DNA from: an uncultured Verrucomicrobiae bacterium
Lineage (GTDB): Bacteria; Verrucomicrobiota; Verrucomicrobiia; Limisphaerales; Palsa-1400
Reading direction: 5' to 3'
Length of the DNA stretch: 64,000 nt
Assembly (NCBI GenBank): GCA_963707025.1
Contig: CAVPOM010000014.1
Span: 224,001-288,000 of the forward strand
A model generated the notes under the pieces. The model had not been told where the DNA came from and ran no database searches. It saw nothing but the letters and a program-made list of their open reading frames with translations. Each line of letters begins with the position of its first letter. The stretch's first letter is position 1. Below, one piece after another: positions 1 to 64,000 of this stretch. The translations under genes and the position numbers were made by a program.

Positions 1-927
1 GTGACCATTGCCGGCGTCACCAATTTTGAGGCCGATGTCAACGGCAACGTCCGCCTGACCCTGGCGGATTGGCTGGCGGAAGGCCAGTTTGTGGCGCAAC
101 TCGCCACCCCCGCCAGCCCCTCCCAGTTCCAACGCGCCGATTGCGCCCCACGCTCCACCCTCGGCGACGGTGCCCTGACCGTCATTGATTGGGTGCAGGT
201 TGGCCGCTACGCGCTGGGCTTGGATCCGCTGACCGTCGCCGGCGGGCCAACCGCCTCATCCGGCAGCGGCACGCCCGTGCCCCCGTCGGCCACGCGACTG
301 CTGATGGTCAGCAGTCCTACGGTGCAAATGGGACTGGCGGGCACGGTCAATCTCAGCATCAGCCTGGCCGCGCAAGGCAACGAAAATGCCGCCGGCTTCA
401 CCTTGAGTTTCCCGCCGGCCAATTTCAGTTTCAGCAGCGCGACTTTGGGCGGCGCGGCGGGCGGGGCCACCCTGATCCTGAATACCAATCAGTTCCATTC
501 CGGCATTTTGGGCGCCGTGCTGGCCCTGCCTCCGGGCAACAGTTTTGCCGCCGGCTCCCAACAACTGCTCTCGGTCAACCTCAACCTGGTGGGAACAAAC
601 TCCGGCGTCTCCACCGTCGCCCTCACCAGCCAGGCGATCAAGTGCGAAGTCTCCGACCCCCTGGCCAATCCCCTGCCCATCGGCATCGTCAACGGAACCA
701 TCACCGTCAATTCCATCCCCGCGCTGGCCATCGCGCTCTCCGGAACGAATGTCGTCCTCTCCTGGCCGCTCTGGGCCAGCAATTTCCTGCTGCAATCGGC
801 CAGCGGCGGCACGCCGCCCCTGGTGCCTTGGTCCAACTCCCCGCTTTCCGTCACCGCCACAACCTCAAACTTCGTCACCCTCCCGCCCACCAACCGCGTG
901 GAATTCTTCCGCCTGGACCAGCCTTGA
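1..927 (+). CDS. C-terminal part of a large secreted/surface protein with dockerin-like repeats, a cohesin-like domain and a C-terminal SWP...FFRL tail (5' end outside window)
   Basis: Two related segments (LTLADWLAEGQFVAQL / LTVIDWVQVGRYALGLD), beta-rich GNENAAGFTLSF domain, terminal LSWP...FFRL. Confidence 0.6.
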   Translation: MTIAGVTNFEADVNGNVRLTLADWLAEGQFVAQLATPASPSQFQRADCAPRSTLGDGALTVIDWVQVGRYALGLDPLTVAGGPTASSGSGTPVPPSATRLLMVSSPTVQMGLAGTVNLSISLAAQGNENAAGFTLSFPPANFSFSSATLGGAAGGATLILNTNQFHSGILGAVLALPPGNSFAAGSQQLLSVNLNLVGTNSGVSTVALTSQAIKCEVSDPLANPLPIGIVNGTITVNSIPALAIALSGTNVVLSWPLWASNFLLQSASGGTPPLVPWSNSPLSVTATTSNFVTLPPTNRVEFFRLDQP

Positions 928-1014
928 TTCCGGCGCAAATCTCTGCCACACTCCGGGCTGTGGAACAGAAAAATCGGAGAACCTGACGGCGTTAAAACCG
1001 TCCTGCCTTGATTC

Positions 1015-1983
1015 ATGAAACTGCCCTCTCTCTCCGTCATCGTTCCCAATTACAATCACTCGCAGCACTTGCCCGCCTGCCTCCGCGCCATTGCCACCCA
1101 GTCGGTGCCGGCCGATGAAATCATCGTCGTGGATGACGCCTCCACCGACAACAGTGTCGCAGTACTCGAAGGTTTGGCGCGCCAATATCCCTCCCTGAAA
1201 GTTTACCGCAACCCTGTCAATCAAGGATTCATGGGCACGGTCAACCGGGGAGTGGATCTGGCCAGGGGTCAGTTCCTCTGTCTGCCGGGGGCGGACGACG
1301 AAATCAGGCCCGGGCTTTTCGAAAAGTCGCTCGGTCTTTTGGCCCAATTTCCCCAGGCCGGTTTGTGCGGCGCCATTTGCCGGATGTTCGACCTGAAAAG
1401 CAACTTGAGCTATGATTTTGGCGTCGCCATTTCCAGCCAGCCTTGCTATCTCCCCCCGCCCAAAGTGGTGGAACTGGCCCGGCAAGGCCGCCTGCTCGTT
1501 TTTGCCTCCACCTTTCTCTGGCGGCGCGATGCCTTCCTTCAAGCCGGCAAATATCATGTGCCCCTGCGCTGGCACTGCGACTGGTTTGCCATGTTCGCCA
1601 TCGCCTTCCGTCACGGCCTCTGTTTCGTCCCGGAAGTGCTGGGCGAGTTCCGCCTGGACCCATCCAGCGTGTCCAATCGCGGCAAAAAAAAACTCAAGGT
1701 CCAGCTCGAAGTTCTGCGCTGCGCTTTGGACCTGCTGGAGCGGCCGGAGAATCAGGACGTCGCGCCGCTCTTCCGCCAAAGCGGCCTGCTGGCCCCCTTT
1801 GGCAAGGAGATGCTCTGGCTGGTCCTGACCCGCCGCCGCTACTGGAAAAACATCAATCCAACCTTCCTGCGCCACTCCCTCTGGTGGACCCTCCGCATTG
1901 AAGCAAAAAAAATTCTGCCCCGCTCCGTCGCCCGCCTCTACTATCAATGGGCAGGCGTCAGCACGCCGGCATCGGCCACCTGA
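1015..1983 (+). CDS. Glycosyltransferase family 2
   Basis: SVIVPNYN and IIVVDDASTD motifs, GADD DxD-like motif. Confidence 0.9.
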   Translation: MKLPSLSVIVPNYNHSQHLPACLRAIATQSVPADEIIVVDDASTDNSVAVLEGLARQYPSLKVYRNPVNQGFMGTVNRGVDLARGQFLCLPGADDEIRPGLFEKSLGLLAQFPQAGLCGAICRMFDLKSNLSYDFGVAISSQPCYLPPPKVVELARQGRLLVFASTFLWRRDAFLQAGKYHVPLRWHCDWFAMFAIAFRHGLCFVPEVLGEFRLDPSSVSNRGKKKLKVQLEVLRCALDLLERPENQDVAPLFRQSGLLAPFGKEMLWLVLTRRRYWKNINPTFLRHSLWWTLRIEAKKILPRSVARLYYQWAGVSTPASAT

Positions 1984-1992
1984 CACGCCCTT

Positions 1993-2532
1993 ATGAACAA
2001 ACCCAGCCTTGGCCCGCGCCGGATCGTTTACCAAAATGCCTTCCTCAAAATCTCCCGCGTCCGGGTTCAGTTTCCCGGCTTTGCCAAAACCATCTTCGTC
2101 AGCCATTATGGCCCCCGCGCCGGCGTCCTGTTGCTCCAGAATGAAAAAGTCCTGTTCGTCCGGCAATATCGCCTGCTCGTCAACGGCCTGGCTCTGGAAA
2201 TTCCCGGCGGCAAGGTGGAGGACGCCGAACCCCCCCGCACCGCCGCCCTCCGGGAATGCATGGAAGAAACCTGTTTGCGTTGCCTCAACCTCAAACCCCT
2301 TTTGTTCTACCAGCCCGGCCTCGATACCGACGACAATCCCACCTCGGTCTTTTACTGCACGCGATCGCAACCCGTCCCGCGCCAAAAATTGGACCGCCGG
2401 GAAATCGCCGAACTGGTTTGGATTCCATTCTCCCGCTGCGTCGAGATGGTTTTTGCAAAGCAGATTGTGGACGGCCTTTCCGTCGCCGCCATTCTGGCCT
2501 GGCAAGTAAGGAAAAGGCGCCGCCATGTCTAG
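1993..2532 (+). CDS. NUDIX hydrolase (ADP-ribose/NDP-sugar pyrophosphatase-like)
   Basis: Nudix box GGKVEDAEPPRTAALRECMEET; VRQYR. Confidence 0.9.
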   Translation: MNKPSLGPRRIVYQNAFLKISRVRVQFPGFAKTIFVSHYGPRAGVLLLQNEKVLFVRQYRLLVNGLALEIPGGKVEDAEPPRTAALRECMEETCLRCLNLKPLLFYQPGLDTDDNPTSVFYCTRSQPVPRQKLDRREIAELVWIPFSRCVEMVFAKQIVDGLSVAAILAWQVRKRRRHV

Positions 2533-3121
2533 CCCGCCAAGCCCTGGCCGCGCCGCCTTTCTCGACCGCGACGGCGTGCTCATTGAAGACGTGGATTGGC
2601 TGATCCGCCCCGCCCAAATCCGCCTTTTCCCCGGGGTGCCGCAAGCTTTGCGCCGCCTGGCCGAAGCCGGCTTCCGCCTCATCGTCGCCACCAACCAACC
2701 CATCATCGCCCGCGGCCTGGCCACCGAAGCCGAGTTGGAATTGCTCCATGCCGCCCTGGCCGCGCAATTGACCGCCGCCGGCGCGCCTGCCTTGGATCGT
2801 TTCTATTTCTGTCCCCATCACCCCAAGGCGACCTTGCCGGCCTATCGCCTCATCTGCGACTGCCGCAAACCGCGTCCCGGCCTGCTCCGGCGCGCCGCCG
2901 GGGATTTCGGCCTGGATTTGCGCGCCTGCTTCATGGTCGGCGACCGCGCCAGCGACATTGCCGCCGGCGCCGCCGCCGGCTGCCGCACCGTCCTGGTGCA
3001 AACCGGCAAACACCTGCTGCCGCCCATTCAAACCGCCGACCCCATGGATCCACTGCTCAAACCGGATTGGACTTGCCCCGATCTTCCCGCCGCGGCTGAA
3101 TGGATTGTGAACCATAAATGA
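2525..3121 (+). CDS. gmhB: D-glycero-D-manno-heptose-1,7-bisphosphate phosphatase (HAD IIIA)
   Basis: FLDRDGVL, TNQ, CPHHP...CDCRKP, MVGDRASD. Confidence 0.85.
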   Translation: MSSPPSPGRAAFLDRDGVLIEDVDWLIRPAQIRLFPGVPQALRRLAEAGFRLIVATNQPIIARGLATEAELELLHAALAAQLTAAGAPALDRFYFCPHHPKATLPAYRLICDCRKPRPGLLRRAAGDFGLDLRACFMVGDRASDIAAGAAAGCRTVLVQTGKHLLPPIQTADPMDPLLKPDWTCPDLPAAAEWIVNHK

Positions 3122-3150
3122 CACCATTTCCAACCGCCCCACTTAAAAAG

Positions 3151-3182
3151 GTAGGGCGGGTCCCGAATTATCGGGACCCGCC
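3151..3182 (+). repeat. GTAG-type REP-like palindrome
   Basis: GTAG followed by 12-bp perfect stem GGCGGGTCCCGA-ATTA-TCGGGACCCGCC. Confidence 0.7.
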
Positions 3183-3190
3183 GCGGCTGA

Positions 3191-3943
3191 ATGGATTCTA
3201 AACAACCCATGAGAGCAATGGTTTTGTGCGCAGGCTACGGGACACGGCTGGGGGATCTCACGCGCGAGACTCCCAAGCCCATGCTCCCACTCAACGGACG
3301 CCCCATCCTGGAATACATCCTCGCCCACTTGCGCTCCCACCATTTTGACCAGGTCGCCGTCAACCTTCACTTTCTGCCCCAGGCCATCCGCGCTCATTTT
3401 GGCGGCGGCTCCGCCCTGAAAATCGAGCTGGCTTATGTTTATGAAGACCGCCTGCTCGGCACCGCCGGCGGCATCAAAAACATGGAACCCTTCCTCAGTC
3501 TGAGCGATCCGTTCCTGGTCCAATATGGTGACGTCGTGACCGACCAGGATTTCACCGCCATGCTCCGCTTTCACCGCGAGCGCGCGGCCCTGGCCACCCT
3601 GCTCCTCCACCAAAGCGCCCGCTCCAACAGCCTGGTCAGCCTCGATGACCAGGGGCGCATTACCGGATTGCTGGAGCGGCCCGATGACCAATCCCGCCGC
3701 GGCCTGCCCACCAACTGGGTCAATTCCGGCATTTGCCTCTGCCGGCCCGAAATTTTTGCCCGTATTCCGCCGCAAACACCCTGCGATTTGCCGCGCGACA
3801 TCTTTCCAAAGTTGATTCCCACCGGCCGTCTCTTCGGCTTTCCCCTTTCCGGCTATCGTTGCGCCATTGATTCCCCGGCCCGCCTGGCCGAGGCCGCCGC
3901 CGCCCTCGCCGAAGGCCGCTGCCGCATTTCCCTCGCGCCGTGA
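3191..3943 (+). CDS. Sugar-1-phosphate nucleotidyltransferase (HddC/mannose-1-P guanylyltransferase-like); start may be 3209
   Basis: LCAGYGTRL, PKPML, LGTAGG, YGD motifs. Confidence 0.85.
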   Translation: MDSKQPMRAMVLCAGYGTRLGDLTRETPKPMLPLNGRPILEYILAHLRSHHFDQVAVNLHFLPQAIRAHFGGGSALKIELAYVYEDRLLGTAGGIKNMEPFLSLSDPFLVQYGDVVTDQDFTAMLRFHRERAALATLLLHQSARSNSLVSLDDQGRITGLLERPDDQSRRGLPTNWVNSGICLCRPEIFARIPPQTPCDLPRDIFPKLIPTGRLFGFPLSGYRCAIDSPARLAEAAAALAEGRCRISLAP

Positions 3944-4189
3944 AACGGCCAACCGGCTTCCCGCAGTGTCACGCCAAAGCGCGTCAGTTCTTTTTTGTGT
4001 TGTTGCGGGCGGGGCGCGCCCTTCTCAATTTCGCCCAATCCGCCTGACTTTCGTTTCACGCCGCAATGAGAAATTACTGTGAGGCGCTTCTTTCAAAAAC
4101 CAGCGGAAAGCCGCCGCCGCCCGCGCCGGGCCGGGGTCCATCCCGAAAAGTGCTTGGTTGAAAGGAGATCCGTCTTTATATTGTGCCTT

Positions 4190-4669
4190 ATGGTTCATGT
4201 TGGAATCGGTTACGATGTTCATCAGTTGGTCGAAGGCCGCCAGTTGATCCTGGGCGGCGTCACCATCCCCCATCCCAAGGGGTTGGACGGCCATTCCGAT
4301 GCCGACGTCCTCATGCATGCCATCTGCGACGCCATCCTCGGCGCCCTCGGCCAGGGCGACATCGGTACTTTTTTCCCCAATACCGACCCGCGCTGGAAAG
4401 GCGCGCCCAGCAAAGTCTTTTTGCAGGAAGCCGCCCGCCAAGTCCGATTCCACAACGGCAAGATTGTCAACGTGGACGCCACCATCATCGCCCAACAGCC
4501 CAAACTCCAGCCCCAAGTCGCTGACATGAAATCCAACGTGGCGGAAGCCCTGAGCATCCACTTCAAAAAAATCGGCATCAAGGCCACCACCAACGAACGC
4601 CTCGGCTTCATCGGCCGGGAGGAAGGCATTGCCGCCCTGGCGGTGGCCGCCGTGGATTTACCCCAATGA
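4190..4669 (+). CDS. ispF: 2-C-methyl-D-erythritol 2,4-cyclodiphosphate synthase
   Basis: VGIGYDVH, GHSDADV, GDIG, KATTNERLG. Confidence 0.95.
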   Translation: MVHVGIGYDVHQLVEGRQLILGGVTIPHPKGLDGHSDADVLMHAICDAILGALGQGDIGTFFPNTDPRWKGAPSKVFLQEAARQVRFHNGKIVNVDATIIAQQPKLQPQVADMKSNVAEALSIHFKKIGIKATTNERLGFIGREEGIAALAVAAVDLPQ

Positions 4670-4673
4670 TCTC

Positions 4674-4982
4674 ATGCCAAAAGCCGAAATCAGTTGGAAA
4701 CGCCGGACGGAGGACGGCGCCCCCTTGCAATGTTACGCCCAACATGTCGGCAAACGCTGGCTCTTCTACCGCCGCAATAAACGCTTCGATCAATGGCAGC
4801 CCGTGGAAAATCCGCCGGTGGAGGACTGGCTGGCCTTGCTCGATTCCGTCCGCCGCCGCATCAACCGCCGCCTGCTCCGTCCCGAAGAGGAAGATCGCCT
4901 GGTCAAAACTATCACGGAAAGACATCCCGGCGCCGACACCCGCGCCGCAATCGCCGCGCCAACCAATGAAGCCCCGCAATAA
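4674..4982 (+). CDS. Hypothetical protein
   Basis: ATG 5 nt after ispF stop; plausible Trp-rich globular sequence. Confidence 0.6.
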   Translation: MPKAEISWKRRTEDGAPLQCYAQHVGKRWLFYRRNKRFDQWQPVENPPVEDWLALLDSVRRRINRRLLRPEEEDRLVKTITERHPGADTRAAIAAPTNEAPQ

Positions 4983-5907
4983 AAGCGCACCCCCGCCGCC
5001 TCGCCTGGCGGGGCGCGCACCCCGTGCGCGCCCCCGCGGGCCCCGGAGCGCCCGGCCGGCCTCTCCCGGCCCACCCAAAACCGGCCGCCCACCTAAAAAC
5101 CGCCCGTCCGCCATCCGCCATCCGCAACTGGCCCCGTCCAAGCCGGGCGGAGGCGGCTCGGCCATTCCCACCATCCTCGTCGCCCCCGCCACTGAACGGC
5201 AAGGCGCCGAGTTTGCCGATTGGTCGCTCAGTTTGTCCAATCGTTACACCGACGCCCTCATGGCCGCCGGCGCTTTGCCGGTCATTTTGCCTGCCGCCGC
5301 TCCCCGCGAAGTCATCGCCCAGGCGGTGGGCCGTTGCGACGGCGTTCTCCTGACCGGTGGAGACGACATTGATCCCAAGTGGTATGCGCCCGCCTTGCCG
5401 GCGGCCCTGGCCAAAACCACCGGCGCGCACGACGCGGCGAGAGACCTTTGGGAAAAGCTGTTGATCGAGCAAGTTTTCCAGCAGGGCAAGCCCCTGTTCG
5501 GGATCTGCCGCGGCCAGCAGATGTTGAACGTCGCCCTGGGCGGCTCCCTCCTGGTGGATATCCCCAGCCAGGTCCCCAACGCCCTTAATCACAATCAAAT
5601 GGCGCGAAAGACCGAACCGGTGCATAGTATAAGGGTTGTCGCGGGCAGTTTGCTCGCCAATATCGCGGGCGGGACGACCTTGGAGGTCAACAGCACCCAC
5701 CACCAGGCGGTCGGCCGCGTGGCCGGGCCGTTGCGGGCGGTGGCGCACAGCGCGGACGGGGTGATCGAAGCGCTGGAGTTGCAAGACCCCGGCCGGTTGC
5801 CGTTCTTGTTGACCGTCCAATTTCACCCGGAGCGTATGCTTGACGGGAGCGCATCGTTTCTGCGATTATTCAGCAGTTTTGTTCGCGCCAGCGCACGGCG
5901 GAATTAA
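4966..5907 (+). CDS. Peptidase C26 / gamma-glutamyl-gamma-aminobutyrate hydrolase family (start uncertain; low-complexity N-terminus)
   Basis: LLTGGDDIDP, GICRGQQ, NSTHHQA, QFHPE class I glutamine amidotransferase motifs. Confidence 0.85.
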   Translation: MKPRNKSAPPPPRLAGRAPRARPRGPRSARPASPGPPKTGRPPKNRPSAIRHPQLAPSKPGGGGSAIPTILVAPATERQGAEFADWSLSLSNRYTDALMAAGALPVILPAAAPREVIAQAVGRCDGVLLTGGDDIDPKWYAPALPAALAKTTGAHDAARDLWEKLLIEQVFQQGKPLFGICRGQQMLNVALGGSLLVDIPSQVPNALNHNQMARKTEPVHSIRVVAGSLLANIAGGTTLEVNSTHHQAVGRVAGPLRAVAHSADGVIEALELQDPGRLPFLLTVQFHPERMLDGSASFLRLFSSFVRASARRN

Positions 5908-5915
5908 AAAGATTT

Positions 5916-7253
5916 ATGAAATCGAAAGTCATGGTGGTGGACGATACCGAAGGCATCCGGGATCTGTTGAAGGCCATTCTCGAAAGGGAAGGCTATGAAG
6001 CAATCCTCAAAGTCAGCGCCGCGGAATTGACGGGCGCCTTCGCCCAAACGCAACCGGATATCATCTTGCTGGACCTGGTCCTGCCCGACGGCGACGGCCT
6101 GGAACTGCTGCCGCAAATCAAAAAACAATGGCCCGACACCGAAGTCATTGTGCTCACCGGCCACGCCACCTTTGACGCGGCCGTGGAAGCGACCAAGCGC
6201 GGCGCTTACCATTTCCAAAACAAACCCTTCGATGCCAAAACGCTCCTCCTTTCAGTGGAGCGCGCCCTGGAACACAAGCGCCTCAACGAGGAGGCCAGTT
6301 CCCTGCGCAAAGCCCTGGCCACCATGAGCGGCGGCACCGCGCCCATCTTCCAAAGCCTGGCCATGAAGGCCATCGTCCGCACCATCGAAAAAGTCGCCCC
6401 CAGCGACCTTTCCATCCTCATCACCGGCGAAAGCGGCACGGGCAAGGAAGTCATCGCCGACCTCATCCACAATTTAAGCCCCCGCTGCAAGGGGCCCCTC
6501 ATCAAGATCAATTGCGCCGCCCTGCCCCGGGAATTGATCGAAAGCGAATTGTTCGGCTCCGTCAAAGGCGCCTTCACCGGGGCCAACATGGACCGCGAAG
6601 GTTTGTTCAAGCAGGCCGAAGGCGGCACCCTCCTCCTGGACGAAATTTCCGAAATGCCCATTGACACCCAAAGCAAGCTCTTGCGCGTTCTGCAGGAAAA
6701 AGAAGTCCGCCCCGTCGGCGGCCGCTCCAGTTACAAAAGCGATTGCCGCATCATCGCCTCCACCAACCGCCAGGTCGAGGAAGCCGTCAAATCCGGCAAG
6801 TTGCGCGACGACCTGCGCTACCGCATCTGCGCCACCTCCGTCCATCTTCCCCCGTTGCGCGAGCACCGGGAGGACATCATGCCCCTGGCCAACGCCTTCC
6901 TCAAGCGCTACGGCTCCCAGGCCGGGCGCGAGATCACCGGCTTTACCCCGGCGGCCACCGAGGCCTTGCGCGCCTTCGACTGGCCAGGCAACGTCCGCCA
7001 GTTGCAAAATGAAATCCAGCGCGCCGTTCTCATGTGCGAAGGCAGCACGGTGGACGCCCGCGACCTCTCCATCACCACCATGATGAATCAAAAGGACAAC
7101 CCCGACCTCACCTTGATGGAAGCCATGGAACGCAACGCCATCATCCAGATGCTCAAGGAAACCGGCGGCAACAAACTCGAAACCGCCAAGCGCCTCGGCA
7201 TCGGCCGCCAGACCCTCTACAACAAAATCAAAATCTACGGCATCGAGCCGTAG
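5916..7253 (+). CDS. Sigma-54-dependent response regulator (NtrC family)
   Basis: Receiver domain, GESGTGKE, GAFTGA, WPGNVRQL, C-terminal Fis-type HTH. Confidence 0.95.
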   Translation: MKSKVMVVDDTEGIRDLLKAILEREGYEAILKVSAAELTGAFAQTQPDIILLDLVLPDGDGLELLPQIKKQWPDTEVIVLTGHATFDAAVEATKRGAYHFQNKPFDAKTLLLSVERALEHKRLNEEASSLRKALATMSGGTAPIFQSLAMKAIVRTIEKVAPSDLSILITGESGTGKEVIADLIHNLSPRCKGPLIKINCAALPRELIESELFGSVKGAFTGANMDREGLFKQAEGGTLLLDEISEMPIDTQSKLLRVLQEKEVRPVGGRSSYKSDCRIIASTNRQVEEAVKSGKLRDDLRYRICATSVHLPPLREHREDIMPLANAFLKRYGSQAGREITGFTPAATEALRAFDWPGNVRQLQNEIQRAVLMCEGSTVDARDLSITTMMNQKDNPDLTLMEAMERNAIIQMLKETGGNKLETAKRLGIGRQTLYNKIKIYGIEP

Positions 7254-7305
7254 CGGCTGGCCCGCATCCGTCCTCTGGGCCCCACAGGTCCCATCCCATC
7301 AATCT

Positions 7306-9708
7306 TCACCGGCTTTGCAGCGTCAGCCGCGCCTCGGGCAACCCCGGCGCCGTCACCGTCACATATATCGCTCCGCTCTGCTGCGGCAGGCTTTGCACCA
7401 CGGCCAGCCCCCGCCCCCGGTTCAATTGCCGCGACGGGCTGCGCAACGGCGTCGCATCATTCTGATTGCCGTTGTCCACCGCCAGCAACCGGCCCGCGCC
7501 GCTCACCTGCACCAGGCACAGGGCGTCGCCGTGCGGCGCCAGCACCCCCTTGGCGTCCACCAGCCGCAACTCGATGTTCGCCGCGTCTTCCCCATCGGCC
7601 TTGAGCCTCGCATGATCGGGCGCCAGCTCAATCCGCGCCGCCTGGCCCGCCGTGGCCAGGCGATACTCAACCTTCGTTCCATCGCGCCATCCGACGGCTT
7701 GCAACTCGCCCGGTTGGAACGCCACGTTCCATCGCAAAATCCGGTCCGGCGCCTCCGCCGGCTTCTTCACCCCCAGCGATTTTCCGTTCAGCAACAGTTC
7801 CACCGTCTTGCAATTGGAATATACTTCCACCGGCAGGTTCGTCCGCGGGTCTTCCGCCCAATTCCAATGGCTTTCCGCCTCGCCAAACCGTCCGCGCCCG
7901 AACCCGCCCCCGCGCGCAACGGGGCGAACCCCGGCGAACACCATCGGCTTCTCCGACCAAAGCGATTCGCGGAACCAGGCGCGCGGCTTGAGGAAGCCGC
8001 AGGTGTCAAGCAAACCGCTGCCCGAGCCATGATTGGGCCAGGCGTTGGCTTCGCCCAGAAAATCAATGCCCACCCACAGAAATTGTCCGGTCACGCGCGC
8101 ATTGCTGGCGATCAGGTCCACAAAACTCGTTTCCATGCCGTCCTCGCTCCCCACAAATTTGCGGTTCGGATATTTCACCAGATCGCCCTCCAGTTGGTCC
8201 AACTGGTAATTGTAACCCACTACGTCCAGTTCATCGGCCAGGCCAATCGCATTGGAAGTGCGCAGCGCCGCCAATCCCGCCGTGATGGGCCGCGTGCGGT
8301 CGCCCCGCCGCACCGCCGCGATCAGCCTGGCTCCGTCCCCGGTCAGGACCCCGGCTGTCCGGTCGTTGAACGGATCGTTCGGATAATCCACCTCATTGCC
8401 AATGCTCCACAGCACGACCGAAGGATGGTTGCGGTCCCGCAATACCATGTCCAGCATGTCCGCGTCCCCCCATTGCGCGAAGAACTCCGAATAACTGCCG
8501 TGCAGCGATGGCCGGCCGGCATTGCGCCCGACCACCCATTTGTGTTTGGAGCCGCTCCATTCATCAAACGCCTCGTCCATGACAAGCAATCCCAGCCGGT
8601 CGCACATCTCCAGCAACTCCGGCGCGGGCGCGTTATGGCTGGTGCGGATGGCATTGCAGCCCATCCCTTTGAGAATGCGCAAGCGCCGTTCCAGCGCCGC
8701 CTCCGGCACCGCCGCCCCCAGCGCGCCCCCGTCGTGGTGCAGGCACACCCCCTTGAATTTGGTAGGCAGGCCGTTGAGCAGAAATCCCCGTTGCGCGTCA
8801 AACTCAATGTCGCGGATGCCAAAAGTCGTGTTGACTGCATCCAGGGTCCGTCCTCCCGCGCGCACCGTCGTCACCGCCGTGTAAAGCGCCGGGGAATCCG
8901 GCGACCACAGTTTGGGCGAAATCACCGGCACCCTCTGCAAAACCACGATTCTTTCTCCGGCGGCCAGCGCCGTTGTGCCGCTCGTTTCACCCGCGCGCCG
9001 GCCCCGGCCATCCAGCAATTCGGTCCGCAGCTCGATCTCGCCCGACTCCCCCTCGTTTTCCAGGGTCGTTCGGATTTGCACGTCCGCCAGGCCCTCCGTC
9101 GCCCCCGGCGTCTCCACAAAGACCCCGTCCCGGCTGACATGCGCCTTCTCCGTGGCCACCAGCCAGACGTGCCGGTAAATTCCCGAACCGACATAAAAAC
9201 GCGAGTCGTCCATCGCGGCATGATCCACCCGTACGGCCAGGACATTCGTGCCGCCCAATTTCAAATGCGGCGTCAGATCGCAGGCAAAGGTCGTATAAGC
9301 CCAAGGCCGTCCTCCCACCGGCTCTCCGTTGAGCCAGACCTGGCTTTTTTCCGAGACCCCGTCGAATTGCACGCTGACCATTTTCTCCCCCCACCCCACC
9401 GGCGCGAAAAAGCTCTTCCGGTACCAGGCGATCCCTCCCGGCAGATACCCGGTGCAACTGAAATTGTTGGTCGAAAAATCGCCCTCCACGCTGAAGTCAT
9501 GCGGCACGTTCAACACGCGCCAGCCTGCGTCGGCAAAATCGGCGCGGCTGGCCTCCGCCACCTCCCCCAAATGAAACCGCCAGTCCATATCCAAGGACTG
9601 CCGCACCCGCGGCGGGGACGCCGCGTGCGAAAAAATCGTCATGTGCCACAACCCCGCCGCCACGAGCCACATCTTCACCATTCCCCAATGCCATCGCCAG
9701 GAATTCAT
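7306..9708 (-). CDS. Glycoside hydrolase family 2 (beta-galactosidase-like), secreted; start uncertain
   Basis: GIYRHV, KGVCLHHD, NAIRTSHN, RDRNHPSVVLWSIGNE. Confidence 0.9.
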   Translation of the reverse strand: MNSWRWHWGMVKMWLVAAGLWHMTIFSHAASPPRVRQSLDMDWRFHLGEVAEASRADFADAGWRVLNVPHDFSVEGDFSTNNFSCTGYLPGGIAWYRKSFFAPVGWGEKMVSVQFDGVSEKSQVWLNGEPVGGRPWAYTTFACDLTPHLKLGGTNVLAVRVDHAAMDDSRFYVGSGIYRHVWLVATEKAHVSRDGVFVETPGATEGLADVQIRTTLENEGESGEIELRTELLDGRGRRAGETSGTTALAAGERIVVLQRVPVISPKLWSPDSPALYTAVTTVRAGGRTLDAVNTTFGIRDIEFDAQRGFLLNGLPTKFKGVCLHHDGGALGAAVPEAALERRLRILKGMGCNAIRTSHNAPAPELLEMCDRLGLLVMDEAFDEWSGSKHKWVVGRNAGRPSLHGSYSEFFAQWGDADMLDMVLRDRNHPSVVLWSIGNEVDYPNDPFNDRTAGVLTGDGARLIAAVRRGDRTRPITAGLAALRTSNAIGLADELDVVGYNYQLDQLEGDLVKYPNRKFVGSEDGMETSFVDLIASNARVTGQFLWVGIDFLGEANAWPNHGSGSGLLDTCGFLKPRAWFRESLWSEKPMVFAGVRPVARGGGFGRGRFGEAESHWNWAEDPRTNLPVEVYSNCKTVELLLNGKSLGVKKPAEAPDRILRWNVAFQPGELQAVGWRDGTKVEYRLATAGQAARIELAPDHARLKADGEDAANIELRLVDAKGVLAPHGDALCLVQVSGAGRLLAVDNGNQNDATPLRSPSRQLNRGRGLAVVQSLPQQSGAIYVTVTAPGLPEARLTLQSR

Positions 9709-9764
9709 CGGCCCACTTTATGCCACACGGCCCTCCCCAGGCAAGGCAATGTGACAGACCACAC

Positions 9765-9880
9765 CGCAGTACGACAAAGCCCTTGTGGTCAGCGGCAACG
9801 CGGACGAATTCCATCCGCCGGGCGCTGCATCCGGCCAGAAGCGAGACGACCGCGAAAATTATGAGACAGCGATGCTTCAT
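9765..9880 (-). pseudogene. 5' remnant of a lipoprotein gene, possibly a glycoside hydrolase
   Basis: Signal peptide with lipobox LLAGC, then MEFVRVAADHKGFV, after which the frame stops looking coding. Confidence 0.35.
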
Positions 9881-10101
9881 TGGCCCTGCAACAAGCTAAT
9901 CTTGGGTCAATCCACTTCAAGCCCATTGTCCTTGCCGCAATGAGGGACCACTCCAGCCATCGCGGCACGGCGGCCAGGAAAACTGAACACTTTTACTAAA
10001 AGCCAGTATTATTCAATCCGATTTAGCTGAGTGGCCCCAAAAATGCTCATTGATGACGACTGAGACCGCAATGAGCGTGCAACTGTCATACTATTAACAT
10101 T

Positions 10102-10689
10102 ATGTGGCAATTCCTTACTGCTAACGTGATACCTTTTGTCACCGCGCTGCCGATCCTCATCGCCCTGTTGATTCAAGTCGTTTACAGGCGCTCGATTTTA
10201 CATCAAGAAAGTTTGTTGCTGGCCAACGAGGCCAGGCCGACTGTGGCCGGTCCGGATTGGGAGCATGATACCCGCATTGCCGAGGCCCGCCGGGCCTTGC
10301 AACGCCAGGAGGCCATCGTCGCTTGGAATGACCGCACGGTCAATTGTCTCAACGTTGGGCAGTATGTCATCGGAGGCGCTCTGGCCACCACTATCGTGCA
10401 GCCCTTTCTGTCACCGGGCATTGTGGGGTTCCTGGGCGTCCTGGTGGTGATTTCCGCGGTGATTCACCAGCGCTTCCGTCCCAACGTCAAGGCGCGCAAC
10501 GCTTCGGAGAGGACGGTCAATCTGCACCTTTTGCTTCGCAGGGCCGAGGACATGGTTTATGAGATGAAGCGCCAGAATTCCGTCGAGGGCATTCAACTGG
10601 TCAGGCAGATGATTTCTGACGGCCTCAACGACATCGAAAAGTCGGAGTTTGGTGAATCGAACAATCAAAATGGCGGCAGCGAAAAGTAA
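10102..10689 (+). CDS. Membrane protein, SLATT/DUF4231-like
   Basis: N-terminal TM, helical linker, two adjacent TM segments followed by FRP...A and a helical tail; lower GC than neighbours. Confidence 0.5.
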   Translation: MWQFLTANVIPFVTALPILIALLIQVVYRRSILHQESLLLANEARPTVAGPDWEHDTRIAEARRALQRQEAIVAWNDRTVNCLNVGQYVIGGALATTIVQPFLSPGIVGFLGVLVVISAVIHQRFRPNVKARNASERTVNLHLLLRRAEDMVYEMKRQNSVEGIQLVRQMISDGLNDIEKSEFGESNNQNGGSEK

Positions 10690-10920
10690 GAATTGCGCTC
10701 TCCCGGCCGGCGCCCCGCTCGCGGCTGGGGAAGGTGACTGGTCGGGTGGTTTCGGGTTCGAGCGGGTTCACTTTCTGCCGGTGTGAGGCTCTGCCAGGCA
10801 ACCCCTCCGCAGCCCGTTGCGATTCAACCTTCCAGCCCCGCCCCGTTAAAAGGCTCCCCATCCTCGCACAGAAGAGTGAGAAAGAAGACAAGAAGAGGTA
10901 TTGCTGGAACCATTTCCCCA

Positions 10921-11660
10921 TTGACAACACCTCGGTTAAATGCTAATTTTGTATAGTGAAGAGGGCGGTTTCTATGGAGTGCGGGAGCTGGCTCCCGCTT
11001 TTGGATCGGGAACGATTCCCGGAGAGCAAAGCGATGCCGACCCGTCGGCACACTCCAAAGCGTCCGAGGTTCCATGTCCAATCCCGGCCCTGCCGGGACC
11101 ACGCAGGCTTCAACACTCAAAATCCTGTGCCTCCCGTTCATCCTGTCCCCAAAGCAACCGTGCTGCCCCAATTTGTCGCACCCATTAAAACTCCATCCCT
11201 CTCACCCTGCTTCCCATTTTGCATTTCCTGTCCTCCGTCGGCCCTGCGGAGGAGGATGCATTTGCCTCCCCACCCGGTCAAACCGGTCAAACCGGTCACA
11301 CCCAGTCAAACCATGTTTTCAACCTTGACCATGCCCACCACTCCGTTGTCACGCAATAGCGAAGCGACCGCGGATGAGCCTTTTTGCGAAAAATCGTCTC
11401 AAGTGCCTTTCCATGAACAATTTACACACTAAACCTGGCCATTTCCAATTAAGGCCAATCAAGCCTAATCAAGGTGTTTTTATGCTCACAGCACCCAAAC
11501 AATGGAGACTTGTGCGGCTTTCTTGTCCCAACTCGTCCGCCACAACCTCGGCCACGCGGGAGCTTCAACGACGGCGGCCTCTTTGCAGAAAACCAAGTCA
11601 AGTGCCTGGACATGAACAATTTACGCTCCAAAATGGGTTCTCCAAACCGAGCCTCCAATT
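10921..11660 (+). repeat. Promoter-headed modular intergenic element, copy A
   Basis: TTGACA-N17-TAATTT at 10921-10949; GGTCAAACC repeats 11276-11312; core AAGTGCCTTTCCATGAACAATTTAC at 11401 and a variant at 11600; CCAATCAAGC 10-mers 11455-11480. Confidence 0.75.
10976..11056. repeat. Inverted pair of GGAG-type REP-like palindromes
   Basis: GGAGTGCGGGAGCTGGCTCCCGCTTT (10976-11001) and AAAGCGATGCCGACCCGTCGGCACACTCC (11028-11056). Confidence 0.7.
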
Positions 11661-11738
11661 GGGCTGATCGAGGCTTGCCTCTAATTCGCGTTGCCAACAT
11701 TTGAATGAATTTCCGCAATTTTTGACCACGTTTGGCGA

Positions 11739-11766
11739 TTGACTCAGAGCCTTGCTTTGTTAAATT
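11739..11766 (+). promoter_or_regulatory. Putative sigma70 promoter of ppdK
   Basis: TTGACT-N16-TAAATT with extended TGn. Confidence 0.45.
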
Positions 11767-11794
11767 GCGTCACAAATTTAAAAGGAAACTACTT

Positions 11795-14542
<2,748 letters not shown>

Positions 14543-14551
14543 TTCATCCGG

Positions 14552-17344
14552 CTACCCAACGGTGCAGGCCTGGCCGGCCTGGAGCGAAACCGCTTGCGCA
14601 AATTCCAGCGTGGCCAGCGCCCCTTGGCGCGCGGCCCGGGTTTCCACCGCGCGTCCGGCGACGTGAACGGCCAGTCTGGTTCCGGGCAGGTTCACCTGGA
14701 GTTTCTTGAAGGTCAGGCTGCCGGACTGGCACTCCAGGCTCAGGGTTCCGCCCTTGCGGCTGATCCGGCCAAAACCCGAAGCGGTCACCCAGGGCGCGTG
14801 GAAGTCGCCGGGCACGGACGGAATGATTGTCAACAATTGCGCCGGCCAATCCGGCTTGAAACCCGTCGCGGCCAGCAGCGTGGTCCAACTGCTCATGGCC
14901 CGCGTGTAGTGTCCCCCGCATTCCACATGGTTCCAGGGCATCCCCGCCCGAAGGTAGCGGCGATGGACCGCTTCCACCAGACGGGCCCCTTCGGCATAAC
15001 GTCCGTGGTCCATCAAAAACGAGGCGAAGGCAAACTCGATTCCGGACCACACGCCTCCCGCCTGGTGGTTGTTCATGGCCGGTCCATCCTTCCCGCCTTT
15101 GGGCGCGGTGGCATTGTGCAGGCCGACTTCCGGGCTGTAGTTGTATTTCCAAATGCTGTCCACGGCCCGGTTCAGATTCTTCTCCGAGATGGTGATGGGC
15201 AGGCCCATCAAATGGCTGAACCACTCGCCGCTGATTTGGTCGCTCATGCAGATTTCATCGCGCAGGTCCCCGTCCACCCACAGGCTGTAATATTCGCCGT
15301 TGAAGAGAAGCCGGTCGAAGCTGGCGCATGATTTGTCAAGAAGAGCTTGAAAGCGTTGGGCCTCATCCGGCTGCTCCAGGTCGCGGGCCATGCGGATGGC
15401 GGCGCGCAAGCTTCCAATCCAGAGGGAGGCGACGTAAGAGGGAGCGCCGCGCAATCCCCACTGGTCGTAGGTCTGCAATCCGGTGTTTTTGTCGGGGAGG
15501 CCGTCTCCATCCGTGTCCAGTGAGCCGGTGTATGCCATGGCCTTGACCACGCCCGGCCACATGGTTTTGAGATAATCCATGTTCCCGGTCCAAAGATAAT
15601 CGCGGCAGACCATCATGACCCACTGCGGGTTCATATCCACCCGGGCAAAGCCCCGGTCCACCCCCGTGAAGCGGTTGTTGTAATTATGCGGCACCTGGCC
15701 CTCTTCATTTTGAAAGGTGCCGATATGCTTCATCTGATCGAGTTTCAACTCGGGAAACATCGCGACCACCGACGAACTGCCGTCGAAATCCACGTCCGTC
15801 GTGCTCTGGCCGCAGCAGCCCAATCCCTCCCAGATGGAATAATGGCCCTCCTTGCTCCACCAAGTATTCTTGACCAGCGTTCCCAACTGGCTGGACCAGA
15901 CGAAGGACAGCGGCTGGCCCAGGGACGTGTCGGCCAGGGCGCGCGCAAATTTCTCGGTCTCCTGGCGATGCGCCGCGTAGTTGGACGAAAGGAAGGCATT
16001 GACTTCGGCGGCGTCCTTGAACCAATTGGCGTACATGTGGCCGATCTCCCGGCCGCCAGGGGCGTGGAAGGGAAAGAACCAACCGAGGGTGAATCGCACC
16101 TCCACTCGTTGTCCCGGCGCCAGCGTGACGGTCGAAGCCAGCGCGCCCGTGCCCCAAGTGGAGCCAAGGCGGTCGGTCCCGGCCAGATTGCCGGAGAGGT
16201 TGCGGGCGATTTCCTTGAGCAACATCTTGTTCTGCTCGTCGGTGTCCGCTCCGGTGGGATCGGCCGCGCGGGCCTCGACAATGACCTGACGGAGCAACGC
16301 GTCGCCGGAAAGCTCCTGCATCCAGGTTTTGACCTGTGCGCTGGCGAGAGCGTCAATTTCAGCGGAGGTGAGTTTGAAGGCCTGGGCGGGATCGCTCGCC
16401 GCTTCTGTGTTGGGCAGCCGGCCGGTCTTGAAAAAATCCTTGAGCAAATCCAGCAACATGGATTGGACGCGGCGCGAATTCCAGTCGCACATTCCTGGCA
16501 GGGCGAATTGCCGGAAAGTGCCGCTGATCCAGGAATGGTCTCCGCCCGCGACGCTCAGGCACAGGCTGCCGAGGTCTGCTCTCTGTTCCTCCTGCGCTTC
16601 CGTATGCATGACAAGACTGGAAGAAGCACCCTCATGGCGCAAAGTGTTTTTAAGCTGGCGGTTGCCCAGCGTCGAAACCACCGGATTGTCCAGCACCGAA
16701 AGCAAGGAAGCCTGCACCGTTTCCCTGGAGGTGTTTTCCAGGGTGAAGACGACATGAAAGCCGGGCGTGGCCGAGTCGCGGGCTTTGCCCGGCATGAAAG
16801 GAGAAAAGGCGGTGGCGCTGACGCGCACCGGCAACGAGCCGTCGCGGTAGTGCAGCGTGGTCATGGGATACCAGGCCTCGTAATCAATGGCCTCAACGTC
16901 CTGCACATAGCCCATGGAATAGAGATCGTTCTCATTGGACCTCAGGTAAAGACGCCGCAATTGCTGCCCGCCGCCGTCCGGTTTGCCGGCCCACAACAGA
17001 AAACGAAGATTCGGCGGCACGCCCGCGCCAGCTCCCGCTCCACCCCCTCTGCGGCCTCCTCCCCCCCACTGGCCGGAATTAAGGATTTGCCACTCGTAAA
17101 AGCATCCATCGGGCCGGAGTTCGACGAAGCCGGTGCCGATGCCGCCGAGCGGCGCGCCTGAGCCCATCCCCATGCTCGAAGGTATCGCGACCGCGCCTCC
17201 CGCAACACCCGGCCCATTGCGGACGAGGTCCTCGACTTTAAATGGCGGCGACGTCGCTGCCGCTTCGGACGGCGATGACTTCAAGGCCAGGGTGGCGGAG
17301 GCGGCGGTGGCCGCTCCCAAAAATTTACGGCGGGACATTGACAT
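14552..17344 (-). CDS. Glycoside hydrolase family 116, Tat-exported
   Basis: SRRKFL Tat motif, GAPLGGIGTG, TYDQW, GVWSGIEF, ECGGHYTRAMSSW. Confidence 0.85.
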   Translation of the reverse strand: MSMSRRKFLGAATAASATLALKSSPSEAAATSPPFKVEDLVRNGPGVAGGAVAIPSSMGMGSGAPLGGIGTGFVELRPDGCFYEWQILNSGQWGGGGRRGGGAGAGAGVPPNLRFLLWAGKPDGGGQQLRRLYLRSNENDLYSMGYVQDVEAIDYEAWYPMTTLHYRDGSLPVRVSATAFSPFMPGKARDSATPGFHVVFTLENTSRETVQASLLSVLDNPVVSTLGNRQLKNTLRHEGASSSLVMHTEAQEEQRADLGSLCLSVAGGDHSWISGTFRQFALPGMCDWNSRRVQSMLLDLLKDFFKTGRLPNTEAASDPAQAFKLTSAEIDALASAQVKTWMQELSGDALLRQVIVEARAADPTGADTDEQNKMLLKEIARNLSGNLAGTDRLGSTWGTGALASTVTLAPGQRVEVRFTLGWFFPFHAPGGREIGHMYANWFKDAAEVNAFLSSNYAAHRQETEKFARALADTSLGQPLSFVWSSQLGTLVKNTWWSKEGHYSIWEGLGCCGQSTTDVDFDGSSSVVAMFPELKLDQMKHIGTFQNEEGQVPHNYNNRFTGVDRGFARVDMNPQWVMMVCRDYLWTGNMDYLKTMWPGVVKAMAYTGSLDTDGDGLPDKNTGLQTYDQWGLRGAPSYVASLWIGSLRAAIRMARDLEQPDEAQRFQALLDKSCASFDRLLFNGEYYSLWVDGDLRDEICMSDQISGEWFSHLMGLPITISEKNLNRAVDSIWKYNYSPEVGLHNATAPKGGKDGPAMNNHQAGGVWSGIEFAFASFLMDHGRYAEGARLVEAVHRRYLRAGMPWNHVECGGHYTRAMSSWTTLLAATGFKPDWPAQLLTIIPSVPGDFHAPWVTASGFGRISRKGGTLSLECQSGSLTFKKLQVNLPGTRLAVHVAGRAVETRAARQGALATLEFAQAVSLQAGQACTVG

Positions 17345-17377
17345 AATTGATTCCTTTGTTCGGCAACGCTTCGTTAT

Positions 17378-17453
17378 TAATCCTAATCTTTATCCTAATC
17401 TTAATCTCATTCCTGCCACGGGTCATCAGAAGAGGATTACCATTGAGATTAGG
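17378..17453. repeat. Hexamer (TAATCY) tandem array with an inverted partial copy
   Basis: TAATCC TAATCT TTATCC TAATCT TAATCT CATTCC, then AGGATT ACCATT GAGATTAGG. Confidence 0.7.
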
Positions 17454-17591
17454 TGAAGGCGCCGCAATCCGCCATCCAAAAATGTGATGCCCCTGCCCGC
17501 AATAAACCGATCAAGAGATTTCAAATAAGCCTTGCACCCTGGCGGCGGATTTGTCACGCTTCAGACTCGAGACAAAGAATTGGAGCCCGAT

Positions 17592-18353
17592 ATGCCACCT
17601 CTCCACATCGCTTTTCGCAACGGCCGCCAGGTGTTGACGGTCGGCAAGGTTCCTCTCGTCGTCGGCACTCTCTCCTCCCTGGCCCGCAAATTCCCGCCGC
17701 CGCGCCAGAAGGTTGACTGCGATGTGGTGGAGGTTCGACTGGACAAAACCGGGCCTCCGCCGGACTGGCTGGCCCGCTGCCGGGAGATCCAGGACCGGGG
17801 CTGGCCGGTGCTCCTGACCATCCGCCTCAAGGACGAAGGCGGGCAGTGGGATGAAGGGGATGCGCGACGGCTCCCCCTCTTCGGGCAGGGGTTGTATGAA
17901 CTGGCCGGCGCGGACGTGGAGTGGCGCAGCCATATCGTCCATCGCGTGGCCATATTGGCAAAACGCTTGCGCAAGATCTGTGTCATTTCCTATCACGATT
18001 TTAACAAAACGCCCCCGGCCGAAAAATTGGCCGCCATCATCATGGAAGCCCAGAAACTGGCCTCCATCGTCAAAATCTCCACCCGCCTAAACACTCCGGA
18101 TGACGAAGCAACCTTGCGCCTCTTGCTGGCCCACAAATGGAAAAGGCCGCTCTGCGTCATCGGCATGGGTCCGGCGTGGACCCGCACCCGGGTGTCGTTT
18201 CCCCAGCTCGGTTCGTGCCTGGCTTACGGCTATCTGGACAAGCCGACCGCCCCCGGGCAATTGTCCGCCGCCGAATTGACCCGCCAGCTTCGCGAACAAA
18301 AGCCGCCGGCTGTCAATACAGAGCCGTCAAAACCAGCGGGCGGACAAAGCTAA
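17592..18353 (+). CDS. aroD: Type I 3-dehydroquinate dehydratase
   Basis: DVVEVRLD, LTIRLKDEGG, ISYHDFNKTP, IVKI, TAPGQ. Confidence 0.9.
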   Translation: MPPLHIAFRNGRQVLTVGKVPLVVGTLSSLARKFPPPRQKVDCDVVEVRLDKTGPPPDWLARCREIQDRGWPVLLTIRLKDEGGQWDEGDARRLPLFGQGLYELAGADVEWRSHIVHRVAILAKRLRKICVISYHDFNKTPPAEKLAAIIMEAQKLASIVKISTRLNTPDDEATLRLLLAHKWKRPLCVIGMGPAWTRTRVSFPQLGSCLAYGYLDKPTAPGQLSAAELTRQLREQKPPAVNTEPSKPAGGQS

Positions 18354-18441
18354 ATGGCGGGGTGGGTGCTGCGTGCCGCCACGCGCGGCCCGCGGCCATC
18401 GGGCGCGCGCGCTCCCCGCCAGCCGCAGAAAACCGGCCCCT

Positions 18442-19636
18442 TTACTTTCCCCGGAGGTTCCAATTCAAACGGTCCTTCTTCGCGTAATAGAGCAGGCCCG
18501 CCACCCGCATAACCACCGTCAGGGTGTAAAGAGAAAGAAACTCCGCGACAATGGGCGCCACCACCGGCATATCCACATTGTCACGCAGCCACCTGGCCGC
18601 CTCGCCCGAACTGAGCATCAGCAGCCCCAAAACCAAACAAGTCGCCACATATTCCAGGGGCACGCGCAGGATGGAAAGCAAAACCAACACCGGATTCAAC
18701 GCCACCAAGTTGTCGTAAATCGCCAGCGCCAGGAGAGCCATTGGCATATACACCAAGCCACCGATCAACAAAGTCCCGGCCAGCCACGCCTGATGAGGGT
18801 GGACAAACCAAACATAACAACAGCCCGGTCCCAGGCAGACCAGGAAAACCGCCAGAAGTTTCGAAAAATGGATAGAAACCGCTTTCCACCCACCCGTCGT
18901 ACTCCGGCCAGTCGGGCATTTCCTCATCGCCCTGCGCGGTGGTCGCAATAATGGTTTTCAAGAACGAGAAAAGATAGCCGACGCAAAAAATGGCGATCGC
19001 CAAACCGATAAGAATGCCTATCCCAAATGGGGCAAAGAGCGCCACTCTTTGCATGAAATTCAGCATGACAAAGAAAATCGCTCCTCCCAGCAGCAAAACC
19101 AGGCCGCTGCGCCGGAAGGGAAAGACAAACGCGCCGGGAATGGCCGCGAAAAAACTCTGCGGCCGGCGGCCGGACGGCTTCGCTCCCACGCGAATCCGCG
19201 GCGCGGCCGCGGAGGCCGTTGCGCCTGGCATGGGCGGCGGCAACGGCACATCGGCGGAAGCCGTGCTGAACGCCGTCGCGGCGGGCGGCTCCAGCAGCAG
19301 CGCGCCTCTGGCCGGAACCGCGCCGGGCGCCGGCCAGGGTGCGTTTTCCAGTGTGAAGACTATCTCCACCTCGCCGAGTCGGAGGATTTGCCCGCGTTGC
19401 CAGGGACTTTCCCGCACCGGCGTTCCATCGAGCAGGGTTCCATTGGTCGAGCCGAGGTCTTTCCCCATCCAGGCCCCGTCCTTCGCCATGATTTCGCAAT
19501 GCGCTCCGGAAACAGAGGGATGGCTGATTTGAAAGTCGGTATTGAGCGACCGGCCGAACCGGTTGACGCCGGGCTTGAGTTCTATCTCCCATGCTGGCGC
19601 TCCCGGGACGTTGATGCTAAGCTTGTCCATGACCAA
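18442..19636 (-). CDS. FHA-domain membrane protein, frameshifted near 18865
   Basis: FHA motifs GR, SVSGAH, DLGSTNGT; TM region continues in ORF 18442-18948 after one extra base in CCATTTTTCGAAA. Confidence 0.75.
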
Positions 19637-19710
19637 CGGGTTTGAAGGGATGGTCCTGGATTACATCCGCAAAGTCAATCCGGCTTTTTCAGGCCGAAGG
19701 AAAGGAAATT

Positions 19711-20046
19711 ATGTCTGATCTGGCGCAAAAAGAATGTGTCCCGTGCCAAGGCGGCGCGCCGCCGTTAAAGGCCGGTGATTTGGCGCGGCTCTCCGGCCAA
19801 CTGGCCGCCGGCTGGCGCGTGGTGAATGAACACCATCTCGAACGCGAATTCAAATTCCCCGACTTCCGCCAGGCCCTGGCCTTCACCAACCGGGCCGGCC
19901 AACTGGCCGAATCCCAAAATCATCACCCCGACATTTACCTGGCCTGGGGCAAGGTCAAACTGACCCTCTGGACGCACAAAATTGACGGCCTGACCGAGAG
20001 CGATTTTGTCTTCGCGGCCAAGGTGGACCAATTGCCGGTTGCTTGA
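19711..20046 (+). CDS. phhB: Pterin-4-alpha-carbinolamine dehydratase
   Basis: AESQNHHPDI, WTHKIDGLTESDF. Confidence 0.9.
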   Translation: MSDLAQKECVPCQGGAPPLKAGDLARLSGQLAAGWRVVNEHHLEREFKFPDFRQALAFTNRAGQLAESQNHHPDIYLAWGKVKLTLWTHKIDGLTESDFVFAAKVDQLPVA

Positions 20047-20113
20047 CACCTCTTCGTTTCCGAATTCGCCGGTCTCCGCCAGGGCGGCGCGCTCTTCCCG
20101 CCGTGAATCGCGG

Positions 20114-20794
20114 CTACCGGTCCTGCAAACTATGCACCCATTGGATGGCCTGCTGAAGGAGCTGGGTGCCGTCCGTCAATTTCAATTTTTCCTTGATGCG
20201 GGCGCGGTAGGACTCGACCGTCTTGATGCCGAGGTGGAGTTCCTCCGCGATGCGACGGGTCCCCTGCCCCCGCCCAATCAGTTGGAACACCTCCAGTTCC
20301 CGGTCGGTCAGGCGTTCCACGGGGGAACCGGCCTCCGGGTGGCGGCCCAGCACCAATTTGTGCAACATGCGGGTCGCCATTTTTTCGCTCACGTAAATCT
20401 GCCCGCTCAAGACCTGGCGGATGGCAAAAAGAATTTTTTTGGTGGCTTCCTGCTTGGTGATGTAGCCCTTGGCCCCGGCCCGCAAGACCCGCTCGGCGTA
20501 AAGCGACTCATCGTGCATCGAGAGCACCAGCACCGGCAGCGACGGCAAACGCACCTGCAGGTCCTTGACCAGCTCCAGCCCGTGCGTGGTCTTGAGGGAA
20601 ATGTCGGCGATGACAATGTCCGGGTGGCTTAGTTCGATCTTGGTCACCGCCTCGTGCGCGTCCTCGGCCTCGCCGCACACCTCCATGTCGTTTTCACGTT
20701 GGATCAACTGGCTGAGCAACTCGCGCACCAGCGGGTGGTCATCAACCAGAAACACCTTGGTCTTGGTCTGGTCAGGCTTGGTTCGATTGGACAT
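20114..20794 (-). CDS. NarL/LuxR-family response regulator
   Basis: VDDHPLVR, LSMHDE, GAKGYITK, LTDRELEV HTH. Confidence 0.92.
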   Translation of the reverse strand: MSNRTKPDQTKTKVFLVDDHPLVRELLSQLIQRENDMEVCGEAEDAHEAVTKIELSHPDIVIADISLKTTHGLELVKDLQVRLPSLPVLVLSMHDESLYAERVLRAGAKGYITKQEATKKILFAIRQVLSGQIYVSEKMATRMLHKLVLGRHPEAGSPVERLTDRELEVFQLIGRGQGTRRIAEELHLGIKTVESYRARIKEKLKLTDGTQLLQQAIQWVHSLQDR

Positions 20795-22378
20795 GTTCGT
20801 GCTCTCGTGCTGCTGCATTGGGGAAGGAGCAAATAACAATCGTGCCGCCGCCCGCGCCCCGGCGAATGTCCAGCGAGGCCCCGATCATGCCGGCGCGGTA
20901 ATTCATGATGCTCAGGCCCATGCCGCCCTTGTTCTCCACCGAGTCCGGAAAACCCACCCCGTCGTCCTTCACCGTCAGCGTCACCTCCTCCTCCACCGCC
21001 CCCAATCCGACGGAAATGGTGGCGCAGCCGCCATGTTTGACAGCATTGTTGATCGCCTCCTGCGCGATGCGGTATAAATTGCTGCCCGCCACTTCGTCAA
21101 AGATGCAGACCTCCTCATCGCAGGAAAAGCGGCAGGTGATGCCGGTGCGGGCCTGCACGCTGGCCGCCAGCTCCTCCAGGGCCGAAGCCAGGCCGTCCAC
21201 CTCCAGCCGCACCGGGTAAAGCCCGCGGGCCAGATTGCGCGCCTGGGAAATGCCTTCGTTGACCATTTCCACAATGGCCTCGGCTTGGGTTGCTTCGGGG
21301 CAAGCTGCCGGGCCAGATTCTCCCGCAACAATTCGCCCGCAAAGGCCACGCTCACCAAATGCTGGCACAGGCTGTCGTGCAAATCCTGCCCGATGCGCCG
21401 CTGCTCGCGGTCACTGATGCCGGTGATTTGCTTTTCCATCAGCTTACGCGAAGTCAGGTCGGAAAGCACCACCACGCCCCCCTGCACCTTGCCATGTTCG
21501 TCTATCAGCGGCCGGCCCGTCGCCAGCAGCCAGATGCCGTCCCCGCCGGTGGCGTCGCGCAAAAATATCTCCGCCCCGTTGATCTCCTCCCCCAGGATGG
21601 CGCGCAAGAGCGGATGTTCGCCGCCGCGATCCGCCGGCGTGTCCGGCCCATGCGCCTGGAATTGTTCCAGCCACTGGGACGGCGGGATTTCCCCCAGGCC
21701 GGTTCGCACCAGCCGTGCCGCCGCGGGATTGAACAGGATGATATCTCCCCGGGCATCCGCCACCATCACCCCGTCGCCCATGCTGTTGAGGATGGATTGC
21801 AAAATGCCGCGCTGTTGGCGCAAGGCGCTTTCCGATTGGACCAATTGAGTGGCGCGCTGTTCGGCGGCCGCGCTCCGTTCCGCCACGCGCTGCTCCAAAG
21901 TCTCGTTGAGCAATTTCAGGTTCGCCTCCGCCCGTCTCCGTTCCGCCACTTCGTTCTGCAACGCGCTGTTGGCCTGCCCCAGCTCCAGCGTCCGCTCCTT
22001 CACCCGCGTTTCCAGCCCTTCGTGCGCGCGGCGCAACGCCTCCTCCACCCGCTTGCGTTCCGCCACCTCCGCCATGAGGATGGCCGAGACGGCGAAAACC
22101 ATGAACCTCATGGCCGCGCCCCAAAACAGAGTCCAGGGCCTGTCCACGGTGGTGGCAATCATAATCTTCGCCGTATACCAAGCCGCCGCCGAGGCCAAGG
22201 CAATGATCAATCCAGGCCCGCGTCCGGAGAACCACGCCACAAAGCAGATGGGGACAAGATAGAAAACCAGCAGCGCGACCGGGCCGATGACGTAATCCAT
22301 CGCCCCGATGTACGCGACCACGATCAAGCCCAGGACGACGAACGTGGTGTGCGATTTTCGACTTAGGGTACTCAACAA
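20772..22378 (-). CDS. Membrane PAS sensor histidine kinase (HisKA_3 type), frameshifted near 21300
   Basis: EQRRIGQDLHD H-box in ORF 20981-22378; QEAINNAVKH, DDGVG, GMGL in ORF 20772-21368. Confidence 0.85.
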
Positions 22379-22495
22379 CTTTCACGCCCCCACAATATAC
22401 AACCGCCCCGGATTGTGGAAAGCTTAAAATCCACACGTTCCGGGGAACTCCCGCCCGATTGGAAAGGCGAAATCACCCTCACAGAAAGATAGTGC

Positions 22496-23050
22496 CTACC
22501 GCTCGCCTGCTCGAAACACCACCATACCCAGCACGGCAACGAACAATCCAAACGCCATGCGCAGGCCGCTGCCGATGCGCGTGCGCTGCTCGCTGGCCGT
22601 GAACCAATTCAGCAAATCCCGCATCCGCCACGGCCAGGCCGTGAACCAGATCCCGGCCAGCACCAGCGCGTAGGCCCACACCGCAATCACCAGCCGCCAC
22701 TCGCTGTCGGCCCATCGTTGCGTATCCAGCATCAACTTGGCCAGCAGCAACATCACCACCGCCAGGCCCCGCGCCGCCAGAAAATCCTTCACATACACGC
22801 ACGTCCCCACGCCCACCCCGGCGAACAGCACGTAAAGGTAAGGTTTCATCGCCTCGAAATCGGCCAGCGATTCGCCCTGCACGTTCCAGATGAACCACCC
22901 CGTCCCCAGCAGCATGAAGACATAGCCCAGCGGGAGCGAGCGCGGCAGTTTGCGCGCCGCCGCCGCGAACTCCGCCGGCTTGAGCAAGCCGAACAAATTC
23001 AGCGCCGCCATTCCCAGTCCCAGACAAATTGATAATGTGGACAGTTTCAT
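22496..23050 (-). CDS. Hypothetical integral membrane protein
   Basis: About six hydrophobic segments; downstream of miaB. Confidence 0.7.
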   Translation of the reverse strand: MKLSTLSICLGLGMAALNLFGLLKPAEFAAAARKLPRSLPLGYVFMLLGTGWFIWNVQGESLADFEAMKPYLYVLFAGVGVGTCVYVKDFLAARGLAVVMLLLAKLMLDTQRWADSEWRLVIAVWAYALVLAGIWFTAWPWRMRDLLNWFTASEQRTRIGSGLRMAFGLFVAVLGMVVFRAGER

Positions 23051-23100
23051 GCGCAATGTCGCCGCGCAAACGAACACAAAAACCCCGCCGAAGCAACTTC

Positions 23101-23186
23101 TAAATGCAAAATGAAAAATGCAGAATCAGGAATCCGTTCCAGCCGCCCATATATTTATTCATTTTGTATTTTGCATTTTGCATTCA
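23101..23186. repeat. Inverted heptamer (CAAAATG-type) tandem arrays overlapping the miaB 3' end
   Basis: TAAATG CAAAATG AAAAATG CAGAAT and the inverse CATTTTG TATTTTG CATTTTG CATTC. Confidence 0.7.
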
Positions 23187-24537
23187 AAACCCCATAAAGC
23201 GTGAACGACCCCGCCCGCTCGATTTGCAATTCCACCAACTCCCCGCGCCGCTCCTCCCCGCCCTCGAAAACCACAATGCGGTTGCAGCGCGTGCGGCCCA
23301 TTTGCCGCGCGGCGTTTCTTCGGCTCGGCCCTTCCACCAGCACCTCCATGCTTTGTCCCACGTGCGCCCTGTAGCGCCGCGCGCTGATTTCATTGACCAA
23401 GGCCAGCAGCCGCGCGTTCCGCTCCTCCTTCACCGCCTGCGGCACCTGGCCGGGCAGCGCCGCCGCCGGAGTGTCCTTCCGCGGCGAATACTTGAAGAGA
23501 TAGCCGTTGTCGAATTCCGCCACCCGCGCCAGCGACAGCGTCTCCTCGAAATCCGCCTCCGTTTCCCCCGGAAATCCGACAATGATATCCGTGGTGATGC
23601 CGATGCGCGGCTGCACCCGCCGCAATTTCTCGACAATGCCCAGGAACCGCTCCCGCGTGTAGCCGCGGTGCATCAACTTCAAGATGCGGTCGCTCCCGCT
23701 CTGCGCCGGCAGATGCGCGCTCTCGCACAGTTTGGGCAGCCGCCCGTAAGCCTCCACCAAATCATCCCCGTAGCCTTTCGGATGCGGCGAAGTGAACCGG
23801 ATGCGCTCCAGCCCCTCCACCTCATTAACCGCCTCCAGCAATTGCACAAAACCGGATTTCCCGTCCCGCACCGCAATTTCGCGCTTGCCGTAGCTGGTCA
23901 CGATTTGCCCTAGCAGCGTGATTTCCTTCACCCCGCCCTGCACCAATTGCCGGCACTCCGCCACGATCTCCGGGATCGTCCGGCTCCGCTCCTCCCCGCG
24001 CGTGTAAGGCACGATGCAAAAGGTGCAATACTGATTGCAACCCTGCATGATGCTGACAAACGCCGTCACCGGCCGCGCCGCCGCGCCGTTCCCTGCCCCG
24101 GGGCCACGTGGCAAATGCTCCTTGATCGTCGCCTCGCTCCCCGCCTCCTCCTCCACGTCCACGATCTTGTCGCGCCGTCCGGCCAGGATTTCGTCCAGAT
24201 AATCCGCCGTGCGATGAAATTTTTGCGTGCCAATCACCAGATCCACATCCGGCAATTGCTCCATCAACCGCGCGCCCCGGCTTTGCGCCATGCAACCCAG
24301 GAAACCCAGCACCACTTCCGGCCGGCGCCGCCTGGCCGCCGCCGCGACCGACTGCATCTTGCCGATGGCCTTTTGTTCCGCCATGTCGCGCACGCTGCAC
24401 GTATTGAGCAAAATCACATCCGCCAGCGCCTCGCTGGGCGCCAGCGAATATCCCCTGGCCGCGAATTGCGCCGCGACCGCCTCGGTGTCGCGCTCATTCA
24501 TCTGGCAGCCATACGTTTTGATATAAACACTCGGCAT
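23155..24537 (-). CDS. miaB: tRNA-2-methylthio-N6-dimethylallyladenosine synthase
   Basis: KTYGCQMN, NTCSVR, GCNQYCTFC radical SAM motif, TRAM domain. Confidence 0.95.
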   Translation of the reverse strand: MPSVYIKTYGCQMNERDTEAVAAQFAARGYSLAPSEALADVILLNTCSVRDMAEQKAIGKMQSVAAAARRRRPEVVLGFLGCMAQSRGARLMEQLPDVDLVIGTQKFHRTADYLDEILAGRRDKIVDVEEEAGSEATIKEHLPRGPGAGNGAAARPVTAFVSIMQGCNQYCTFCIVPYTRGEERSRTIPEIVAECRQLVQGGVKEITLLGQIVTSYGKREIAVRDGKSGFVQLLEAVNEVEGLERIRFTSPHPKGYGDDLVEAYGRLPKLCESAHLPAQSGSDRILKLMHRGYTRERFLGIVEKLRRVQPRIGITTDIIVGFPGETEADFEETLSLARVAEFDNGYLFKYSPRKDTPAAALPGQVPQAVKEERNARLLALVNEISARRYRAHVGQSMEVLVEGPSRRNAARQMGRTRCNRIVVFEGGEERRGELVELQIERAGSFTLYGVLNAKCKIQNE

Positions 24538-24585
24538 GATCCGCCATTTCGGTTTGTCCATTGCCCGTTTCCTGTGCAAAATCCG

Positions 24586-25710
24586 CTATTCCCTCATCTG
24601 TGCCGCGTCCAGTCCCACGCTTCGGCACCACTGCCGGTAAGCCGCCGGCGCGATTTCCGACGGCTTGATTTCACTGCGTCCGCCCCAGAATACATTGGTG
24701 TAACTCACCTCGATTCCGCAGTCCCGCAAATGCCGGTCAATCGCCGCCTTGTGCGCCAGCAGGGCCGCTTTCTCCAGGCCGTGCGCCACCCCCATCACAT
24801 TGACGTTGTGAAATTCCGGGCCGCCTTCCCGCCAATAAGCGTGCGTCATGATGTAATGCCGCCCCACTTCCCGCCCCGCTTCGATCTCCCGCCCGGCCGG
24901 CACCGCCCAATGAAACAGCCCGTTGAAGCGCGTCACCCGCTCGCCGTCCTTGAGCGGCTTGACATGTTCCAGAAACGTCGAAAATCGCCCGATGATTTTG
25001 CGCCGGTCCAAATCCTCCGCGATTTCATAAAACCGTTCCAGCGGCAAACCCGTTTCCTCCGCCCGCACCCGCCACAAATCGCGCAAAATCTCCTCCGCCG
25101 CGAATTCCCGTTTCAATGCTGTCAACACCACCCATTCCAGGTCCGTGAGCTGCGCGATGGCCACGTCCGTGACCTCCGCCGGTGTCTCCGCTTTCGCCCC
25201 CGCCTCCAGGCCCCGCCGCCGGATATGTCCCACCCCCAGCGCAAAGAGCCGCTTGGCCGGCATGAGGCGGAAATGTTCCGCCCCGGTTTCCCGCGCCAGA
25301 AAATCGCAATGTTTGCGCAGCGAAAAACCCTGCGGCACTTTCAGCGTCGTCCAGAGCTTGTAATTGGATCCCGCGGTCGCCGTGTCGGTTGAGCGCAGCA
25401 CCACATGACCGGAGAACGGGTCCTTCTGGAACATGTAATCAAACGCGCCCTCCAGCTTTTCCGCCGGCACCTGCCACGCCGCCAGCGAGCCTTGGGCCAG
25501 ATTGGTCGCCAGCAACGTTTGCCGCGCGCGGCGGATGGTGCCGGCCTCCAGCATGGCGCGCAGGCGCTGGATCACCATCCCCGCACCCACCCCGCTTTGC
25601 CGGACGATTTCCCCCACCGGATCGCGTTGAAACCCCTGCAACTTGTCCTCCGAAACCGCCAGAATGCGCGCATTGACCGGATCGCTGATTTCAAACGGTG
25701 CCTTTTCCAT
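24586..25710 (-). CDS. Tandem Lrp/AsnC-like protein, possible fused siroheme decarboxylase (AhbA/B, NirDL-like)
   Basis: Two HTH+RAM-like halves; THAYWR resembles the HxYxR motif. Confidence 0.55.
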   Translation of the reverse strand: MEKAPFEISDPVNARILAVSEDKLQGFQRDPVGEIVRQSGVGAGMVIQRLRAMLEAGTIRRARQTLLATNLAQGSLAAWQVPAEKLEGAFDYMFQKDPFSGHVVLRSTDTATAGSNYKLWTTLKVPQGFSLRKHCDFLARETGAEHFRLMPAKRLFALGVGHIRRRGLEAGAKAETPAEVTDVAIAQLTDLEWVVLTALKREFAAEEILRDLWRVRAEETGLPLERFYEIAEDLDRRKIIGRFSTFLEHVKPLKDGERVTRFNGLFHWAVPAGREIEAGREVGRHYIMTHAYWREGGPEFHNVNVMGVAHGLEKAALLAHKAAIDRHLRDCGIEVSYTNVFWGGRSEIKPSEIAPAAYRQWCRSVGLDAAQMRE

Positions 25711-25723
25711 GCCACTTGCCTCC

Positions 25724-26620
25724 TCACGCCACGAGGCGCTGCAAAATCGCCTTTTGGCAATGGAGCCGGTTTTCCGCCTCTTCAAATATAGTGGAGGCAT
25801 GGGCCTCGAAAGTTGGCTCGTCAATTTCCTTCCCGCGATACGCCGGCAGGCAGTGCATCACCAGCGCCCCGGGCCGGGCCAGCTTCACCACGCTGCCGTT
25901 GATTTGATAACCCGCCAATTCCCGCAAACGATCCGCCGCTTCCGCCTCCTTCCCCATTGAAACCCAGACATCCGTGTAAAGCAAATCCGCCCCCCGCGCC
26001 GCCTCCCGCACGTCCTCGGTGCAAACCACCCGGCCCCCCGCCCGGCGCAAGACCTCCGCTCCCGGCTGATATTTTTTCGGCGCCGCGATGCGCAATTCAA
26101 ATTCCAGTTTCGCCGCCGCAAAAATCCAGGACGCCGGCACATTGCAGGCCCCGTCCCCAATGAACGCCACCACCCTGCCCTGGATCGCACCGCGCTTTTC
26201 CTGGAAGGTGAAAATATCCGTCAAGATCTGGCAGGGATGCTCCTCATCGGTCAGGGCGTTGACCGTCGGAACCCCCGCATACTCGGCGAACTCCTCCACG
26301 TCCTTCTGCGCATAAGTGCGAATGACCGCGCCATGAATCATCCGCCCCAAAACCCGCGCCGTGTCCTTGATCGGTTCGCCCCGCCCCAGTTGGATTTCCG
26401 CCGCGCTCAGAAACATCACCTGGCCGCCCAGTTCCCGGATGCCCACCTCAAAGGAAACGCGGGTGCGCGTGGAAGATTTGGCAAACATCAGCGCCCAGGT
26501 CTGCCCGCGCAGCGGCTGGGTGGCATGATGGCCGCGCTCTTTCTTCATCGCCGCGCTCCCCGCCAGGATGCCTTCCATGTCAGACCGCGACAATTTTTCC
26601 AGACTCAATAAGTTCTTCAT
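25724..26620 (-). CDS. argF: Ornithine carbamoyltransferase
   Basis: SSTRTRVSF, HPCQ, DVWVSMG, HCLP. Confidence 0.97.
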   Translation of the reverse strand: MKNLLSLEKLSRSDMEGILAGSAAMKKERGHHATQPLRGQTWALMFAKSSTRTRVSFEVGIRELGGQVMFLSAAEIQLGRGEPIKDTARVLGRMIHGAVIRTYAQKDVEEFAEYAGVPTVNALTDEEHPCQILTDIFTFQEKRGAIQGRVVAFIGDGACNVPASWIFAAAKLEFELRIAAPKKYQPGAEVLRRAGGRVVCTEDVREAARGADLLYTDVWVSMGKEAEAADRLRELAGYQINGSVVKLARPGALVMHCLPAYRGKEIDEPTFEAHASTIFEEAENRLHCQKAILQRLVA

Positions 26621-27912
26621 GGGGATATCCTCGCCACCACCGATTCAATCATGCCAATGCCCTCCGCCGCTTCCTCCCGCCGCAAATTCAGCGCGGGCAG
26701 AAATCGGATGACCTGCGTGCCCGACGGCACCGCCAAGGCGCCCGCCGCGTGCAGACAATTGATGAACTGGACCGCCGGGGATTTTTCACTCCCCGCGAAG
26801 GCCGGGATTTTCGCCGCCAATTCCATCCCCATCATCAGCCCAAGCCCGCGCACCTGCTGGATGACCGCCGGATATTTCGCCGCAATGCGCCGCAATTCTC
26901 CTTTGAACCAGCCGCCCGTCTCCCGCGCATTGTCGGCCAGATGATCCCGCCCGATGACCTCCAGAATCTTCAGCGCCACCGCGCAGGCCAGCGGCGAACC
27001 TCCGTAAGTCGTGCCGTGCGAGCCGGCGTCCAGCAAATCCGCGTACGCCTCCCGCACCCAGAATGCCCCCATCGGAAAACCGCCGCCCAGCGACTTGGCC
27101 ATGGCAATTCCATCGGGCAGAAATGCCGCCGCCGCCGCCTCTCCTGTTTTCTCCTCCAGGATGCGCTGAAAACTCTGAAACCGTCCGGTGCGAAAATGCC
27201 CGCACTGCACCCCGTCCATCAGCAGCAGCAACCTCTTCTCATCGCACAATCGCCGCAGCCCCAGCAAATACTCCGCCTCGGCCGGGACGACGCCGATTTC
27301 CCCCTGCACGCCCTCCACCAGAATGGCCGCCGTGGCGGGCGACAAGGCGGCCCGCGCGGCGGCCGCGTCATTGAACGGAATTTGCCGGAAACCGGCCACC
27401 ATCGGCCCGAATCCTTTCTTGACCTTGGCCTGCCCGCTGGCGGCGATGCCCGCCAGGGTCCGCCCGTGAAAGGAATTCTGCGCGGTCAGTATTTCAAAAC
27501 GGCCTTCCTCGTGGCCAAAGCGCCGCGCCAGTTTGAAAAGGCCCTCATTGGCCTCGGCCCCGCTGTTGCAAAAGAAAACCTTGCCCGGCCCGATCAGGCC
27601 CACCAGTGCTTGCGCCAGCCGGCCCTGCTCCTCGTGATAATAAAGATTGGAAACATGCCCGAGCTGGCGCGATTGCTCGACCAGCGCCTGCGTGATCTCC
27701 GCATGGGCGTGCCCCAGCGCGCAGACCGCGATGCCGCCGCCCAAATCCAGGTATCGTTTCCCGTTCACGTCCCACACCTGCGAGCCTTCGCCCCGTTTCA
27801 ATACGACCTCGAAACGGGCATACGTGGGAACCACGTTCTTGCGGAAAAGTTCCTGAATCGCTTGCACTTCGTTGCGGACCACTGCCGGTGGCGCGGGGAT
27901 AATATCTCTCAT
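26617..27912 (-). CDS. argD: Acetylornithine aminotransferase
   Basis: CNSGAEANE, SFHGRT, AKSLGGG, HGTTYGG; arg operon context. Confidence 0.92.
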   Translation of the reverse strand: MRDIIPAPPAVVRNEVQAIQELFRKNVVPTYARFEVVLKRGEGSQVWDVNGKRYLDLGGGIAVCALGHAHAEITQALVEQSRQLGHVSNLYYHEEQGRLAQALVGLIGPGKVFFCNSGAEANEGLFKLARRFGHEEGRFEILTAQNSFHGRTLAGIAASGQAKVKKGFGPMVAGFRQIPFNDAAAARAALSPATAAILVEGVQGEIGVVPAEAEYLLGLRRLCDEKRLLLLMDGVQCGHFRTGRFQSFQRILEEKTGEAAAAAFLPDGIAMAKSLGGGFPMGAFWVREAYADLLDAGSHGTTYGGSPLACAVALKILEVIGRDHLADNARETGGWFKGELRRIAAKYPAVIQQVRGLGLMMGMELAAKIPAFAGSEKSPAVQFINCLHAAGALAVPSGTQVIRFLPALNLRREEAAEGIGMIESVVARISP

Positions 27913-28496
27913 CTTTCCGCCTTGAGTCCGTCCCACGTTTCGAGATAGAGCTTCTGAACCGCCGCATCAACCGCCAGATCGCGCGGCAATTTCCGCCGTT
28001 GGATAATTTCAACCACATCCGCCTTGTCCTTCAACCGGCGCAACGGCGAATTGGCCCAACTGTCCAATTTCAGCGAGATCAACTTTTCCAGCCCCACAAT
28101 TTGCAATAGATCGCTCGCCACCGTCGGCAGCGGAAAAGGCACCTGGCAGCCCTGCTTCAGCACCTTGCCCGCCTGCAGCAAATCAATCATCGTCTCCGTG
28201 CGCCGGTCTTGGATTCTATCTTCAATGCCGTCCCGAAGGCGGAAGAGCGGCCCGGTCACATCCGCCGTGAGGATTTCCAGCGCGTCCAGCACATCAGGGA
28301 CCACGATATCCACATCAATCGTCACGCGCGGATAACCGTGCTCCTGCACCGCGATGCCGCCGACAATCAGATGCGGTATGAGATGGTCCGCCAGCCGGCC
28401 GGCCGCCAGACGCGCCGTCTCGACGACGCCGGAAGTTCCGGTGCCTTCGCGCAAAACATAAGCATCATGGTCAGTCATCGGCCTGTAGTATGGCAT
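27909..28496 (-). CDS. Nucleotidyltransferase-superfamily protein (AbiEii/DUF2204-like)
   Basis: IVGGIAV...GYPRVTIDVD and C-terminal LISLK...RLKDKAD. Confidence 0.65.
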   Translation of the reverse strand: MPYYRPMTDHDAYVLREGTGTSGVVETARLAAGRLADHLIPHLIVGGIAVQEHGYPRVTIDVDIVVPDVLDALEILTADVTGPLFRLRDGIEDRIQDRRTETMIDLLQAGKVLKQGCQVPFPLPTVASDLLQIVGLEKLISLKLDSWANSPLRRLKDKADVVEIIQRRKLPRDLAVDAAVQKLYLETWDGLKAER

Positions 28497-28540
28497 GTTT
28501 CCCGGCGCGGTTCAACCTTTGCTCTGGCGCCGGTTTGCCT

Positions 28541-29347
28541 TCACAACACAATCTCGGTTCCCACAGCCGCATTGGCGCGCATTTCCAAAAGCACGGCATG
28601 GGCCACCCGCCCGTCCACGAAGAATACTTCCTTCACACCCGCCCGCACCGCCGCCACCGCGCTGTCCACCTTGGGAATCATTCCCTGGTCAATCACGCCG
28701 GACTTTTTCAAACCCTCCACTTCTCCCGCGGAGAGGCGCGGGATGAGCGTTTTGGGATTCTTTGCATCGCGCAACAAACCGGGAACGTCGCTCATGAACA
28801 CCAGCCGTTCGGCCTGCAAGGCGATGGCCGTCTCGGCCGCCGCCACATCCGCGTTGCAATTATAGATTTGGCCGTCCTGGCCGCGCGCCGTCGGGCTGAC
28901 CACCGGGACGATTCCATTCCGGACGCATTGCCGCAAAGGCTCCGTCTTCACCGCCACCACTTCGCCCACAAATCCCGGATCCAGCCGCTGCCCGTCCGGC
29001 CCCAAAAGCCACAGCTTGCGGCAGGTAAAAATCTCCGTGCCGGAAAATCCCTTCGCTTTTCCTCCCAGCCCGTTAATCGTACTGACAATCTGCGGATTGA
29101 TCTCTTGCGAGAGCACGCGCTCCACCACCCGCGCCGCTGCTTCATCCGTGACCCGCATTCCTTGCAGGAACTTCGCCGCCTGTCCCGCCCTGGCCAGGGC
29201 CGCGGTGATCGCCTTGCCGCCGCCATGCACCAGCACCGGGCCGATCCCCGCCGACGCCAGAAACACCACATCCCGCGCCACGCCCGCCCGTCCCGCCGCC
29301 TCGGGCGAGTCCATGAAACTCCCACCATATTTAATGACAAAAATCAT
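28541..29347 (-). CDS. argB: Acetylglutamate kinase
   Basis: VIKYGGS, VHGGG, GMRVTD, YNCNAD, GMIPKV. Confidence 0.95.
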   Translation of the reverse strand: MIFVIKYGGSFMDSPEAAGRAGVARDVVFLASAGIGPVLVHGGGKAITAALARAGQAAKFLQGMRVTDEAAARVVERVLSQEINPQIVSTINGLGGKAKGFSGTEIFTCRKLWLLGPDGQRLDPGFVGEVVAVKTEPLRQCVRNGIVPVVSPTARGQDGQIYNCNADVAAAETAIALQAERLVFMSDVPGLLRDAKNPKTLIPRLSAGEVEGLKKSGVIDQGMIPKVDSAVAAVRAGVKEVFFVDGRVAHAVLLEMRANAAVGTEIVL

Positions 29348-29360
29348 AATCTTCTTCCCC

Positions 29361-30698
29361 TCAACCGCCCAGCGACGCGGGATCCGTCACATCGCCCTTG
29401 TTGAACTCCACGTAGGACTCGGTCAGGTCGGCGGAATAAATCACGGCGGAGGCGCGGCCGAGATGCAGGTGGATGTGCAGGTCAAAGGCCGGAGCGGCGC
29501 TGATCTGGCAAAGGGCGCCAAAGGAAACATCCGCCGGACGGCCCCGCCTGAGGGAATATAACACCTCGCGCCGGCCGGGCAGGCTGTAACCGACATCAAT
29601 TTTACTCTCCACCAGCGCCGCCGCCGAATATCCCAGCGCGCACAAGATCCGCCCCCAATTCGGGTCCCCCCCGCACCAACTGGTTTTCACCAGCGTGCTG
29701 TTGGCCACCGCCCGCGCCGCCGCGTCCGCGTCGCCCGGGGATTTGGCCCCCGCCACACGAACGGTAACGAAACGCGAAACCCCCTCGCCATCCAGCACGA
29801 TCTTTTTGGCCAGCTCCAGCGCGACATGATCCAAGGCGGCCTGGAAATGGCGGCGGTCTCCCGCACGCGCGGTCAGCGGCGGATTTCCGGCCCGGCCGTT
29901 GGCCAGGATCAGCACGGTGTCGTTGGTGCTCATGTCGCCGTCCACCGTGATGCGGTTGAAACTCCCCGCCACCGCTTCGTTCAGCGCGGCTTGCAGGAAT
30001 TTCGCCTCCACCGCGGCGTCGGTCGTCAGGAAACAGAGCATGGTGGCGTGCCACGGCCGCAAGGCGGGCCGCACCCCGGTTGGGCTCATGCCCGGCTGGA
30101 TCATGCCCGCCCCTTTGCCAATGCCGCCCAGCCGGACTTTCTTGCCGCCCAGTTCAATCTCCACCGCGATTTCCTTCCGCCGCGTGTCGCTGGTCATGAT
30201 GGCTTCGGCCGCCTGCCGCGCTCCGTCCGGTCCGCTCTCCAGCAGGTGCGCCGCGTCAATTATTCCTTTTGTGACTTGGGCCATCGGCAAGGGCACCCCG
30301 ATGCGCCCGGTGGAAGCGACCAGGACTTCGCGCGGGGAAATTTCGCGGCCACGGCAAGCCGCGGCGACCGCCCGGGCCATCGCCCTGGCGTCCCGCAGGC
30401 CCTGACGGCCGGTGCAGGCGTTGGCGTTGCCGGAATTGACCACGATGGCCCGGGCCGTCCCGCCCGCCACACGTTGCACACAAAGCTTGACCGGCGCGGC
30501 GCAAACGCGGTTGGTGGTGAAAGTTCCTGCCACGGCCGCCGGCGCGTCGGAAACGATCAGTGCCAGGTCCCGTTTCCGGCCTTTGTCGGAGCCTTTGCCC
30601 GTGCCGAGGCGTTTGATGTCACAAAACACTCCCGCGGCCCGGAAGCCTTGCGGCGCGGTGACAGAACCGCCGATGTCCTGGAAGGAAACCGGTTTCAC
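29361..30698 (-). CDS. argJ: Ornithine acetyltransferase / amino-acid acetyltransferase
   Basis: NSGNANACTG, KGAGMI, HATML, DGDMSTND, DGEG, DPNWGR; GTG start. Confidence 0.95.
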   Translation of the reverse strand: MKPVSFQDIGGSVTAPQGFRAAGVFCDIKRLGTGKGSDKGRKRDLALIVSDAPAAVAGTFTTNRVCAAPVKLCVQRVAGGTARAIVVNSGNANACTGRQGLRDARAMARAVAAACRGREISPREVLVASTGRIGVPLPMAQVTKGIIDAAHLLESGPDGARQAAEAIMTSDTRRKEIAVEIELGGKKVRLGGIGKGAGMIQPGMSPTGVRPALRPWHATMLCFLTTDAAVEAKFLQAALNEAVAGSFNRITVDGDMSTNDTVLILANGRAGNPPLTARAGDRRHFQAALDHVALELAKKIVLDGEGVSRFVTVRVAGAKSPGDADAAARAVANSTLVKTSWCGGDPNWGRILCALGYSAAALVESKIDVGYSLPGRREVLYSLRRGRPADVSFGALCQISAAPAFDLHIHLHLGRASAVIYSADLTESYVEFNKGDVTDPASLGG

Positions 30699-30700
30699 AA

Positions 30701-32512
30701 CTACCGCTTCTCCATGCGGCGGCGCAGGGTTTCGTCGAGTATTTTTTTTCGCATCCGCAGGTTGAGCGGGGTGGCTTCCACATATTCGTCCGGCCCGATG
30801 TACTCCAGCGCCCGTTCCAGGGACATTTTCAGCGGGGGATCCAGTTGAATGCCTTTGCCGTCGCCCTGGGAACGCATGTTGGTCAGCCGTTTGGCCTTGC
30901 ACGGATTGACCGGGATGTCGTTTTCCCGCGCGTTTTCGCCCACGATCATGCCTTTGTAAATTTTGTCACCCGGCTCCACCATCAAGCGCCCGCGTTCCTG
31001 GACCATGTTCAAGGCGTAGGCCATGGCCTCCCCGTTCTCCATGCTGACCAGCGATCCGTTCTTGCGCGCCAACACTTCCCCGCGGTGCGCCCCGTACTCG
31101 TGGAATAAATGGCTCATCACCCCCAGGCCGCGGGTCATGTTGACCAAATCGGTTTCAAACCCAATGAGGCCCCGCATCGGCATCAAAGCCTCGATGGTGA
31201 CATCGTTGCCGTGGTGGTCCATCTGGGTGATTTCGGCCTTCCGGCCCGACATGTTTTCCAAAACCGCCCCCATCGTTTCCTTCGGTATTTCCAAATACAC
31301 TTTCTCAATCGGTTCCAGCACCTTGCCCGCGGCGTCCTTGCGGTTGATGACTTCGGGACGGGAAACCAGCACTTCGTAGCCTTCGCGCCGCATCTGTTCG
31401 ACCAGGATGGCAATTTGCATCTCGCCCCGCCCGGCCACGTTGAAAACGTTGGGCAGATCGGTCTGGGATATCCGCAGGGCCACGTTGGTGCGGATTTCCC
31501 GCGTCAGCCGCTCCCAAATGTGCCGCGCGGTGACCAGCTTGCCATCCAGCCCCGCCAGCGGACCATCGTTGACGGCAAACTGCATCTGAATGGTCGGCGG
31601 ATCAATCGGCACGAAGGGCAGCGGCTGGCGCGTGACCACGTTGGTGATGGTTTCGCCGATGAAAACATCCTCAAACCCGGTCACACCCACGACATCCCCG
31701 GCATGGGCTTCGACGATTTCCATGCGCTTCAACCCTTCAAAATGAAACAGCGCCGTAATTTTTCCTTCCGTTTTCCGGCCGTCCCCATGCAGGCAAACCG
31801 CCGCATCACCGACTTTGGCCTTGCCGCTGTAAATCTTCCCAAAGGCGATTCGGCCCAGATAATCGGAATAATCCAGATTGGCCACCAGCATCTTGAATTC
31901 CGTGCCCGCATGGGCGCGCGGCGGGGGGATGTGCTGGATGATGGCGCCAAAGAGCGGCTCCATGTTCGTGCTTTCGTCCTTCATGTTGATCTTGGCATAG
32001 CCCTCCTTGGCGCTGGCATAAACCACCGGAAAATCCAACTGCTCGTCCGTGGCATGGAGCGAAACAAACAAATCAAAGACCCAATCCAGCACCTTGTGCG
32101 GGGTGGCGTTGTCCCGGTCTATCTTGTTGATCACCACGATCGGTTTGGCCCCCGCTTCCAGCGCCTTGCGCAACACGAAACGGGTTTGCGCCTGCGGGCC
32201 GTCGGTCGCGTCCACCACCAGCAAAACCCCGTCTATCATGTTCATAATCCGCTCCACCTCGCCGCCAAAATCCGCGTGGCCCGGCGTATCCACGATATTG
32301 ATGTCGTAATCCTTGTACTTGAACGCGGCGTTTTTGGCGCGGATGGTGATGCCCTTCTCCCGTTCCAAATCCATCGAATCCATGATGCGCACCTCATGCG
32401 AGATGGCCTGGTTGGCTCGAAACGTGCCGGACTGTTTGAGCAAACAATCAACCAGCGTGGTCTTGCCGTGGTCAACGTGCGCGATAATGGCGATATTGCG
32501 AATATGGTTCAT
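30701..32512 (-). CDS. typA: Translational GTPase TypA/BipA
   Basis: [36 protein letters not shown]. Confidence 0.97.
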
Positions 32513-32595
32513 TGAAATCCAACCGCGGCACACAAGCTGAATCCGCCGCCGCCAAAGCGCAAGCAACAAAGCGTAAAATCCCCCTGCTCAGAAAC

Positions 32596-32623
32596 AAAAA
32601 AAGGCATCCTTGCGGATGCCTTT
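32596..32623 (-). terminator. Rho-independent terminator after the prepilin-like gene
   Basis: Minus strand AGGCATCC-GCAA-GGATGCC followed by a T run. Confidence 0.8.
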
Positions 32624-32646
32624 ATGAAAATCAGGTCAAGCTCTGC

Positions 32647-33573
32647 TCAGGGGAAACAAAAGTGAACATAGGGAGCCGTCCCGGCAGGTGGATTTCCGTA
32701 AGTATTCACCTGGTTCGCGTTAAAATTACCCTGGTCAGATGCATTTTTCAGCCAATTCAGATCGAACGCGGCCGAGGACATCTGCTGACCACTGCCATCG
32801 CCCAATAAAATATTGCCACTGCCCGCCGTGTTCCCCGCCGAATGCAATTTCATGGACCAGGCCACTTGATTTCCCGTCGTGTTGGGGCTGGCCGAGTTGC
32901 CGAGGTTGACGACCGTAATAGTGCCTTTCGTGCTCAGAACCACGTCAGCTCCGGTAGCAGTGGTGATGTTTGCTCCAGAGAAACCGTAATTCTGGTCTGG
33001 ATTCACCGGGTTTTGAAGCTCGCCACCCAGATTGCGGTCGCCGCCGGCAATGGCCTGCGGATACACGTCATTGGCCCCGACGCCCACAAAATATGAAAGC
33101 GTCCCGGCGCTAAATGCACCGTTGCCGGTATTGGTGAAGGACAAGGCGGCCGTGCGGTCGTCTGATGGGCAGACCACCAGTTTGGGGGACTGGCCCATTT
33201 CATTGCCCATATCCACATAATTGAAAGCCACCCCGGCCCCCGTGACAATTCCGACTGAAGGGCCTATAATGGCGCCCAAATTGGGCTGCAGCACAGTGAG
33301 AGGGGCTGCGCCTCCCCCGCCGGTTGCGTCCATCCATCCGCCTTGCGCGACCGTCTGCAGGGCCGGAACCCGGTCGCCGTTGTCGCCCGCCCACAGCCGA
33401 TAGCCGGTGCCGACTTCCTTTAAGTTGTTGAGGCAGGAAATCCGTTGTGCCTTTTGTTTGGCTTTGGCCAGCGCCGGCAACAGCATGCTCGCCAGAATGG
33501 CGATAATCGCGATGACCACGAGCAGTTCAATCAGGGTGAAACCTGCCGCTATGTTTTTCCTCATTTTTTTCAT
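32647..33573 (-). CDS. Prepilin-type N-terminal cleavage/methylation protein
   Basis: [25 protein letters not shown]-terminal H...GDGS. Confidence 0.92.
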
Positions 33574-33655
33574 AAACTTTATTTGTTGTTTGTGCTAAAG
33601 AGCCTCTACTGTAATGTTTTTGCTTGCAGTGTCAACTCGATTTGATTTCCCTTTT

Positions 33656-33671
33656 AGCACAGATGATGCCA
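33656..33671 (-). promoter_or_regulatory. Putative sigma-54 (-24/-12) promoter of the prepilin-like gene
   Basis: Minus strand TGGCATCATCTGTGCT (GG-N10-GC) about 85 nt upstream of the ATG. Confidence 0.5.
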
Positions 33672-34002
33672 TCGCCTGCTTCGTCCCTCCAATAGCGGTT
33701 TTTTGGCCCTTTCCGGCACTTTTTGCCGTATATTTCCATGATAATTGGCCCATGCGCGAAAATTCCACGCACAATGCGTGAGAAAAAACCGCCAAGTTCG
33801 TGAAATTTCCACTCATAGCCCAGCGATCAACGCCCAGCAGGTGCGCCTCACGGCATTGAAGAGGGCGCTGTTCGCGGCGTTTGGCAAACCGACTATTCCA
33901 GATTTCAGCATAAACTAAGTGGTACGCATTGAGCCTTTCGTGTTCAGCGCATCCGAAATGTCTTGTCCGGCGGCCTGTCGCCCCCGATTGACCCTTCCTG
34001 AT

Positions 34003-35151
34003 TCAAAGCTCGACGTTCATCCTCCGCATGGCCTCTTTAAACGGTTGAATTCCTTGGTCGAACGCCGCCGCCATCGGCACAATTCGGATATGGCGCTCTT
34101 TGCCTTTGAACTTCCGCAGATTTGCCGCCGCCGCGGGTTCATCCATCTTGTTGGCGGCCAACAAACGCGGTTTTTCCAGCAATCCCGGATCATACAACTT
34201 CAGCTCAGCCATCAATTGCCTGTAATCATCGTAAGGATTTCGCCCGTCCGTTCCGGCCATGTCCACCACCAACACTAGAAGCTTGCAGCGCTCCATGTGC
34301 CGCAGAAATTTGTGCCCCAGTCCGGCGTTCTGGTGTGCTCCTTCGATCAACCCCGGCACATCGCAAACTGTCATGCGGTGAAAATCCTCGAATTCCAGAA
34401 TTCCGATCTGCGGATGCAGGGTCGTAAACGGATAAGGCGCCACCTTCGGGCGCGCCTTGGAAATCGCCCTCAGCAGGGTTGATTTTCCCGCGTTGGGAAA
34501 ACCGACCAGCCCAACTTCCGCCATGAGGCGCAGTTCCAGCAGAAACTCCCCTTCCGCACCCGGCTCGCCCGGTTGGGCAAAACGGGGTGTTTGATGCCGT
34601 GCCGTCGCAAAATTCCGGTTGCCCAGACCTCCGCGCCCGCCTTTGCACAAAATAAACTGCTGGCCCGGCTGGGTCAGATCAGCCGCCATTTGCCCTTTCT
34701 TGGTTTGGATCGCCGGGCTGGGAGGTTCAGCCGGACTGATCTCCATGGCCCGCTCCGATCCGGCGTGCCGCAGCATGGGACGCCTGCTCGAACTCGCCGG
34801 CAAGGTCCCGGCAACATCATCAGAATCACCCCGTTCCGGCGCCGGCTCAGCCGGTTCCAATCGCCAAACCAAAGTGCCGCAAGGGACCTTGACAATTAAA
34901 TCCTTGCCCGCGTGCCCGTCCATCCCCTTGCCCAAACCCGGCTCCCCGTCGGCGGCCATCAGCCGCGAATTAAAAAACTGCGCCACCAGGTTGTTGAGGT
35001 CGTGATCCGCCTGGAGGATGACATCGCCGCCGCGCCCGCCGTTGCCGCCGCTGGGGCCGCCTTTGGGGCGGAAGGTCTCCCGGAGAAAGGCCACGCAGCC
35101 CTTGCCCCCGTGTCCTGCCCGCGCATGGACTTTTATTTCATCAACAAACAT
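34003..35151 (-). CDS. obgE: GTPase Obg/CgtA with an internal insertion of about 50 aa
   Basis: MFVDEI, GGNGGRGG, GFPNAGKST, YPFTTL, DVPG, NKMD. Confidence 0.95.
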   Translation of the reverse strand: MFVDEIKVHARAGHGGKGCVAFLRETFRPKGGPSGGNGGRGGDVILQADHDLNNLVAQFFNSRLMAADGEPGLGKGMDGHAGKDLIVKVPCGTLVWRLEPAEPAPERGDSDDVAGTLPASSSRRPMLRHAGSERAMEISPAEPPSPAIQTKKGQMAADLTQPGQQFILCKGGRGGLGNRNFATARHQTPRFAQPGEPGAEGEFLLELRLMAEVGLVGFPNAGKSTLLRAISKARPKVAPYPFTTLHPQIGILEFEDFHRMTVCDVPGLIEGAHQNAGLGHKFLRHMERCKLLVLVVDMAGTDGRNPYDDYRQLMAELKLYDPGLLEKPRLLAANKMDEPAAAANLRKFKGKERHIRIVPMAAAFDQGIQPFKEAMRRMNVEL

Positions 35152-35218
35152 GACTGCTGTTCCACAACAAAAAAGGCGAGGCTGGTTGACCTCGCCGCGA
35201 AAAATAACGGGAAGGAAA

Positions 35219-35500
35219 TTAGTTGCCCGCTGCCGCCGCCTCCTCTGCCGCCGCCTTTTCCGGCTGCACATTGACCCGGTGGCTGTCCTTGTCGAAGCGC
35301 ACCTTGCCATCGGTCAGCGCGAACAACGTCCAATCCCGCCCCGTGCCGACATTCCTGCCGGCAATGAACTTGGAGCCGCGCTGGCGGACCAAAATACTTC
35401 CGGCCGTGACCACCTGCCCGCCAAATTCCTTGACGCCCAGGCGCTTGCTCACGCTGTCCCGGCCATTGCGAACACTGCCTTGACCTTTCTTGTGTGCCAT
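35219..35500 (-). CDS. rpmA: 50S ribosomal protein L27
   Basis: [20 protein letters not shown]. Confidence 0.98.
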
Positions 35501-35504
35501 AAAT

Positions 35505-35816
35505 CTATCCTTTGATCTCTTTGATTTTCACGACGGTCAATTCTTGTCTGTGACCGATTTTGCGGTGGTAACCTTTGCGGCGTTTCATCTTGAAAGCCAC
35601 CTTCTTCTCACCGCGAATATGCTCCACCACATCCGCCAGCACTGTCGCCTGGGCGACATGGGGCGCGCCGAACTTCACCTTGCCCTCGTCACTGACGAGC
35701 AGCACGTGATCGAACGTGTAAGTTTGACCCTTCTCTGTCGCGACCCGTTCAATTTCCAGCGTATCGCCGGCGGCCACGCGATACTGTTTGCTTCCCGTCT
35801 CGATTATTGCGTACAT
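35505..35816 (-). CDS. rplU: 50S ribosomal protein L21
   Basis: [26 protein letters not shown]. Confidence 0.98.
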
Positions 35817-35939
35817 AAATATATATCCAAAAAAGGGTGTTAATCAGACCAAAGTGGCTGGATCATGTCAACCCTTCTTTTGCAATAATTTGCCCATCAA
35901 CTAATTATCGGGCTTTCCCAAGGATACTTTACCTCCATT

Positions 35940-36328
35940 CCGGGAAATTCGCAATGGTGAGTTTTCAACTGAATCCAAGGCCGGCCCCCCCCACCCCCTG
36001 CAACTGAAACCAGGTGAAATTAGGTGAAACTGGGTGAAACCATGTGAAATTAACTGAAAAAAAACTCGAAACAATTGGGACGCACTGGACTCATGGGCCG
36101 CGCGGGGTTTTTGGGTCAGTTTTTCGGTCAAGCCTGCTTTTTGTGGTTTGACTGGCTTTGACCGGGTTTGACCGGCGGTCGCTTTATCGTTACAGGCAAG
36201 GGGGCAACTCAACTTGTCCGGAGACTGCCGGAAGCTTGCGCTTTGGCCCGACCCAAGCCCGCCCGCCTTGTCTTTCTGCCTTGCCCTCATCACTTAAGAA
36301 AGATTAACATTTAAGCGCCATTTGTCAA
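35940..36328 (-). repeat. Promoter-headed modular intergenic element, copy C
   Basis: TTGACA-N16-TAATCT (36328-36301); GGTCAAA repeats 36145-36175; six 10-mers nnnnTGAAAn at 36001-36060. Confidence 0.7.
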
Positions 36329-36588
36329 CGGATACTTTTGGATTATTGAAAAGGAGGCCGCGGGCCACGGAGGGCGCGCCATGGCCGCGCAAAGGGGCAA
36401 GATAGTGTCGGCCTCCTGTCCGTCGGCTTGCAGGCCCTGCGAAGGGGGAAGTCTTGGCGAAGGGCGATGTGCGCCGATTTCGAGCCGCAGGCTCGACGCT
36501 ACAACACATTAGGAACGGCCGTTGGTTCCTGGTCTTTGGCCCTGTTTTGATGTCGCCTCTTGCAGGCAAGGTTTTGTTGGAGCGGGGA

Positions 36589-37348
36589 TCAAGGGAAAAC
36601 CAGGCGGATGGAGGGGGTGGCGGGGACATGGCCGGCGGGCCATTTGGTGGTTGGGGTGGCGTTGCGCAGCCAGTCGTGGTTGAAACTGGCACTGGAGACT
36701 TGTTGGGCGCTGCCATCACCGAGCAATATGTTGCCGCCTCCGGCAGTGATTCCGGCCGAGTGCATCTTCAAGGACCATGAAACGGGGCCGGAAATCGGGA
36801 TGGCGACGTCGTTTCCTTTGCCGCTTGCCGGGGAAAAGCCGGTACTCGGGGTCAGGCTTGGTGCCAGCACCTACATTGCGGTCACCGCTGATCAAAGATT
36901 GTGGATGTGCCTCGTTTGCGCTCACGCCGACGAAGTAAGAGACGTTGGTGTTGTCCCAATTGTTGGTGAAACTGGTTGCGGCCCGACGTTCATCCGAGGG
37001 GCAATTAACAAGTCTCGGTTCCTGCGCAAGCTCGCTTTGCATGATCGCGTAGTTGGTCCAACAGCGCGCGCCTTGGTCGGCATTGGTGAGGAAGTCCCCC
37101 CATCCGCCTTTGGCCACCGTTTGCTCGGCGGGCGTGCGATCTCCGTTGTCTGCGGCCCAGAGGCGGTAAGCGATATAGATTTCTTTGAGGTTGTTCAAAC
37201 AAGAGATGCGATTGGCAGACGAATGGACCCTTCGCCGCGGCAGAAAGAGCGAGGCGATCACCAAACCAAGAATGATCGTAAGAACGATCACCACGATTAA
37301 CTCTAGGCGAGTGAATGCGGACAGGGCGGGCGTCGCTTTTTGTTTCAT
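36589..37348 (-). CDS. Prepilin-like protein, paralog of 32647-33573, frameshifted near 36842
   Basis: AFTRLELIVV; shared [37 protein letters not shown]; extra C in GAGTACCGGC. Confidence 0.8.
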
Positions 37349-37475
37349 GGGGCCTCCAGGAGTAAGTCAACCACATTTCGGGGCGGAAAGCAAGGAGATT
37401 GTGGCATCGGTGCGGGGCGGGGCGCGGCCTTGTTCGACTCTTGCCGCCTGCGGCGGGACGTGCTAAATTGCCGGC

Positions 37476-37664
37476 ATGAGCACTCTGGCTGAGATCGAAA
37501 CCGCGGTGGGTGCGCTGCCACCGCCGCAACAAGAAGAATTGTTGCGGCATTTGGCGGAGCGCCTGAGAACAGGAGGAGAACCCAAACGCCGCCTGCCGCT
37601 TGTGCCCGCCACAGGACACCCCATCACCCAAGAGGAAATTGACGATGCGCTCGATGCCGACTGA
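37476..37664 (+). CDS. Small antitoxin-like protein with no intact cognate toxin downstream
   Basis: MSTLAEIETAV..LP...QEELL...ITQEEIDDAL pattern of small type II antitoxins. Confidence 0.55.
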   Translation: MSTLAEIETAVGALPPPQQEELLRHLAERLRTGGEPKRRLPLVPATGHPITQEEIDDALDAD

Positions 37665-37711
37665 GGGCGTGGAGGTCATTTTCGCCTCCGGTCATGCCGG
37701 GCGTGGCCGTC

Positions 37712-38126
37712 CTAAGGATGACGTGTCCGCCACAGAGCAACAAATTCGGCAGGGTTTACCACACGCATCCCTCGACATTTGGCCGGCGGATAATCGGCGA
37801 TATTGCCCGTGACAAGATAGTCGGCAGAAGCCGCCAGCGCGACGTCAAGAAATGGCTCGTCATCTCGATCTGGCAAATTCAGCGTTGTATTGGAGGGGGC
37901 AACCGACAAACCATCCACCTCAAATTTGATCAGCACTTCCCGAACGCGAATCGGGTCAAATTTGAAACGAGGCCGGGCCAGAACCTCCGAGGTACTCGGC
38001 AAGGATGCGCTTGTCATGGCAGGTTTGGATGGCTCCTGTCAACGCAAGGGTCAGAATCGCGGCGGGATTTCCCTTGCTGTTCAATAAACCCGACACGACA
38101 ACGTTGGTGTCGAGCACAACTTTCAC
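37712..38126 (-). CDS. PIN-domain (VapC-like) toxin, frameshifted near 37990
   Basis: GTG start, KVVLDTNVVVSGLL...ILAEY then SEVLARPRF...PDRDDEPFL...LVTGN after one extra base. Confidence 0.8.
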
Positions 38127-38414
38127 TTCCGAAGATGAGTTTGACGGGTGGCCTTGATTTCGGCGTCAATATCGTCCATGGACAAACCGGAAGTGCCATT
38201 GGCCTCGGCGGTCTGTTGCAGGGCAACCTGCGCTTGCACCGCGCGCACGCCGCGAAGCGCGGCAAGGGTGGGTTCCAAGCTCTTCGCATCAACGGGCAAT
38301 AAAACCGCCACAGGCTTGCCTTGAGCGGTGACAACCAAATCCTCTTTGTCCACTGACTTGAGCCACTGGTCGGCCGATTGCTTCTTCAGGTCGTTAATGC
38401 TTATAGTACCTCAC
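38123..38414 (-). CDS. Phd/YefM-family antitoxin, frameshifted near 38407
   Basis: TISINDLKK...LVVTAQGKPVAVL; GTGA overlap with the PIN gene. Confidence 0.7.
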
Positions 38415-38538
38415 GATTTATAATCTACCGCATCTGTTCCTGGTTGGAAAGTCCCAATCACCCGGCAACCCAAATCTATTAAAGGTGTGCTCGCGGACTG
38501 ACCCAAAAGGCAACCTGGTTTTGGATGAAGTTTTTCGC

Positions 38539-38578
38539 CGGCGAGACGCCGACGGAGGCGGTCGGGACGACCGCTCCC
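38539..38578. repeat. REP-like double hairpin downstream of atpG
   Basis: CGGCG-AGA-CGCCG and GCGGTCG-GGA-CGACCGC-TCCC. Confidence 0.5.
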
Positions 38579-38634
38579 GAAGAAGCCGCCAAGGATTGGG
38601 ATGGGCTGCCCTCAATCAGCAATCCGCAATTGTA

Positions 38635-39507
38635 TCAGCTCATGGCCATGGCGGCGCTGGCGATTTCGAGGAGTTCCTTGGTGATGTTGGCCTGACGCAA
38701 CTTGTTGTACTCCAGGGTGAGGTCCTTGATGAATTGCAGGGCGTTGTCGGTGGCGTTTTTCATGGCGACCATGCGGGCGCTGTGTTCGCTGGCCTTGGCT
38801 TCGAGGAGGATTTGGTAGATCTGAAAATTCAGGCTGTGCGGGAGCAGGGCGGCCAGCACATGCTCCTGGCTCGGCTCGAAGAGGAACTCGCCGGTCTGCC
38901 CGGGGAGCGAGCCGGCCTTGTCCGCGCCCATGCCGGCTTGGACGGGGGCGACTTCACTGATGGGGAGAAGCTGGCGCACTTCGGGCTTTTGCACCAGGGT
39001 GGAGACGAAGTTGGTGAAGACGATGTCAACGCGGTCCACTTCGCCCTTGAGGAAGAGGTCGCCGGCGAATTTGGAAATGGCGCGGGCTTCGGCGAAAAGG
39101 GGAGCGTCCTTGAAGGTGAATTCGGCGACCATCTGGCGCTTGGTGCGGGCCAGGAACTGGGAGCCTTTGCGGCCGGCGGCGATGAAAACGGCGCCGTTGT
39201 CGAACTTGGCCGCCTCGCGCATGAGGTTGCTGTTGAGGCCGCCGCACAGGCCCTTGTCGGTGCTGACGAGGATGACGCCACGGCGCGCGCCCTCGCGTGG
39301 TTCCATGAAGGGATGGGTGACTTCCCTGGTCTCGGAGGCGACTTCGGCCAGGACCTTGTTCATGAGGCGGGCATAGGGGCGGCCGGCCAGGGCGGCTTGC
39401 TGGGCTTTGCGCATCTTGGACGCCGCCACCATTTGCATGGCCTTGGTGATTTGGGCGGTGTTCTTGACCGACTTGATGCGCCGGCGGATGTCGCGCGTGC
39501 TGGGCAT
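38635..39507 (-). CDS. atpG: ATP synthase F1 gamma subunit
   Basis: QITKAMQMVAASK, DKGLCG, ASEHSARMVAMKNATDNA, RQANITKEL. Confidence 0.97.
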   Translation of the reverse strand: MPSTRDIRRRIKSVKNTAQITKAMQMVAASKMRKAQQAALAGRPYARLMNKVLAEVASETREVTHPFMEPREGARRGVILVSTDKGLCGGLNSNLMREAAKFDNGAVFIAAGRKGSQFLARTKRQMVAEFTFKDAPLFAEARAISKFAGDLFLKGEVDRVDIVFTNFVSTLVQKPEVRQLLPISEVAPVQAGMGADKAGSLPGQTGEFLFEPSQEHVLAALLPHSLNFQIYQILLEAKASEHSARMVAMKNATDNALQFIKDLTLEYNKLRQANITKELLEIASAAMAMS

Positions 39508-39513
39508 GGGCTG

Positions 39514-41048
39514 CTAACGGTAAGTCTGTTTGAATTCGGTGACGGCGGCCTTGAGATCGGCGATGAGGGGATCGCTCAAGGCTTTTTCACGGCGGATTTT
39601 TTCCATCAAGGCCGGCTTGCGGCCGACGAGAAAATCGGTGAGCTTGGCCTGGAAATCCTTGATCTTGTCCACGGCCACGTCGTCCATGAGGGCGTTTTGC
39701 ACGGTCCACAAAGTGGCGGCCTGGACTTCGACGGCAATGGGGTTGTATTGCTGTTGTTTGAAGACTTCGACGATGCGCTTGCCGCGTTCCAGTTGGGCCT
39801 GGGTCTTGGCGTCGAGGTCGGAGCCGAACTGGGCGAAGGCGGCCAGTTCGCGGAATTGGGCCAGGTCGAGCTTGATGCGGCCGGCGACTTGTTTCATGGC
39901 CTTGACCTGGGCGGCGGAACCGACGCGGGAAACGGAGAGGCCGACGGAAATGGCGGGGCGGATGCCTTGATAGAACAGATCGGTTTCCAAATAAATCTGG
40001 CCGTCGGTGATGGAGATGACGTTGGTCGGGATGTAGGCGGAAACGTCGCCGGCCTGGGTTTCGATGATGGGCAGTGCGGTGAGGGAACCGTTGCCGTATT
40101 TCTCGCCGACGCGGGCGGAGCGTTCGAGCAGACGGCTGTGGAGATAGAACACGTCGCCGGGATAGGCTTCGCGGCCGGAGGGGCGCTTGAGGACGAGGGA
40201 AACCTGGCGGTAGGCGACGGCGTGCTTGGAGAGGTCGTCGTAAATAATGAGTGCGTCCATGCCGTTGTCCATGAACCATTCGCCCATGGCCGCGCCGGCA
40301 AAGGGGGCCAGGTATTGGTTGGTGGCCGAATCGGAGGCGCAGGCGCTGACAATGATGGTGTAAGGCATGGCGCCGGCTTCTTCCAGGACGGCGATGACGC
40401 GGGCGACGTTGGATTGTTTCTGGCCGACGGCGACGTAGATGCAATAAAGCGGGCGGTAGGCGGCGTCGCCCGCCGCCAGGGCGGCTTTGTTCAAGCGGGC
40501 CTGGCTGATGATGGTGTCAATGCCAATGGTGGTCTTGCCCGTGGAGCGGTCGCCGATGATCAATTCCCGCTGGCCCCGCCCGATGGGAATCATGGCGTCA
40601 ATGGCCATGATGCCGGTTTGCACCGGCTGGCTGACCGGCTGGCGGCTGATGATGCCGGGGGCGATTTTTTCCACCGGATAATTGGTCTGGGCCGCGATGG
40701 GGCCTTTGCCGTCGATGCGGCTGGCCCAGGGAATCCACCACCCGGCCGAGCAAGGCCTTGCCCACCGGCACCTGGAGGAGCTTGCCGGTGGTGCGGACCT
40801 CCTGGCCTTCCTTGATGGCGGTGTAGTCGCCCAGGATGATGGCGCCGACTTCCGTTTCTTCCAGGTTCAAGGCCAGGCCGACGATGCCGTTGCCGAAGTC
40901 GAGCATTTCATTGAGCATGGCATCGGAGAGGCCCTCGACCTTGGCCACGCCGTCGCCGATTTCGCGCACGGCGCCGACGTTTTGTTTGGCTGACGCCGGT
41001 TTTGAGGCCGGAGATTTGGGCTTCGATTTCTTGCAACAAGGTACTCAT
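39514..41048 (-). CDS. atpA: ATP synthase F1 alpha subunit, two +1 frameshifts (about 40990 and 40717)
   Basis: [48 protein letters not shown]. Confidence 0.93.
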
Positions 41049-41057
41049 AAAAATTGA

Positions 41058-41450
41058 CTAGGAACTTTCCCGCAACGCGGCCAGCCGCGCCCGGACGCTG
41101 CCGTCATAGACATCGCCGCCGACTTGAATGCGGACGCCGCCGAGCAGGGCGGGATTGCCGGCAAAAACAAAACTCAACCCGGGGCCATAGGCCCGCGCCA
41201 AATCGGCGCGCACCAGCGCCTGCCAGGGCGCCGGCAAGTCGGCCGCGCTTTCGATTTTGGCCGTGTGCCGCGTCACGTCCAGTTTCACCAGGCGCTGGAA
41301 CTGGGAGAGCACGGCCAGGTAACCGCGGGGTTTGCGGGCCGCGAGCAACCCGACGGCCTGGCGCACCCGGTTATCATCGAGCAATCCGCCGGCCTGGCAG
41401 CTTTGGAACAACTGCCGGGCTTCATGGCGGGCTTGTTTGGAAATTTTCAT
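41058..41450 (-). CDS. atpH: ATP synthase delta subunit (short form)
   Basis: NPALLGGVRIQVGGDVYDGSV; operon position. Confidence 0.88.
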   Translation of the reverse strand: MKISKQARHEARQLFQSCQAGGLLDDNRVRQAVGLLAARKPRGYLAVLSQFQRLVKLDVTRHTAKIESAADLPAPWQALVRADLARAYGPGLSFVFAGNPALLGGVRIQVGGDVYDGSVRARLAALRESS

Positions 41451-41466
41451 GTGGCCCTGTCAAACC

Positions 41467-42018
41467 TCAGGCGGCCAACTGGCGCCGGGTTTCCTCCGCC
41501 AGCCGTTGTTGATCGTCGGCGGTGAGGACTTTGCCCGTGACGGCGGCGGTGGTGCGCACGACCAGGGTGAGGACTTCCTGCTTCAACTCGGCCAGCATGC
41601 GGCCGTGTTCCATGGCGGTGGCTTGGCGGGCCTTGGCAATGATTTGCTCGGCCTGGGCGACGGCCTTTTGCGTTTCCTGTTCGTGGACGCGGGCGGCGGC
41701 GGCGCGGGCTTCTTCGATCATTTTGGTCGCCTGGACATTGGCCTTGTCCAGCACCTCGCTGCGCAGGGCCTGGGTGCGGGCCAGTTCCTGCTTGATTTTT
41801 TCGGCGTTGTCCAAGCCTTCGGCAATGAGCTGGCGCCGCTCGGCCAGGACTTTGAGAATGGGTTTGTAGGCGAACCTGGCCAGGAGAAAAGCGACAATGG
41901 AGAAGCTGATGACTTGGGCAAAGAAATGCGGCAAATCCCAGGCAAACTTTTCCGCGGTCTGTCTGCCGGTCTGGGCCAGATCGCTGCCGATGCCGGCAAT
42001 TAAAATCAAATGATTCAT
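41467..42018 (-). CDS. atpF: ATP synthase F0 b subunit
   Basis: TM followed by YKPILKVLAERR and a long coiled coil. Confidence 0.92.
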   Translation of the reverse strand: MNHLILIAGIGSDLAQTGRQTAEKFAWDLPHFFAQVISFSIVAFLLARFAYKPILKVLAERRQLIAEGLDNAEKIKQELARTQALRSEVLDKANVQATKMIEEARAAAARVHEQETQKAVAQAEQIIAKARQATAMEHGRMLAELKQEVLTLVVRTTAAVTGKVLTADDQQRLAEETRRQLAA

Positions 42019-42075
42019 AAAAGGACTGAAAAAAGGCGGGCGCGCCAGCGGCCAGGCGGCGCGCCTGCCCCAGGG

Positions 42076-42285
42076 TTACTTCATGAGGATGGCGTAGAAG
42101 ACGATGGCCTCGGCCAAAGCCATGCCCAGAATGGCGATGGCAATGATCTTGCCGAACGCGCCGGGATTGCGCCCGACTGCTTCCGAGGCTTTCATGCCAA
42201 CCAATCCTACTCCAATGGCCGAACCCAAGCCGGCCAGGCCGACTTGAATGCTGCCATTCACTTCCGCCAACAGAGGCGTTACCAT
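42076..42285 (-). CDS. atpE: ATP synthase F0 c subunit
   Basis: GxGxG helix, RNP loop, ALAEA ion-binding Glu. Confidence 0.95.
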   Translation of the reverse strand: MVTPLLAEVNGSIQVGLAGLGSAIGVGLVGMKASEAVGRNPGAFGKIIAIAILGMALAEAIVFYAILMK

Positions 42286-42362
42286 AATCTTGCCTTTCTT
42301 TACTTTGTTTTCTCCGGCGTCTCCCGCGATTGAACACGGTCAAGACGTCGAAATTGTTAATC

Positions 42363-43301
42363 TCAGTGATGCGCCTTTTCGTGCTCCTCCTCGTGCGTGC
42401 AAATCACCCCGGTGAAAACGGCGGTCAACAGCATGAAGACCAGGGCCTGCACCACACCCACCAGCAGTTCCATGAAATAAAAAGGCACCGGGAGCAACGC
42501 GCTGAAGACCGCCCTGGCCCAGGCGGGATGCTGCACCGTGCGCGACATGGCATCCAGCAGGCTTTCGCCGGCGAAAATGTTCCCGTAGAGACGCAGGCTC
42601 AAGGAAATCGGGCGGAAGGCGATGGAAAGCAATTCGATAAAACCCACCAGGAAGAACACGACCACCATCAAGTATTTGAGAATGCCGGAAAGGTCCCCCT
42701 TGGGGCCGAAGATATGCTTGATAAACCCCCAAAGACCGTTGGCTTGCAAGGCCCAAACGAGCCAAAGCACCATGAATATCAGGGCCATGGCGGAGGTCAT
42801 GTTCAAGTCGGCGTTCCCGCCGCGCAGCCACGGGTGGGTCACTTCCACGCCCTCCGGCGCAGACACGCCCCACCCAATCGTTCCCACGCCTGGAATCAGC
42901 CCAAACCAGTTGGTGAAAAAAATGAAGATAAAAATCGTGGCAAAAAACCAAAATGTCTTCTTCACCAGGTCGGGACCGATCACGCCTTCGAGAAAGCCAT
43001 AAAGGCTTTCCACTATCCATTCCCAGAAGTTCTGCGCGCCCTCGGGGACCCGTTTCATGTGGCGCGTGGCCAACCGGGCGAAGAGGATCACCCCCAGCGC
43101 CACAATCCACGTCACCAGCATGGAATTGGTCACCGGAAAGGCGCCGATGTGAAAAATCTTGCTCGCGCCCGAGGGCAATCCTTCCGGCCTGGCCTCCTGC
43201 GCGGCGGCGGCGGAGTCCCCGGCGCCGGGCGCCCCCTGTTCCGCGGCCCGCCCCGGCAGCGGCAGCAACAACAACATGACTGCAAATAAGACTGATCTCA
43301 T
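42363..43301 (-). CDS. atpB: ATP synthase F0 a subunit
   Basis: NWFGLIPG, RPISLSLRLYGNIFAG, ELLVGVVQALVF. Confidence 0.95.
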   Translation of the reverse strand: MRSVLFAVMLLLLPLPGRAAEQGAPGAGDSAAAAQEARPEGLPSGASKIFHIGAFPVTNSMLVTWIVALGVILFARLATRHMKRVPEGAQNFWEWIVESLYGFLEGVIGPDLVKKTFWFFATIFIFIFFTNWFGLIPGVGTIGWGVSAPEGVEVTHPWLRGGNADLNMTSAMALIFMVLWLVWALQANGLWGFIKHIFGPKGDLSGILKYLMVVVFFLVGFIELLSIAFRPISLSLRLYGNIFAGESLLDAMSRTVQHPAWARAVFSALLPVPFYFMELLVGVVQALVFMLLTAVFTGVICTHEEEHEKAHH

Positions 43302-43584
43302 TGAGAAAGAGTTCAGGAAAGTGCCTCATCGTGAAATTTTTCACAAGCGTTTTTTTAGCCTTTCCCGCACCCTGGTCGCATGCCGGCTTCGTCGAGCCTT
43401 CCTGCTGGCTCAACGGGGTCTGGGACCGATAATCAAAACCCGGAATCACCAATAACACATTCTCAATCGAAAACTCTCGATTTCCGCCCTGGAGCACTGC
43501 TTCGCGGGTTCTCAGAATTGAAAATTGGTGATTGAGAATTGGCCATCGGTAATCTCGACAAAGGTGAGATGCGCCCCCGGACCG

Positions 43585-46263
43585 CTATGGCGGGGCCGGT
43601 CCCTGGGTGACTTCCACCAACTCATCCGGCCGCAGCCATTTGGCGAAGGCGGCCCGGACATCCCTGGCCGTGAGTTTGACGTAACGCTGCGCCGCCAGCG
43701 TCGGCTCGTCCAGCGGCAGGTCCAGAATCGAGCGCGCAAGCCAGCCGGCGGCGACGCGGTCCACGCTGGATTCGGAAAGGGGAATGTCGCGCAGGAGCAG
43801 CACCTGGGCCTGGCGCAGCTCATGGGCCGTCACATTCTTGGCGCTGATCTGCTTGAGGTTGCTCACGATCATGGCCCGGGCCTTGGCCACGTTGGGCGGA
43901 TCGCAGGCATACTCCACCTGATAAACACTGCGCGTCAAACCGATGTTCAAAGAGGAGGAAACAAAATAGACCAGGCCGCTGTTCGCGCGCAGGTCGCGAT
44001 ACAACCGGGTGGCGTAAAACGCGCCGCCCAGCACATGATTGCCCAGCTCCAGGGCGTAGTAATCCGCATTGGTGCGGGTCACGCCCAGGGTTTGGGCCAG
44101 AGTGGTTTTATCCTGCACACGGCTGGCGTCGGGGACATCGGTGGTGGCGGTGGCATTGGTTGGGGCCGGCGGGAACAGGGTCCCGGGTTTGGGGCCGACC
44201 GCCCGCCAACCGCCAAAGTATTTGGAGATGACAGCCTGGGCCTGTTCCGGCGTGACGCTGCCGATGACGACCAGGGTGGTCAGATCGGGCCGGAAAACTT
44301 TTTGGTGATAATCCCGCACGTCCTGGATGGTGAGCGACTTGATCGTCTCGGGCGTGGTTTCGCGCTGCGCCGGATCGGTCTTGGGATACAAGGCCGCCCG
44401 CAGGGCGCGCCCCGCCAGGTAGTCGGGACTTTGCATTTCGCCGGCAACGGAGGCGGCCAGTTGGGGCTGAAGGATCTTGAAATCCTCCTCCGGCAGCGCC
44501 GGAGAAATCTCATTTTCGGCCAGCAACCGCACCCCGCGCTCGAATTGGCCGGCCAGCACCTGCAAGGAAAAATCGTCGCCGGGCGATTCGATGGCGCCGA
44601 TGTCGTCCAGGGCCTTCTGGAAGGCCAGGCGATCCAGCGTGGCGGTGCCGTAGGAGAAAAGCTGCCCCAGGGCCTGGTCCACCCCGTCCTTGCCCTCCGG
44701 CGCCTCCATTTTCGCATTAGTCTTGACACGGCCATAAACACTGACGGTGTCGCTGATCGTCTCGGTTTGCACGATCAGCCTGAGGCCGTTGGGCAGGGTC
44801 GTCACCACCGGATGCAAGGTGGAGGCGGGAATGGCGAGCCGTTGCGTCGCGTTCCGCGCCCACGACGGCAGGCTGGCCCCGCTCGCCTTGGAGGACCCGA
44901 AGGATTCCTTGCCGCCGAAGCCCTTGGAGGAAACCGGCTTGCCGGAAGGCTGCGGCGTCAAAATCGCGGTGATGGCCTGATCGAAATTAAGGCAGGTCCC
45001 GGCCAGGCGATTGACCTCCGCGACGGTGACCCGCCGCAGGGCTTCGATGTCGTCGTCCGGCGATTGCCGCCCTTCGCCCGCCACCGCCTGGGACCAGGTC
45101 ATGGCCAGCCCCGAAACGGAATTCTTTTGAAATTCCGCCGTGGCGATTTCCCGGCGTTTGGCCGCCTCGACCAGCTCCGCCATCACGCCGTTGGTGATTT
45201 CCGCCGCGAGAATGCCGCGCACTTGTTGCGCCAGCAGCGCGGAATCGGCTCCCGCCGGAAAGGCGGCGACGGCGTAGCCCAGGCCGGCCTGCTGCATCCC
45301 CTCGTAGGAAAACCCGGCGTACAACGCCTTGCCTTCCGGCACCAAGCCGTAGAGCTTGCCGCGCTGGCTGCTCAACACGTCGGACAGAATTTGCGCCGCC
45401 GCGTATTCCGGGCTGTCCGAGCCGGGCAAACGGAAGCTCAGCACGACCAGTCCGTAGGGCAGATCGGTATCCAGTTTCTCTGTTGCCGCCGCCACCGGTT
45501 GAAAGGAAAACTCCGGCCGCGGCGGAAGTTTGGACGGGGCAATGCCGCCAAAGAACTTTTTCACCTGCGCCAGCGCCTGGGCCGGCTGCACATCGCCGGC
45601 GATGACGAGAATGGCGTTGTTGGGCGCATACCAGGTTTGGTGAAACTGTTTCAGCATGGCCCCGGTGGTTTTATCAAAAGACGGCCGCGTGCCCAGGGCG
45701 TCGTGCTCGTAGGGCGTTCCCTTGAACATGGCCTGCAGGAGTTTCACTTCGAAAACATAGACCGGGTTCGACAAATCCTGCGCCACTTCCTGTTCAATCG
45801 CGCCCCGCTCCTTCTCCCACAAGGCCTCCGTGCTCAACAGGTCCCGCATCCGAATCGCCTCGATGCGCAGCGCCACGTCCAAATCCTCCGCCGGCGCGGT
45901 GAAAAAATACTGGGTGATGGCCTGCTGCGTGTCGGCGTCGAACTCCCCGCCCAAACCCGCCGTCACGTCGGCCAGTTGATCGGCCGACAAACCCGGACTG
46001 CCGCGAAACATCATGTGTTCGGCCGCATGCGCCATGCCGGGAAAATCGGCCGGGCATTCATCCGAGCCGACTTTATAGTTGATGACCGTCGTGACCACCG
46101 GCGCGAGCGGGTTCTGCACGATGATGACGCTCAGTCCGTTGGAGAGCGTGGAGCGCACCACGTTCTTTTCCGCCGCCATTCCGGCGGCCCCGCCGCGCAG
46201 GTCGGCCCCCCACGTCAGCGCGGCCAGGCAGATAACAATTCTCAACTGGAAACGATTTTTCAT
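43585..46263 (-). CDS. M16 family zinc protease (pitrilysin-like), secreted
   Basis: GMAHAAEHMMF HxxEH, WYAPNNA, duplicated halves; ATG at 46263 with signal peptide. Confidence 0.92.
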   Translation of the reverse strand: MKNRFQLRIVICLAALTWGADLRGGAAGMAAEKNVVRSTLSNGLSVIIVQNPLAPVVTTVINYKVGSDECPADFPGMAHAAEHMMFRGSPGLSADQLADVTAGLGGEFDADTQQAITQYFFTAPAEDLDVALRIEAIRMRDLLSTEALWEKERGAIEQEVAQDLSNPVYVFEVKLLQAMFKGTPYEHDALGTRPSFDKTTGAMLKQFHQTWYAPNNAILVIAGDVQPAQALAQVKKFFGGIAPSKLPPRPEFSFQPVAAATEKLDTDLPYGLVVLSFRLPGSDSPEYAAAQILSDVLSSQRGKLYGLVPEGKALYAGFSYEGMQQAGLGYAVAAFPAGADSALLAQQVRGILAAEITNGVMAELVEAAKRREIATAEFQKNSVSGLAMTWSQAVAGEGRQSPDDDIEALRRVTVAEVNRLAGTCLNFDQAITAILTPQPSGKPVSSKGFGGKESFGSSKASGASLPSWARNATQRLAIPASTLHPVVTTLPNGLRLIVQTETISDTVSVYGRVKTNAKMEAPEGKDGVDQALGQLFSYGTATLDRLAFQKALDDIGAIESPGDDFSLQVLAGQFERGVRLLAENEISPALPEEDFKILQPQLAASVAGEMQSPDYLAGRALRAALYPKTDPAQRETTPETIKSLTIQDVRDYHQKVFRPDLTTLVVIGSVTPEQAQAVISKYFGGWRAVGPKPGTLFPPAPTNATATTDVPDASRVQDKTTLAQTLGVTRTNADYYALELGNHVLGGAFYATRLYRDLRANSGLVYFVSSSLNIGLTRSVYQVEYACDPPNVAKARAMIVSNLKQISAKNVTAHELRQAQVLLLRDIPLSESSVDRVAAGWLARSILDLPLDEPTLAAQRYVKLTARDVRAAFAKWLRPDELVEVTQGPAPP

Positions 46264-46348
46264 GGGCGCAAACCTAACCCCATCGCGCGGCTTCGACAAG
46301 AACGCGTTGCCTTGTCGAGGCAGCAAGGCGGTTAACGGCAGCTTGTTT

Positions 46349-46472
46349 GGAGTGCGGGAGCTTGCTCCCGCTTTTCGCAAACTGCGGCTGCCGAAACGGC
46401 TCTTTCCGCACCCGTTCCCTCCCGGCATGTAGCGTTGCGCCTGTGGCGCAAGGCCCGATGCTTCCCGCTTGC
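46349..46472 (+). repeat. GGAG-type REP plus left copy of an ~80-bp direct repeat
   Basis: GGAGTGCGGGAGCTTGCTCCCGCTTT; TGTGGCGCAAGGCCCGAT at 46442-46459. Confidence 0.7.
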
Positions 46473-46607
46473 GGGGAGCGCGCGTCCCGATTCCGAAGCC
46501 CCTCCGCCTGGCCGCCGTCTTTTGCCCGCGCGGATGGAGCCGGCGGAAATTTCGGCTGGACAGATGCGCCAAATGGGTGTCTTTTGAGCGCAACGTTATT
46601 TACAGCC

Positions 46608-47156
46608 ATGATTGTCCAATTCACCGGCCTTGCCACACTGGCTCTGCTTACGCAGACCACCACCATTTTTTTCGCCGACTCCTGGAAGGAAAAGTTGCAG
46701 AAGGCGCTGCCCTTGATCGGTCATCGCAACTGGATCGTGGTCGCCGACTCGGCTTACCCGCTGCAGACGGCGCAGGGCATCGAGACCATTCGCGCCAATG
46801 CCGATCCGTTGACGGTGGTGCGGGAGGTTTTGGCCGAACTGGCCAAATCCAAGCACGTCCAGCCGGCGATCTTCACCGATGCGGAGTTGAAATTCGTGGC
46901 GGAGAAAAATGCGCCCGGCATCAGCGCCTATCGTGACGCGCTGGGCGCGATGCTGGCGGACAAAAGCGCCCAAGTCCTGCCGCACGAGCAGATCATCGCC
47001 AAGCTGGACGAGGCGGGAAAAACCTTCAAAGTGCTGCTGATCAAAACTCCGCTGGCCCTGCCCTACACCTCCGTTTTCTTCCAGCTTGACTGCGGCTATT
47101 GGAACGCCGCCGCGGAGAAGGAATTGCGCGGCGTCATGCGCGCGGCCGGGCAATAG
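46608..47156 (+). CDS. RbsD/FucU-like protein
   Basis: IGHRNWIVVADSAYP and PHEQ...KT...PY resemble the RbsD/FucU fold. Confidence 0.6.
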   Translation: MIVQFTGLATLALLTQTTTIFFADSWKEKLQKALPLIGHRNWIVVADSAYPLQTAQGIETIRANADPLTVVREVLAELAKSKHVQPAIFTDAELKFVAEKNAPGISAYRDALGAMLADKSAQVLPHEQIIAKLDEAGKTFKVLLIKTPLALPYTSVFFQLDCGYWNAAAEKELRGVMRAAGQ

Positions 47157-47173
47157 GTGGTGCCGCCTGCCCT

Positions 47174-47307
47174 GTAGCGGCGGTCTATGACCGCCGCCAA
47201 AACGCTTCTTGTCGCCCCCGTCGCGGTCCTGCGTGTAGCCGTGAGCTTGTGGCGCAAGGCCCGATACGTCCTGCTTTTCCCAAAGCGGCGGCAAGCCGCC
47301 GCACTCC
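47174..47307. repeat. GTAG REP, right copy of the ~80-bp direct repeat, and inverted GGAG REP
   Basis: GTAGCGGCGGTCTATGACCGCCG; TGTGGCGCAAGGCCCGAT 47248-47265; AAAGCGGCGGCAAGCCGCCGCACTCC. Confidence 0.7.
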
Positions 47308-47487
47308 AAAGGAACCGAGAAAGACCTTGTTTCCGCCGCCGCCATTTGGCTTACTGCGTGGTCAGGTTGCTCAAGATTATGAGGTTACGCATGCTCCGCA
47401 CGCATTTCCGCTGTCAAGAAGGCCGCGCCAGGGCCGTGGCGGAGGCGGGGCCATTGTTCATTTTGCATTTTGCATTTTTCAATTGCC

Positions 47488-48174
47488 ATGACGCTGCTGG
47501 AAATCACGCGACTTAAGAAATCGTTCCTCACCCCCGATGGGGAGACCCACACCGTGGTGGACGTGGCCTCGTTTTGCATGGCGGACCAGGCGCACGTGGC
47601 GCTGAGCGGGGAAAGCGGTTCGGGCAAGACCACCCTGCTCAATCTCATCGCGGGAATTCTCAAGCCCGATTCGGGCTCGATCGTGCTGGCCGGGCGCGAG
47701 ATGTCGGCCCTGGGCGAACCGGCGCGCGACCGGCTGCGGGCCACGACGATCGGTTACATTTTTCAAACCTTCAATCTGTTGCAAGGCTATACCTGCCTGG
47801 AAAATGTTCTTTTGGGGATGTCCTTTGGGCCGGGTGTGGACCGGGAGTTCGCCCGGTCGCTGCTGTCGCGGGTGGGGTTGGACAAGCGGCTGAAACATTA
47901 TCCCCGCCAGCTTTCCACCGGGCAACAGCAGAGGGTGGCGGTGGCCCGCGCCCTGGCCAACCGGCCAAGGCTGGTGCTGGCCGACGAGCCGACCGGCAAT
48001 CTGGACCACAAGACGGCGACCGAATCCCTCGCCCTCATCCGCGAAGCCTGCCGGGAAAACGGGGCCGCCCTGCTCCTGGTCAGCCACGATCGCGAGGTGC
48101 TCGGCCAGTTCGAAACCGTCCAGCCCCTGCACCTGATCGACCAGGCCGCCGCCCAACCGGAGGGAATGAAATGA
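47488..48174 (+). CDS. ABC transporter ATP-binding protein (LolD-like)
   Basis: GESGSGKT, LSTGQQQRV, LADEPTGNLD. Confidence 0.93.
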   Translation: MTLLEITRLKKSFLTPDGETHTVVDVASFCMADQAHVALSGESGSGKTTLLNLIAGILKPDSGSIVLAGREMSALGEPARDRLRATTIGYIFQTFNLLQGYTCLENVLLGMSFGPGVDREFARSLLSRVGLDKRLKHYPRQLSTGQQQRVAVARALANRPRLVLADEPTGNLDHKTATESLALIREACRENGAALLLVSHDREVLGQFETVQPLHLIDQAAAQPEGMK

Positions 48175-48270
48175 GTCTTTGGCGGATGGCGCGGCGGCGC
48201 CCGCGCCGGCCGGCGTTGTCAACCATTATTACGGCGCCTCCCGCCGGGCTGGGCGCGGAGTCGGTTTGTT
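48171..48270 (+). pseudogene. Degenerate 5' remnant of an ABC permease
   Basis: ATGA coupling to the ATPase; MSLWRMARR...ALSTIITA...GL permease-like start, then runs into the convergent kinase. Confidence 0.45.
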
Positions 48271-48309
48271 TGCAGTATGGACAGCCGCGGGGGAGGGCCG
48301 CGCCGGAAA

Positions 48310-51030
48310 TCAATTGTGGCCCGGGGAGGCGGGCTGGAGGGGGAGTTCGAGGGTGAAGGCGGCGCCCCGGCCGGGCCCGTCGCTGTGGACCCGGAGTTCG
48401 CCGCCCAGTTGCTTGGCGGCCAGGGCGCCGCTGTGCAGGCCAAAGCCGTGGCCGTCCTTGCGGGTGGTGAAGCCGTGGGCGAAGATCCGGGTCAAGTTGC
48501 CGGGCGAGATGCCGATGCCGTTGTCAATAACGGAAATTTTCACGCGATAGTTGCCGTTGAGGCCCACGCGCAAGATGATCCGCTTGTGGGCGGGGCCGCC
48601 TTCCTCGCAGGCGTATTTGGCGTTGCCGATCAAATTGACGAGGATTTGCAAGACTTTGTGTCTGTCCACCTGGACGGCGGGCACCGGGGCATAATCGCGC
48701 ACGACCTGGATGCCATGCCGCTCCAAGCCGCCCAGATTCATGCGCAAGGCATCCTCCACCAGCCTGTCCGGCGGCAACTCCTCCACCAGGCCGGCGACCC
48801 GGCCGTAATTTTGCTGCATGGCCACAATTTCGTTGATGTGCTCGATGTTGCGGCTCAACAACTCCAGTTCCTCCAGCATGGCGGCGTGGTCGCTGGCGAG
48901 CAAATCGGAGATGGCGCCCAGATAAGCCGGCAACTGTAGGCCTTTGGGATCGTGGGCGAGAAAGGCCGGCAAATCATGGGCGTGATCCTGGAGCAGCGCG
49001 GCCGCCTTGCCCAGGTTAGCCACCTTGGAATTGCGGACCTTGTTCATGATCATGCTGGTGGAGATATTGACGCTGGTCAGGACGTTGCCGACGTTGTGCA
49101 GCACGCTGGTGGCCACTTCCGCCATCCCGGCCAGGCGGGAACTGAGCACCAACTGTTTATGGACTTCCTCCAACTCGGCCTCGCTCTGCCGGCGCTGGGT
49201 AATATCGGCGAAGGTGGCGACATATCCGGCTATCTTCCCCAGACTGCCCAGGCGCGGCGAGGCCAGACAGTTGACCCAGCAGATTTGCCCGTCCGGGCGC
49301 AACAGGCGGAATTCCGCGGACCAGGCCTTCCCGGCCGCCGCCGCCTCCGACCAGGATCGTGCCACCCCGGCGCGGTCGTCGGGATGAACCGCCTTGCTCC
49401 AACCCCAACTCGCCGGCCCGGCCGCATCCCGGCCCGAAATTTCCGTCCCGCGCGGGTTCACGTAAGTGCAGACGCCGAGCGCATCCGTTTCGACCACCCC
49501 CACCGGCAGACAGGCGGCGAGCTTGCGAAAGCGTTCCTCGCTGCGCCCCAGTTCCTCGGTACGTTGGGCCACGCGGCGCTCCAGCCGGGCATTGGCGCGC
49601 TGCAACACCCCGACCCACCCCAACGTCAGGGCGGCCCCCACCAGCAATGCGCCCAGCACCCAAAGAACGCGGGTGGGCGTCCACCAGGCGGCGCGTTCCA
49701 ACAACACCAGGCCCCCGGCGGAGCGCAGGCGCAGTTCAAAGGAGCGCACGTCAAGATTTTGATCCACCTCGATCAAGCAGACGCCCGTGACCTGCAGGCG
49801 GCTGCCCGCGGGAAATTCCTCGATGTTTCTGGCATTGTTCAGCCGCGCTTTGAAGATGACATTATTGGCGCCCCGCAACAAGAGGGTTCGCTCCGAAGGC
49901 CCATGCCGCCACTCCAGCACGACCGCTGGAATGGTCACCAACTCCGCGTCAATGCGGCCGCTGGCAATCTCTTCCATCGTCACCGCCAGAGGAAGCGGGG
50001 CCGGGCCGGCGGCCAGACGGCGAAAACTCCCGTCCTCAATGACCAGGGCGTGGTCGGTTTTCTCATAAAAGCCGATGACGTCCACCTGGTCGCCCGGTTT
50101 GGCCCCGCCCATCTCCGAGGTGCGCACCTCGATGCTGTTGGTTCCCTGGCGCACGAACAAGGCCTCGCCCGGCAGCAGCAAGGTCGCCACACCCTGGATA
50201 TGAATTTGCTCGCCCGCCCGTTTCTCCGCCCTATGACCCAAAGAAGCCAGGGGGGTAATGGGGAGCGAATAGGGATCTGACCGGGCCGCCGCCAGCATCG
50301 TGACCTGGTCAATGGAGGGCACGAGCAATTCAGCGGTGATAAATTGCTCTTTGCTGTTGAAGGATCCACAGGCTACGCCATGGATGCGGACCCGCGAGTT
50401 GACCCAGCCGGACGCAGCCAGTTTTGTGGGCGGGGAAACCGAGACTTTCAGTCTCTGCGCCCGGCCCATGGCGACCTCCAAAACCAGGAAATCATTGGTC
50501 ATCATCGTGGCCGAACGAACCAACCCATCCACCTCGACCCATTGGCAATCGGCCCGTCCGGCCCGCAAATCGGGGAAGGAAACCTTGAGCGGCTTGGGAA
50601 ACTCGCCCGGCCCGATGTGGTGGAAAACCGGCTGGCTGATGGTGGGGGCGTAAACATTGGCATCCGCTTTCCCTTCCAGCTCCACCAATTGTCCGGCGGC
50701 GGCGGGAGGCAGGCGATTGGTCCAAAACACGGCCACGCCGGCGGTTTCATCCTGCACGAAGCCGTACCTGGCGCCCGGGTCCACGAACGTCATCACGCCG
50801 CGCAGCCTCACATGGTTGGACAGCGCCAGTTGATCCGCCGGCAGTTCCAGCACTTGGATGGCGTTGGTGAGAACGGGGCGGGCAATGGCAACCGGGGCGG
50901 GAGCGATGGCCGGGGTGTCGTCCGCGGCCGGGCACAAAGGGGCCGCCAACAACAACGCCGCGGCCAGCGAGGCCGCCTTCCGCCGGGAATGGGCGCCATT
51001 CTCCGTGTTCAGTTTTTTCGACATGGACAT
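48310..51030 (-). CDS. Membrane PAS sensor histidine kinase with large extracytoplasmic domain
   Basis: GMAEVATSVLHNVGN, NLIGNAK, DNGIG, GHGFGL. Confidence 0.92.
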   Translation of the reverse strand: MSMSKKLNTENGAHSRRKAASLAAALLLAAPLCPAADDTPAIAPAPVAIARPVLTNAIQVLELPADQLALSNHVRLRGVMTFVDPGARYGFVQDETAGVAVFWTNRLPPAAAGQLVELEGKADANVYAPTISQPVFHHIGPGEFPKPLKVSFPDLRAGRADCQWVEVDGLVRSATMMTNDFLVLEVAMGRAQRLKVSVSPPTKLAASGWVNSRVRIHGVACGSFNSKEQFITAELLVPSIDQVTMLAAARSDPYSLPITPLASLGHRAEKRAGEQIHIQGVATLLLPGEALFVRQGTNSIEVRTSEMGGAKPGDQVDVIGFYEKTDHALVIEDGSFRRLAAGPAPLPLAVTMEEIASGRIDAELVTIPAVVLEWRHGPSERTLLLRGANNVIFKARLNNARNIEEFPAGSRLQVTGVCLIEVDQNLDVRSFELRLRSAGGLVLLERAAWWTPTRVLWVLGALLVGAALTLGWVGVLQRANARLERRVAQRTEELGRSEERFRKLAACLPVGVVETDALGVCTYVNPRGTEISGRDAAGPASWGWSKAVHPDDRAGVARSWSEAAAAGKAWSAEFRLLRPDGQICWVNCLASPRLGSLGKIAGYVATFADITQRRQSEAELEEVHKQLVLSSRLAGMAEVATSVLHNVGNVLTSVNISTSMIMNKVRNSKVANLGKAAALLQDHAHDLPAFLAHDPKGLQLPAYLGAISDLLASDHAAMLEELELLSRNIEHINEIVAMQQNYGRVAGLVEELPPDRLVEDALRMNLGGLERHGIQVVRDYAPVPAVQVDRHKVLQILVNLIGNAKYACEEGGPAHKRIILRVGLNGNYRVKISVIDNGIGISPGNLTRIFAHGFTTRKDGHGFGLHSGALAAKQLGGELRVHSDGPGRGAAFTLELPLQPASPGHN

Positions 51031-51156
51031 GACGCAAAGCCAGAGAGTCAGTGACTCTATATCGGCAAAATGGCGGTGCGACTTGAGCCGGAAAGGGCAC
51101 CCCCTCGGCAGGGTGAGACATCTCCAATCCCTGGGAGGACTTAACGTGCGGAGCGA

Positions 51157-51963
51157 TTAAAAGTCGGCCCGAACGTCTGCGACAATGGTGCTTTCGATGG
51201 GTGGAACCGGAGCGACATGGCCGTCGCCAAAGGTGGCATCGGATTTGCCGCCATGCCGGATGCTTAAATAATTGTTGTCGCCCCCTGCCGGGGTCAGCGG
51301 TTGAAAGCGGCCGCATTCCAGCACCCAGGTGCTGCCCGCCGCGACTTCCAACGGCGGCTCGTCGCTGGGTTTGAGCAGCGCCACCGGTTCGGCCAGCATG
51401 ATCTTGTTGGCCAGCGCCCGCACCTGCGTCAGCTTGAATGGATACTGCACCCCGGCGTCCATAATCGTGGTAAAACCATGATTGATCCCATTGTCCACGT
51501 TGAAACTGGTGAATTCGTAACTGAAATAATAAACCGGCGTCCCATTGGCGATCCGGCTGCTGTCATTCAGATCCAGCGGACAGCGGAAGATATTGGTGCT
51601 CGCCCTGGTGCCCAGTTGCTGCAGCATCGGGCTGTCCGACAGACTGTGGATGGAGCCATCGGGAAAGGGGTAGGCGTTGGTCGGCACCCGCCAATAAATC
51701 CAATCGGACAGTTCCGGTCCATAGTCGTTGCGCGAGGCCGAGCCGGCGAAAAGTTGCCGGTTGTCATCAATATAAAAAAACATGCCCAGGCCAATTTGCT
51801 TCATGTTGCTTTTGCAGGAAGCCTGGGCGGCCGCCTGTTTGGCCCTGGCCAGCGCGGGCAGGAGCAGCGCCGCCAGAATGGCAATGATGGCGATGACCAC
51901 CAGCAATTCGATCAGAGTGAACGCCCTGCTCCGTGCCGATGCAAAATGAGGCCGGTTTGTCAT
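51157..51963 (-). CDS. Prepilin-type N-terminal cleavage / H-X9-DG domain protein
   Basis: [33 protein letters not shown]. Confidence 0.92.
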
Positions 51964-52230
51964 GGGATTAAAGTGCCAGCTATGAACACTATAATACCGA
52001 CCTTTCAATTTCTCACAAGTCACCATAATTGGCGATGGGGAAAGCCTTGGAAGACCGCAGGAACAGGATGAAGCAAGGATTCAGCAAAGAAAACTCCCTT
52101 CTTGCGGCGTCTCAATCTTGGCGGGTCGCGCCAGCGCCGGGCGGGTGCTCCCCTGCCCTCCCGGCGCGACCGGAGTGGGCGTGCTGCCACCCTGGAATGA
52201 GGCGTGGCCTTGCAAATTTCCATTACGCCC

Positions 52231-54159
52231 TCACTCCGCCGCCAGGGTCTTCTCGGCGGCTTGCTCCCATTGGCGGGAGAGAAGCTCGAGACGGGTGGAG
52301 TTATCCGACCACTCGCGGTTGAGGCTCATGGCCTGGCCCGGCTGCCGGTACACCTCGGGGGTTTCCAATGCGGCGGTCAATTCCTTTTGGCGGGTTTCCA
52401 GTTGGAAGATTTCCGCCTCCAATTCGGCGACGCGCTCCTGCTGCGCCTTGCGCTGGCTGGAGCGGGCCTGCCGTTGTTCGGCTTGGATGCGCTTTTGCCC
52501 TTTGCGGCCGGCCTTGTCCGCCGGCGGCGCGGCCGCGGCTTTTTGCCCCGGCACGGCTCCGGCCGGCGGGGAGGCGGCGGCGGTTTTGTCCAAATAGTAT
52601 TGATAGCCGCCGGGGAAATGGGTCAGCCGGCAGGCCTCGACGCGCACGACGTGGTTGCAGAGCTGGCGGATGAAATAAACGTCGTGGCTGATGAAGATGA
52701 GGGTGCCGGTGAACTGGCGCAAGGCGGCGAGCAGTGAGTCAATACTAGGAATGTCCAGGTGCGTCGTCGGCTCGTCCATCAGCAGCAGGTTGGGCGGATG
52801 GAGCAGCAGCTTGACCAGGGCCAGGCGGCTCTTTTCCCCGCCGCTCAGGACGGTCATCTTTTTGAAAACGTCGTCCCCGCGAAAGAGGAACGCGCCCAGC
52901 AGCGTGCGGATGGATTGTTCGGTGATGCGCTCGGGGGTGTCCAGCGCCTCTTCCAGCACGGTGCGGCCGGGCTGGAGCATGTCCACACGGTATTGGGAAT
53001 AATAACCGGTTTTGGCATGGTGCCCCAGCTCGCGCAGGCCCTGCCGGGGATGGACCACCCCGGCCAGGATTTTCAGGAGGGTGGATTTGCCCGCCCCATT
53101 CGGGCCGACCAGCACGGTGCGCTGACCGCGTTCGGCCTGGAAATCCACGCCGCGGTAAATGACGTTTTGGCCGTAGGCGTGGTGAATGTCCTTGAGGGTA
53201 ATGACCTTCAAACCGCTGCGCTGGGGTTGGGGAAAGCGGAAATGGATTTGCGGACCGGCGCTGGCGGGGGCCTCGATCTTTTCCATGCGCCCGACCTGTT
53301 TGAGCTTGCTCTGGGCCTGGGCGGCTTTGCTGGCCTTGGCGCGAAAACGCTCGACGAATTCCATGTGATGGGCGATTTCGCGCTGCTGGTTTTTGTAGGC
53401 GGCCAGCAACTGGATCTCGGCGGCCTGGCGCTGCACAAGGTAATCGTCATAGTTGCCGCGGTAGCGGATCAATTGGCGCTGGCGCAGTTCCCAGATCTGG
53501 TTGGTCAGTTGGTTGAGAAAAGCGCGGTCGTGGGAAATGAGGAGGATGGCGCCGGGATATTGGCGCAGGTAATCCTGGAACCATTGCAAGGATTCCAAAT
53601 CGAGGTGGTTGGTCGGCTCGTCCAGCAGCAGCAAGTCCGGGGACTGGACCAGGAGGCGGGCCAGGTGGGCGCGCATGACCCAGCCACCGCTCATCTCGCG
53701 CAAGGGACGATGGAAATCCGGTTCGCGGAAACTCAAGCCGGCCAGGATTTGTTTGGCCCTGGGTTCGAGTTGATAGCCGCCCAATTGATCGTAGCGGGCG
53801 TGAATGTTGTCATGGTAATCAATCTCATGGTGGGTGGCGGCCTCTTCCGACTCGGCGGCTTTGATCTTCTTCTGCAAGTCCGCAATTTCCGGATTGATGG
53901 CAACGGCCAGTTCCAACACGGTTCCATCCCCGGCGGGGGCGGTTTCCTGGGGCAAATGGCCGACGCTGGCATTTTTTTCCAGCGTGATGAAGCCGGCATC
54001 GGGGGACTCGGTTTGGAGAATCATGGAGAAGAGGGTGGATTTGCCCGCGCCATTAGGCCCGACCAGGCCGATGCGGTCCTGGCGGCCGGCCTGGACGGAG
54101 ACGTTCTCAAACAACGTCTGCGGTCCGTAAGATTTGGCAAGCTCTGAAATGGTCAGCAT
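52231..54159 (-). CDS. ABC-F family ATP-binding protein
   Basis: Two GPNGAGKST motifs, MSGGW, LSGGEK, DEPTNHLD, C-terminal coiled coil. Confidence 0.95.
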   Translation of the reverse strand: MLTISELAKSYGPQTLFENVSVQAGRQDRIGLVGPNGAGKSTLFSMILQTESPDAGFITLEKNASVGHLPQETAPAGDGTVLELAVAINPEIADLQKKIKAAESEEAATHHEIDYHDNIHARYDQLGGYQLEPRAKQILAGLSFREPDFHRPLREMSGGWVMRAHLARLLVQSPDLLLLDEPTNHLDLESLQWFQDYLRQYPGAILLISHDRAFLNQLTNQIWELRQRQLIRYRGNYDDYLVQRQAAEIQLLAAYKNQQREIAHHMEFVERFRAKASKAAQAQSKLKQVGRMEKIEAPASAGPQIHFRFPQPQRSGLKVITLKDIHHAYGQNVIYRGVDFQAERGQRTVLVGPNGAGKSTLLKILAGVVHPRQGLRELGHHAKTGYYSQYRVDMLQPGRTVLEEALDTPERITEQSIRTLLGAFLFRGDDVFKKMTVLSGGEKSRLALVKLLLHPPNLLLMDEPTTHLDIPSIDSLLAALRQFTGTLIFISHDVYFIRQLCNHVVRVEACRLTHFPGGYQYYLDKTAAASPPAGAVPGQKAAAAPPADKAGRKGQKRIQAEQRQARSSQRKAQQERVAELEAEIFQLETRQKELTAALETPEVYRQPGQAMSLNREWSDNSTRLELLSRQWEQAAEKTLAAE

Positions 54160-54269
54160 GAGCGGCCCATTATAGCCCCGAAGGCAGGGCGAATGAAGTG
54201 CAAAATGCAGAAGGCGGAAAGCACAATGGAGTGGTGGAGTTTTGGAGCGACGAACTGGCGGGGTAATGG

Positions 54270-54743
54270 GCATGCTTGTTCAAAAAAACACCTTGATTGG
54301 GCTTGATTGGGCCTAATCTGGAAAACTCCTTTTTGAGCGCAAATGGTTCATGGAAAGGTACTTCCATTGATTTTCCGCAGAAATGCGCAAAAGGCCCGAG
54401 GCGGGTCCGAAACCAAAGGAATTCACCACGGATTTCGGGGATTTCACGGATAAGAAAGACCTTTCATCGCCAAGAGCCCAGGACGGCAAGACGCCGAGCC
54501 AGAAAAGACTCTTAGCGCCCTTGGCCTTTGCGTGAAAACAACACGGTGAGACACCATTGGGGGGGCCGTGGCGCATGGTTCCATCGTTGGTCATGGTTAA
54601 ACAAGTGGTTTGACCGGTTTGACCGGACGGAGACAACGGCAAAAGGCCGCCTGGGCGGAATCCTGGTCCCGTCGCCGTCCGCTGCCACTGTTGCCCTTCC
54701 CTGCTCACTATGCAAATTTTAGCATGTAAATTCGGGCTGTCAA
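54270..54743 (-). repeat. Promoter-headed modular intergenic element, copy B
   Basis: TTGACA-N16-TAAAAT (54743-54716); GGTCAAACC x2 at 54607-54626; core AAGTACCTTTCCATGAACCATTTGC 54339-54363; CCAATCAAGC 10-mers 54285-54310. Confidence 0.75.
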
Positions 54744-55040
54744 GGGATATATGCGGATTTTCGCAAGGCCCTGATCATCGCCCGCTGGCGCACTGATGCG
54801 GACTTGATTGAGGATAATGAGCTTTCCGCGGAACCAGGGCGCGGTGCAGGCACCGGCGACGTTGCAGCCGGCGCCCGGTACAGTTTCCTGAACATAGGCG
54901 GTTCCTGGTTCCACATTGCCGCGCGGTTCTCCATGCAATGGTAAATGCAAAAAGTCATGGGTGACAATTTTCCGTTTTCCAGGGCATCCTGTTTTGTTTC
55001 CTCAGTTGCCGCCGAGGCGATTCTCCTGTAGAAATTTCCC

Positions 55041-55241
55041 ATGCTTAAGGCCGCCAGCTTTGAATCATTCGAGAAGGAACTGTCGCGTCTGACCGGCATG
55101 TTCGAACGCAGTCTGGCCGAGCTTACAAGTTCCGGCTACGTGGAAGCGCAACTGCGCGACGATTTTCTGAACCCTTTCTTCCGCTCGCTGGGCTGGGATT
55201 TGGAGAATAGCGCCGGACTGATTCAAACCAAGCGTGAAGTT
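55041..55241 (+). pseudogene. N-terminal 67 codons of the IS-interrupted Type IIG restriction-modification gene
   Basis: VEAQLRDDFLNPFFRSLGWD...KREV joins in frame to EIESRT at 58267. Confidence 0.85.
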
Positions 55242-55358
55242 GGTAGTGGGCTACTTTGAATTCTGGCCCCGTTGACAGCCGAACGGAAGCCGTTTTGGAT
55301 TTCCGAAAAAATCGGAAAAGCATTGCCATTTTTGGGTTGGATGATGCACGCTTTGGTT

Positions 55359-55643
55359 ATGGAAATATTCAAAGTTGCTCACCTTCAGGAGCAGGGTCAG
55401 GACATGGTGATTGTTATTGTAGGCCCGGCTTTCGCGTCCATGTCATCCGCAGACCAAGATGATGGTCGGGATGTTTTACAGGTTTGTGCCGAAAGTGCCG
55501 GTCTTGCGGGTCTTGTTGTTCCCGTGTGGCGGGAGGGAAACCGGGCTAGGTTTGTCGCGCCACTTAATTGGCATCCCTTTTTTCAATCGCTTACGTGGGA
55601 TGACATTATTCGCAATATAAATGGGGAGCTTCATTGCGGCTAA
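55359..55643 (+). CDS. Small hypothetical passenger protein
   Basis: FKVAHLQEQGQDMVIV...AGLAGLVVPVW...WHPFF; start may be 55341. Confidence 0.65.
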   Translation: MEIFKVAHLQEQGQDMVIVIVGPAFASMSSADQDDGRDVLQVCAESAGLAGLVVPVWREGNRARFVAPLNWHPFFQSLTWDDIIRNINGELHCG

Positions 55644-55831
55644 TGCCGCGGAATTGGGGGTTGCAATATCCCCCAAAACCTTGGCTTTTTCCGCCTCTGA
55701 CAGTTTGGGGATTTGCTGCTTTTTTTGTCTTTTCATAGTTTTGTTTTATGTTAAAATGGAGCCGTCTTAAAATTTAGCGTAGCGGTAAGGGTCGAGCGAA
55801 AACCTGACGACCCGGAACGGGAAAGGGCAAA

Positions 55832-56371
55832 ATGAAATGTTCCTGCATTCACTGCGAACAGCATTTGGAATTTTCCGAGGCTCAACTTGGCTTGGAAATT
55901 GAATGTCCGAATTGTGCCCAGAGAACCACCCTGTCGAGGCCACCGCGTCACGCGGGGGATCGTGGCAGTGTTGCCAGAGATCGGACTATAGAAGATGTAA
56001 TTTTCCGTCGGTCGGGACTTGCACCTCCTGCGCCCAGCCGGAGCGTGGAGGAGCAGAAGAGGGCGCCGCTCTGGTGGCTTGGGGGTGCTCCGCGTGATTC
56101 CCGCGAAGGCAGACTGTATCAGAGGATAGTGCTCTTGCTTGGGGGCGCGATGTTGATCGCCTACATGGTTTGGGGGATCGGACGTGACATCAAATATGGC
56201 CCGCTGCCGGATACGTCGTATGATCCCACCGCCATGAGGGTTAGGGAGTTGGAAGGCAATTTACGGCATGGAGACATCGAAGTGAACGGCATGAGGACCG
56301 AAACCGATGAGGAAATCCACCGTCAGGCCGTGGAGTGGCAAAAGGAGGAGGCTCATGGTGTTCACCCATGA
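55832..56371 (+). CDS. Zinc-ribbon plus single-TM passenger protein
   Basis: CIHC...CPNC and hydrophobic IVLLLGGAMLIAYMVW. Confidence 0.65.
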   Translation: MKCSCIHCEQHLEFSEAQLGLEIECPNCAQRTTLSRPPRHAGDRGSVARDRTIEDVIFRRSGLAPPAPSRSVEEQKRAPLWWLGGAPRDSREGRLYQRIVLLLGGAMLIAYMVWGIGRDIKYGPLPDTSYDPTAMRVRELEGNLRHGDIEVNGMRTETDEEIHRQAVEWQKEEAHGVHP

Positions 56372-57201
56372 TTCGTCATCAGCGCAACGATCTCCTCAAT
56401 GTCCCAAACATGGTCCGCGATCTTCGCCTCCATCGCTGGCGTCACCCTCAGAGTTTGGTGAATACGGCAAAAGTTGTAGTGCATAAAGTGGAGCGCAACT
56501 TGATGCTTGTGGTTTTCGATTTTCTTCGAAAACGCATTCGTGAGTCGGGTGAACCGGCGGGCATTCATGCGGACGGTCAAGTTCTGGCGTTCGATATGGC
56601 TGGTGGAAACAAGGTGGGTTTCCGGCTGGCCGCTGATGCACTTTTTGCGCGCCCCAATGCAGACAGGCGGCGAATACCGGGCTTCCGTGACCGGGCCGTG
56701 TTCGTTGCCGTATAGTTTTATGAGTTGAGCGTAATCAATCTCTGACCCAAAAGCCCCCTCAACGGCTTCCACGTAACATTTCAGCCCGTCTGAGGTCAAC
56801 TGGACACGGCTGGCCAGCCTTGGCGCGAGGTCGTTAATGAACTTGTAAGCGTCTGTGGCGTCCCGCTTTCCGACGTGGAAACAGGGGACTAATTTTGAGT
56901 CCGAAGCCAGCGCAATCCATGTCCATGTGTCGCCAATCCCCCCCACGCCTTTCAAATGTTCTGGCACGTTGGCTTGTTTGCACTTCGTAAACGTCCAGAC
57001 CTCATCAACCTGCAAAACCTTGCAGGGCAGGTTCACCATGACCTTATCCATGTAATCCGCGCAAGCCTCACCACCGTCAATCAGCATCCGTTCAACGGTT
57101 TTCTTGGCCGCGCCGGTGAGCCTGGACGTTGCCCGCATGGAGCAACCCTCAACGAGATGGTGGAGGATTTTCGCCCTCTTGTCTGTTGCGAGAATGTTCA
57201 T
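56362..57201 (-). CDS. IS1-family-like DDE transposase
   Basis: N-terminal HTH, LQVDEVW, LTSDG, TSHIERQNLTVR, RRFTRLTNAFSKK. Confidence 0.9.
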   Translation of the reverse strand: MNILATDKRAKILHHLVEGCSMRATSRLTGAAKKTVERMLIDGGEACADYMDKVMVNLPCKVLQVDEVWTFTKCKQANVPEHLKGVGGIGDTWTWIALASDSKLVPCFHVGKRDATDAYKFINDLAPRLASRVQLTSDGLKCYVEAVEGAFGSEIDYAQLIKLYGNEHGPVTEARYSPPVCIGARKKCISGQPETHLVSTSHIERQNLTVRMNARRFTRLTNAFSKKIENHKHQVALHFMHYNFCRIHQTLRVTPAMEAKIADHVWDIEEIVALMTNHG

Positions 57202-57277
57202 ATTTTATATTCGTTGACGGAGTGAGCGGGAAATCATTTGACCTCCGCCAAAACCTGTGGCACCTTCAAGGCGTAAA

Positions 57278-57347
57278 TGGTGGATATGGCGGGATTCAAA
57301 CCCGCGCCGACGAATTCTACTTGTCGCGGCCCTTCACAGGCATACCC
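57278..57347 (-). ncRNA. Putative 70-nt tRNA-like RNA with alanine-type acceptor stem
   Basis: GGGTATG/CATATCC-ACCA acceptor stem with G3-U70-like wobble; T-arm GCGGG-TTTGAAT-CCCGC; non-canonical D and anticodon regions. Confidence 0.6.
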
Positions 57348-57361
57348 CATCGCTTACGCCT

Positions 57362-57406
57362 ACGGCGGTCAGGTTCTCTGTCACGAGATTATCACCTGAC
57401 CGCCGT
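57362..57406. other. 13-bp perfect hairpin upstream of the tRNA-like RNA
   Basis: ACGGCGGTCAGGT (57362-57374) / ACCTGACCGCCGT (57394-57406). Confidence 0.75.
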
Positions 57407-57481
57407 TGCCCATTTATGTCGGCCCTCCACGCACGGCGTTTCTAGTTTGCGCAAGGGCTATCGGTTTAGCCTCACATGTTG

Positions 57482-57510
57482 AGTTTCGCATAGTTTGGAT
57501 TTTATGTCAA
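57482..57510 (-). promoter_or_regulatory. Putative sigma70 promoter for hairpin, tRNA-like RNA and transposase
   Basis: TTGACA-N17-GAAACT with extended TGn; flanked by ACATGT palindromes. Confidence 0.5.
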
Positions 57511-57542
57511 CCCAACATGTTAATAATCAAACACTTGCACAA

Positions 57543-57647
57543 TGCGTGACGCATATTGTTTTCTGCGTGATGCAAGTAACTTCCTGCGTGGTGCAGATTA
57601 TTTCCTGCGTGGTGCAGGTTTTCTGGTGCGTAGAGTAGATTTAACTT
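57543..57647. repeat. Five imperfect 21-bp tandem repeats
   Basis: TGCGT starts at 57543, 57564, 57585, 57606, 57627. Confidence 0.8.
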
Positions 57648-58041
57648 TTTTTGAAGATTTTTTTCGTGAGCGCCGTTTTTTCTCTCGATTTTCGCGGGCT
57701 TGCTCTGTCCAGCTTGCAGAAGCTAATTTCCGCATCCGAATCCGAATGTTCTCGCGCTTCCAATTGGGCAGGGACATTCCAATCCAGAGGCGTGTGTGAT
57801 ACGCGGTATTCTCGTTGAATAAAATTCTGGAATGCGCCTCATATGCGATCTCAATCCAATCCGACGAGGCATCACAAATTACGTCGGGTATTTTACCTTG
57901 GTAATCCCTTAAAAACATCCGATAGAACTTCGGGCGATCCTCTAGCCGCGTGGTTGGCATCGCATAAACAAGGAGGGCCTTAAAATCAATTGGCCAGACT
58001 GCTTTTTTGGGGCGGCCCACGCCATGATTCAACCCCATCAA
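57598..58041 (-). CDS. Hypothetical basic passenger protein, possibly DNA-binding
   Basis: GRPKK motif and Lys/Arg-rich C-terminus. Confidence 0.5.
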   Translation of the reverse strand: MMGLNHGVGRPKKAVWPIDFKALLVYAMPTTRLEDRPKFYRMFLRDYQGKIPDVICDASSDWIEIAYEAHSRILFNENTAYHTRLWIGMSLPNWKRENIRIRMRKLASASWTEQARENREKKRRSRKKSSKKVKSTLRTRKPAPRRK

Positions 58042-58064
58042 AGCCCGCGAGGAAAGCTCGAAAG

Positions 58065-58196
58065 TCAGCCCTTTTTCTTGGGCTTTTTGATTGGCGGGGC
58101 GATGATGGGCTTATTGCTGATGGCGATCACCTCCTGCATTACGGAGTACGCGACCTGGTTGGAGTCGCCTTTGCGCTTTTTGGCTGGTTTCATCAT
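58065..58196 (-). CDS. 43-aa basic protein beside the right IR (absent from the ORF track)
   Basis: Manual translation MMKPAKKRKGDSNQVAYSVMQEVIAISNKPIIAPPIKKPKKKG. Confidence 0.55.
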   Translation of the reverse strand: MMKPAKKRKGDSNQVAYSVMQEVIAISNKPIIAPPIKKPKKKG

Positions 58197-58266
58197 CCCG
58201 GCAGATTATCATGGAGGGGATGACGGATGGAAATCTTATTTCAAAGTAGCCCACTACCGTGAAGTT

Positions 58267-61059
58267 GAAATCGAGAGCCGCACGGAAATTGGCGGGCGGC
58301 AAAAGCGGGCCGATTATCTTTTCCGCACCGATGGTCATGACCGGTTTATTTGCGAAGCCAAGAAGCCTGCGGAGGAGTTGCACTCGGGCCAGGCTTTCCA
58401 AGCCAAACGCTATGCTTGGAACAAGAATCTGCCTCTGGCCATTCTGACCAATTTTGAGGAATTCAAAATTTACATCGTCGGCGGCAGGCCGTACATGGAG
58501 GAGCCGCTGGCCGGTCTTTGGAAAACATGGCGCTTTCGCGAACTCCCGCTGGTGGCGCAGGAGATTTGGAACCTGCTGGCCCGCGACAAAACCGCCGCCG
58601 GCAGCATTGACCAGTTGATTGAAACACTGCCAAAGACCCCTGTGGGCAAAGGCAAGGCCCGCCAGCAATGGCTCCTCAAACCCGACCCTTCCCGCGCGAT
58701 CGATGTGGAGTTTTTGAATTTTCTGGACCAAGCCAGGCGCGAACTTGGGTTCGACCTGATGCGCAATAACGACCGGGCGGACCTGCTCGAAGGCAACAAA
58801 CTCAACGAAGCGGTCCAGCACATCATGGACCGCATTCTCTTTCTCCGCATCTGCGAGGCCCGCGACATTGACACAGGAGTATTGCTGGAATCCATCGTCC
58901 AGACCTGGGAGAGGAATTACCACAAGGAAGATGCTGTTCGCGCCCACCAAAAGCCTTTGGAACCGCACGAGGAACCGCCGGCTGGTTTCGGTTATGCCGG
59001 CCTGCGCGCTGCCAAGGATTCGCTCTGGCGCGCCATCGTGCGCCATTTCCGCGCGCTGGATCGCCGCCCGCCTTCCCACGTTCCCTTCTTCAACGGCAAC
59101 CTTTTCAAGCCCCACTTTAGCGAGGAATTGGTGGTGGGTGACGGCTGGCTCGCCGGGTTCGTGGCGGATTTGAGCGACGAAGAATCGCCTTACCTTTTCA
59201 GCTACATCCCGGTCGAAATCCTCGGCACGATCTACGAGCGATTTCTTGGCAAGGTCGTCCGTCCGCAAGGACGCGGTGTGACCATCGAGGAAAAGCCCGA
59301 AGTCCGAAAGGCCGGCGGGGTTTACTACACGCCGCGCTACATCGTCGAATACATCGTGGCGCAGACGGTTGAGAAGCTTCTGCAGCACGCCAAACCGGAA
59401 GCCACACTGAAACTTCACTTCCTGGATCCCGCCTGCGGTTCGGGCAGCTTTCTTCTGCGCGTTTTCGAGGTGGTGTGCGAACACTGGCAGCAATGGCTCA
59501 CGTCCAAACCCGGCGACCGCAAAGGCAAATGGTGCTGGGTGGATGAACCAACCGGGGATGTCCACCTGACCATGGCGCTCAAGCGCCGGATTCTCGCCAG
59601 CAACGTCTTTGGGGTGGACCTGGACCCCGGCGCGGTGGAAGTGACGCAACTCTCCCTTTACCTGAAGATGCTGGAGCACGAGAACCGCAACACCCTCCAG
59701 CGCCAGCGCGAGCTACTGCCGGACGATGATGAGCCGCTTCTGCCGCCGCTGGAGAAGAACATCCAATGCGGCAACTCGCTCATTGCCTCCGATTTCTCGA
59801 TGATACCCGACGACCTCGTGCGCGTGCGCGCCTTCGACTGGAAGGTGGGGTTCAAAGACATCATGAAAGAGGGCGGCTTTGATGCAATCGTTGCGAATCC
59901 GCCTTACGGAAGGCTGCTCGACCAACCGGGTGAAGATTATGCCTCGGTTCATTTTCCCTGCTGTCAAGGTCTTCCCGATGTTTATCTGGCATTCATTGAG
60001 AGGGGTCTTGGCCTCCTCAGAATGAAGGGGCGAATGTCATTCATCGTGCCGTCGGCCTGGCTGGGCGGCCCAGCCTACCGTGCCTTGCGGGAGCGATTGC
60101 TGGAGGTTCAAGTTCAAGAGGTCATCGCGTTGCCTTTCGATGTTTTTGCGGACGCCTACATTGACACCGCCACTTTTGTCTTGAGCAAACAAGCGGCTGA
60201 TGCGAATGCAGCAGTCCGGTGCTTTGCCTTCGCCAAGAAAACAAAACTGGACTCCATTAAACTGACCGAGCGCCAATACAGTCTTGTCCCTCTGTCGGTG
60301 TGGAGAGATTCACCTGATCGGAAGTTCGTGCTGTCGGTTGGGCTGGCGAACTTGGTCTCGCGTTTATCCAGGGCATCCAAGACGCGCATTGCGGATTTTG
60401 TGGAAATGAAACGTGGAGTGTTGTTTGAGCGGAGCCTTCTGAAACCGACCAAATCGAACAAACAATCGCACCGCTACTTTGAAGGTGACGTTTATCGCTA
60501 CGACCTGAATTGGGTTGCTCCGAGTTGGGTGGAATATGGCCCGAAGATGCGGGAATGGCCCAAGCAGTTCAGATGGTTTGAAGGCGAGCGTTTATTGATG
60601 AGGCGTCTGGTGAACCGCCAGCAGCGCCTGATGACTGCTTCGGCTGAGGAAACCTTCATTACGAACAAAAACCTTTACTCCCTGCTCCTTCGCACAGAGG
60701 CGGGGCTGAAGGATGCCGGACTTGGTTTTATGCTCGGGGTATTGAATAGTCGTCTCATCTCGCGACTTTATTTGAGTCAGGTACAACAGGCAACGAAAGA
60801 CGATTTCCCGCAAGTCACCATTGCCGACGTTCTTGGTTTGCCGTGCCCTGGGCCGACAAGCAGTCTTCTGACGGAGATTTCGGAACTGGGCGGGAAGCTT
60901 TCGGCGTTGATGCCCAGGCTGCGGCAGGCGCGGAGCGATTCGGAGCGGCAGACGTTGCAGAACGCCGTCACCGCCGCCGACCAGCAAATAGACGCGCTGG
61001 TTTACAATCTCTACGGCCTGACCGAAAAGGAAATTCAACTCGTGGAAGGGAGCACATGA
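58267..61059 (+). pseudogene. Main body of Type IIG (Eco57I-like) fused restriction endonuclease / N6-adenine methyltransferase
   Basis: ADY...CEAKK nuclease motif, GVYYTP, LDPACGSGSFL, NPPY, C-terminal target-recognition region. Confidence 0.88.
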
Positions 61060-61075
61060 GAACTTCCCGTCGGTT

Positions 61076-61315
61076 TCCCATACGCGATTCGGTTTGTATC
61101 GGTGGCACATCCAGGACCCGGTCCGGTTTGAAAAGGATTTGAAAGTGACGATTCAGGCGCTGGGCTGGCAATCGGGGGGGCGATATTTGCCGTTGCAGAA
61201 TGACATCGCCTCGGTGGCGTTTTGGTATCAAACCGAGCCGCACAAGAAGTTTCCCAAACTGCCTGAACGGGACGAACTGGAACTGCATTGCAGCAGGACA
61301 AATGAAAGGATTTGA
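61076..61315 (+). pseudogene. 3' remnant of a DUF2961 (GH172-like) gene
   Basis: RFGLYRWHIQDPVRFEKDLKVTIQALGW...DIASVAFWYQ with no upstream part. Confidence 0.7.
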
Positions 61316-61369
61316 CAGGGAGGGAAAGGTGGTGTTAAATGAAAGATAACTATTATTACCAAGTAGCTT

Positions 61370-63073
61370 ATGATTAACCCATCGGTTGAGCCGAAATTGA
61401 GTCGAAATGAGGGATTGAAAGAGGGATGCCCGACGCTGTGCGGCACGATCAGCCAAACGCTGGCGGATGGGGCGCTGGAGCGGTTTTCGGAGGATGATTA
61501 TGAGTTTTTGAAGTTTCACGGGATTTATCAGCAGGATGACCGGGACAAGCGCAAGACGGGCAAGGCATACATGTACATGGTGCGGGGCCGGTTGCCCGGC
61601 GGGGCGGTGCTGCCCAAGGTGTATCTGGCGTTTGACCGGCTCTGCGGGGCCTACGGGAATAATACGCTGCGGATCACGACCCGGCAGGGATTTCAATTTC
61701 ATGGTGTGACCAAAGGCAACCTGGGGCGGATGATGAGGGGCATCAACGAGGCGATGGGCACGACGCTGGCGGCGTGCGGCGACGTGAACCGGAATGTGAT
61801 GGCGGCGCCGACGCCGGCGACCAGCCTGTTGGTGGATGAAGTGCAGCGGCAGGCGAAAACAGTTTCCGACGCGCTCCTGCCCAAGACGCGGGCTTATCAC
61901 CAGATTTGGGTGGAGGGGGTGCAATTGAAGCTGACGGAAGAGGACGCCAAGTTCGTGGACCCGCTTTATGGGAAAACGTATTTGCCGCGGAAATTCAAAG
62001 TGGCCTTCGCCATTCCCCCGCTCAATGACGTTGACGTGCTGACCAACGATTGCGGATTTGTTGCGATCATAGAAAATGGGCGGCTGGAGGGGTATAATCT
62101 GACGGCGGGCGGCGGCATGGGCATGAGCCACGGGAACAGCGCGACCTATGCGCGGCTGGGCGATGTGATCGGATTTGTGGGGCCGGATCAGGTGATCGCG
62201 ACGGCGCAGGCGGTGGTGACGATGCATCGGGATTTTGGAGACCGGAGCAATCGCAAACATGCCCGGCTCAAATATGTGATTGCCGAGCGCGGGGTGGCCT
62301 GGTTTCGCGAGGAAATGCAGCGGCGGCTCGGGTTTAAATTCAGGCCGGCGCGTCCGTTTGAATTTACGCGCCAAGGCGATCTGTATGGATGGCAGGAGCA
62401 ATTTGACGGGAGATATTTTCTGGGTCTGTTCGTGCAGAACGGGCGGATCAAGGACGAGGGGTCGTGGCGGATGAAAAGCGGGCTGCGGCGGGTGGTGGAG
62501 GAGTTCGAGCCGGAATTGCGGCTGACGCCGTGGCAGAACATATTGCTGGTCAACATCGAAGGGCAAAACCGCGCGGCCATCACCAAGATTCTGGCCGAGC
62601 ACGGGGTGGCGGTGGAAAAGCAGGGAACGGTCATTACGCGGGCTTCAATTGCCTGCCCGGCGCTGCCGACCTGCGGGCTGGCGCTGGCGGAATCCGAACG
62701 GGCCATGCCCGAGGTGCTGCAGCGGATCGAACAATTGCTGGCGGAGACGGGGTTGAGGGAGGAGGAAATCATCATCCGCATGACCGGCTGCCCGAATGGT
62801 TGCGCGCGGCCGTTGATGGCGGAACTGGCTTTCGTGGGCCGGGCGCCGGGAAAATACCAGGTTTACCTGGGTGGCAACGCGGCCAGCACGCGGCTGGGCC
62901 GGCTTTACAAGGAGAGCGTGAAAAACGAGGACATCGTCAACGAGTTGCGCCCCCTGTTCGAGCGTTTCGCCCAAGAACGGCTGGCCGGGGAACGGTTTGG
63001 AGATTTCTCCGAACGTGTGCTGCTCAAAGAGGCCGCCGCGGCACGGGAGCCTGGAGCGGCGGTAAAAGGGTGA
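61370..63073 (+). CDS. cysI: Assimilatory sulfite reductase hemoprotein subunit
   Basis: KFHGIYQQDDRD, TTRQ, ACGDVNRN, YLPRKFK, CPALPTC, TGCPNGC. Confidence 0.93.
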   Translation: MINPSVEPKLSRNEGLKEGCPTLCGTISQTLADGALERFSEDDYEFLKFHGIYQQDDRDKRKTGKAYMYMVRGRLPGGAVLPKVYLAFDRLCGAYGNNTLRITTRQGFQFHGVTKGNLGRMMRGINEAMGTTLAACGDVNRNVMAAPTPATSLLVDEVQRQAKTVSDALLPKTRAYHQIWVEGVQLKLTEEDAKFVDPLYGKTYLPRKFKVAFAIPPLNDVDVLTNDCGFVAIIENGRLEGYNLTAGGGMGMSHGNSATYARLGDVIGFVGPDQVIATAQAVVTMHRDFGDRSNRKHARLKYVIAERGVAWFREEMQRRLGFKFRPARPFEFTRQGDLYGWQEQFDGRYFLGLFVQNGRIKDEGSWRMKSGLRRVVEEFEPELRLTPWQNILLVNIEGQNRAAITKILAEHGVAVEKQGTVITRASIACPALPTCGLALAESERAMPEVLQRIEQLLAETGLREEEIIIRMTGCPNGCARPLMAELAFVGRAPGKYQVYLGGNAASTRLGRLYKESVKNEDIVNELRPLFERFAQERLAGERFGDFSERVLLKEAAAAREPGAAVKG

Positions 63074-63075
63074 GC

Positions 63076-63915
63076 ATGACTTCCTTGCCGCATTCCCAGG
63101 ACAGCCAGCTTGCCCCACCGTTGCCGGCGCGGGCCGCTGCGCCCGGGGACGGGCGCACTCCTGGGGAGAGCAGGCTGGCGCCGCCGTTGCCGGCGCGGGA
63201 GTTGGCCGAATTAAACCGGCAGTTTGCCGGGCGCCCTTCCCTGGATGTCCTGGCCTGGGCGTGGGCCCGATTCGGCAAGAGGGCGGCCATTGGGACCAGT
63301 TTCCAGGGAGCCGGGTTGGTGATGATGCATCTGGCCAAAGCCGCCGGGCTGAATTTTCCCGTATTTACCCTGGACACCGGCCTGCTCTTTGCCGAAACCC
63401 TGGCCTTGAAGGAGCGGCTGGAGGATTTTTACGGATTGAAAATCGAAGCCATCGAGCCGGACCTGACGGTGGAGCAGCAGGCGGATGTTCATGGGGCGGA
63501 ACTGTGGAAGCGGGATCCGGACCTTTGCTGCACGGCGCGCAAAGTTCTGCCCTTGCGGGGCAAATTGGAGGAGCTGGCCTGCTGGCTGACGGGGCTGCGG
63601 CGGCAACAATCGCAGGCGCGGGCGGAGGTGCAATTTGTGGAACTGTATCATTTGGATGAAGAAACCGGCCGGGAAATCGTCAAGCTAAATCCCATGGCCC
63701 AGTGGTCGCGGGATCAGATCTGGGCACATATTCAGAAGTACAAAATCCCTTACAACCCGCTGCACGATCAAGGCTACCGCTCGATCGGCTGCATGCCCTG
63801 CACGCGCAAGATCACCGAGGGCCAGGATGAGCGGTCCGGGCGCTGGACCGGCTTCAAGAAGGTCGAGTGCGGCATCCACACCTTCCTGCCCAAAAAAGTT
63901 GACTTTCAAATCTGA
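63076..63915 (+). CDS. cysH: (Phospho)adenylyl-sulfate reductase, probably the Fe-S APS reductase type
   Basis: LDTG, CC...K, TGLRR, SIGCMPCT, ECGIH. Confidence 0.92.
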   Translation: MTSLPHSQDSQLAPPLPARAAAPGDGRTPGESRLAPPLPARELAELNRQFAGRPSLDVLAWAWARFGKRAAIGTSFQGAGLVMMHLAKAAGLNFPVFTLDTGLLFAETLALKERLEDFYGLKIEAIEPDLTVEQQADVHGAELWKRDPDLCCTARKVLPLRGKLEELACWLTGLRRQQSQARAEVQFVELYHLDEETGREIVKLNPMAQWSRDQIWAHIQKYKIPYNPLHDQGYRSIGCMPCTRKITEGQDERSGRWTGFKKVECGIHTFLPKKVDFQI

Positions 63916-63967
63916 GGGCGGATTCTTCCCGCAACAATGAGCGTCCGGTCCTTCCCCAAAAAGCGAT

Positions 63968-64000
63968 ATGGATTACCTGTCAAAGCTGGAAAATCAAAGC
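63968..64000 (+). CDS. cysD: Probable start of sulfate adenylyltransferase subunit 2 (truncated by window end)
   Basis: MDYLSKLENQS start and position after cysH. Confidence 0.55.
   Translation, partial: MDYLSKLENQS

What the first reader, a model, noticed from the sequence alone, without database searches (positions are those of the whole stretch)
57270..57360. 70-nt tRNA-like RNA with alanine identity elements inside an IS, upstream of the transposase
Seen (minus strand 57347-57278): GGGTATG CCTGTGAAGGGCCG CGAC AAGTAGAATTC GTCG GC GCGGG TTTGAAT CCCGC CATATCC ACCA. It has a full 7-bp acceptor stem with a G-U pair at position 3, discriminator A, encoded CCA and a 5-bp T-arm, but no canonical D or anticodon arm. 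An outer 7-bp stem (GGCGTAA/TTACGCC) encloses it. Its CCTGTG segment is complementary to CACAGG about 20 nt downstream in the transposase leader. Established: G3-U70 and A73 are the AlaRS determinants of tRNA-Ala and tmRNA, and phage P1 C4 and P4 CI antisense RNAs are RNase P-processed regulators. Inference: a tRNA mimic that is processed out to regulate transposase expression, or a mini-tmRNA-like decoy carried as IS cargo.
Basis: partly seen in the sequence, partly recalled or inferred. Interest (0 to 1): 0.85.

Follow-up and report, generated by a model that had tools for sequence, protein, structure and literature searches.

The report
Transposon-borne shrunken alanine tRNA family
A jumping gene carries a 70-base RNA from an apparently undescribed family of shrunken transfer RNAs; they look built to be loaded with alanine but carry anticodons for other amino acids or stop signals, so they would make the cell misread its genes.

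Summary
The 70-nt RNA is real and is neither an att scar nor chance. It is passenger cargo in an intact 3,017-bp IS1-family element (19-bp TIRs, 8-bp TSD). I found 25 relatives; about 10 of the 20 found genome-wide lie at IS1 elements. All share a compact plan: 7-bp acceptor (G3:U70 in 24/26, A73 in 26/26), a mini-hairpin replacing the D arm, one long anticodon arm abutting the T stem, no variable loop. Stems covary, and so does the D/T elbow (GG with C56 20/20; GA with U56 3/3, including this copy; AG with G55 3/3). 24 of 26 keep a Y32-U33 loop and none has an alanine anticodon (GUA, CUA, UUA, UCC and others). Best reading: an alanine-charged missense/nonsense suppressor carried by mobile elements, kin to Mukai's irregular and allo-tRNAs. 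This copy's loop has GUA in register but lacks U33, so it probably decodes poorly. The proposed CCTGTG/CACAGG switch is chance-level and not conserved. Mini-tmRNA features are absent. Charging, expression and decoding are untested.

The parts
57278..57347 (-). 70-nt tRNA-like gene of the short alanine-identity family
57341..57347 (-). Acceptor 5' strand; pairs with 57288-57282; G3:U70; A73 at 57281; CCA at 57280-57278
57331..57340 (-). Mini-hairpin replacing the D arm, no 8/9 connector; its GA matches U55-U56 of the T loop (inferred elbow contact)
57306..57330 (-). Long anticodon arm (4 bp, 1-nt bulge, 3 bp, 10-nt loop) abutting the T stem; GUA at 57320-57318 in the family's anticodon register; no U33
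57289..57305 (-). T arm, 5 bp and 7-nt loop with U56
57362..57406 (-). Strong leader hairpin (13-bp perfect arms), homologous in L113, L120, L347 and of the same type in L383, L400
57269..57361 (-). 8-bp leader/trailer stem enclosing the RNA (57361-57354 with 57276-57269); not conserved in the family
57414..57491 (-). Possible 25-codon leader ORF ending just before the hairpin (weak lead)
56362..57201 (-). Single-ORF IS1-family DDE transposase, 279 aa
   Evidence: PF03400 above cut-off; NF033558 below cut-off
55242..55260 (.). Terminal inverted repeat, 19 bp; TSD at 55234-55241
58240..58258 (.). Terminal inverted repeat, 19 bp; TSD at 58259-58266
58065..58196 (-). Small basic ORF (43 aa) at the IS end, also in the paralogous element; no Pfam/NCBIfam match
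57598..58041 (-). Uncertain 147-aa ORF with basic tail upstream of the RNA; no family or Atlas hit
55832..56371 (+). Passenger ORF, 179 aa, Cys-rich N terminus and a hydrophobic stretch; no family above cut-off
55272..55643 (+). Passenger ORF, 123 aa, no family match
55041..61059 (+). Eco57I-type restriction-modification gene split by the IS at 55241/58259

Best explanation
It is one member of a conserved family of 70-73-nt tRNAs of mobile elements, occupying a swappable tRNA slot behind a hairpin leader in an IS1-family element. Shown here: family, fold, IS context (about 0.9 sure). Inferred: the RNA is cut out by the normal tRNA enzymes and folds into an L shape. The mini-hairpin loop docks on the T loop, and one long helix stands in for D stem plus anticodon stem. 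The host AlaRS charges it through G3:U70/A73. Family members with a Y32-U33 loop then put alanine at non-alanine or stop codons, so they act as missense or nonsense suppressors. Most likely use to the element (weakest step): a regulated mistranslation effector of the toxin/addiction or stress type, not a helper of its own transposase. This copy descends from a GUA (Tyr-reading) member, keeps the charging and elbow features, but has lost U33, so it is probably charged and decodes weakly or not at all.
For: IS with TIRs and TSD. 8 of 11 complete elements whose transposase is at least 65% identical carry some irregular tRNA in this slot (6 by the scan as tallied, L113, L130 seen by eye); 19 of 136 complete elements overall. 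26 family members: G3:U70 24, A73 26. On a 15-sequence alignment 92.9% of cells pair, covariation 0.528 against 0.137 shuffled, 0 of 500 shuffles, slid controls at most 0.143. Lower stem of 4 bp or more abuts the T stem in 17 of 23 against 18% in shuffles. Elbow covariation in all 26. Y-U loop at a fixed register in 21 of 23 against 28% in shuffles, plus 3 of 3; none reads an alanine codon. Nearest transposase relatives L209 (73%) and L383 (77%) have canonical GUA loops. G3:U70 is the main Ala determinant and transplants Ala identity into tRNA-Tyr (PMC9976931, passages). Related irregular tRNAs are charged, some suppress, two variants killed E. coli, and they lie near TA modules (PMC5389517 section 16 and passages).
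Against: No expression, charging or decoding data. This copy and L037 lack U33. RNAalifold did not predict the lower stem on the model-fitted alignment, where it pairs in only 73% of cells. In 3 of 15 constrained folds (L061, L355, L360) no helix started next to the T stem. Only 7 of 26 encode CCA. The models were trained on 6 and then 15 members, so later hits are partly selected for G3:U70 and YU, and relatives are not independent; the three U56 members may be one event. Mukai found that some charged irregular tRNAs were not used in translation. No toxin-antitoxin partner could be named in this element.
Confidence: 0.55

Rival explanations
1. Charged but non-translating decoy: the RNAs display varied anticodon loops to soak up anticodon nucleases or other tRNA-targeting toxins and defences, protecting the element or host.
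For: Wide anticodon diversity on a fixed cheap body. Neighbours include HicB-type, ArdC-like and restriction genes. Charged G-1 tRNA1 species did not decode in E. coli (PMC5389517 section 16). Would also suit this copy's odd loop.
Against: A nuclease decoy needs no G3:U70/A73, yet these are kept in 24 and 26 of 26. Stop-reading anticodons (5 CUA, 1 UUA among 26) mimic no host tRNA.
Confidence: 0.17
2. Cis regulator of transposase: the RNA is in the transposase leader, and its processing or pairing with CACAGG sets transposase output (first reader; P4 CI or P1 C4 style, recalled).
For: Here and in L001, L128, L129, L130 a tRNA-like gene ends about 50-76 nt before the ATG; no consensus promoter between RNA and ATG in this copy. 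An 8-bp stem encloses this copy. L378 and L379 sit between an HTH gene and a replication-type gene, as P4 CI does (P4 layout recalled).
Against: The pairing is chance-level and not conserved. Position and strand vary. Most relatives have a promoter-like sequence directly at the transposase ATG. Anticodon-loop conservation is unexplained.
Confidence: 0.1
3. Mini-tmRNA (TLD-only) that titrates SmpB and dampens trans-translation, like the DS6A phage RNA.
For: Best Rfam match is tmRNA here and in 10 of 16 relatives, all below cut-off. The TGTGAA motif and its spacing to the T arm resemble tmRNA 3' ends (79 of 80 viral loci examined looked like tmRNA 3' ends). DS6A TLD inhibits tmRNA (PMC4131195, PMC11915505, passages).
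Against: DS6A keeps a 13-nt D loop and a 3-nt linker before the T stem; the family has a 7-12-nt D hairpin and GAC in 0 of 26. 24 of 26 keep anticodon-type loops.
Confidence: 0.07
4. This particular copy is a decaying passenger: the family is functional but the loop changes here have silenced it.
For: 10-nt loop, A32/A33 and a shortened anticodon stem compared with L209, L344, L383. No second copy with this loop was found in the genomes searched.
Against: Acceptor, T arm, lower stem, CCA and the compensated A19:U56 elbow are intact. TIRs, TSD and transposase ORF are intact, so the element looks young.
Confidence: 0.1
5. att-site scar of tmRNA or tRNA with a chance 5' match.
For: 3' end resembles tmRNA.
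Against: 22 of 28 nt and 35 of 70 nt identity to the host tmRNA; descriptor null 0 in 100 windows; covarying relatives; internal to an IS with no integrase seen.
Confidence: 0.01

Closest known systems
Allo-tRNAs and polycistronic irregular tRNA0/1/2 (Mukai et al. 2017, PMC5389517; section 16, passages, part of the supplement table read)
   Same: Identity and anticodon disagree; stop-reading anticodons; near TA genes and transposon ORFs; soil bacteria. The D-arm motif of L209 and L343 occurs in 4 allo-tRNA rows, one a 9/3 A73 ochre species. L353, L360, L361 precede an allo-type tRNA.
   Different: Allo-tRNAs are 8/4 or 9/3 with a long variable arm; this family is 7/5, 70-73 nt, with no variable arm and no D stem pairing in the canonical position. 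None of the 24 tRNA0 rows or the rows of part 24 that I read has this plan. Figure S6 is a picture and was not visible.
tmRNA tRNA-like domain and TLD-only forms (phage DS6A; Mallomonadaceae plastids; PMC4131195 and PMC11915505, passages)
   Same: G3:U70, A73, T arm, no canonical D stem, a helix starting right after the D region.
   Different: No tag frame, no 13-nt D loop, no GAC linker; has an anticodon-type loop.
Bacterial tRNA-Ala
   Same: Acceptor identity, T arm, G18/G19 elbow equivalent.
   Different: No 8/9 connector, 2-4-bp D hairpin, no variable loop, never an Ala anticodon.
D-armless mitochondrial tRNA-Ser(GCU) and tRNA-Pyl (PMC7609411 and PMC9976931, passages; details recalled)
   Same: Shortened D region offset by a longer anticodon arm.
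   Different: Bacterial, Ala identity, mobile, variable anticodon, keeps a covarying D/T contact.
IS1 family, single-ORF passenger-carrying elements (ISfinder grouping recalled)
   Same: DDE transposase PF03400, TIRs beginning GGTA, 8-bp TSD.
   Different: About 3 kb with swappable cargo including tRNA-like genes; below the NCBIfam IS1 cut-off.

Membership tests
tmRNA / TLD-only tmRNA | G3:U70, A73, T arm, CCA | tested here: met
tmRNA / TLD-only tmRNA | About 13-nt D loop with YCGA and 3-nt (GAC-type) linker, the SmpB site (site recalled) | tested here: not met
   10-nt D hairpin, no linker; GAC in 0 of 26; DS6A has both
tmRNA / TLD-only tmRNA | Rfam RF00023 gathering score | tested here: not met
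   28.9 against 47 bits
tmRNA / TLD-only tmRNA | SmpB binding | not testable with these tools
   needs bench work
Canonical tRNA-Ala | Cloverleaf with D stem, variable loop and NGC anticodon | tested here: not met
Canonical tRNA-Ala | G18/G19 to T-loop elbow | tested here: met
   covariation in 26 of 26, compensated here; sequence-level only
Allo-tRNA (Mukai 2017) | 8/4 or 9/3 acceptor branch and long variable arm | tested here: not met
   7/5, no variable arm
Allo-tRNA (Mukai 2017) | Identity-anticodon mismatch and mobile/TA context | tested here: met
Suppressor tRNA | 7-nt loop with U33 | tested here: not met
   this copy lacks U33; 24 of 26 family members have it
Suppressor tRNA | Aminoacylation and codon reading | not testable with these tools
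   needs bench work
P1 C4 / P4 CI antisense RNA | Rfam match | tested here: not met
   no such family among 4 matches at E up to 5
P1 C4 / P4 CI antisense RNA | Conserved loop-target complementarity in the same transcript | tested here: not met
IS1 family | IS1-type DDE transposase, TIRs, 8-9-bp TSD | tested here: met
   NCBIfam score below cut-off
att-site remnant | Near-identity to the 3' end of a host tRNA/tmRNA | tested here: not met
   22 of 28 nt to tmRNA; no long blast match to a host tRNA

The most novel reading that the evidence does not exclude
Bacterial mobile elements have evolved a new minimal tRNA architecture (perfect four-way junction, D mini-hairpin, single long anticodon helix) that works on the ribosome as a programmable alanine-inserting adaptor. 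Elements swap its anticodon to recode chosen sense or stop codons, under control of a translated hairpin leader that may sense the tRNA's own activity. It would be an RNA-only mistranslation effector and a ready-made compact suppressor chassis.
Probability: 0.35. Interest if true: 0.88.

Novelty: new variant of a known kind. Interest (0 to 1): 0.72.

Why it matters
It adds a bacterial tRNA plan that standard tools mostly miss or mislabel: ARAGORN called 6 of 22 relatives and named them by anticodon, and Rfam gave only sub-threshold tmRNA hits. It also names a vehicle, passenger-carrying IS1-family elements, for the irregular suppressor tRNAs whose role has been open since 2017. Natural anticodon variants on one body make the question directly testable. 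If they decode, mobile elements can impose targeted mistranslation or stop read-through on their host, and a 70-nt suppressor scaffold would interest people who engineer tRNAs.

Tried and rejected
Exact 22-nt leader motif in metagenome contigs: 0 hits. DNA search of 401 genomes of the class: 7 with a match, of which only the own-genome paralog and L120 were real homologs. Pattern search of 301 genomes: the pattern was mis-specified and missed this very copy, so it is uninformative. Viral pattern scan: 105 stretches, 80 loci examined, 79 tmRNA-like 3' ends and one TLD-like RNA, no family member. re-sampled the same genomes as and adds nothing. Phage collection: only short T-arm-level matches. 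Sequencing runs: no RNA holder listed; two DNA runs gave no listed piece over the RNA; neither bears on expression. Private-code idea (the tRNA repairs its own transposase): rejected for this family, because Tyr codons in the window and L209 transposases sit at columns with 0-3% Ala in 186 aligned proteins. Leader stop codon matching the anticodon: fits L003, L113, L120 but not L347, L236, so inconclusive. ATG at -117 to -131 in 17 of 38 leaders against about 7 per 15-nt bin elsewhere, related sequences included: a lead only. No consensus promoter called for the RNA. Atlas search of the 147-aa ORF: no usable hit. Literature searches that found no description of this RNA plan or of IS1-borne tRNAs: (open-licence library only; listings seen, five papers opened in part).

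Full report
Observation. The 70-mer lies at 57347-57278 on the minus strand exactly as described. It folds at -28 kcal/mol (z -2.26; 4 of 200 shuffles as good) into a four-way junction with no unpaired linker: 7-bp acceptor with G3:U70, a 3-bp hairpin, a 7-bp bulged arm with a 10-nt loop, a T arm, then A-CCA. ARAGORN finds nothing in the window; Rfam gives a sub-threshold tmRNA match to the two ends only. A simple descriptor hits this RNA and the three host tRNA-Ala genes in the whole genome, and nothing in 100 simulated windows. It is not an att duplicate: 22 of the last 28 nt match the host tmRNA, which lies on another contig.

Setting. The RNA is inside a complete 3,017-bp element, 55242-58258, with perfect 19-bp TIRs and an 8-bp TSD, that splits an Eco57I-type restriction-modification gene. 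The transposase (57201-56362) matches Pfam DDE_Tnp_IS1 above cut-off and NCBIfam IS1 below cut-off. The RNA ends 76 nt before its ATG and starts 14 nt after a 13-bp perfect hairpin. A paralogous element on contig C17 (81% identical transposase) shares that hairpin but carries a different, 96-nt irregular tRNA with G3:U70 and a UUA loop.

A slot for odd tRNAs. I collected transposase relatives: the best 80 of 551 from genomes, 32 from viral contigs, the best 80 of 573 from metagenomes, and loci from 23 of 301 genomes of the order. Of 230 loci with the transposase, 148 had both TIRs and 118 a TSD. Of 136 distinct complete elements, 19 hold a tRNA-like gene by my scan. Among the 11 with at least 65% identity, 8 do (6 by that scan, this copy included; L113; L130 by eye). 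The cargo varies: His-type bodies (G-1:C73) with Thr anticodons, Leu- and Ser-type bodies with UUA or GUA, and Ala-type cloverleaves with UUA or CUA. His/Thr and Leu/UUA kinds appear in Mukai's table of polycistronic irregular tRNAs (PMC5389517 supplement, tRNA0 rows and part 24 of 26).

The family. Five relatives with the window's compact plan came from those loci without any model (L128, L209, L037, L038, and L061, which lies just outside its IS). Models R1 (6 sequences) and R2 (15) then found 20 more in genome-wide searches: 5 (9 of 150 genomes hit), 1 (4 of 5), 3 (19 of 150), 5 (8 of 41), 3 (7 of 150), 2 (7 of 31) and 1 (3 of 121). Dropped before counting: ordinary host tRNAs (read for L348-L351, L358, L363, L382, L396, L397, L403; the other 76-nt hits were judged by length and score without reading) and one hit from a genome flagged unpublished. 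Only 33-150 candidates per genome were scored, so these are lower bounds. Of the 20, 8 have an IS1 transposase match in the locus and 2 an IS1-type end only (one by eye); 2 flank IS1595 transposases; L378, L379, L361, L346 have phage-type, HicB or ArdC-like neighbours; 4 have no marker I could name. Named source records are from Acidobacteriota and Alphaproteobacteria (L037, L061, L038), and the closest transposases from Verrucomicrobiota.

Structure is under selection. In 26 members G3:U70 occurs 24 times and A73 26 times; 7 encode CCA. On the 15-member alignment, acceptor pairs 4-6 and T pairs 1-2 change on both sides; 92.9% of cells pair, covariation 0.528 against 0.137, 0 of 500 shuffles, slid controls at most 0.143. 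That alignment was fitted to the model, the lower helix pairs in only 73% of its cells, and RNAalifold did not predict it. A per-sequence parse finds 4 or more pairs directly abutting the T stem in 17 of 23 against 18% for shuffled middles. The best evidence is tertiary. The purine pair at the tip of the mini-hairpin is GG in all 20 members with Y55-C56, GA in all 3 with U56 (this copy, L128, L381) and AG in all 3 with G55. This is what G18:U55 and G19:C56 contacts would require (contacts recalled), so the mini-hairpin is the D loop and this copy keeps a compensated elbow. The three U56 members could stem from one event.

tRNA rather than mini-tmRNA. At a fixed distance from the T stem, 21 of 23 members have a Y-U loop with a 3' purine (28% in shuffles), and so do the 3 found later. 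My anticodon assignments (some have a second possible register): GUA 3, CUA 5, UUA 1, UCC 3, UCU 2, and single UGU, CCU, GCU, UAC, UUC, AUC, ACG, GUG, CCA, one ambiguous; none reads alanine. No member has the GAC linker. The DS6A TLD-only RNA keeps a 13-nt D loop and a 3-nt linker. This copy's loop aligns with GUA in the anticodon columns but has A32 and A33; its nearest transposase relatives L209 and L383 have canonical GUA loops. The D motif of L209 and L343 also occurs in allo-tRNA rows, which suggests descent from an allo-tRNA by loss of the variable arm (inference).

CCTGTG/CACAGG is reached by 11% of shuffles, and none of the other 21 scored members has a match below p=0.05. The 8-bp outer stem is real here (0 of 500) but not general. 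A strong hairpin precedes the RNA in 15 of 22 (z at or below -2, mononucleotide shuffles). Co-transcription with the transposase is plausible for this copy and four others with a 50-76-nt gap, so processing could affect the transposase message as a side effect.

Mechanism. Shown: family, fold by covariation, mobile context, identity-anticodon mismatch. From established knowledge: G3:U70 suffices for Ala identity, even in tRNA-Tyr (PMC9976931, passages). Inferred: processing, L shape, charging, Ala delivery at non-Ala and stop codons. The element's own transposase does not need it: its Tyr codons are at conserved Tyr columns. A regulated mistranslation effector is therefore my preferred purpose; it leans on Mukai's report of TA neighbourhoods and two lethal variants and is the weakest step. 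A possible leader ORF starting about 125 nt upstream is a lead only.

Novelty. Irregular suppressor-type tRNAs near transposons are known (PMC5389517; review PMC7609411, passages), as are TLD-only tmRNAs (PMC4131195, PMC11915505, passages; Mao et al. 2009 not read). I found no description of this 70-73-nt plan or of IS1 elements as carriers in ten searches. The library lacks most subscription papers, and Mukai's Figure S6 and parts 23, 25, 26 of the table were not seen in full and could bear on this. Earlier AI notes of this scan reported other odd tRNAs in IS1 elements; none of the lines shown describes this plan, and they are not independent support. Verdict: real, conserved, new variant of a known kind; interest 0.72.

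Noticed in passing
L113:3013-3108 (-), own genome C17: Paralogous IS1 element carries a 96-nt five-stem tRNA-like gene with G3:U70, A73, a bulged T stem and a UUA (ochre) loop behind the same leader hairpin.
   Followed up: partly
L311:2499-2573 (-), viral contig: 75-nt TLD-only tmRNA-like gene with G3:U70, a GAC linker and no anticodon-type loop; looks like a second DS6A-type mini-tmRNA in a phage.
   Followed up: partly
L004 about 660 nt and L007 about 220 nt upstream of the transposase: A conserved 112-116-nt long hairpin RNA ending in TCCA occupies the cargo slot instead of a tRNA; a similar stretch seems present in L136.
   Followed up: no
L001, L003, L006, L021, L026, L063, L103, L111, L127, L129, L130, L147, L154, L168, L169, L187, L189, L236: IS1 elements carry many other tRNAs with unusual bodies or anticodons that disagree with their identity elements.
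   Followed up: partly
L353, L360, L361, L402: The short Ala-type RNA is the first gene of a two-tRNA unit, followed by an allo-type or other tRNA.
   Followed up: partly
L378:1501-1572, L379:1501-1573: Family members sit between a small HTH gene and a helicase/primase-type ORF in satellite-like elements, not in an IS.
   Followed up: partly
window 55041-61059: The IS splits an Eco57I-type restriction-modification gene after about codon 67.
   Followed up: partly
L008-L110, upstream of the transposase: Most related transposases look leaderless: TTGACA/TATAAT-like boxes end a few bases before the ATG. The window's clade lacks or shifts this.
   Followed up: no
window 57560-57640: Three to four imperfect 21-nt repeats upstream of the RNA leader; the C17 paralog has similar repeats.
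   Followed up: no
   Followed up: no
about 125 nt upstream of several cargo tRNAs: Recurrent short leader ORF; in L003 an in-frame TAA stands where L127 has a sense codon, and L003's tRNA reads UAA.
   Followed up: partly
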